DNA of 32,000 nt from Horticoccus luteus (GCF_019464535.1 NZ_CP080507.1:1260001-1292000); one strand, 5' to 3'. Positions 1 to 32,000 are shown, numbered from the stretch's first letter. The notes: generated from the sequence alone by a model not told the origin. Program-made: numbers and translations.

Positions 1-326
1 CTCAATGCAGCCAAAAGAGTGAGCGGGCTGTCGCCGCCGCGGCTGGTCGGAGGAAACATTTTCTCGTCGAAGGCGGCGCGCAGCCGGGCAATGGAGAGCA
101 GAAAGCCGGCGTCTTCGACGCGCTGGGCGCGGTGGGCGACGCCGGCGGCGGTGAAGAGAGTGATGGCCGAAATCGCCTGGGGGTCGCGGAGGATCGTTTC
201 CAGAGCCTGCGTGGATTCGGGTTGGTCGGCCATGAGTTGCCGATAGAGGCCGACGTCGGACCAAGTCTGCGCGGGCGCAGGCGCAAGCAACGCGAGGAAA
301 AACAGGACTGCCAGGGAGCGGCGCAT
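1..326 (-). CDS. Partial CDS: N-terminal 108 codons of an exported hypothetical protein; the C-terminus lies beyond the left window edge
   Basis: Absent from the ORF track because it has no stop in the window. My reverse-strand translation from ATG (326-324) gives MRRSLAVLFFLALLAPAPAQTWSDVGLYRQLMADQPESTQALETILRDPQAISAITLFTAAGVAHRAQRVEDAGFLLSIARLRAAFDEKMFPP... and stays open down to position 3. It has a typical n-h-c signal peptide. It starts 45 nt downstream of the lipA stop on the same strand. Confidence 0.45.
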   Translation of the reverse strand, partial: MRRSLAVLFFLALLAPAPAQTWSDVGLYRQLMADQPESTQALETILRDPQAISAITLFTAAGVAHRAQRVEDAGFLLSIARLRAAFDEKMFPPTSRGGDSPLTLLAAL

Positions 327-371
327 GACCGGAGTAAAATGAAACCCGCCGGAAGGAAAACCCGCGGAGGG

Positions 372-1268
372 TTACGCGCTGGCGAGGGCGTTCGCGTTGT
401 TGAGGTGCTCGGCGCCGGTGTATTTCTGGGACTGTTCGTCAGCGTGATAGCTGGAGCGCACGAGCGCGCCGCTTTCGACGACGCCGAGACCGATGCTCAG
501 GCCGAATGTTTTCCAGTGGATAAACTCTTCGGGTGTCGCCCAGCGGGCGACGGGGAGATGTTGCGGCGTGGGCTGCAAATACTGGCCGATCGTGAGGATG
601 TCCGTCTTGTCGGAGGCGATGTCGCGGAGCGTCTGCTCGATTTCTTCGCGGGTTTCGCCGAGGCCGAGCATGAGGCCGGTTTTGGTGACGAAACCGCGGC
701 TCTTCGCGTGGCGCAGCATGGAGCGGGAGCGGTCGTAGCGGGCCTGCACGCGCACGGGTTTCTGGAGGCGTTCGACGGTTTCGACGTTGTGATTGAAGAT
801 GTCGGGCTTGGCGTCGAGGACCACGTCGAGGTGTTCGGTGCGGCCTTTGAAATCGGGGGTGAGGACTTCGATCGCGGTCTGCGGATTGCGGTAACGGATG
901 GCGCGGATCGTGGCGGCCCAGACGCTCGCGCCGCCGTCTTTGAGTTCGTCGCGGGCGACGCTCGTGATGACGCAGTGCTTGAGGTTCATCTTGGCGACGG
1001 CGTCGGCGACGCGGCCGGGTTCGCCGAGGTCGAGCTCCGTGGGGCGACCGGTGGCGATCGCGCAAAAGTTGCACGAGCGGGTGCAGATGTTGCCGAGGAT
1101 CATCACGGTGGCGGTGCCGCGGGACCAGCATTCGCCGAGGTTGGGGCACTGCGCACTCTGGCAGACGGTGTGGAGATTGTTTTCATCCACGAGGCGGCGC
1201 GTGGCGGCGTAGCCGGGGCCGGACGGCAGTTTGGCGCGGAGCCAGGAGGGTTTGCGCGAAGTGTCCAT
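372..1268 (-). CDS. lipA: Lipoyl synthase (radical SAM)
   Basis: 298-aa ORF with an ATG start. It has the LipA-specific N-terminal Cx4Cx5C cluster (CQSAQCPNLGEC) and the radical-SAM Cx3Cx2C motif (CTRSCNFC). Length is typical for the family. Confidence 0.95.
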   Translation of the reverse strand: MDTSRKPSWLRAKLPSGPGYAATRRLVDENNLHTVCQSAQCPNLGECWSRGTATVMILGNICTRSCNFCAIATGRPTELDLGEPGRVADAVAKMNLKHCVITSVARDELKDGGASVWAATIRAIRYRNPQTAIEVLTPDFKGRTEHLDVVLDAKPDIFNHNVETVERLQKPVRVQARYDRSRSMLRHAKSRGFVTKTGLMLGLGETREEIEQTLRDIASDKTDILTIGQYLQPTPQHLPVARWATPEEFIHWKTFGLSIGLGVVESGALVRSSYHADEQSQKYTGAEHLNNANALASA

Positions 1269-1487
1269 GACGAGAAGAGAGGGTGATGGATCCGGGCGTT
1301 AATGCACACTCATTTTCACGAATGCCGCGGAGCAGAAGGCGGGGCGGCAGAGAGGCATTAGCGTTGCTCAGCGAGGAAGCGGGTGAGACGCGCCGGCGAA
1401 TGACGCGAGCGGCGCGAAATTTCCGGGAGGAGCGATTTTGATTCGCGCGGCGTCACGTGGGATTCGCACGCGATGAGTGCCGGGCGT

Positions 1488-2180
1488 TCAGCGGACGGCG
1501 GTGCCGGCGAGGAAGTCGGGCAGGAGCGTCCAGAATTCGCGGGCGAGAACAGTGCGGACCTCGCCAAGGTCGACGAGACGGCCGAGTTCGGCTTGGAGGG
1601 AGGTGACGATGCCATCGGCCGCAGCGATGCCGCAGGGGATGATGCCGTTGAAATGGGAGAGGTCGGGATTCACGTTGAGCGCGAAGCCGTGGTAGGTGAC
1701 CCAGCGTTTCACCGCGACGCCGATGGCGGCGATTTTGCGCTGCGCGAGCCAGATGCCGGTCTTGCCGGGGCGGCGCGCGGCGGCGAGCCCGAGGGTGCCG
1801 AGCGTGTTGATGAGGACCTGTTCGAGGAAACGCAGGTAGGCGTGCAGGTCTTTGCGCGGGGCGAGGGAGATGATCGGATAGCCGACGATCTGACCGGGGC
1901 CGTGATACGTGATGTCGCCGCCGCGATTGGTCTTAACGACCTCGATCCCGGCGTGGGTGAGTTGGGTAGTATTCCAGACGAGATGCGTATCGGCGCCGGT
2001 GCGAAGGCCGATGGTGTAAACGGGATCGTGCTCCGTGAAGACGAGGGTGTCGCCGATTTCGCCGGCGATGCGCTGAGCGACGAGGGCCTCCTGCTGACGC
2101 CAGGCGAATTCATAGCGGGTGCGGCCCCAGTCGAGTGTGGCGGGCGCGAGAGGCGGAAGCGGAGCGGCGGACGCGGACAT
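1488..2180 (-). CDS. lipB: Lipoyl(octanoyl) transferase
   Basis: Contains the LipB hallmark RGGDITYHGPGQ and the catalytic-Cys context IIPCGI. The track ORF begins at a TTG (2192); the in-frame ATG four codons downstream (2180) is preferred, so the start is uncertain by 12 nt. It lies upstream of lipA on the same strand. Confidence 0.9.
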   Translation of the reverse strand: MSASAAPLPPLAPATLDWGRTRYEFAWRQQEALVAQRIAGEIGDTLVFTEHDPVYTIGLRTGADTHLVWNTTQLTHAGIEVVKTNRGGDITYHGPGQIVGYPIISLAPRKDLHAYLRFLEQVLINTLGTLGLAAARRPGKTGIWLAQRKIAAIGVAVKRWVTYHGFALNVNPDLSHFNGIIPCGIAAADGIVTSLQAELGRLVDLGEVRTVLAREFWTLLPDFLAGTAVR

Positions 2181-2353
2181 GAGGGAAGTCAATGCGCCCG
2201 TGCGGCCGGTGCAAGCGAAGCGGCGAAGGCCGGGGGGGAAGGAACTTTCAACACGTTCAGCTTGGCGCGGAGCGTGGTTTGGGGCACGAAGCAGCTTGAA
2301 GTGAGCGGAGCGAAAACGCAGGTGCGCGCGGCGACGTTGACTTCAACCCTCCC

Positions 2354-3460
2354 ATGACCCCGCTCCCGATGTTGAATCTCCTTGGCCAACTGCCTTTCCA
2401 AACCGGCGCGGTGACGCGCATGATCAACGCCGAAAACCCGACCGGCGAAAAAGGCGGCGGCGCGAAGTGGGTGCCGAATCCGGAGGACCCGATGCTGCCG
2501 CACAGCGGTCCGGCAATGCATCTCGGGAAGGGTTGGAAGGTGCGGCCGTTCATCAGCGTGAAGGCGGGCGAGACGGCGCTGCTCGCGGACATCGAAGGTC
2601 CCGGTTGCATCAATCAGTTTTGGATCACCACGAGCGCGGACGAATGGCGGACGCTCGTGCTGCGAATGTATTGGGATGGCGAGGCGGCGCCGTCGGTCGA
2701 AGTGCCGCTGGGGGATTTTTTCGCGATGGGTTTCGACACGCAGCCGCACACGGTGACGTCGCTGCCGGTGGTCGTCGCGCCGCACCGCGGGTGCAGTTGC
2801 TACTGGCAGATGCCGTTCCGCAAGCGGGCGAAGATCACGTTGAGCAACGACGGGAAAAACGATGTGCGGATCGTGGCTTACAAAGTGCTCTACAAACTGC
2901 ACGAGGTGCCGGCGGACGCGGCGTATTTTCATGCGCAATGGCGGCGGAGTCTGACGCAGCGCGAACATCCGGAGCACACGATCCTCGATGGCGTGAAGGG
3001 CCGCGGGCTTTACGTGGGCACGTATCTCGCGTGGACGGCGTTGTCGCGCGGCTGGTGGGGCGAGGGCGAGGTGAAGTTTTACCTCGATGGCGACGGCGAG
3101 TTTCCGACGATTTGCGACAACGGCACGGAGGACTATTTCGGCGGGGCGTGGGGATTTTTTCGCGATCCGAAAAAGGAGCCGGTGGAGGAGCCGTATAACA
3201 CGCCGTTCATCGGCATGCCGCTCGCGCACACGAGCGGGAACGACGGTCCGCGCTATTTCGGCCTGTATCGCTGGCACGTGCTGGACAGCATCGGTTTCGA
3301 GCGGGATTTGCGGGTGACGGTGCAGACGCTCGGCTGGTGGCCGGGGCATATTTATCAACCGTTGACGGACGACGTGGCGTCGACGGCGATCTGGTATCAG
3401 AGCGAGCCGCACGGGGCGTTTCCGGTGCTGCCAGGCGTGAACGAGCGGTGGCAGCGCTGA
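2354..3460 (+). CDS. DUF2961 / glycoside hydrolase family 172-like protein
   Basis: 368 aa with no signal peptide. The sequence blocks (NAENPTGEKGGG, GPGCINQFWITT, LVLRMYWDGE, VPLGDFF, YFHAQWRR, GEGEVKFYLDGD, GTEDYFGGAWG) match my recollection of the DUF2961 jelly-roll family. This is a family-level call only. Confidence 0.7.
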   Translation: MTPLPMLNLLGQLPFQTGAVTRMINAENPTGEKGGGAKWVPNPEDPMLPHSGPAMHLGKGWKVRPFISVKAGETALLADIEGPGCINQFWITTSADEWRTLVLRMYWDGEAAPSVEVPLGDFFAMGFDTQPHTVTSLPVVVAPHRGCSCYWQMPFRKRAKITLSNDGKNDVRIVAYKVLYKLHEVPADAAYFHAQWRRSLTQREHPEHTILDGVKGRGLYVGTYLAWTALSRGWWGEGEVKFYLDGDGEFPTICDNGTEDYFGGAWGFFRDPKKEPVEEPYNTPFIGMPLAHTSGNDGPRYFGLYRWHVLDSIGFERDLRVTVQTLGWWPGHIYQPLTDDVASTAIWYQSEPHGAFPVLPGVNERWQR

Positions 3461-3485
3461 GGACGAGGCGGGAGGGGAACCGCTG

Positions 3486-4547
3486 ATGGACGCGAATCCG
3501 GGGAAATCGACCGGTGGGGAAACACGGCGGGTGGCGGGCGAGGCGAATCCGGATTTCACGTGCTACGCGGACGCGGTGGCGCGACAGCGGGTGCATCAAG
3601 AGGACTGGTTGCGAGTGGGCTACGCGCCGCTGGGATTTTATCTGAAGGATTTTTGCCTGCACTGCGAAGGCGACGTGTGGCACCTGTTTCACATCGCGGG
3701 CACGCCGGGAGTGAGTTGTGGCCTGCCGGGGAATGAAGTGTTTTTCGGTCACGCGACGACGCGGGATTTCGTGACGTGGGAAACGCACGAGGCGTGTTTT
3801 TTCATCGACGTGAACGGCTGGGACCACGGGCACGTGTTCGCGCCGTATGTCGTGGCGAGCGGCGGACGATACTGGATGTTCTACACGGGCGTCGCGACGG
3901 ACAACACGCAGCGCATCGGCGTGGCGAGGTCGGACGATTTGTTTCACTGGAAGCGCGCGAGCGACCGGCCGGTGATCCGGCCGGAAGAATACGGCTGGGC
4001 GTTTTGTCCGACGACGGGCGGCGCGGCGTGTCGCGATCCGCATGTGCTGCATGATGGCGAGCGCTGGCAGATGTATTACACGGCGGTGTTGCGCGATGGG
4101 CGGGGCGGCGTGGCGCGGGCGAGTTCGGCGGATTTGTTCACGTGGCGTGATGAGGGTGTGGCGTATGCGTTCAGCGGTTGGAATCAGTGTGAGTCGTGCA
4201 ACGTGCAGCGGGCGGACGATGGGCGCTGGCTGCTTTTTTTCGGCGGACATCACGCGTGGAGTTACGTGGCGGGCGACAATCCGCAGCGCTGGCCGGACGT
4301 GGCGCCGACGGCGTTGCGGGCGGATATCACGGGCATGGAAGTCATCGCGCGAAAGGGACCGCGCTGGCTGGTGACGTATTTCGGGCTGCGTTATTACCGG
4401 CTGCTGGTGGGCGTGCTGGATTGGAGTGCGGCGCGGCCGACGATTGCGCAGGTGACGAAGGCGGAGGAATTGCGGGAGTTTAAACTCCAAGCGCACGAGA
4501 CTCCTAGCGAAAGCTCAGCAAGAAGGCAACCACCTGCCCTGACTTAA
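3486..4547 (+). CDS. Five-bladed beta-propeller glycoside hydrolase, GH32/GH43-like
   Basis: 353 aa with no signal peptide. It shows repeated W/Y-rich blade patterns (WHLFHIAG, YWMFYTG, RWQMYYT, RWLLFFGG), an RDP motif (CRDPHVL) as in clan GH-J enzymes and a candidate acid/base Glu (CESC). It starts 25 nt after the GH172-like gene. Family assignment is tentative. Confidence 0.5.
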   Translation: MDANPGKSTGGETRRVAGEANPDFTCYADAVARQRVHQEDWLRVGYAPLGFYLKDFCLHCEGDVWHLFHIAGTPGVSCGLPGNEVFFGHATTRDFVTWETHEACFFIDVNGWDHGHVFAPYVVASGGRYWMFYTGVATDNTQRIGVARSDDLFHWKRASDRPVIRPEEYGWAFCPTTGGAACRDPHVLHDGERWQMYYTAVLRDGRGGVARASSADLFTWRDEGVAYAFSGWNQCESCNVQRADDGRWLLFFGGHHAWSYVAGDNPQRWPDVAPTALRADITGMEVIARKGPRWLVTYFGLRYYRLLVGVLDWSAARPTIAQVTKAEELREFKLQAHETPSESSARRQPPALT

Positions 4548-4593
4548 AAAAATCGGGCGAGTGAGAAAGAGTTTGCTCACTGGTGGCCCGGGT

Positions 4594-5169
4594 ATGCGGA
4601 TGGCATCCATGAAGCGTTACCCGGTCATATTTCTTAACGGAACCTCCAGTGCTGGAAAAACCACCGTGGCGCAGGCTTTTCAAAAGCTCTGGCATGAGCC
4701 AACGCTCTACGCGTCGAACGATGCGTTCATCTTCATGTTTCCCGAGCACGTGTTGAAAGACGATCAGGTGAGGCCGAAGGTTCTTTGGCCTGTTTTGTCG
4801 GCCTTCAACCGTTCACTTACCTATCTGGCCGCATGCGGTTTCCCGCTCGTCGTCGACTATATGCTGGAGGCGGAACAGTGGCTGCTCGAATGCGTCGACT
4901 CACTGGCGGCGCATGATGTTTTGTTCGTCGGGGTAAAATGTCCGCTGGAGGAATTGGAGCGACGCGAGCGGGCGCGCGGCGATCGACAAATTGGATTTGC
5001 ACGCTGGCAGTATGAGCGCGTGCACCGCTTTGGCGGGTACGACTTCGAAATCGACACGAAAGCGTTGAGTCCGGACCAGTGTGCAGAGCAGTTGAGAAAC
5101 CTCCTGCTTTCGGGACGGACTGGCGATGCGTTCGCACGTTTCAGGCAGAGTGGCATCAACACCGCTTGA
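4594..5169 (+). CDS. Chloramphenicol phosphotransferase-like (CPT family) P-loop kinase
   Basis: P-loop LNGTSSAGKTT near the N-terminus. The blocks VGVKCP, ERRERARGDR and YDFEIDT parallel my memory of Streptomyces CPT (LNGGSSAGKS, VGVRC, RGDR, YDVEVDT). The track ORF starts at GTG 4561; in-frame ATGs at 4594, 4600 and 4609 are more plausible, so the start is uncertain. Confidence 0.75.
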   Translation: MRMASMKRYPVIFLNGTSSAGKTTVAQAFQKLWHEPTLYASNDAFIFMFPEHVLKDDQVRPKVLWPVLSAFNRSLTYLAACGFPLVVDYMLEAEQWLLECVDSLAAHDVLFVGVKCPLEELERRERARGDRQIGFARWQYERVHRFGGYDFEIDTKALSPDQCAEQLRNLLLSGRTGDAFARFRQSGINTA

Positions 5170-5312
5170 ACGCCGCCGCGGACTGCTGTTGGCGAGGGGC
5201 GCGAGTGAGACGATGAGAAGGAGAACGATTAAGATTAGGAGAACGATTTGGCTGCGCGGCTGGAAAATCCGGGTTGCGACGGGGACGGGGGATGGCACGG
5301 TGGCGGGTTCAC

Positions 5313-6803
5313 ATGAGCGACACTCCCAGTGACATTTCCCATGACCAGCACGCGGTGCGGCGGCAGAAGCTCGCCGATTTGCGCGCGGCGGGGCAGGATC
5401 CGTTTCGCGCCAACGTGGCGACGACGCACTTTTCGGCGGACGCGAAAGCGCTTTACGTCGAAGGACAGGACGACGTCGTCAGCGTGACCGTCGCCGGGCG
5501 GTTGGTGACGTTTCGGGTGCAGGGCGGCAGTTCGTTCGTGAAGATTTTGGACCAGCAGGGGCAGATTCAGCTCTATTTCCGCAAGGACGTGCTCGGCGAG
5601 GAACGTTACGGCGTCTTCAAAAAGCTGCTCGATCTCGGTGACATCATCGGCGTGACGGGAACGTTGTTCAAAACGAAGACGGGCGAGATCACGGTGCGCG
5701 TGGACAGCTTCACGCTGGTGAGCAAGGCGCTGCGTCCGCTGCCGGAAAAATGGCACGGGTTGAGCGATGCGGAGCAGGTTTACCGGCAGCGTTACCTCGA
5801 CTTGATCGTGAACGCGGAATCGCGCGCACGGCTGTTGCTGCGTTCGAAAGTGGTGTCGCACATCCGGCGGTTTTTGGAAGACCGGCAGTTCATCGAGGTT
5901 GAAACACCGGTGCTGGAGAACACGGCGGGCGGGGCAGCGGCGCGGCCGTTTGTGACGCACCATAACGCGCTCAACGTGGACTTTTTCCTGCGTATCGCGA
6001 CGGAGCTGCGGTTGAAGCGGTTGCTCGTGGGCGGTTTTGATCGGGTGTTCGAGATCGGGCGGATTTTCCGGAATGAGGGCGTGTCGCGGCGGCACAATCC
6101 GGAGTTCACGATGCTGGAGGTTTACCAGGCCTACAGCGATTACCGCGGGATGATGACGTTGATTCGCGATCTGTTGACGACGTTGGTGCGCGACGTGATC
6201 CGGCCGGCGGATGGTTCGCTCAAGATCAAGCATGCGGCGAGCGGAGAGGAGATCGATTTCGGCGGCGAGTGGCGCGAGGTGCGTTACAAGGATCTCATCA
6301 CGCAGGCGACGGGCGACGCGGAATGGTTTGCGCGCAGCAAGGGCGAGAAGGTCGCGGGCGCGGAGAAGCTGGGGCTCTACGTCGATCCGAAGTGGGAGGA
6401 GTTCGAGATCACCAACGAGATTTTCTCGAAGAAGATCGAGCCGACGCTGATCCAGCCGACATTCATCACGCATCTGCCGAAGGAGTTGTGTCCGCTGGCG
6501 AAGTTGAACGCGGAGGACCCGAGCGTGCTCGATGTGTTTGAGCTGACGATCGGTGGCATGGAAGTGGCGCCGGCGTATTCGGAGCAGAACGATCCGGACG
6601 TGCAGCGGCAGATGTTCGAGGCGCAGGCGGGCGAGGAGCAGCAGAACATCGATCACGATTTCCTGCTCGCGCTGGAGCACGGGATGCCGCCGGCGGGCGG
6701 GATGGGCGTGGGGATCGACCGGTTGTGCATTTTGCTGACTGGTGCGGAGAGCATTCGCGATGTGATCCTGTTTCCGCAGTTGCGGCCTGCGGACGCAAAA
6801 TGA
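5313..6803 (+). CDS. lysS: Lysine--tRNA ligase, class II
   Basis: N-terminal OB-fold region followed by a class II core with motif 2 (RIFRNEGVSRRHNPEFTMLE) and motif 3 (GGMGVGIDRL). The start is moved to ATG 5313 (MSDTPSDIS...). The 13 upstream codons in the track ORF are Arg/Gly-rich and look non-coding. Confidence 0.95.
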   Translation: MSDTPSDISHDQHAVRRQKLADLRAAGQDPFRANVATTHFSADAKALYVEGQDDVVSVTVAGRLVTFRVQGGSSFVKILDQQGQIQLYFRKDVLGEERYGVFKKLLDLGDIIGVTGTLFKTKTGEITVRVDSFTLVSKALRPLPEKWHGLSDAEQVYRQRYLDLIVNAESRARLLLRSKVVSHIRRFLEDRQFIEVETPVLENTAGGAAARPFVTHHNALNVDFFLRIATELRLKRLLVGGFDRVFEIGRIFRNEGVSRRHNPEFTMLEVYQAYSDYRGMMTLIRDLLTTLVRDVIRPADGSLKIKHAASGEEIDFGGEWREVRYKDLITQATGDAEWFARSKGEKVAGAEKLGLYVDPKWEEFEITNEIFSKKIEPTLIQPTFITHLPKELCPLAKLNAEDPSVLDVFELTIGGMEVAPAYSEQNDPDVQRQMFEAQAGEEQQNIDHDFLLALEHGMPPAGGMGVGIDRLCILLTGAESIRDVILFPQLRPADAK

Positions 6804-6863
6804 CGAATTGAGTCGCGGGGAACGCGCGCCTGACTCGACACTCCGCATTCGTCATTTCGGTCC

Positions 6864-8102
6864 ATGCCCTGGTATCTTTACCTCGCTCTGAAGCAGCTTT
6901 TCCCGACGGGGCGGCGGTTTCCGTTCTTCACGGCGATCTCCATTCTGGGGGTGGCGCTGGGCGTGGCGCTGCTCGTGGTTTCCACGGGAGTCATGGCGGG
7001 GTTTGGCCACGAGATCCGGCGGATGATCGTCGATACGCAAGGGGACGTGCAGGTGCGCGGTTCGGGCTTGATCACGGATCCGGAGGCGTTGCAGGCGCGG
7101 ATTGCGCGGGTGCCGGGCGTGGTGGCCACGACGCCCTTTGCCGAAGGCGTGGTGATGCTGGAGGCGGATCGGAAGCCGGCGTTTCCGGGCATTCAGGGGG
7201 TGGACGTCAATCGCGTGGAGAAGGTCATTCCGTTGCGGAAATACGTGCGGATCGGATCGCTCGACGATCTCGACGACGATTCGATCATCCTGAGTTCGCA
7301 GCTCGCGATTTCACTGGGCGCGCGATTGGGCGGCACGGTGCAGTTGTATTCGCCGCTGCTGCTGGAGAAGTTGAAAAACGATGAAGTGCTGCTGCCGCGC
7401 GAAATGCGTGTGGTGGGCATTTTCGAGATCGGGCACCAGCAGCTCGACAGCTCGACGGTGATCGTGACGTTGCGGGCGATGCAGGATATTTACGGCCTGG
7501 GCTCGGCGGTGCATGGCGTGAACATCAAGCTGGCGCCGGGCGTGGATGCGGATGTGGCGGCGGCGCGGATCAATCGCGCGCTGGCGAATGATCCCGACGA
7601 CGTGCACGCGCGCTCGTGGGCGGAGATCAACGAGGACTTTCTCTTCGTGCTTTCGCTGGAGAAGAACATGATCTTTTTCCTGCTGATCTTCATCATCGTG
7701 GTCGCGGCGTTTTCGGTGACGAGTTCGCTGCTGATTTCGGTGGTGCGGAAGACGCGCGAGATCGGCGTGCTCGGGGCCTTGGGGGCGAAGCCCCGGCAGA
7801 TTGCGGCGTGTTTTTGCGCGCAGGGACTGATCATCGGCCTCGCGGGAACGGCGGCAGGGCTGGCGCTGGGTTTCTCGTTTTTGCACTACCGCGATGCGAT
7901 CGTGCGCGGTTTCGCGAGTCTCACGCAAAGTCAGGAAGTGTTGGAAAAGTTTTACCAATTCAGCCGGCTGCCGGCGTATTCCGAGACGTCGGACGTGGTG
8001 ACGATCATCGTGAGTTCGGTGGTGATTTCGACGCTCGCCGGTTTGTTGCCGGCGTGGCGGGCGGCGCGACTCAAACCCGTGGAGGCGTTGCGCAGTGAGT
8101 GA
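6864..8102 (+). CDS. lolC: Lipoprotein-releasing ABC transporter permease, LolC/E family (FtsX-type)
   Basis: 412 aa. The N-terminus YLALKQLFPTGRRFPFFTAISILGVALGVALLV is typical of LolC/E. A large periplasmic domain sits between TM1 and TM2, followed by a C-terminal FtsX 3-TM bundle. It overlaps the lolD start by 8 nt. This is a single permease gene, i.e. homodimeric-type. Confidence 0.8.
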   Translation: MPWYLYLALKQLFPTGRRFPFFTAISILGVALGVALLVVSTGVMAGFGHEIRRMIVDTQGDVQVRGSGLITDPEALQARIARVPGVVATTPFAEGVVMLEADRKPAFPGIQGVDVNRVEKVIPLRKYVRIGSLDDLDDDSIILSSQLAISLGARLGGTVQLYSPLLLEKLKNDEVLLPREMRVVGIFEIGHQQLDSSTVIVTLRAMQDIYGLGSAVHGVNIKLAPGVDADVAAARINRALANDPDDVHARSWAEINEDFLFVLSLEKNMIFFLLIFIIVVAAFSVTSSLLISVVRKTREIGVLGALGAKPRQIAACFCAQGLIIGLAGTAAGLALGFSFLHYRDAIVRGFASLTQSQEVLEKFYQFSRLPAYSETSDVVTIIVSSVVISTLAGLLPAWRAARLKPVEALRSE

Positions 8103-8760
8103 GGTTGAATCCAACGTGCTCGCGGCCCGCGGGCTGCGGAAAAACTACGTGAGCGGCACGCAGCGGCTGGAGGTTTTGCGCGGCGTCGATCTCACGGTGG
8201 CGGGGGGCGAGAGCGTGTCGATTCGAGGCGAATCGGGTTCGGGAAAATCCACGTTGCTCAACCTGCTCGCGGGCTTGGATGCGCCGGACGGCGGGACGCT
8301 CCATTGGGGTGGCTCCGCGGACACAGGGACGACGCGTCGCGGGAATTTCCTGGGCATCGTTTTCCAATCGTTCTACCTGATTCCGGAGATCGATGCGTTG
8401 AATAATGTGCTGATGCCCGCGCGGATTCGCGGCGGAGCCGGCGCGACGGAACGGGCGCGGGCCGCGGAGCTGTTGCGGCGCGTGGGCTTGGCGGAGCGCG
8501 CGAAGCATTTGCCGGCGCAGCTGTCCGGCGGCGAGCGTCAACGGGTGGCGGTGGCGCGGGCGCTCATGAACGCGCCGCAGCTCATTCTCGCGGATGAGCC
8601 GACGGGCAATCTCGACGAGCGCACGGGCGATGCGGTGGTGCAGCTTTTGCTCAGCTTGTGCGCGGAGACTCAGACGGCGCTCGTGCTCGTGACGCATAAT
8701 GCCGCGCATGCGGCGAAGACGCAGCGGGCGCTGTTTTTGCGCGACGGCGTGCTGCGGTAG
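8095..8760 (+). CDS. lolD: Lipoprotein-releasing ABC transporter ATP-binding protein
   Basis: GTG start overlapping the permease stop. Has Walker A GESGSGKST, ABC signature LSGGERQR and Walker B LILADEPT. Confidence 0.85.
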   Translation: MSEVESNVLAARGLRKNYVSGTQRLEVLRGVDLTVAGGESVSIRGESGSGKSTLLNLLAGLDAPDGGTLHWGGSADTGTTRRGNFLGIVFQSFYLIPEIDALNNVLMPARIRGGAGATERARAAELLRRVGLAERAKHLPAQLSGGERQRVAVARALMNAPQLILADEPTGNLDERTGDAVVQLLLSLCAETQTALVLVTHNAAHAAKTQRALFLRDGVLR

Positions 8761-8775
8761 GCGGGGCTGGCGGGC

Positions 8776-8915
8776 ATGCGGGGTGAGGGCACCCTGCTAT
8801 GGCAAGGCAGAGCGCACGCGGGCTGATGCGGGGTGAGCGCACCCCGCCTCCACGCTGTCGCGCAAGGGGACGGTGAACTCGTTTGTTCGCGTGGGGTGAG
8901 GGCCGGGCGCTCACC
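8776..8915. repeat. Three copies of a GC-rich palindromic unit (core GGGGTGAG[G/C]GC) in a convergent intergenic region; REP-like element or bidirectional terminator hairpins
   Basis: Copy 1 (8778-8794) is gcggggtgagggcaccc with a 5-bp stem. Copy 2 (8828-8847) is GCGGGGTG-agcg-CACCCCGC, a perfect 8-bp stem with a 4-nt loop. Copy 3 (8889-8915) contains GGTGAGggc...gcgCTCACC. Copies 1 and 2 also share the preceding ATGC. Confidence 0.5.
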
Positions 8916-8956
8916 TTCTCGAATGCAGCGAGACGGCGAGCTCGCGCGCGCGACGG

Positions 8957-9751
8957 TCAGCAATACTTCGGAGGACCGACCATCACTTGCACGAGCTGTG
9001 GGTCGGCGTTTTCCAGCACTTTCATCAGCGCGGGGGTGCGTTCGGCGCCCTGGCAGCGGAAGGCGAGGCTGTCGCCACGGGCATACTGCAGTTGCATCAG
9101 GTAACGCGTTTTCTGGCCGACGTTGGGCATGCCGCGGTGCCAGGTCTGGTGGTTGAACAAATAGATGTCGCCCGCGCGGCAGAGGATGGGTTCGGCGGGG
9201 CGGCCTTCGAAAACGGGACTTTCGCCGGGGCAGAGGCGGCCGGAATAGTGGCTGCCAGGGACGATTTCCGTGGGGCCGTCTTCGACGGCGGTGATGTCGC
9301 TGAGCGGCACTTGCACGCTGAGCCAGATGAGAGGAAGGCGGGCGCCGGCGGGCCAGCGCGGGACGTCGGGCGGGAGCGGATGTTCGAGCTTGTTGCAGTC
9401 GTCGACGTGCCAGTTGGAGATCGCCTGGCCCGGACCGTTGCGGATGACGTTTTGTCCGCAGAAACGGCATTCGGGGCCGAGGATCGCTTTAACGAGAGAG
9501 TAGATAGGTTCGCGGATGAAGAGGCGGGCAAACGCGATGTCGTAATCCTGGGGATTGCGGACGACGAACCACGTGCTGCGGCTTTCGTCGAAGGCGGGGT
9601 CGGCCGCGTAGCGATCGGTGATGCTACGGAGGTTGGCGCACTCTTCGGCGCTGAGAACATTGCGAACCACGACGAAACCGTCGCGGTGAAATTGCTGGAG
9701 AACGGAGTCGGCTTCAGCCGAGGGCAACGGAGCAGTCTGGGATGAGGACAT
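8957..9751 (-). CDS. Phytanoyl-CoA dioxygenase (PhyH) family Fe(II)/2-oxoglutarate oxygenase
   Basis: Typical PhyH N-terminus (FHRDGFVVVRNVLSAEE). Has the HxD iron ligands (NWHVDD), a distal His (TWHRGMPN) and a conserved Arg (QKTRYLM). The start is set at ATG 9751 (MSSSQTAPL...). The track's upstream extension to 9994 runs across the PDH terminator and into the E2 gene, so I rejected it. Confidence 0.8.
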   Translation of the reverse strand: MSSSQTAPLPSAEADSVLQQFHRDGFVVVRNVLSAEECANLRSITDRYAADPAFDESRSTWFVVRNPQDYDIAFARLFIREPIYSLVKAILGPECRFCGQNVIRNGPGQAISNWHVDDCNKLEHPLPPDVPRWPAGARLPLIWLSVQVPLSDITAVEDGPTEIVPGSHYSGRLCPGESPVFEGRPAEPILCRAGDIYLFNHQTWHRGMPNVGQKTRYLMQLQYARGDSLAFRCQGAERTPALMKVLENADPQLVQVMVGPPKYC

Positions 9752-9799
9752 GGGAAGGGGGTTGGCCGAGGTGGGCGCGCGGCGGGGAACGGAGCGAGC

Positions 9800-9832
9800 A
9801 AAAAAAAACGCGGCTCCTGGGAGGAAGCCGCG
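9800..9832 (-). terminator. Rho-independent terminator of the pdhA-pdhB-E2 operon
   Basis: On the minus strand the hairpin is CGCGGCT(9832-9826)/AGCCGCG(9815-9809). Additional inner pairing (cct/agg) is present, and a run of 9 U (plus-strand A9 at 9800-9808) follows. It lies 29 nt downstream of the E2 stop codon. Confidence 0.8.
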
Positions 9833-9860
9833 CGAGAGGTGGTCAGGAGAAGAAATCGCC

Positions 9861-11255
9861 TCAGAGGAGGAGCAGGGAAGGGCTTTCCAAGTGCGCCTTG
9901 ACCGCCGCGAGAAACTTCGCGCCGAGGGCGCCGTCGACGACGCGGTGATCGCAGGAAAGCGTGAGCGCCATGCGCTGGCCGATGACGATGGCATCGCCTT
10001 TGACGACGGGTTTTTTCTGCGTGGCGGCGACGGCGAGGATGGCGGCGTTGGGCGGGTTGATGATCGCGGAGAAGCGATCGACGCCCATCATGCCCATGTT
10101 GGACACGCAGAAGGTGCTGCCGCTGTATTCGGCGGGCTGAAGTTTTTTGTCCTTGGCGCGCGCGCCGAGGGCCTTGGCTTCGGTGCTGATTTGCATGACC
10201 GATTTTTTATCGGTGTCGCGGATGACCGGGGTGATGAGACCATCCTCCACGGCGACAGCGAAGGCGACATGCACGGCGCCGTGATATTTGATGGCGGCCC
10301 CATCCCACGACGTGTTGACGGCGGGGACCGCGCGCAACGCGGCGGCGGCGGCCTTGAGGACGAAGTCGTTGACGGAGAGTTTTACGCCGTCTTTCGCGAG
10401 GCCGGCGTTGAGTTCGGTGCGTAACGCGAGGAGCGGTTCGGCATCGATTTCGACTTCGACGTAGAAGTGAGGGATCTGCGACTTGGCCTCCACAAGGCGG
10501 CGCGCGATGGTGGCGCGCATGTTGGAGGCGGGGACGCTGCGCTCTTCCTGAATGGCGCTCTTGTCGAGCGCACTGCGCCACGGCCAAGCATCGGCGGCCG
10601 GACGGGCCGGTTTGCCGGCGGCGGGCGCGGCCGGAGCGGCGGCGGGCGGGTTTTTCTCGGCGGCGAGGATATCGGCGCGCACGATGCGACCGCCGGGGCC
10701 GCTGCCTTTGACGCGGGAGAAATCGATCTTCTTTTCCGCAGCCAGTTTTTTGGCGAGCGGGGAGATTTTGATGCGACCGCCGGGAGCGGGGGTGGAGGCG
10801 GCTGATTCGGACCGGGGTGAGGGCATCCCGGCTACAGGAGCGGTCGGAGTGGCGGTGGGTTCGGCTTTCGGGGCGGTGTCTTTGGAGGCGGACGCGGGGG
10901 ATCCGGAGTCGGGCGAGGGCGCGCCGCCCGCTGGAGCGGACGCGGTGTGGGCGGATGGTTCCGTTTTCTGGGCGTCGCCTTTGGGCGCGGGGGCGGCGGG
11001 GGCGGCGACCTTTTCGCCGGGTTTGCCGATGGCGCAGAGCGCGGCGCCGATGGGGACTTGCGAGCCGGCGGGCGCGAAGATCTTCAGGAGCGTGCCGTCG
11101 TAAAACGACTCAAGCTCCATGGTCGCTTTGTCGGTTTCGACCTCGGCGAGCATGTCGCCGGATTTCACGGCATCGCCCTCTTGCTTCAACCATTTGACCA
11201 GCGTGCCCACCGTCATGGTGTCGCTGAGTTTGGGCATCTCGATATTGTCGGCCAT
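9861..11255 (-). CDS. pdhC: Dihydrolipoyllysine-residue acetyltransferase (E2) of the pyruvate dehydrogenase complex
   Basis: Single N-terminal lipoyl domain with EVETDKATMELE. A long Ala/Pro/Ser linker follows, then the peripheral-subunit-binding domain (ISPLAKKLAAEKKIDFSRVKGSGPGGRIVRADI). The catalytic domain carries DHRVVDG. Confidence 0.9.
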   Translation of the reverse strand: MADNIEMPKLSDTMTVGTLVKWLKQEGDAVKSGDMLAEVETDKATMELESFYDGTLLKIFAPAGSQVPIGAALCAIGKPGEKVAAPAAPAPKGDAQKTEPSAHTASAPAGGAPSPDSGSPASASKDTAPKAEPTATPTAPVAGMPSPRSESAASTPAPGGRIKISPLAKKLAAEKKIDFSRVKGSGPGGRIVRADILAAEKNPPAAAPAAPAAGKPARPAADAWPWRSALDKSAIQEERSVPASNMRATIARRLVEAKSQIPHFYVEVEIDAEPLLALRTELNAGLAKDGVKLSVNDFVLKAAAAALRAVPAVNTSWDGAAIKYHGAVHVAFAVAVEDGLITPVIRDTDKKSVMQISTEAKALGARAKDKKLQPAEYSGSTFCVSNMGMMGVDRFSAIINPPNAAILAVAATQKKPVVKGDAIVIGQRMALTLSCDHRVVDGALGAKFLAAVKAHLESPSLLLL

Positions 11256-11267
11256 GGTGGGAAGAGG

Positions 11268-12248
11268 TTAACGGAGGACTTCGAGGGCGGCTTTGAGGAT
11301 GCGCGCGGGATTGGGGAGCTGGTGTTCGCGTTCGAGCGCCGGCGCGTAGATTTGCGGGGCGTCGATCGCGGAGACGCGTTTGATCGGGGCGTCGAGGTCG
11401 TCGAACGCTTTTTCCTGAATCAGGTAGCTGATCTGCGCATCGACGCCGCAAAACGGTTTGTTCTCCTCGACGAGGAGGACGCGGTGAGTCTTGCGGACGG
11501 ATTTGAGAATGGTCTCTTCGTCGAGCGGGCGGATGGAGCGGAGGTCGACGACTTCGGCGGAAATTTTGTGTTCGGCCTGAAGTTGCTCGGCGGCTTTGAG
11601 CGAGGTGAGGACGGCGCGGCCGTGGGCGACGATGGTGAGATCGGTGCCGGAGCGCTTGATGTCGGCCAGGCCGATGGGCACGAGGTGTTCGCCGTCGGGG
11701 ACTTCGCCTTTGTCGTTATAAAGAATGGTGTTCTCCATGAACATGACGGGGTCGTTGTCGCGGATGGCGGACTTGAGGAGGCCCTTGGCATCGGCAGGCG
11801 TGGCGGCCACGACGACTTTTACGCCCGGGTGATGGGCGCAGATGTTTTCGGGCGTGTGCGAGTGGGTGGCGCCGACGTTGGTGCCGCCGTTGGCGGGGCC
11901 GCGGATGACGATGGGGCAGTGGATCAGGCCGCCGGACATGTAGCGGACGTTGGCGGCGTTGTTCAGAATCTGATCGAAGGCGACGGAGTAGAAGCTCCAG
12001 AACATGAGCTCCATCACCGGGCGCAGGCCGAGCATCGAGGCGCCGAGGCCGAGGCCGATGAAGCCGGCTTCGCTGATGGGAGTGTCGAGAATGCGCTTCG
12101 AGCCGAAGCGTTCGAGGAGTCCTTCGCTGACCTTGTAGGCGCCATTGAACTGGCCGACCTCTTCACCCATAAGGATGACGTTGGGGTCGCGATCGAGTTC
12201 CTCGGCGAGCGCTTGGTTGAGGGCTTCGCGGTAAGTGATGACAGGCAT
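11268..12248 (-). CDS. pdhB: Pyruvate dehydrogenase E1 component, beta subunit
   Basis: 326 aa with transketolase-like pyrimidine-binding and C-terminal domains. The sequence is typical of heterotetrameric E1-beta (REALNQALAEELDRDPNV, MGEEVGQFNGAYKVSEGL). It starts 12 nt upstream of E2. Confidence 0.95.
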   Translation of the reverse strand: MPVITYREALNQALAEELDRDPNVILMGEEVGQFNGAYKVSEGLLERFGSKRILDTPISEAGFIGLGLGASMLGLRPVMELMFWSFYSVAFDQILNNAANVRYMSGGLIHCPIVIRGPANGGTNVGATHSHTPENICAHHPGVKVVVAATPADAKGLLKSAIRDNDPVMFMENTILYNDKGEVPDGEHLVPIGLADIKRSGTDLTIVAHGRAVLTSLKAAEQLQAEHKISAEVVDLRSIRPLDEETILKSVRKTHRVLLVEENKPFCGVDAQISYLIQEKAFDDLDAPIKRVSAIDAPQIYAPALEREHQLPNPARILKAALEVLR

Positions 12249-12298
12249 GTCGAAAGGCGGATGACGAACGTTTGGCGGGAGGTCGAGGTGAGCGGCGC

Positions 12299-13420
12299 TC
12301 AGTCGAAGAGCAGGCGGCCCTTGGTGCGTTGATCGGCGGGAGCATCCTGCTCCCAGTAGATGTCTTTGCTGATATCTTCGACCGTTGGCGGCGGGCTGGC
12401 GTCGGCGAAGTCGGCGGCGGCGTCGGCTTCGGCGCGGGCCTCGGCATCGATCTTGGCGGCTTTCTCTTCATCGAGGACGCCCTCCGCGATGAGCGACGTT
12501 TGGAAGAGTTGAAGGGGATCCTTCGTGCGGCGGTAGTCCTCCACCTCGGATTTGCGGCGGTAAGTCGAATCGGGATCCGAGACAGAGTGGCCGCGGTAGC
12601 GATAGGTGCGGATCTCTAGGACGCTCGGGCGGGACTTCTCGTGAGCGAGCTGGATGGCGGCTGCCACCTTGTCGCGGACCTCGTAGAGATCGTGGCCGTT
12701 GCAGATGCCCCACGTCATCCCGTAGCCTTCGGCGCGTTTGGCGAGGGATTCGCCGGCGGAGGAGCGGGTCTGGCTGGTGCCCATGGAGTAGCCGTTGTTC
12801 TCGATGATGAACACGACCGGGATGTCCCAGAGTGCGGCGAGATTGTAAGCTTCGTGCACGGCGCCTTGATTGACGGCGCCGTCACCCATGAACGCGAGGC
12901 AGGCGCCCTTGAGGCCCTTGTATTTCAAGGCAAACGCGATGCCGGTGCCGAGGGGGATCTGGCCGCCGACAATGCCGTGGCCGCCCCAGAAATTCTTGTC
13001 GGGCGCGAAATAGTGCATGGAGCCGCCTTTGCCTTTGGAGCAACCGGTGGCTTTGCCGTAGTTTTCGGCCATCATCTCGTTCATCGACATGCCGACGGCG
13101 AGGCCGTGGCCGTGGTCGCGGTAGGCAGTGATGAGGTGGTCGTTATCGCCGAGCACGGAAACGCAGCCGGTCGCAACGGCTTCCTGGCCGATGTAGAGAT
13201 GGAGGAATCCGCCGATTTTCCCCTGTTGGTAGGCGCGAAGGCAGCGTTCTTCGAAGCGGCGGATGCGCACCATCGTGCGGAAAAGCTCAATGCGCGCTTC
13301 GGGTTTCAGCTTCGCATTAATGGGGGCTTGAGCCGCGGCGCTGATGGGATTCGCGGCTTCTTCGGCTTTCGCGCCGTCCGCGGCTTTAGGTTCGTTATTC
13401 GCTGCTGTTTTTTTGCTCAC
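12299..13420 (-). CDS. pdhA: Pyruvate dehydrogenase E1 component, alpha subunit
   Basis: 373 aa with a GTG start. The ThDP-binding motif is GDGAVNQGAVHEAYNLAALWDIPVVFIIENNGYSMGT, and the E1-alpha C-terminal region is YRYRGHSVSDP. Confidence 0.95.
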   Translation of the reverse strand: MSKKTAANNEPKAADGAKAEEAANPISAAAQAPINAKLKPEARIELFRTMVRIRRFEERCLRAYQQGKIGGFLHLYIGQEAVATGCVSVLGDNDHLITAYRDHGHGLAVGMSMNEMMAENYGKATGCSKGKGGSMHYFAPDKNFWGGHGIVGGQIPLGTGIAFALKYKGLKGACLAFMGDGAVNQGAVHEAYNLAALWDIPVVFIIENNGYSMGTSQTRSSAGESLAKRAEGYGMTWGICNGHDLYEVRDKVAAAIQLAHEKSRPSVLEIRTYRYRGHSVSDPDSTYRRKSEVEDYRRTKDPLQLFQTSLIAEGVLDEEKAAKIDAEARAEADAAADFADASPPPTVEDISKDIYWEQDAPADQRTKGRLLFD

Positions 13421-13439
13421 GGTGGATCGAAAAGAGGGT

Positions 13440-13476
13440 TCAAGTGTTTGTCGCTGGAAGCATAAATCAAGTGTTT
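13440..13476 (-). promoter_or_regulatory. Direct 10-bp repeat (minus-strand AAACACTTGA) in the pdhA leader; possible operator or promoter element
   Basis: TCAAGTGTTT occurs at 13440-13449 and again at 13467-13476, a 27-bp period, 20-56 nt upstream of the pdhA GTG. The local sequence is AT-richer than the flanks. No known consensus is assigned. Confidence 0.25.
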
Positions 13477-13544
13477 AGCGCGAATCGCGGTGGCGGGCCA
13501 AACAGGCGCAGAGGCGGCGCAGCCACCGCATGGCGGAGAGCCGG

Positions 13545-14051
13545 TCAATCCGCGGGCGTGATCTCCTCCAAGTCGACGCGCACGGGCTGCCCGGGCGCAC
13601 AATCGGCTCGCAGGGCGACGAAGCGGTCGCGATAGCGGTCGTAGATCGGCCAGAGCGCGGCGCGGTCGGTTTCGGGGATGGGGAGCGTCTCAATCGCCGC
13701 GCGTGAAAAGAAGCCGAACCGGCCCTCGGAAATATCGGGCGGCAGCGCAGACACCGGGCGGCGGCAGCGGAAGAGAAACATCAGCCAGTGCGTTTTCCCT
13801 TCGTAAGCCTTCTCGGCGATCATCGCGAACAGGTGCAAGTCGGCCGTCGTGATCGCGAAACCGGTTTCCTCAAACGTCTCCCGGACGGCGCATTCGAACG
13901 GCGATTCGCCGAGAGCGGTTTCAAGTTTCCCACCGATGGGGCTCCAGATGCCGAGATTGGGCGGTTTGGCGCGCAGGAGGAGGAGGTGTTCGCCGGCGGC
14001 GTTTTCGAGAAAGACGAGGACGGCGATTTTGTAGTCGAGAGGAGCGGTCAT
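13545..14051 (-). CDS. NUDIX hydrolase
   Basis: 168 aa. The Nudix box is GGKLETALGESPFECAVRETFEETGF (Ex7REUxEExGU, with a 2-residue insertion in the Gx5E part). Confidence 0.85.
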   Translation of the reverse strand: MTAPLDYKIAVLVFLENAAGEHLLLLRAKPPNLGIWSPIGGKLETALGESPFECAVRETFEETGFAITTADLHLFAMIAEKAYEGKTHWLMFLFRCRRPVSALPPDISEGRFGFFSRAAIETLPIPETDRAALWPIYDRYRDRFVALRADCAPGQPVRVDLEEITPAD

Positions 14052-14148
14052 CCGGAAGCGGTTTTGAGCGAGTGAATGAGGCGCTCATATTCGCGGTAAG
14101 CGCCAATTAAAAACCACATAATACGTGCATCGTCGCCAGCGGCGGTCG

Positions 14149-14215
14149 TGCGCATGCGCAGGCGGCGTGAAATTACTCGCGCCGCGAGTCGGGCGGCGGA
14201 GGGCAACGCGAGTCG
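14149..14215. promoter_or_regulatory. Cluster of palindromes and direct repeats in the divergent NUDIX / pil-like operon control region
   Basis: There is a perfect 12-bp palindrome TGCGCATGCGCA (14149-14160). A 15-bp palindrome ACTCGCG-c-CGCGAGT sits at 14175-14189. CGCGAGTCG is repeated at 14183-14191 and 14207-14215. All lie 100-165 nt upstream of ATG 14313. Confidence 0.3.
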
Positions 14216-14312
14216 TCGGCGAATGCCCGGTGCGGGACCGGAGAATTTCCGGGGTTAGGGCTTGCGGCCTCTGCGCGCGCGTCGTGCCATAACGGCCCAG
14301 CTTTCCCCCCTG

Positions 14313-15974
14313 ATGCGTTTCTCCCGTTCGTTCGTGGTCGACTGTGGCGCGAGCCATGTCGCTTGTTGTAAGTTCACAACGAGCGGCCGTGGCGGCCTGA
14401 GGGTCGCCGCATTTTCGCAGGTTAGGCATCTTGCCGATCCGGCGGCGGATGTAGGGTGGGCGGATGGCGTCGTCGAAGCGGTGGCGACGGCGCGCGCGGC
14501 GGGCTGGGGAACGCAGTGCACGCTCGTGCTGCCGGGCCATCTGGCGTTGACGAAGTTCGGGAAGACGGCGTCCGTCGCGCCGGCCAAGCGCGAGCGGATC
14601 ATCGCGTTCGAAGCGGCGCAAAATATTCCTTATCCGCTCGAAGACGTGGTGTGGGATCATCTGGAAACGGCGGACGACGGCCTCGACGTGGAGTTCATGC
14701 TCGCGGCGGCGAAGCGGGATTTGGTGGAGGATTTGTGCGCGCGAGTAGAGGCGGCGGGCGTGGCGGTGACGCGCGTGCTGCCTGCCAGCCTGGCGCTGCG
14801 GCGAGCCTTGGCGCACAACTACGAGCCCGTCGAAAGCCCGGCGGTCGTGGTCGATGTGGGCGCGCGTTCCTCGCACGTGTTGCTGGTTGAGCCGGGCGGG
14901 CGATTTGCGCTGCGGACGTTTACGCTCGGCGGCAACACCCTCACGCAAGCGATCGCCGACGAGCTGCGACTCGATTTTGCGCATGCGGAAGCGTTGAAGC
15001 TGCAAGTGCTCGGCGCGCCGAGTGGCACCTCCGTGCCGGCCGCGGCGCGGGCGGCGGTCGAACGCGCCGCGGCGGCGTTTGCGGCGCGTTTGCAGGCGGA
15101 GGTGATGCGCTCGATGGCGAACTTCACGCGGCAGGGTGGCACGGCAGCCACGCGACTCTATCTTGCGGGCGGCGGCGCGGCGTTTCCCGTGGCGCGGGAG
15201 GCGATTGCGGCGGGCATGGGCGTGCCGGTGGAGCGTTACGACGCGTGGCGTCACGTTACGTTCGCGACGGCCGCTGAAGGTGAAGCGGAAGCAACGTCGG
15301 CGGCGGCGCAACTCGTGGGTGCGGCGGTGCCCGTAACGGGCGCGGCGGCGGCATTCAATCTCGTGCCGCCGGCTCTGGCGGCGCGCGGATCGGAGCGGCG
15401 GCGGCAGTGGCAGTGGCTCGCGGCGGCGGCGCTCGTGATCGTTTCGTTGACCGGACCGGCGTGGTATTTTCAACGGCGCGCGCGCGCGGCCGACGCGGAG
15501 TCGCGCCGGCTGACGGCACAGTTGCAACCGGTGCGGCGGGCGCGGGCGCACAACGAGGCGATCCTCGCGCAACTCGCGGAAACGGAGAAGCAGAGCGCGG
15601 CGTTGAGCCGGGTGTTTGCCACGCGCGCGAACTGGCTGGCGTTCTTCGGCGATTTGCAGAGCCGCCTGGTGAAGGTGGAGGATGTGTGGCTGGAGAAAAT
15701 GCAGGACGGGCCGCCGGTCGCAGGCGGGCCGGCGCCGGCGGAGGGAGCGGCGCCGCCGCCGCGGCGGTTGACGTTGAGCGGGCGTTTGCTCGACCGGCAG
15801 AATCCGGTGTCGCAGGTGAGCCGCGATTCCTACGAACACGTGCGCGCGTTGCTGGCGGATTTGCGTGGATCGCGATTCGTGGCGGCGGTGGAAAACGAGC
15901 GCTTCGACAACACGCAGCCGGGCATCCTGCGCTTCGACTGCACTCTCGTGATCAACCCGCAGCATCCGCTCTGA
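14313..15974 (+). CDS. Fused PilM-like (actin-fold ATPase) / PilN-like type IV pilus alignment-complex protein, GspL-like architecture
   Basis: 553 aa from ATG 14313. The N-terminal ~345 aa match PilM block by block (FVVDCGASHV; RIIAFEAAQNIPYPLEDVVWD; VEFMLAAAKRDLVEDLCARVEAAGV; VVDVGARSSHVLLV; TLGGNTLTQAIADELRLDFAHAEALK). Next come an INLLP-like FNLVPP motif, the TM helix LAAAALVIVSLTGPAWYF, a coiled coil and a PilN-type periplasmic domain. Confidence 0.8.
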   Translation: MRFSRSFVVDCGASHVACCKFTTSGRGGLRVAAFSQVRHLADPAADVGWADGVVEAVATARAAGWGTQCTLVLPGHLALTKFGKTASVAPAKRERIIAFEAAQNIPYPLEDVVWDHLETADDGLDVEFMLAAAKRDLVEDLCARVEAAGVAVTRVLPASLALRRALAHNYEPVESPAVVVDVGARSSHVLLVEPGGRFALRTFTLGGNTLTQAIADELRLDFAHAEALKLQVLGAPSGTSVPAAARAAVERAAAAFAARLQAEVMRSMANFTRQGGTAATRLYLAGGGAAFPVAREAIAAGMGVPVERYDAWRHVTFATAAEGEAEATSAAAQLVGAAVPVTGAAAAFNLVPPALAARGSERRRQWQWLAAAALVIVSLTGPAWYFQRRARAADAESRRLTAQLQPVRRARAHNEAILAQLAETEKQSAALSRVFATRANWLAFFGDLQSRLVKVEDVWLEKMQDGPPVAGGPAPAEGAAPPPRRLTLSGRLLDRQNPVSQVSRDSYEHVRALLADLRGSRFVAAVENERFDNTQPGILRFDCTLVINPQHPL

Positions 15975-15976
15975 CG

Positions 15977-16879
15977 ATGGCGGCCGCGCGATTACATCCG
16001 TTGATGACCACGGCGTTTGTCGTGCTGGGGCTGGCGGCGGTCGGCGCGGGCTGGAGCCTGCATCTGCGGGTGAAAGCGGCGCAGACGGCGGAGAAGAAAC
16101 GCGACCGCTTGCGCAGCGAATGGGCGTCGGCGCGCGCGGCGATGCCGGCACCGACGGAGGCCACGGGCGCGGAGCTGGAAGCGCAACTGGCGCGCGCGCA
16201 GCAGCGGTTGGCGCACATGCGCACGAGTCTGGCCGGGCGCGGCGCGGCGGCGCAGCAATGGCAGGCGGCGGCGAAGCCGACCACGCGCACGGCGGCGTAT
16301 TTCGAGCTGGCGGCGTTTGTCGAACGGATGCGCAACCGCGCGCGGGAAAAAGGCGTGCGTCTGCGGCCCGATGAACAATTCGGTTTCGCCACGCACGCGC
16401 ACGAAGGGCCCGACGAAACGGTTGCACCGATCGTCACGCGGCAGCGGTTGATCGCGGAGTTTTTGCTGACGACGTTGATCGACGGACAGGCGCAGCAGAT
16501 CGTGTCGGTGCAGCGCGAACGGCCGGTCGCGCCGGGCGCTGATGCGACGGCGGCGCGCAACGATCGTGCGGGCGTGGCGGCGGATTTTTTCGAGCTCGAT
16601 CCGGCGTGGTCGGCGCGTGTGCCGGGGTTCGTGGATACCCTCGCGATGCGCGTGGTGTTCGTGGGCGAGACGGATGGGTTGCGCAATCTGCTGAATCAAC
16701 TCGGCGCGGGCGAACTGCCGCTCGTGGTGCGTGCGGTCGAGGCGGCGCCCGTGGACGCGCCCGGCGCGGCGGGGCCGGCGGCGGCGAGTAACGCCCCGCT
16801 CGTGGCGCGCCGGCCCACGCGGTTTACGGTCACGGTGGAGTGGGTGGAGCTCGCACCGGCGGCGCCGGCGAAAACGTGA
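15977..16879 (+). CDS. PilO-like bitopic membrane protein (Amuc_1100-like by recollection)
   Basis: 300 aa from ATG 15977, 2 nt after the upstream stop. The layout is a short cytoplasmic tail, the TM helix TTAFVVLGLAAVGAGWSL, a coiled coil (AEKKRDRLRSEW...AQLARAQQRLAHMR) and alpha/beta periplasmic modules. The track's longer ORF from 15407 overlaps the upstream gene in another frame and was rejected. Confidence 0.6.
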   Translation: MAAARLHPLMTTAFVVLGLAAVGAGWSLHLRVKAAQTAEKKRDRLRSEWASARAAMPAPTEATGAELEAQLARAQQRLAHMRTSLAGRGAAAQQWQAAAKPTTRTAAYFELAAFVERMRNRAREKGVRLRPDEQFGFATHAHEGPDETVAPIVTRQRLIAEFLLTTLIDGQAQQIVSVQRERPVAPGADATAARNDRAGVAADFFELDPAWSARVPGFVDTLAMRVVFVGETDGLRNLLNQLGAGELPLVVRAVEAAPVDAPGAAGPAAASNAPLVARRPTRFTVTVEWVELAPAAPAKT

Positions 16880-17754
16880 TGAAGCCGCTCGAACCCAGCA
16901 CCAGCGCCCTCGTGATCGCCGCCTTGCTCGCGGCGGGCTCGTTGGGGTGGAGCGCGTGGAGCCTTCACCGTTTGCAACCGCGTCCGATCGCGCCACTCAC
17001 GGCATCCGCCGGGGAAACGCCTCCGGTCGCTGAAGCGAAGCCCGACGACGAAAAAGTGGCGATGTGGGCACCGCCGCCCGCGCAATCGCACGGCGGGGCG
17101 TGGGTCTACGACGTTTTTTCACCGCCAGAAATTTTTTATGATGCGGCGACGAAGCAATTCACCGTGACGCCGCCCGTGTTGCACCGGCCGAGCGCCGGGC
17201 TCGGCGGGTTGGCGGGCCTCGAGCTGGCCGGGGTGGCGCGTGAGCTTTATCGTTTCCAACTGGTCGGATTCATCGGGCGCGAGGGGGATTGGCGCGGGAC
17301 GTTTGAGGATCGTTTGACGGGCGAGACGTTTCTCGGGCAGGAGGGGCGCGCGCTCGCGCAAACGGGACTGACGGTGCGTTTGCTCGAGGTGCGGCGCGTG
17401 CAAGTCGATTTGCCGGACAGCATGAGCACCACGCAGCGCGTCGCCACGGCGGTGCTGCACGACGATCGCACGGGCGAGGAGACTGAGCTCAACTCCGCGG
17501 CGCCGCGTTATACGGAATCATTGGTGGCATCGGTCATCACTGCGGATGGGGCGCATCACGATTTGCGGCGCGGCGACGATCTGCCGGTCGGCGAAGAAAT
17601 TTTCCATGTCGCGGCGGTGCGCCTCGATCCGCCCGCCATCGAGCTGGTTGCCGATGCCGCCGCGGATGGCCGGGCGCCCGAACATCACACGCTCGCTCTC
17701 AAGTCTGCCCCGCCGGTTCCGACGGCGTCCTCTTCCACTTCTGTTACCCCATGA
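16879..17754 (+). CDS. Bitopic membrane protein with two PilP-like beta modules
   Basis: 291 aa from ATG 16879, which shares one nucleotide with the upstream TGA (TGATG). The N-terminal TM is ALVIAALLAAGSLGWSAW, followed by a Pro-rich linker. Two segments show the PilP-type pattern: YRFQLVGFIGREGDWRGTFEDRLTGETFLGQEGRAL..TVRLLEVRRVQV and VASVITADGAHHDLRRGDDLPVGEEIFHVAAVRLDPPAIELV. Confidence 0.5.
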   Translation: MKPLEPSTSALVIAALLAAGSLGWSAWSLHRLQPRPIAPLTASAGETPPVAEAKPDDEKVAMWAPPPAQSHGGAWVYDVFSPPEIFYDAATKQFTVTPPVLHRPSAGLGGLAGLELAGVARELYRFQLVGFIGREGDWRGTFEDRLTGETFLGQEGRALAQTGLTVRLLEVRRVQVDLPDSMSTTQRVATAVLHDDRTGEETELNSAAPRYTESLVASVITADGAHHDLRRGDDLPVGEEIFHVAAVRLDPPAIELVADAAADGRAPEHHTLALKSAPPVPTASSSTSVTP

Positions 17755-20321
17755 AATCCGTATTCGCGCTGTGTTCGCCCCGTGTCGCTGCCGTGCTTTT
17801 AACTTTCGCGATCGGCGTGACGTCCGAAGTGCGGGCGGGCGCGACGCAAGCGACGCCGGAGGCGAAAATGCAACTGATGGCGGATGCTCTCCACGCGCGC
17901 GCCCAAGGTGATTTGCTGACGGCGCGCGGCGCGCTCGAGCAGCTCGTGCGACTCGGGGACCGCGATCCGGCGGTGGCGCGTCTGCTGGCGGAAGTGAATG
18001 CGCAGTTGGCGGCCAACGCGACGAGCGTGGAACCGCTGGCGATCAAGGTGGCGGTGGACCAAGCTCCCGTGCAGGGCGACGACGGCGAGACGTTGATGCA
18101 GGCGGAAACGCAGCGTTTGAAGCGCGCGATCGCGACGGCCCGCACGGCGCGCGGGCAGGCGGCGGAATCGTTCGCGCAGGGCAACTATCTCGCGGCGGTG
18201 ACGACGCTGGACGCCGCACTCGCGTCGCTACCGGTGAATCCGTTGACGCAGGATCTGGTCGGAGAATTGCGCCGGGCGCGCGATGAAGCGGCGGCGGCGG
18301 CGGCGCAGCCCGTGCCGGCGCCGGTGGCGGCGGACGATCCGCGGCACGACGAGGCGGTCGCGCTCGCGGCGCGCGGCCGGGCGCAATATCTCGCCGGCGA
18401 ATCGTCCACGGCGGCGGTGACGTTGCACGCAGCCTTGGAGCGCGATCCGAACAACGCCGAGGCGCGGCAGTTGCTCGCCCGCATCGCGCGCGATCGCGAA
18501 GGTTCGGTGCGCAACCGCGAGACGAGCCGTGCGCAGCTGCTCGACGAAGTGAACAAGAGCTGGCGGCGGCCGGAGGTGTTTCAAGAGCGCACGCGCGGGA
18601 CGGCGGCGGCGGAGAGCCTGGCGCCGGTGATGCAGAAGTTGAACGCGATCGTGCTGCCGAATGTGAACTTTACGCGGGTGGAGCTGGGCCGGGTGCTGAA
18701 CGCGTTGAGCGCGGCGTCGGAGGAATTCGATCCGGCGGCGGGGCCGATGAAGGGCGTCAACATCGTGCTGCTCGACCCGAGCAACAAGAATCCGCTGATC
18801 TCACTTTCGTTGCGCAACACGACGTTGAAGCGGGTGCTCGACTTCGCGACGGAGGCGGCGGGTTACCAGTATGAAGTGCAGTCCGATGCGGTCGTGGTGC
18901 GGCCGGGTGGGGAGACGAGCACGCTGGACACAGCGATCTTCCCGGTGACGCGGGCCACGGTGCTGCGGATGAGCGGTGTCGCTAGCGTGAACACCCCGGA
19001 TGCGTCGGCGACGACGAAGCCGGCGGACCCGTTGTCGTCGGCGGGCGCGAACAACGAGGCGGCGGGCGGCGAAGCGGTCGCGATGAAGGCGTTTCTGCAG
19101 CAGGCGGGCGTGAATTTCGAGGAAACGAAAGGCAGCAGCCTCGCCTATGACGGGTCCGCGATGATCGTGACGCAGACGCCGCGCAACATCGAACGCATCC
19201 GCAACATTCTGGCGCGGTATAACGACGTGCGGCAGGTGGAAATCGAGGCCAAGTTCATGGAAGTACAGGAGGGGGCGCTGGATGAACTCGGGGTGCAGTG
19301 GAACGTCTCGCGGCGCGGCCTGCCTCAGTTCGACACGACAACCGGTGCGCCGATTTTGAACAGCAGCGGACAGCAGGTCACGGTGCCGCAGGAGGTTTAC
19401 AGTACAAGCGGAGTAAACCGTACACTGCCATTTGCGTTTCCTTCGCAGCAATCAAGCAACGGAGGAATCACGATTAATTCGCAGCAGATTACGACGAATG
19501 CACCGCCGAACATTCCGGGCAGCGTGTCGCTGGCCAGCGGCGCGGCGGCACTGGCGAGCATTACGGGCATGATTGGCGAGTTCGATGTCAACGCGGTGGT
19601 TCGCGCGCTGGCGCAAAAGCAGGGCACGGATTTGTTGAGCGCGCCGAAGGTGACGGTGCTATCGGGAAGCGTGGCCAATATTACGGTGGCGCAGGAATTG
19701 CGTTATCCAACGAGCTTCGGGCAGACGCAAAGCCAAGTGGGCACTGGCAGTGCGAGCGGCGGAGGCTCGGCAGGCGTCGCGATCACCGCGGGCACGCCGC
19801 AGAATTTCGAAAAGCGCAACGTCGGCGTGGAGTTGAAAGTCACGCCGACTGTCGAGGAGGACGATTACAGCATCAGCCTCGACTTGAATCCGAAGGTGAC
19901 GGAGTTCGACGGCTTCGTGGAATACGGCGGCCCGAGTGTGGCGATCTCGCAGGGCAACACGGTTACGGTGCCGTCGGGCTTTTATCAGCCAATTTTCTCG
20001 GTGCGGGACATTTCGACGAAAGTGACCATCTGGGATGGCGCGACGTTGATCATGGGCGGGCTGACGCGCGAGGAAGTGAAAAAGGTGAACGACAAAGTGC
20101 CGTTGCTCGGAGACCTGCCGCTGCTCGGACGGCTTTTCAAGTCGAAGGGTGAAAGCGCCCAGAAGCGGAATCTACTGATCTTCGTGACGGCGAATTTGGT
20201 GAGTCCGGGCGGTTCGTTGAAAAAGCAGGAACTGCGGGATGTGGCACCGAGCGCACTGTTTCAGAATCCATCGGTCGTGACGCCGCAGGGCGCCGATCCA
20301 CGAGTGAATGGCACGAAATGA
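17751..20321 (+). CDS. Secretin (GspD/PilQ superfamily) with an N-terminal TPR-like extension
   Basis: ATG 17751 overlaps the upstream stop (ATGA). The signal peptide is MKSVFALCSPRVAAVLLTFAIGVTSEVRA. About 280 aa of Ala/Arg-rich helical-hairpin (TPR-like) sequence follows, then N0/N1-type domains (VLPNVNFTRVELGRVLNALS; VEIEAKFMEVQEG). The secretin domain is canonical (LLSAPKVTVLSGSVANI; VELKVTPTV; KVPLLGDLPLLGRLFKS; LLIFVTANLV). Confidence 0.9.
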   Translation: MKSVFALCSPRVAAVLLTFAIGVTSEVRAGATQATPEAKMQLMADALHARAQGDLLTARGALEQLVRLGDRDPAVARLLAEVNAQLAANATSVEPLAIKVAVDQAPVQGDDGETLMQAETQRLKRAIATARTARGQAAESFAQGNYLAAVTTLDAALASLPVNPLTQDLVGELRRARDEAAAAAAQPVPAPVAADDPRHDEAVALAARGRAQYLAGESSTAAVTLHAALERDPNNAEARQLLARIARDREGSVRNRETSRAQLLDEVNKSWRRPEVFQERTRGTAAAESLAPVMQKLNAIVLPNVNFTRVELGRVLNALSAASEEFDPAAGPMKGVNIVLLDPSNKNPLISLSLRNTTLKRVLDFATEAAGYQYEVQSDAVVVRPGGETSTLDTAIFPVTRATVLRMSGVASVNTPDASATTKPADPLSSAGANNEAAGGEAVAMKAFLQQAGVNFEETKGSSLAYDGSAMIVTQTPRNIERIRNILARYNDVRQVEIEAKFMEVQEGALDELGVQWNVSRRGLPQFDTTTGAPILNSSGQQVTVPQEVYSTSGVNRTLPFAFPSQQSSNGGITINSQQITTNAPPNIPGSVSLASGAAALASITGMIGEFDVNAVVRALAQKQGTDLLSAPKVTVLSGSVANITVAQELRYPTSFGQTQSQVGTGSASGGGSAGVAITAGTPQNFEKRNVGVELKVTPTVEEDDYSISLDLNPKVTEFDGFVEYGGPSVAISQGNTVTVPSGFYQPIFSVRDISTKVTIWDGATLIMGGLTREEVKKVNDKVPLLGDLPLLGRLFKSKGESAQKRNLLIFVTANLVSPGGSLKKQELRDVAPSALFQNPSVVTPQGADPRVNGTK

Positions 20322-20339
20322 CGCGGAAAGTCCCCGACG

Positions 20340-23300
20340 ATGAAAACAAATTCCTCCGGTCTTAAACTCCCCGCATGGACCGCGGTACTGGTTTTGGCGA
20401 TCGCCTGCCAAGTGGCACGGGCGGGGTCAGTGACTCTCACTTCCGTGGATACCACGTTGAATTCGGAGTCGCGGAACACGCTGGTCGAGGCTGAGAGCAA
20501 ATATGAACACGACCTTGCTTCCGCCAGCCCCATCACCGTGCATTTCGATTGGGAGAACGCGAGCGGGACAACAAGTTTTGAGCTGCTGGAAAACGGCATC
20601 CGACGGGCGAGAATTTCAGCCGCCCAGCCGTTCGGTAGTGGTTCGCTGAGTTACACGCCCAAGCTACCAGGAGTGGTCCAGCTAACGGTCAAAATGGTGA
20701 GTGAAGGGTCCACGGTGGCCTCGTCGGAAACACTCAACGTGCGGATTTATGGGACGGCGATGGATCCCGCACTCGATGATGAAGCGTTGCCGTACACGTC
20801 AGCGATTTACCTCCACGCCGATGCCTTGGTGAAAAGCGACACGGTGGCGAAAACGGAGTTCTGGGCTGCAGTGGACCGCAGGCATACGGGAGCCCCGATT
20901 GGGGGCAGTTTCACGTTGACCCTGAACGGAGAGACGACGGCGGCAATTCCTGCGGATGCAGACGAGACAGCGGTGCAACAGGCCCTGGAGAACGTGCCGT
21001 CCGTGGGCGCAGGCAACGTGGTCGTAGCAAAAATGTCGCCTCCGACATCGCTGCCGGGTTCGAAATTCCGCACCTTCATCGTCCAATTTCGAGGCTCGCT
21101 GGCGCATACTCCTCGCACCCTCATGACTGGGGATGGTAGCAATCTAAGCTACGAGTTGGCGCCGGCTGGGACCGTGCAGACTTTAAGCGTCTATCGCGTT
21201 CAGGCCGGATCGGCGACGCCGACGGAATTGAACGAGGTGCAGGTCGTGTGTCTGGTCGGTGAGCAGGGCCTAATTACGACCGATTCCAATGCGCCCTACG
21301 CGCTTCTTTGGTCGCCCGAAACGACGTTGAACGATGCATCCTTTCCTTTTCGCTCTGACAGCAGCGTGGAGATTTTCGCACGGGCGATTACCGCGAAAGG
21401 AGCGGTCTCCGCCAGTGACCCGATAGCGATTTACGCGATTCCAGCCATTCCTTCACCCCAAGGAGTTCTCACCGTCGAAATCAACGCGAGTAATCTGCAG
21501 GAATTGCCCGGGAACAACCGTATCGTCGCGGCGACGACGCCAGTGAAATTGACCGCCGAAGCGAAGGATGCGGCCGGCATCGGACGCATCGTGCAATCGG
21601 TGCAGTTTTTCCTCGACGGCGTAGCGCTGGCGCCGGTTTCGGCGGCGTTTCCTTATCAGGCCGATTGGACGCCCAAGATTGCGGGCACCTATGTGCTCAC
21701 CGCCATTGCCATCGACGATAAAAACAACCGGATCGTGTCGGCTCCGATGTTTATCAATGTGACAGACAACCGGCCCTATGTGCGGATCGTTAATCCCATG
21801 GCCGCGGCTGGCAGTCCGCTCACGATTCCGTCGGGCGCGGAGATTACGTTTACCGCGATCACGGCCGGCGCCACGGGCGATCCCGCCACGACCGGAGTCA
21901 TATTTTCCGTCGACGGCCAACCGATCAACGGAACCGGGGCAGGAGGGATATTCACGGCCACGTGGTCTCCCGCAAACATCGGAGCGACGCCCAAAAGCTA
22001 TCAGATATCGGCGAGTGTCTCAGATTCCAACTCCACCACCAATATATCTGACACGGCGTTCGTCACCGTTCTGCCACAAACGTTTGTTGGAGCTTCTCCC
22101 TCCGTTTCCGTCCAATTTCCGACAGCGGGAGGAATTACCTCGAATTCATTGGTGAACCTTGCTGCGTTCGCCAACGACAGCGACGGGGAAGTCGTGGCGG
22201 TGAGGTTTTATGCAAATGGAGTTCCGCTCGGCTTCGCTACGAGAGATCAGCAGAGCAGTAGCTGGCGGCTAGCCTATCAGGTGGGGCGATATGGCCTAGG
22301 AGATTATTCGATCGTCGCTCAAGCGATCGACAACGTCGGTAATTCTAAGGTCTCGTCGCCCGCTGTGCGAGTCACTGTGACCGAGTCCACGGCTGTCGCG
22401 CCGACGGTTATGTTGGCGGCGAGTACCCGCGAAGTAACGCAAGGCGGCAGCGTAGTGCTGAGTGCAACGGCGGCTGTCGCGGGGACGGTCGCGCAGGTGG
22501 AGTATTTCGCCAATGGCATCTCGCTTGGGGTGATGTTGTCCGCCGGACCGATGACTTGGACGCCCTCCACGCCGGCAAACTATTCGGTCTACGCGGTCGT
22601 TACAGATCAGAGCGGGAATGTGGCAGTGTCTCCAGCCGTAACGGTGTCAGTGCAGGCGGGCTATTCGGTTGCAACCAACGAGGCGTTTGTCTCCCAAACC
22701 TATCAGGACTTGGTGGGGCGGGTGCCGACGAGCGCGGAACTCGCCGCGGCGGCGCAGATTTCGGGCGGGACGCTTACGCGGGCGCAGTTCGTCGCGAACG
22801 TGGTGAGCGGGGGAGGTTTTGCCTACACTTTTCAGGCGACCCTCGCGTATCGCGCGGTCATCGGCGACTGGCCGGGCTACTCCGACTACTTGGCCGGAGC
22901 GGCGGCCTTAAGCACCGGCACGACGCTGGCCGATTTCACCGGGACGCTGCTCTCTTCAGCCGCCTATCTCGCGCGGAATGGCTCACTGCCGGATCTTACG
23001 ACGGTGACCAGCGGGCAGTATGCGCGCGTGTCGGCGTTTGCCTCCCAGCTTTACCAACGCACTTACGGGCGGGCTCCCACATTGATCGAGGTGCAGGCGT
23101 TTTTGAGCGATATCAACACCCTCGGGGTGAACGCCGCCGTCGCCAACTTTCTTACGACCAAGTTTATCACGCAGAGCGATGCCGGAGTAACGGCGCGGGT
23201 GCGCGCGGCTGCACTGGTCGCGGGTTTGTGGCGGGAGGGTGCTTCCGACGCGCAGGTGGCAGCGTTAAGCAGCGGGTCGACGACGGCCGCCGCCGACAGT

Positions 23301-24416
23301 GCGCTGGCCAACGCAATTTACACCGCGCGGTTCTTCACGGTGAGTGTGTTTCCCGCCAGTGCGGCGATTGCGCCCGGAGGGGGCTTGATCCTAACCGCAG
23401 AGGTGAGTGGTGCGTCATCCTTTTCGTATCAATGGTATCGCAACGGCGTGCCTTTGGCCGGAGCCGTGCAACCGGCGCTCTCCTTAAGCGCGATGAGTGC
23501 GGCCCAGACTGGAAATTACCATGTGGTGGTGGCCAATCAGGAGCTGTCAGTGGCGAGTGCGGCAGTGCGCGTGACGATGGGCGGCACCGCATCGCGGCTG
23601 GCAAATATCTCGACCCGCGGCCGGGTGGCAGCGGGTGACCAAGTGATGATTGTCGGGTTCGTGGTATCCGGCGGCACCGCCAAGCCGATGTTGGTGCGGG
23701 CGGCGGGGCCGGCGCTGGCGAGCGCGGCGGGGCTGGCGGGGACGCTCAGCGCGTCGCAACTCGAGTTGCGGACGGGAAACACGTTGCTCGGCGCCAACCA
23801 ACGCTGGGGCGAAAACGCCAATCTGTCCGCGTTGGTGACGGCCAGCACGGTAACGGGGGCGTTCGCGTTTGCCGGGGGCAGTGCGGATTCCGCGTTGCTG
23901 CAAACGCTCGACGCCGGCGTTTACACCGGTGTGGCGGGCGGCGTGAACGGTGAGAGCGGGCTCGCGCTGGTCGAGGTGTACGACGGCGACATCGCGAACG
24001 GCGGGCGCGTGATGAATTTATCGACGAGGGGCTTTGTCGGAGGGGGCGCGCAGCAGTTGATCGCAGGCTTTGTTGTGACTGGAGCCGCCGCGAAGCAGGT
24101 GTTGATCCGGGCGGTGGGACCGGGGCTGGCGGTGGCGGGCGGTTTCGTGAACGGGATGGTGCGCGATCCGCGCTTGGAGCTGGTGGCGGTGTCGGGGCTG
24201 CCGTTGCGGACCAACGACGATTGGGGAAGTGCACCGGAGGCGGCGTTGATGCCGGCGGCGGCGGCGCGGGTGGGGGCATTTCCGCTCGCGACGGGGAGCG
24301 CGGATGCGGCACTCATCGCCAATCTCGCGCCGGGCGTTTACACGGTGCTGGTAAGTGGAGCCTCGGCGAGCGACACGGGACTCGCGTTGGTGGAGGTGTA
24401 TGATCTGGATCCGTGA
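20340..24416 (+). CDS. 1358-aa exported mosaic protein: Ig-like (Big_7-type) repeats, DUF4214-like repeats, one I-set-like Ig domain and two tandem C-terminal domains of unknown function
   Basis: It starts 18 nt after the secretin stop. The N-terminal signal peptide has either an SPase I site (ARA-GS) or a lipobox-like LAIAC (Cys23). At least five about 100-aa repeats carry the Big_7-like signature (x-V-x-F..DG..L......PY...W.P...G.Y.L.A.A.D..GN...S..V.V.V). DUF4214-like FVSQTYQDLVGRVPT and ASQLYQRTYGRAPT are present, and the I-set pattern is YQWYRNGVPLAG...TGNYHVVVAN. The C-terminal duplication spans 23592-24413. There is no PEP-CTERM, LPXTG or terminal TM segment. Confidence 0.85.
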   Translation: MKTNSSGLKLPAWTAVLVLAIACQVARAGSVTLTSVDTTLNSESRNTLVEAESKYEHDLASASPITVHFDWENASGTTSFELLENGIRRARISAAQPFGSGSLSYTPKLPGVVQLTVKMVSEGSTVASSETLNVRIYGTAMDPALDDEALPYTSAIYLHADALVKSDTVAKTEFWAAVDRRHTGAPIGGSFTLTLNGETTAAIPADADETAVQQALENVPSVGAGNVVVAKMSPPTSLPGSKFRTFIVQFRGSLAHTPRTLMTGDGSNLSYELAPAGTVQTLSVYRVQAGSATPTELNEVQVVCLVGEQGLITTDSNAPYALLWSPETTLNDASFPFRSDSSVEIFARAITAKGAVSASDPIAIYAIPAIPSPQGVLTVEINASNLQELPGNNRIVAATTPVKLTAEAKDAAGIGRIVQSVQFFLDGVALAPVSAAFPYQADWTPKIAGTYVLTAIAIDDKNNRIVSAPMFINVTDNRPYVRIVNPMAAAGSPLTIPSGAEITFTAITAGATGDPATTGVIFSVDGQPINGTGAGGIFTATWSPANIGATPKSYQISASVSDSNSTTNISDTAFVTVLPQTFVGASPSVSVQFPTAGGITSNSLVNLAAFANDSDGEVVAVRFYANGVPLGFATRDQQSSSWRLAYQVGRYGLGDYSIVAQAIDNVGNSKVSSPAVRVTVTESTAVAPTVMLAASTREVTQGGSVVLSATAAVAGTVAQVEYFANGISLGVMLSAGPMTWTPSTPANYSVYAVVTDQSGNVAVSPAVTVSVQAGYSVATNEAFVSQTYQDLVGRVPTSAELAAAAQISGGTLTRAQFVANVVSGGGFAYTFQATLAYRAVIGDWPGYSDYLAGAAALSTGTTLADFTGTLLSSAAYLARNGSLPDLTTVTSGQYARVSAFASQLYQRTYGRAPTLIEVQAFLSDINTLGVNAAVANFLTTKFITQSDAGVTARVRAAALVAGLWREGASDAQVAALSSGSTTAAADSALANAIYTARFFTVSVFPASAAIAPGGGLILTAEVSGASSFSYQWYRNGVPLAGAVQPALSLSAMSAAQTGNYHVVVANQELSVASAAVRVTMGGTASRLANISTRGRVAAGDQVMIVGFVVSGGTAKPMLVRAAGPALASAAGLAGTLSASQLELRTGNTLLGANQRWGENANLSALVTASTVTGAFAFAGGSADSALLQTLDAGVYTGVAGGVNGESGLALVEVYDGDIANGGRVMNLSTRGFVGGGAQQLIAGFVVTGAAAKQVLIRAVGPGLAVAGGFVNGMVRDPRLELVAVSGLPLRTNDDWGSAPEAALMPAAAARVGAFPLATGSADAALIANLAPGVYTVLVSGASASDTGLALVEVYDLDP

Positions 24417-24664
24417 GGGGATGTCCGCGGGAGGTTGGCACTGTTGGCGACAGACCGAAGTGCTCTGCGCCAAGGGCTCGACCGGCTCTCGATGATACGT
24501 CCCCGCTTGGCTGAAAGCAGCCGAGGACGAGAAAGATTGCCGATGCCGGTCGCCGGGCTCGATGCGGAGGCGGTGGACGGGGCTCCTGTGCGCCTACACG
24601 CGAGCGGGACTTTGGGGCGAGTGTTTACTTGTCACGCGCGGAGCGGGGTTCATTTACGTGTCGG

Positions 24665-26269
24665 ATGAAATACATCTTCGTGACGGGCGGAGTGGTTTCG
24701 TCGCTGGGGAAAGGCCTCACAGCGGCGTCGTTGGGTGCGCTGCTGGAGCTGCGCGGCCTGACCGTCCGCATCCAGAAGTTCGACCCTTATCTCAACGTCG
24801 ATCCCGGCACGATGAGCCCGTTTCAACATGGCGAGGTCTATGTCCTCGAAGATGGCGCGGAGACCGACCTCGATCTCGGTCATTACGAACGGTTTACCAG
24901 CGGCAAGTTGTCCAAGGTGAACAGCCTGTCGTCGGGTCAGATTTACGAGAGCGTCATTCAGAAAGAGCGGCGGGGCGATTACCTGGGCAAGACGGTGCAG
25001 GTGATCCCGCACGTGACGAACGAGATCAAGCAGCGCATTTATTCCGCGGGGAAGGACGTCGACGTGCTGATCACTGAGATCGGTGGCACGACGGGCGACA
25101 TCGAGGGCCTGCCGTTTCTGGAGGCGATGCGGCAGTTCGCGCTCGAGGTGGGGGTGCACGACGTGATCTTCATTCACGTAACGCTGGTGCCATTTCTCAA
25201 GGCGGCGGGGGAGTTGAAGACGAAGCCGACGCAGCAATCGGTGGCGAAGTTGCGCGAGATCGGCATTCAGCCGCACGCGTTGGTGTGTCGCACGGATCAT
25301 CCGCTCGATGCGGATTTGCGGGAAAAGCTTTCGATGTTCTGCAACGTGCCGGTGAAGGCGGTCATCGAGTGCGCCGACGTGGCCAACTCGATTTACGAGC
25401 TGCCGCTCGCGTTGCAAAAAGAGAAACTCGACGAGCTGGTGATCGAGTTGTTCGGTTTGAAACTGCCGCCGCCGAAGGAGAATATCTGGGTGGAGATCGT
25501 GCGCCGCTTGCTGAGCCCGAAGCACGAGGTGACGATCGGCGTGGTGGGCAAATACATCGAGCTGCAGGATGCGTATAAATCCGTTTACGAGTCGGTGACG
25601 CACGCGGGCATCGCGAACAACTGCAAGGTGAACATCCGCCGCATCGACGCGGAGGATTTGGAAAAGAAGAACGGCCTCACGGCGCTGAAGGATCTCGACG
25701 GCATTCTGGTGCCGGGCGGCTTTGGCGATCGTGGCACGGAAGGCAAGATCGCAGCGGCGAAGTATGCGCGGGAAAAGAAGATCCCTTATTACGGTTTGTG
25801 CCTGGGGTTGCAGATCGCGGTGATCGAGTTCGCGCGCGATGTGTTGAAGATGCCCGGCGCGAACAGCACGGAATTTGAACCGGCGGCGGCGGATCCGGTG
25901 ATCAACATGATGGAGGAGCAGAAGGCCGTCACCGACAAGGGCGCGACGATGCGACTTGGGAGCTACGAATGCGCACTCACGCCGGGGACGCTGGCGGCGA
26001 AAGCTTACGGCAAGCCGAGCGTGCGCGAGCGGCACCGGCATCGCTTCGAGGTCAATAACGCCTACGTGGAACCGTTGAAGGCCGCCGGGATGGTGGTGAG
26101 TGGCGTGAACCCGAAACGAAACCTCGTGGAGATCATCGAGCTGAAGGATCACCCGTGGTTTCTAGCGGTGCAGTTTCACCCGGAGTTTCAATCCAAGCCG
26201 AACCAGGCGCATCCCTTGTTCGCGGCCTTCATCGGGGCCGCAATAAAGCAGGCGAAGCTGGTAAAATGA
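24665..26269 (+). CDS. pyrG: CTP synthase
   Basis: [18 protein letters not shown]-terminus, with the start moved to ATG 24665. The glutamine amidotransferase domain has GLCLGLQ (catalytic Cys) and HRHRFEVN. Length is 534 aa. Confidence 0.95.
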
Positions 26270-27111
26270 ATAAACTCTTTCACGTTGAAGACAGCATGAT
26301 TTTCACCCCGTCACGCCTGCTGGTCATCGCCGGTCCCTGCTCGTTGGAAAGTGAAGCGGTGTGCCGGTCGGTGGCAGAGGCGCTGGTGAAACTGCGACTG
26401 CAATGGCCGGAGCTGAACCTCGTGTTCAAGGGGTCGTTCGACAAAGCGAACCGCACGTCGATGAGCGGGGCGCGCGGCACGGGTTTGCACGAAGGGCTGG
26501 GGTTGCTGCAGAAAGTGCGCCGCGATTACGGGTTTCCGGTGCTGACGGACGTGCACGAGCGCCAGCAAATCGCGTCTGTCGCGGATATTTGCGATATCCT
26601 GCAGATCCCGGCGTTTCTGTGCCGGCAGACGGATTTGCTGCTGGCGGCGGCGGCGACGCGGCGGTGCGTGAATGTGAAGAAAGGGCAGTTTCTTTCGCCG
26701 CAGGAGATGGCGTTTGTGACGGGCAAACTGAAGCAGGGCGGCGCGAAGGAAATTTGGCAGACGGAGCGCGGCACGACATTCGGCTATCAGAACCTCGTCG
26801 TGGACATGCGCAGCTTCGCCATCATGCGGCAGACGGGTTATCCGACGGTGTTTGATGCGACGCACAGTGTGCAGCTGCCGGGTGCCGCGGGCGGCAAGAG
26901 TGGCGGGCAGCGGGAGTTCGTCGGGCCGCTGGCGCAAGCGGCGGTGGCGGCGGGAGCGGAGGGCCTTTTTATCGAGACGCATCCGGACCCCGACAACGCG
27001 ATCAGCGACGGGCCGAACATGGTGGCGCTGGCTGATCTGCCGGCGTTGCTGGAGCGATGCCTCGCGGTGTGGCGCGCCGTGGGCGGCGGCAAGGCGAAGG
27101 CGGCGGAATAG
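26266..27111 (+). CDS. kdsA: 3-deoxy-8-phosphooctulonate (KDO-8-P) synthase
   Basis: ATG 26266 overlaps the pyrG TGA (ATGA). Motifs seen are [30 protein letters not shown] and [10 protein letters not shown]. Length is 281 aa. Confidence 0.95.
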
Positions 27112-27164
27112 CGAAACGCGCGAACTCGCGCGGTGAAGGACGCGCCTGCGAATCAGGCAGCGAC

Positions 27165-27191
27165 AAAAAGCCGCCCGGGGCGGGGCGGCTT
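27165..27191 (-). terminator. Rho-independent terminator downstream of sodA; the hairpin may also stop convergent kdsA transcription
   Basis: 9-bp stem AAGCCGCCC (27168-27176) / GGGCGGCTT (27183-27191) with a 6-nt loop. On the minus strand a U-run follows it (plus-strand A5 at 27165-27169). It lies 29 nt beyond the sodA stop. Confidence 0.6.
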
Positions 27192-27219
27192 GGAGAAATG
27201 TGAAACGGCGGGCGGTCGC

Positions 27220-27846
<627 letters not shown>

Positions 27847-27943
27847 GATTGTGAGTGGTTGAATTAAACCAGAGAGAAGAGCGAACGTGCAGCGGGCACC
27901 CGGCTCCGTCAACCCCCGGACGCAGAAAGACAAGCGCAGCGGA

Positions 27944-28474
27944 TCAAACGTCGGGAGCGTCGCGCTTGGCGCGGAAGAATGCCTGCAGGAGAGTGCGACA
28001 CTCGTCCTCAAGGACACCGCCGGCGGTGAGCTCAAGGTGATGGTTGACGCGCGGAAGATCGTTGAGATTGGTGGCGCCGCCGAGGCAGCCCATTTTGGGA
28101 TCTGGGACGGCGTAGCAGACGCGTTTCACGCGCGACATGAGCATCGCGCCGGAGCACATGGGGCAGGGCTCCTTGGTGACGTAAACGGTGGCGCCTTCGA
28201 GGCGCCAGTCGCCGAGATGAGCGGCGGCCTGAGTGACGGCGAGCATCTCGGCGTGGGCGGTGGGATCGTGCGCGCCCTCGACGGTGTTGTGCGCGGAGGC
28301 GACCACTTCGCCGCCGATTTCGATGACGGCGCCGATGGGGACTTCGTCGAGCCGCCAAGCGTCGATGGCTTGGTTGTAAGCGAGGCTCATGAAGAAGGTG
28401 TCGTCGCGTCGGAGTTGGGACGGAAAACGTTTATCGAACGGACACGGAGGCGGGGGCGGAGGCGACGAGACCAT
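27944..28474 (-). CDS. tadA: tRNA adenosine(34) deaminase
   Basis: CMP/dCMP-type zinc-binding motifs HAEMLA and PCPMCSGA. The TadA-like N-terminal helix is [14 protein letters not shown]. The first 15 residues include an unusual Pro6 run ([13 protein letters not shown]), so the exact start is uncertain. Confidence 0.9.
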
Positions 28475-28593
28475 GGGTGCGAACAGGGAAAACCTTGACT
28501 AAAGAGCGGCGTTTCGGCCTTACAAGGGCACTTTTATCTCCACCACTGCGCATGAATCAACCTACCCGCGGCTCTGCCGTTCTCTGAGTTTAT

Positions 28594-28854
28594 ATGTCTG
28601 ACGGCAAATCGATCGAAGTTGAAGGCAAAGTGATGGCGGTGCTTCCGGGCACCATGTTCAAAGTGGAGTTGGCGAACGGGCACGTGGTGCTCGCGCACAT
28701 TTCCGGGAAGTTGCGGAAGAACTTCATCAAGATCGCCGCGGGCGACACGGTGAAGATGGAGATGAGTCCTTACGATCACGAGAAGGCGCGCATCACGTTT
28801 CGGATGAAGGAGCAGAATCCCTTCAATCCGGGCCCGCGGCGCCGGCGTTACTGA
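28594..28854 (+). CDS. infA: Translation initiation factor IF-1
   Basis: S1-like OB fold sequence [54 protein letters not shown]. It is 86 aa, with a 14-residue basic C-terminal tail beyond the usual ~72 aa. Confidence 0.95.
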
Positions 28855-28865
28855 GGCGCGGGGCG

Positions 28866-29810
28866 ATGAATCGCCGGGCAGAGGCGCGGCAAGACGAGAG
28901 CCGAGCACCGGCGGCGTTTGCGGAGGACACGCAGGCGTTTCTCAATTTTTTATCGCTGGAGCGCGGCCTCTCGCCCAACACGCGCGCGGGTTATCGCAAC
29001 GATCTCGATCAGTGCGCGGTGTTTCTTGCGCGGCGCGGGGCGAGCGATTGGCGGCAGGTGCCGCCGGGAGACGTCGAGGCGTGGATCCATTCGCTCGGCG
29101 CAGGCTATGCGGCGAGCAGTCTCGCGCGGAAGCTGACGGCGCTGCGCATGCTGGCGAGGTATCTCGTGAGCGAGAAGTGGCGCGCGGATAATTTCACGGC
29201 GTTGCTCTCGGCGCCGAAGCTGGCGCGGCGAATTCCGTCGACGCTCACGGGCGATGAAGTGTCGCGTTTACTGGCGGCGCCCGTGGCGGGAGACGCGCGT
29301 GGGTTGCGCGACCGCGCGATTCTGGAATTGTTTTATTCGAGCGGACTGCGGGTGTCGGAGCTCGCGGCGGTGACGATCCAGCAGGTGGACTGGGAAAATG
29401 GTTTCTTGCGCGTCTTTGGCAAAGGATCGAAGGAGCGCGTGGTGCCGATGGGCGGAAAGGCGAGCGACGCGATCCGGGTGTATCTGGAAGCGGGCCGGCC
29501 GGCGCTGGTGAAGGCGCGCACGGGGAGTCAGCTTTTTCTCAACAAGAATGGCACGGCGCTTTCCCGCGTGGCGTTGTGGATGCTGGTGAAAAAATACGCG
29601 GAACGGGCGGGCATCACGAAGAAGGTGAAGCCGCACGGGCTGCGCCATTCGTTCGCCACGCACCTGCTCGGCGGCGGCGCGGATTTGCGCGCGATCCAGG
29701 AAATGCTCGGTCACGCGAACATCGCGACGACGCAGATCTACACGGCGGTGGAGCAAAAGCGGTTGCTCGCGCATCACGCAAAGTTTCACCCGCGCAATCG
29801 CGCGGGTTGA
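28866..29810 (+). CDS. xerD: Site-specific tyrosine recombinase, XerD-like
   Basis: N-terminal SAM-like domain FLNFLSLERGLSPNTRAGYRNDLDQCAVFL. The catalytic region has R (LYSSGLRVSEL), HGLRHSFATHLL and GHANIATTQIYT (RHRY tetrad context). It starts 11 nt after infA. Confidence 0.75.
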   Translation: MNRRAEARQDESRAPAAFAEDTQAFLNFLSLERGLSPNTRAGYRNDLDQCAVFLARRGASDWRQVPPGDVEAWIHSLGAGYAASSLARKLTALRMLARYLVSEKWRADNFTALLSAPKLARRIPSTLTGDEVSRLLAAPVAGDARGLRDRAILELFYSSGLRVSELAAVTIQQVDWENGFLRVFGKGSKERVVPMGGKASDAIRVYLEAGRPALVKARTGSQLFLNKNGTALSRVALWMLVKKYAERAGITKKVKPHGLRHSFATHLLGGGADLRAIQEMLGHANIATTQIYTAVEQKRLLAHHAKFHPRNRAG

Positions 29811-29834
29811 GCGGCGCGACGTGATGACGTCGAA

Positions 29835-29856
29835 GCTCCTCCAGCGAAGGAGGAGC
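29835..29856 (+). terminator. Stem-loop downstream of xerD (candidate terminator, weak U tail)
   Basis: Perfect 8-bp stem GCTCCTCC (29835-29842) / GGAGGAGC (29849-29856) with loop agcgaa, followed by GTTCTGG. It lies 25 nt after the xerD stop. Confidence 0.4.
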
Positions 29857-30016
29857 GTTCTGGGGCGAGGGCGTGCGCTCCCCGGACCACGAGCCGCGGT
29901 TCCGCGAAGTTGCCGGACTATGGAACCACCGGACCCAGAGGTTCGGCGGGCAACCGCGTCACCGTTTCGCAAATGCGGGCTTCCGGTGGGGCGGTAGAAT
30001 GCGTAAAGCTCGACGC

Positions 30017-30850
30017 ATGACCGAACAGCAGACGCATGAGGACAACGTCCGCGCGAGCGCGGAGAAAATTCGCGCGGCGGCAGGCACCCTCGCGCCGAAA
30101 CTCGCCCTCGTGCTGGGCTCGGGGTTGGGCGGACTGGCGGCGAGGGTCGAGGCGGCGGTGTCGATTCCGTATCGCGAACTGCCAGGCTTCCCCGTGCCGA
30201 CGGTGGCGGGGCACGCAGGCACGCTCTCGATCGGCCGACTCAATGGGGTGCCGGTCATCGTGCTCAACGGGCGGAAGCATTTCTACGAGACGAACGATCC
30301 GTATCCGTTGCGCACGATGGTGCGGGCGGTGAAGGCGGCGGGGGCGGAGACGCTTTTTCTATCCAATGCGGCCGGCAGCCTGCGCGCTCACATCAAGGTG
30401 AGCGAACTCATGCTCATCACGGATCACATCAATTTTCTCGGACTCAATCCGCTCACGGGGCCGAATGATGAAGCGTTTGGTCCGCGGTTCACACCGGTGA
30501 CGGACGCGTGGGATCCTGAACTCGCCGCGCGCGTGAAGGCGGTGGCGTGTGAGCAGGGGATCACGTTGCACGAGGGCGTCTATGTGGCGTTTCGCGGGCC
30601 GACGTTTGAGACGCCCGCGGAGATCCGCATGGCGCAGGGCTGGGGCGCGGATGCGGTGGGGATGTCGAGCGTGCCCGAGTGTCTGATCGCGCGGCACTGC
30701 GGGCTGAAAGTCGTGGGCGTGTCGTGCATCACGAACATGGGCGCGGGCCTGTCGGATGAAAAACTCTCGCACGCGCACACGCTCAAAAACGCCGCGCACG
30801 GCGCGGGCGACTTCGAGCGTCTGGTGTTGGCGGCGGTGAAGGTGCTGTAA
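30017..30850 (+). CDS. punA: Purine nucleoside phosphorylase (trimeric PNP / PunA family)
   Basis: Motifs seen are LVLGSGLGGLA, VAGHAGTL, NGRKHFYE, GPRF, GPTFETPAEIR and GMSSVPE. The start is set at ATG 30017; ATG 29999 is also possible. The track's longer N-terminal extension is Arg-rich and was rejected. Confidence 0.9.
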   Translation: MTEQQTHEDNVRASAEKIRAAAGTLAPKLALVLGSGLGGLAARVEAAVSIPYRELPGFPVPTVAGHAGTLSIGRLNGVPVIVLNGRKHFYETNDPYPLRTMVRAVKAAGAETLFLSNAAGSLRAHIKVSELMLITDHINFLGLNPLTGPNDEAFGPRFTPVTDAWDPELAARVKAVACEQGITLHEGVYVAFRGPTFETPAEIRMAQGWGADAVGMSSVPECLIARHCGLKVVGVSCITNMGAGLSDEKLSHAHTLKNAAHGAGDFERLVLAAVKVL

Positions 30851-30857
30851 GGACCGG

Positions 30858-30878
30858 CGCCGCGCAGGCCGCGCGGCG
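30858..30878. terminator. GC-rich hairpin between convergent punA and a membrane-protein gene (candidate bidirectional terminator, no U tract)
   Basis: Perfect 8-bp stem CGCCGCGC (30858-30865) / GCGCGGCG (30871-30878) with a 5-nt loop. It fills most of the 29-nt gap between the two stop codons. Confidence 0.4.
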
Positions 30879-30879
30879 A

Positions 30880-31320
30880 TCAGCGTTTCACCGGCTTCGC
30901 GGTTGCACGACCGGCCTGGCTGACGGCGTGGGCGAACGAGCCGACGCCGAACAGCAGCAGCAGCGCGCCGATGGGGACCAGGACTACACCAAGGCCTGGA
31001 TCGCCTTCGTGCACAGTCACGCCGCCGAGCAGAAAGCCGATCGGCAAAAGGACGCTGCCCCAGAGGAGCGAGAGCGAGGCGGCGCGGGTGAAATTGATGC
31101 CGGCGACGGTGCGGAGCGTGAGGGCGACGGCAATGTTGACCACGGCGAAGAGCGTGCCGTGGGCATGCGCGAGCGTGAACATGAGCCGGCGCATCTCGTT
31201 GCTCACGTCGAGATACCAGCCGATTTTGAAACCGTGCAGCGTCTCGAGGACGACGCCGAGGGCGAGAAAGCTGAAGAGGGACCACCAGCCAAAGCGGAGA
31301 TGTCGGTCGGAGAAATTCAT
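30880..31320 (-). CDS. Small integral membrane protein (four predicted TM helices), function unknown
   Basis: 146 aa with an ATG start. Four hydrophobic stretches are present: WWSLFSFLALGVVLETL, LFAVVNIAVALTL, LSLLWGSVLLPIGFLLGGV and GVVLVPIGALLLLFGVGSF. It begins 30 nt downstream of the cytochrome gene on the same strand, and coding-like composition supports it over the overlapping Arg-rich shadows. Confidence 0.6.
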   Translation of the reverse strand: MNFSDRHLRFGWWSLFSFLALGVVLETLHGFKIGWYLDVSNEMRRLMFTLAHAHGTLFAVVNIAVALTLRTVAGINFTRAASLSLLWGSVLLPIGFLLGGVTVHEGDPGLGVVLVPIGALLLLFGVGSFAHAVSQAGRATAKPVKR

Positions 31321-31350
31321 GGGGAGCGAGAGCGGGCGAGGCGGCGGCGG

Positions 31351-32000
31351 TTATTCGGCGATGAAAACTTTGCGTTGATCGCGCAGGTTGAGGAGGCGGT
31401 CGAAGACGTCCTGGCGGAACATGCCGGTCGGATCGAGAATGGTTTCCGGAGGATAAAGCGAGTTGGGGCCGCGGACCTTGAACCACCATTGGCGGTAGGC
31501 TTCAGTGACGGACTCCTTTTGCGTGGCGTCGTCAGCGACGTAATCGAACTTGAAGCCCTCGAAGCCGGGAAGGGATTGCAGGGTTTTCCAGGCGCCGTAG
31601 CGGACGACGGCGTAAGGGTCGTTGAGTTCGAAGATGGCAAAGGGATAGAGCCAGTCGCGACCGGAGGCCTGTTGCGCGGGCGCCCAACCCATGGCGAGGA
31701 CCGCGATGGCGCGCTGGCGGGCGTCGCCCTTGAGGACCCATTGGACGCCGGTGGCGATCTGATGATCCTCTGCGGTCAACGTGGGCACGGGCTGACCATA
31801 CCACTGCGAAAGTTTGTCGGCGGTCCACGCGAGGGTTTGGTTAAGGTGGCAGAGATTGCAGGCGTTGGGGCGACCGATTTCGGCGGTTTCAGCGGCGGTG
31901 GGCGAAGAGATCTGGTGACTGCGCGTTGCTTTGAGCAGGCCGTAAATTGTTTTCGGCATGTGGCAGTTGTAACAATTGCTGCCTTCTGAACTGGCGGCGT
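31351..32000 (-). CDS. Partial CDS: c-type (multi)haem cytochrome family protein, C-terminal part; the N-terminus lies beyond the right window edge
   Basis: The track ORF starts at Met 31959. My reverse translation stays open upstream to the window edge (...AASSEGSNCYNCHMPKT...). Two CxxCH haem-binding motifs are visible: CYNCH (31960-31974) and CNLCH (31846-31860). A ~165-aa non-haem C-terminal region follows. Confidence 0.65.
   Translation of the reverse strand, partial: AASSEGSNCYNCHMPKTIYGLLKATRSHQISSPTAAETAEIGRPNACNLCHLNQTLAWTADKLSQWYGQPVPTLTAEDHQIATGVQWVLKGDARQRAIAVLAMGWAPAQQASGRDWLYPFAIFELNDPYAVVRYGAWKTLQSLPGFEGFKFDYVADDATQKESVTEAYRQWWFKVRGPNSLYPPETILDPTGMFRQDVFDRLLNLRDQRKVFIAE

What the first reader, a model, noticed from the sequence alone, without database searches (positions are those of the whole stretch)
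14313..24416. Translationally coupled, highly divergent pilMNOPQ-like operon ending in a giant Ig-repeat protein, with no pilin, ATPase or platform gene nearby
Five co-oriented genes have almost no intergenic space. There is a 2-nt gap at 15975-15976, a TGATG overlap at 16877-16881, an ATGA overlap at 17751-17754, and an 18-nt gap before 20340. The first four genes reproduce the PilM-PilN-PilO-PilP-PilQ order but with non-canonical architecture. M and N are fused. The O-like and P-like proteins are 300 and 291 aa, versus roughly 200 and 175 aa in Pseudomonas as I recall. The secretin carries a long TPR extension. The gene order matches what I remember of the Akkermansia muciniphila Amuc_1101-to-Amuc_1098 pili-like cluster, and I know of no established mechanistic role for that cluster. 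Here the operon continues straight into a 1358-aa exported adhesin-like protein. That makes the large protein a candidate cargo, a surface partner of the secretin, or a tip or anchor component. A system pairing an alignment complex and secretin with a dedicated giant Ig protein would be undescribed as far as I know.
Basis: partly seen in the sequence, partly recalled or inferred. Interest (0 to 1): 0.75.

Follow-up and report, generated by a model that had tools for sequence, protein, structure and literature searches.

The report
Pilus-like secretin operon with giant adhesin
A soil Verrucomicrobium (Horticoccus luteus) carries the Akkermansia-type pilus-like membrane-channel operon, and in about three quarters of its relatives it runs straight into a giant, fast-evolving surface protein, which points to an undescribed accessory partner for a machine whose mechanism is still unclear.

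Summary
Five co-oriented genes sit at exactly the stated junctions in Horticoccus luteus (Opitutaceae).

Genes 1, 2 and 4 are distant homologues of Akkermansia Amuc_1101, Amuc_1100 and Amuc_1098, that is the MUL2 locus plus its secretin. Gene 3 is a membrane-anchored beta-domain protein in the PilP/Amuc_1099 position, supported only weakly.

The cluster lies between the pyruvate dehydrogenase/NUDIX genes and housekeeping genes throughout Opitutaceae. No pilin, ATPase or platform gene occurs in the 32 kb.

Main result: in 49 of 66 related loci a giant gene follows the secretin gene, -35 to +28 nt from its stop (complete copies 854-3309 aa). In the 17 other loci it is missing, and in 15 of them the next homologue of the 5'-3' exonuclease lies 61 nt of overlap to 2.1 kb downstream. 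So it is a conserved but dispensable accessory gene.

It has a Sec signal, Ig (Big_7) repeats, DUF4214 and a tandem C-terminal jelly-roll module. That module has no Pfam match, yet it ends about 19,700 other protein clusters.

Best reading: a co-expressed surface adhesin that partners a MUL2-type glycan attachment or uptake machine. Export through the secretin is inferred, not shown. This is a new variant of a known kind.

The parts
14052..14312 (.). Intergenic region between the divergent NUDIX gene and g1. It lacks the ~190-aa exported ORF that occupies this position (the place of Amuc_1102/MUL2A) in 42 related loci.
   Evidence: tblastn of that family against the window finds nothing
14313..15974 (+). 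g1: PilM-like actin-fold domain (res 85-322) fused through one TM helix (res ~366-386) to a periplasmic coiled-coil plus alpha/beta region. This is a PilM-PilN-like or GspL-like architecture. Amuc_1101-family homologue.
   Evidence: Pfam PilM_2 70.9 bits; NCBIfam Amuc_1101_fam E 6.8e-75 (253 bits, below the 650 equivalog cut-off). The C-terminal region has no PilN, PDB or g2-profile match.
15977..16879 (+). g2: bitopic Amuc_1100-family protein in the PilO position.
   Evidence: NCBIfam Amuc_1100_fam E 1.8e-16. Family profile A3 vs PDB hits Amuc_1100 6LAD/6KNY at E 1.8e-6. The orthologue in L084 carries Pfam PF28028 Amuc_1100.
16879..17754 (+). g3: N-terminal TM helix (res 6-31), a disordered linker with the conserved motif WxYDVFxPPEIFY, and a confident beta domain (res 112-275). 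It occupies the PilP/GspC/Amuc_1099 position.
   Evidence: AF2 model with pLDDT >90 over the beta domain. Foldseek vs PDB gives nothing significant; the highest-probability matches are PilP 2IVW (0.63) and 4AV2_M (0.54). Only 1 of 20 family members weakly hits Amuc_1099_fam or pilP_fam. It is naturally fused to the g2-like protein in P0157/P0158.
17751..20321 (+). g4: outer-membrane secretin with a signal peptide, N-terminal TPR region (~res 40-260), STN/N0-like domain (res 345-385) and secretin domain (res 619-817). Amuc_1098-family homologue.
   Evidence: Pfam Secretin 128 bits, with TPR_14 and STN below threshold. NCBIfam Amuc_1098_fam E 3.3e-120 (402 bits, below 750), gspD 157 bits, PilQ 132 bits. 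It is 100% identical to the H. luteus protein P0001.
20322..20339 (+). 18-nt spacer with a purine-rich GGAAAG ahead of the g5 ATG. No terminator-like site.
20340..24416 (+). g5: 1358-aa Sec-exported giant protein (K0B96_05190). NCBI annotates it from V36, which removes the signal peptide.
20427..21239 (+). g5 residues 30-300: lineage-specific N-terminal region. No counterpart in the other giants apart from the L084 relative.
   Evidence: coverage profile; L084/L085 comparison
21507..22649 (+). g5 residues 390-770: array of four Big_7 Ig-like domains.
   Evidence: Pfam Big_7 E 1.1e-24, 4 stretches
22662..23579 (+). g5 residues 775-1080: DUF4214 region followed by an Ig_3 domain.
   Evidence: Pfam DUF4214 25.7 bits; Ig_3 24 bits
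23592..24413 (+). g5 residues 1085-1358: tandem C-terminal jelly-roll domains (CTD) ending at the last residue. No match in Pfam.
   Evidence: AF2 pLDDT 89, pTM 0.86. Best PDB match is the ColG tandem collagen-binding domains 5IKU, E 1.4e-6. 19,659 cluster representatives match. No Pfam hit; weak NCBIfam FDP_fam.

Best explanation
The region is one operon.

Genes 1-4 are the Opitutaceae form of the verrucomicrobial Amuc_1101/1100/1099/1098 (MUL2 plus secretin) module. This is a type IV pilus-like or T2SS-like scaffold that spans the envelope.
- g1 is a cytoplasmic PilM actin-like domain fused by one TM helix to a periplasmic domain.
- g2 is a bitopic Amuc_1100 (PilO-position) protein.
- g3 is a bitopic beta-domain protein in the PilP/GspC position. 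It acts together with g2, because the two are fused in some relatives.
- g4 is a TPR-N0-secretin channel in the outer membrane.

Gene 5 is made from the same transcript and exported by Sec. It is a fast-evolving string of Ig domains ending in two jelly-roll domains that resemble collagen-binding domains. It most likely acts as a surface fibre or adhesin that partners the machine, as the substrate- or particle-capturing arm of a MUL2-type glycan attachment and uptake apparatus. It would either pass through the secretin or dock at it.

Shown: the homologies of g1, g2 and g4, the gene coupling, the synteny, and the domain make-up.
Inferred: co-transcription, surface location of g5, its passage through or docking on the secretin, and the glycan-capture role.
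For: The g2-g3 fusion is shown.

Across 49 of 66 loci the giant gene starts -35 to +28 nt from the secretin stop, and eight loci show a 4-nt overlap. The 5'-3' exonuclease gene lies downstream both in loci that lack the giant and in loci that have it, after the giant in the latter, so the giant gene is an indel in a fixed frame.

The giant is universal in one large clade, in the window lineage and in the basal loci L077 and L080, despite secretin divergence down to ~53% identity. The giants whose N-termini I inspected begin with signal-peptide-like sequences. All complete ones except L003 and the frame-split L016 end in the same CTD.

The giant evolves much faster than the machine. In L085 the secretin is 92% identical, yet the giant is 2186 aa and only its last 770 aa align, at 62% identity. 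This is typical of surface-exposed proteins.

The CTD fold resembles binding modules of secreted enzymes. It occurs on S8 peptidases, beta-helix proteins and propeller proteins, one of them between TonB-dependent receptors. MUL2 is reported to mediate glycan attachment and uptake (PMC13174399).
Against: Two clades keep genes 1-4 and lack the giant, and Akkermansiaceae neighbourhoods as described do not include it. The machine therefore works without it.

The CTD is on ~19,700 other protein clusters, and the three I looked up are not next to secretins. It is therefore not a secretin-specific tag.

There is no direct evidence of transcription, localisation or interaction. g3's PilP or Amuc_1099 identity is unproven. 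The window lacks the ~190-aa gene at the Amuc_1102 position, and no ATPase, pilin or platform gene was seen. How the machine is energised, and whether it makes a fibre at all, is unknown.
Confidence: 0.5

Rival explanations
1. Passenger gene. g5 is an ordinary, functionally independent surface or secreted protein, one of many CTD-bearing proteins in these bacteria. It landed at the 3' end of a strongly expressed operon and persists there for expression reasons only. Its export uses whatever general route serves the other CTD proteins.
For: The CTD is shared by ~19,700 clusters, and the three I looked up are unlinked to secretins. The giant is cleanly absent in 17 of 66 loci with genes 1-4 intact. 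Its N-terminal content is highly variable. Its GC content is lower (0.585-0.606) than that of genes 1-4 (0.66-0.71). [quoted passage not shown]
Against: The giant has been kept in exactly this position, with translational-coupling distances, across a clade whose secretins have diverged to ~55-60% identity, and also in basal lineages. In ~1.3 Mb of fetched Opitutaceae loci, apart from two CTD fragments upstream in L046, the only CTD genes are those after the secretin. An insertion with no functional tie would be expected to drift or be lost more often.
Confidence: 0.3
2. Ordinary type IVa pilus. Genes 1-4 are simply this phylum's PilMNOPQ, serving a standard pilus whose pilins, PilB/PilT ATPases, PilC and prepilin peptidase lie elsewhere in the 4.3-Mb genome. 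g5 would be at most a pilus-associated or unrelated adhesin.
For: The gene order is M(N)-O-P-Q. The PilM_2 and Secretin domains pass Pfam thresholds. pilMNOPQ operons are commonly separate from pilin and ATPase genes (established knowledge for Pseudomonas). The ISME J paper itself calls the system 'type IV-like pilus'.
Against: The secretin scores higher against GspD (157 bits) than against PilQ (132 bits), and both are far below cut-off. There are no AMIN domains, and TPR plus STN are present instead. g1 is an M-N fusion like GspL. g2, g3 and the g1 C-terminus have no PilO, PilP or PilN family hits. [quoted passage not shown]
Confidence: 0.2
3. CTD-directed secretion. The Amuc_1098-type machine is a T2SS-like exporter or anchor for proteins carrying the tandem C-terminal jelly-roll module, and g5 is its operon-encoded prime substrate.
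For: The architecture resembles GspL, GspM, GspC and GspD (g1 fusion, TM-anchored g3, N0/STN secretin). In the top 150 matches, the best-matching stretch of the CTD nearly always ends at or within a few residues of the C-terminus, on proteins of 337-3940 aa. That placement is typical of a sorting or anchor domain. The CTD proteins whose domains I saw include typical secreted enzymes and adhesins. There is a weak resemblance to PPC-type and T9SS tail domains.
Against: T2SS substrates are not known to use a C-terminal tag. No GspE, GspF or pseudopilin genes are linked. The resemblance to sorting domains is at fold level or below threshold.
Confidence: 0.13

Closest known systems
Akkermansia muciniphila MUL2 locus plus secretin (Amuc_1102-1101-1100-1099-1098)
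   Same: It has the same order and orientation of a PilM-like gene, an Amuc_1100-like gene, a small exported or bitopic gene and a secretin. Homology is significant for three of the four proteins. It is embedded among housekeeping genes.
   Different: All scores fall far below the NCBIfam equivalog cut-offs: 253 vs 650, 60 vs 180 and 402 vs 750. g3 is not detectably Amuc_1099. No Amuc_1102/MUL2A-like gene lies upstream in the window. The first ~205 residues of the secretin, including much of the TPR region, fall outside the Amuc_1098 model match, which covers g4 residues 206-822. A giant CTD-bearing Ig protein is coupled downstream, and it is not among the Akkermansiaceae neighbours listed in PMC13174399.
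Type IVa pilus alignment subcomplex and secretin (PilMNOPQ, Pseudomonas/Myxococcus type)
   Same: The gene order matches. It has a PilM actin-like domain, a bitopic partner protein, a beta-domain protein before the secretin, and a secretin.
   Different: M and N are fused. There are no PilN, PilO or PilP family matches. g3 is TM-anchored rather than a lipoprotein. The secretin has TPR plus STN instead of AMIN domains. No giant protein is part of canonical operons.
Type II secretion assembly platform and secretin (GspL-GspM-GspC-GspD)
   Same: GspL is the structural equivalent of a PilM-PilN fusion, and GspC is TM-anchored with a beta 'HR' domain that binds the secretin N0 domain (established knowledge). 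g4 scores best after Amuc_1098 against GspD, and g2 shows a faint GspM hit (E 0.061).
   Different: The gene order is T4P-like. g1 matches PilM, not GspL, by sequence. No gspE, gspF or pseudopilin genes are linked.
C-terminal sorting or binding domains of secreted proteins (T9SS CTD; PPC pre-peptidase C-terminal domain; clostridial collagen-binding domains)
   Same: It is a beta-sandwich or jelly-roll module at the extreme C-terminus of many unrelated exported enzymes and adhesins. The best structural match is the ColG tandem collagen-binding domains.
   Different: It is always a tandem pair of about 135 aa each. There is no Pfam match, and only weak NCBIfam FDP_fam and Por_Secre_tail signals. 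T9SS is not known in Verrucomicrobiota. The function is untested.

Membership tests
Amuc_1098-1102 (MUL2-type) pilus-like cluster | PilM-like Amuc_1101-family protein | tested here: met
   NCBIfam Amuc_1101_fam E 6.8e-75 over residues 6-464. The 253 bits are below the 650 equivalog cut-off, so this is a homologue, not an equivalog.
Amuc_1098-1102 (MUL2-type) pilus-like cluster | Amuc_1100-family protein | tested here: met
   Amuc_1100_fam E 1.8e-16 (60 bits, below 180). Family profile vs PDB 6LAD/6KNY E ~2e-6. PF28028 is present on the L084 orthologue.
Amuc_1098-1102 (MUL2-type) pilus-like cluster | Amuc_1099-family protein | tested here: inconclusive
   g3 gives no hit. 1 of 20 orthologues hits Amuc_1099_fam at E 0.13. 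Position and topology fit. AFDB fold comparison was unavailable.
Amuc_1098-1102 (MUL2-type) pilus-like cluster | Amuc_1098-family secretin | tested here: met
   Amuc_1098_fam E 3.3e-120, 402 bits (below 750).
Amuc_1098-1102 (MUL2-type) pilus-like cluster | Amuc_1102 (MUL2A) pilin-like gene upstream of the PilM-like gene | tested here: not met
   Only 260 nt separate NUDIX and g1. The ~190-aa exported ORF found there in 42 relatives has no counterpart in the window. That ORF also shows no sequence match to any PDB chain or to Pfam or NCBIfam, so nothing links it to Amuc_1102.
Type IVa pilus PilMNOPQ | PilM (PF11104) | tested here: met
   70.9 bits against a cut-off of 27. TIGR01175 scores 86 bits, below 133.
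Type IVa pilus PilMNOPQ | PilN and PilO family domains | tested here: not met
   No Pfam or NCBIfam PilN or PilO hit for the g1 C-terminus or for g2. The g1 C-terminal profile has no PDB match and no relation to the g2 profile beyond the TM and coiled-coil segments. Only the topology is alike.
Type IVa pilus PilMNOPQ | PilP: lipoprotein with a beta-sandwich domain that binds secretin N0 | tested here: inconclusive
   g3 has a TM helix, not a lipobox. The Foldseek matches with the highest probability are PilP 2IVW (0.63, E 0.56) and 4AV2_M (0.54). pilP_fam is hit at E 0.16 by 1 of 20 members.
Type IVa pilus PilMNOPQ | PilQ-type secretin (AMIN domains, TIGR02515) | tested here: not met
   TIGR02515 scores 132 bits against a cut-off of 284. 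No AMIN hit; TPR and STN are present instead.
Type IVa pilus PilMNOPQ | Pilin, PilB/PilT, PilC and prepilin peptidase somewhere in the genome | not testable with these tools
   None occurs in the 32-kb window.
Type II secretion system | GspD secretin plus GspC/L/M and GspE/F/pseudopilins | tested here: not met
   gspD TIGR02517 scores 157 bits against a cut-off of 351. GspM is hit at E 0.061 only. No GspE, GspF or GspG genes occur in the window.
T9SS type A C-terminal sorting domain / PPC domain | Family HMM match of the C-terminal module | tested here: not met
   No Pfam hit, including PF04151. Por_Secre_tail is hit by only 2 of 12 members, best E 0.0015. FDP_fam is hit by 10 of 12 members, and the window copy scores 19.6 bits against a cut-off of 29. 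The resemblance to ColG collagen-binding domains is at fold level only.

The most novel reading that the evidence does not exclude
The Amuc_1098/MUL2-type machine is a secretion or surface-anchoring system for proteins carrying a previously undescribed tandem C-terminal jelly-roll domain. That domain ends about 19,700 protein clusters. The system would be a counterpart of T9SS C-terminal-domain sorting for the lineages that carry this domain, with the operon-encoded giant adhesin as its primary client. This would explain what the abundant Akkermansia-type secretin is for.
Probability: 0.12. Interest if true: 0.85.

Novelty: new variant of a known kind. Interest (0 to 1): 0.55.

Why it matters
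Amuc_1100 and its cluster are among the most studied probiotic effector genes, yet how the machine works is unknown.

In Opitutaceae the same machine is usually hard-wired to a giant, hypervariable, exported Ig protein. This gives a concrete candidate partner or client and a simple genetic test: check whether the giant protein needs the secretin.

The tandem C-terminal domain on that protein marks a very large protein set with no Pfam match. If it turns out to be a sorting or anchoring signal, it would define how these polysaccharide-degrading bacteria display large enzymes and adhesins.

Tried and rejected
- Pilin, ATPase or platform genes hidden among unannotated ORFs: rejected. The long 'unknown' plus-strand ORFs (132-1286, 1473-2357, 27133-27867, 27887-28498) are antisense artefacts of lipA, lipB, SOD and a deaminase.
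- The ~190-aa upstream ORF of relatives as an Amuc_1102 homologue: no PDB, Pfam or NCBIfam sequence match.
- g1 C-terminus as a PilN or PilO paralogue of g2: hhalign aligned only the TM and coiled-coil segments (probability 5%). There was no PDB hit.
- Correlation between the secretin's TPR extension and presence of the giant: rejected. Most giant-less loci keep the N-terminal region, although L086 and L087 lack both.
- Tandem DNA repeats or known RNA elements in the operon: none relevant.
- The Davey 2023 and Hughes 2025 papers are not held. Their content is cited second-hand through PMC13174399.
- Cluster look-up of CTD proteins gave no taxonomy.

Full report
**Source and observation**

The secretin in the window is 100% identical to a Horticoccus luteus protein on a 4.32-Mb contig. 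The window is therefore chromosomal DNA of this Opitutaceae species (Verrucomicrobiota), at about 64% GC.

- g1 stops at TGA 15972-15974, and after a 2-nt gap g2 starts at ATG 15977.
- TGATG lies at 16877-16881.
- ATGA lies at 17751-17754.
- An 18-nt gap precedes the ATG at 20340.

Start codons agree with orthologue N-termini. Simple scans find no terminator-like or promoter-like site at the g4/g5 junction.

The rest of the window is housekeeping. One side holds lipA, lipB, lysS, a lolCDE-like transporter, the pyruvate dehydrogenase E2/E1b/E1a genes and NUDIX. The other side holds pyrG, kdsA, SOD, a deaminase, xerC and a phosphorylase. No pilin, ATPase or platform gene is present. Several long 'unknown' ORFs are antisense artefacts of high GC content.

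**Genes 1-4**

g1 has a PilM_2 domain and matches NCBIfam Amuc_1101_fam at E 6.8e-75. g2 matches Amuc_1100_fam at E 1.8e-16. g4 has a Secretin domain and matches Amuc_1098_fam at E 3.3e-120. All three scores lie well below the equivalog cut-offs, so these are distant family members.

A profile of 21 g2 orthologues hits the Amuc_1100 crystal structures 6LAD and 6KNY at E ~2e-6. A close orthologue carries Pfam PF28028 'Amuc_1100'.

g1 continues past the PilM domain into a TM helix and a periplasmic coiled-coil plus alpha/beta region. This is the topology of a PilM-PilN fusion, or of T2SS GspL. No PilN homology could be shown.

g3 has no family hit. With a 16-sequence alignment, AlphaFold2 gives an N-terminal TM helix, a disordered linker containing the conserved WxYDVFxPPEIFY motif, and a confident beta domain (residues 112-275, pLDDT >90). 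Foldseek against the PDB finds nothing significant. The highest-probability matches are Neisseria PilP, 2IVW at 0.63 and 4AV2_M at 0.54. Only 1 of 20 orthologues weakly touches Amuc_1099_fam and pilP_fam.

A Rosetta-stone fusion supports g2 and g3 acting together. P0157 and P0158 (514-517 aa) are g2-like over residues 18-284 and g3-like over residues 296-504, with hhalign E 2e-34 and 5e-33. They sit between a PilM-like gene and a secretin gene.

The secretin has an N-terminal TPR region and an STN/N0-like domain instead of AMIN domains. Among the classical families it scores higher against GspD than against PilQ.

**What is known about the family**

Amuc_1098-1102 proteins are abundant envelope proteins of A. 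muciniphila, and Amuc_1098 is its most abundant outer-membrane protein (PMC5332112).

PMC13174399 summarises Davey et al. 2023. The MUL2 locus (Amuc_1099-1102) is a type IV-like pilus system needed for mucin attachment and uptake. It is conserved in Verrucomicrobiales, and fluorescent fucoidan accumulates inside marine Akkermansiaceae cells. Opitutales are not mentioned in that paper.

**Synteny**

A scan of GTDB species genomes with a secretin alignment returned 80 loci, nearly all labelled Opitutaceae or Opitutales. Most loci that extend far enough upstream share the frame E1a - NUDIX (minus strand) - g1 - g2 - g3 - g4.

In 49 of 66 loci with at least 1.5 kb of downstream DNA, a giant ORF follows on the same strand. 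It starts -35 to +28 nt from the secretin stop (median 18), and eight loci show a 4-nt overlap. Complete copies are 854-3309 aa.

A conserved 5'-3' exonuclease gene lies downstream in 15 loci that lack the giant, from a 61-nt overlap to 2.1 kb after the secretin. In 16 loci that have the giant, the same gene follows the giant. The giant is therefore a presence/absence insert in a fixed frame.

I built a neighbour-joining tree from the C-terminal 560 residues of the secretin. On it, the giant is universal in one large clade (~50 loci), in the window lineage, and in the basal loci L077 and L080. It is absent from two clades.

The gene is nonetheless accessory, not core.

In the window lineage pyrG, rather than the exonuclease gene, follows. 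L084, whose secretin is 72% identical, has a 1356-aa giant followed by DUF5069 and pyrG.

**The giant protein**

g5 has several recognisable parts:
- A Sec-type signal peptide. NCBI annotates the protein from V36, which removes it.
- A lineage-specific N-terminal ~300 aa.
- Four Big_7 Ig domains, a DUF4214 region and an Ig_3 domain.
- Two ~135-aa C-terminal repeats, referred to here as the CTD.

The part conserved among the secretin-linked giants is residues ~300-1358. The giants whose N-termini I inspected have signal-peptide-like starts. All complete ones except L003 and the frame-split L016 end in the tandem CTD.

The protein evolves much faster than the machine. L085 has a 92% identical secretin, and its g2 and g3 are 87% and 75% identical. 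Its giant, however, is 2186 aa, and only the last ~770 aa align, at 62% identity.

GC content is lower in g5 (0.585-0.606) than in genes 1-4 (0.66-0.71).

**The C-terminal module**

The same tandem pair ends unrelated large proteins. Examples include S8 peptidases with PQQ propellers, lactonase- or NHL-like proteins, a beta-helix protein and a Calx-beta protein.

AlphaFold2 gives a confident model of two jelly rolls (pLDDT 89, pTM 0.86). The best PDB match is the tandem collagen-binding domains of ColG (5IKU, E 1.4e-6). The N-terminal domains of DeCLIC come next.

An HMM of the module finds 19,659 representatives at E <= 1e-3 among 1.84 billion 50%-identity clusters, and 11,246 at E <= 1e-30. 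In the top 150, the best-matching stretch nearly always ends at or within a few residues of the C-terminus, on proteins of 337-3940 aa.

Pfam has no match. NCBIfam gives only weak FDP_fam hits (10 of 12 members) and Por_Secre_tail hits (2 of 12).

The three other CTD genes I looked up are not next to secretins. One locus has four consecutive CTD genes. One CTD gene lies between TonB-dependent receptors, in the same MAG whose secretin is followed by a giant. One is isolated. In the 80 secretin-centred loci, apart from two CTD fragments upstream in L046, the only CTD genes are the giants after the secretin.

**Interpretation**

Firmly shown:
- This is the Opitutaceae version of the Akkermansia-type MUL2-plus-secretin cluster.
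- In most Opitutaceae it is extended by a tightly coupled giant gene that encodes a signal peptide, is fast-evolving, and carries a very common, unannotated C-terminal module.

Inferred:
- The giant protein is a surface adhesin or fibre that works with the machine, either passing through or docking at the secretin, in substrate capture for glycan uptake. I give this about 0.5 as the overall reading. The specific secretin-dependence is less certain.

Rivals:
- A passenger gene exploiting a highly expressed operon: 0.3.
- An ordinary T4aP PilMNOPQ serving a pilus encoded elsewhere: 0.2. This is not exclusive of the other readings.
- The machine as an exporter or anchor for CTD-tagged proteins: about 0.12-0.13. 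This is the most novel reading.

**Novelty**

No paper in the searchable library describes a giant Ig protein coupled to this operon, or this cluster in Opitutaceae.

I rate it a new variant of a known kind, with interest 0.55. The core cluster is already known and curated. The conserved coupling to a hypervariable giant protein and the very large C-terminal domain family with no Pfam match are the new and testable parts.

Noticed in passing
window 23592-24413 (g5 residues 1085-1358); P0124-P0136, P0159-P0308: The tandem C-terminal jelly-roll module has no Pfam match. Yet it hits 19,659 cluster representatives (11,246 at E<=1e-30). In the top 150 it nearly always ends at or within a few residues of the C-terminus, on proteins of 337-3940 aa with very different N-terminal domains. 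It looks like an undescribed sorting, anchoring or binding module.
   Followed up: partly
L001:4409-5059, L005:5391-6047 and 40 other loci; absent at window 14052-14312: A conserved exported ~190-aa protein family sits between NUDIX and the PilM-like gene in 42 relatives, at the position of Amuc_1102/MUL2A. It has no Pfam, NCBIfam or PDB sequence match. H. luteus lacks it at this site. Its presence only partly tracks the presence of the giant gene.
   Followed up: partly
P0157, P0158; L086:10001-11545, L087:10001-11554: These are natural fusions of the g2-like (Amuc_1100-family) and g3-like proteins into one 514-517-aa protein. In those loci the secretin lacks the TPR extension (678-681 aa), and an unrelated 344-354-aa protein follows instead of a giant.
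   Followed up: yes
window 20340-20447: The NCBI annotation of g5 (K0B96_05190, 1323 aa) starts at V36 and so omits the signal peptide. The ATG at 20340 gives a canonical Sec leader and matches the relatives.
   Followed up: yes
L085:4294-10854 vs window 20340-24416: A relative whose secretin is 92% identical carries a 2186-aa giant in which only the last ~770 aa align (62% identity). This points to rapid remodelling or allelic exchange of the N-terminal Ig region.
   Followed up: partly
window 20001-23000: GC content (0.585-0.606) and GC skew (-0.02 to 0.12) are lower in most of g5 than in genes 1-4 (GC 0.66-0.71). The cause could be amino-acid composition or a foreign or recombinant origin.
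   Followed up: no
L081:4733-17770: Four consecutive large genes all end in the same tandem CTD. Their N-terminal parts include He_PIG/Ig, S8 peptidase with PQQ, and NHL/SGL-like domains.
   Followed up: no
L082:4330-13973: A CTD-bearing beta-helix protein lies between two TonB-dependent-receptor-like genes, a PUL-like arrangement. It is in the same MAG (JACRQG01) whose secretin locus L038 has a 3062-aa giant.
   Followed up: no
window 14085-16427 (-), 15407-16879 (+), 22556-23638 (+) and others: Very long spurious ORFs, up to 780 aa, overlap the real genes on other frames or strands. This is an effect of the high GC content and should not be mistaken for genes.
   Followed up: yes
window 20880-21026 (g5 residues 181-229): A short motif (GGSFTLTLNGETTAAIPADADETAVQQALENVP...) matches a phage 'tail tip cage' protein (9D93, E 1.2e-6). 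It is repeated three times in the metagenomic protein P0142. Its domain identity is unknown.
   Followed up: no
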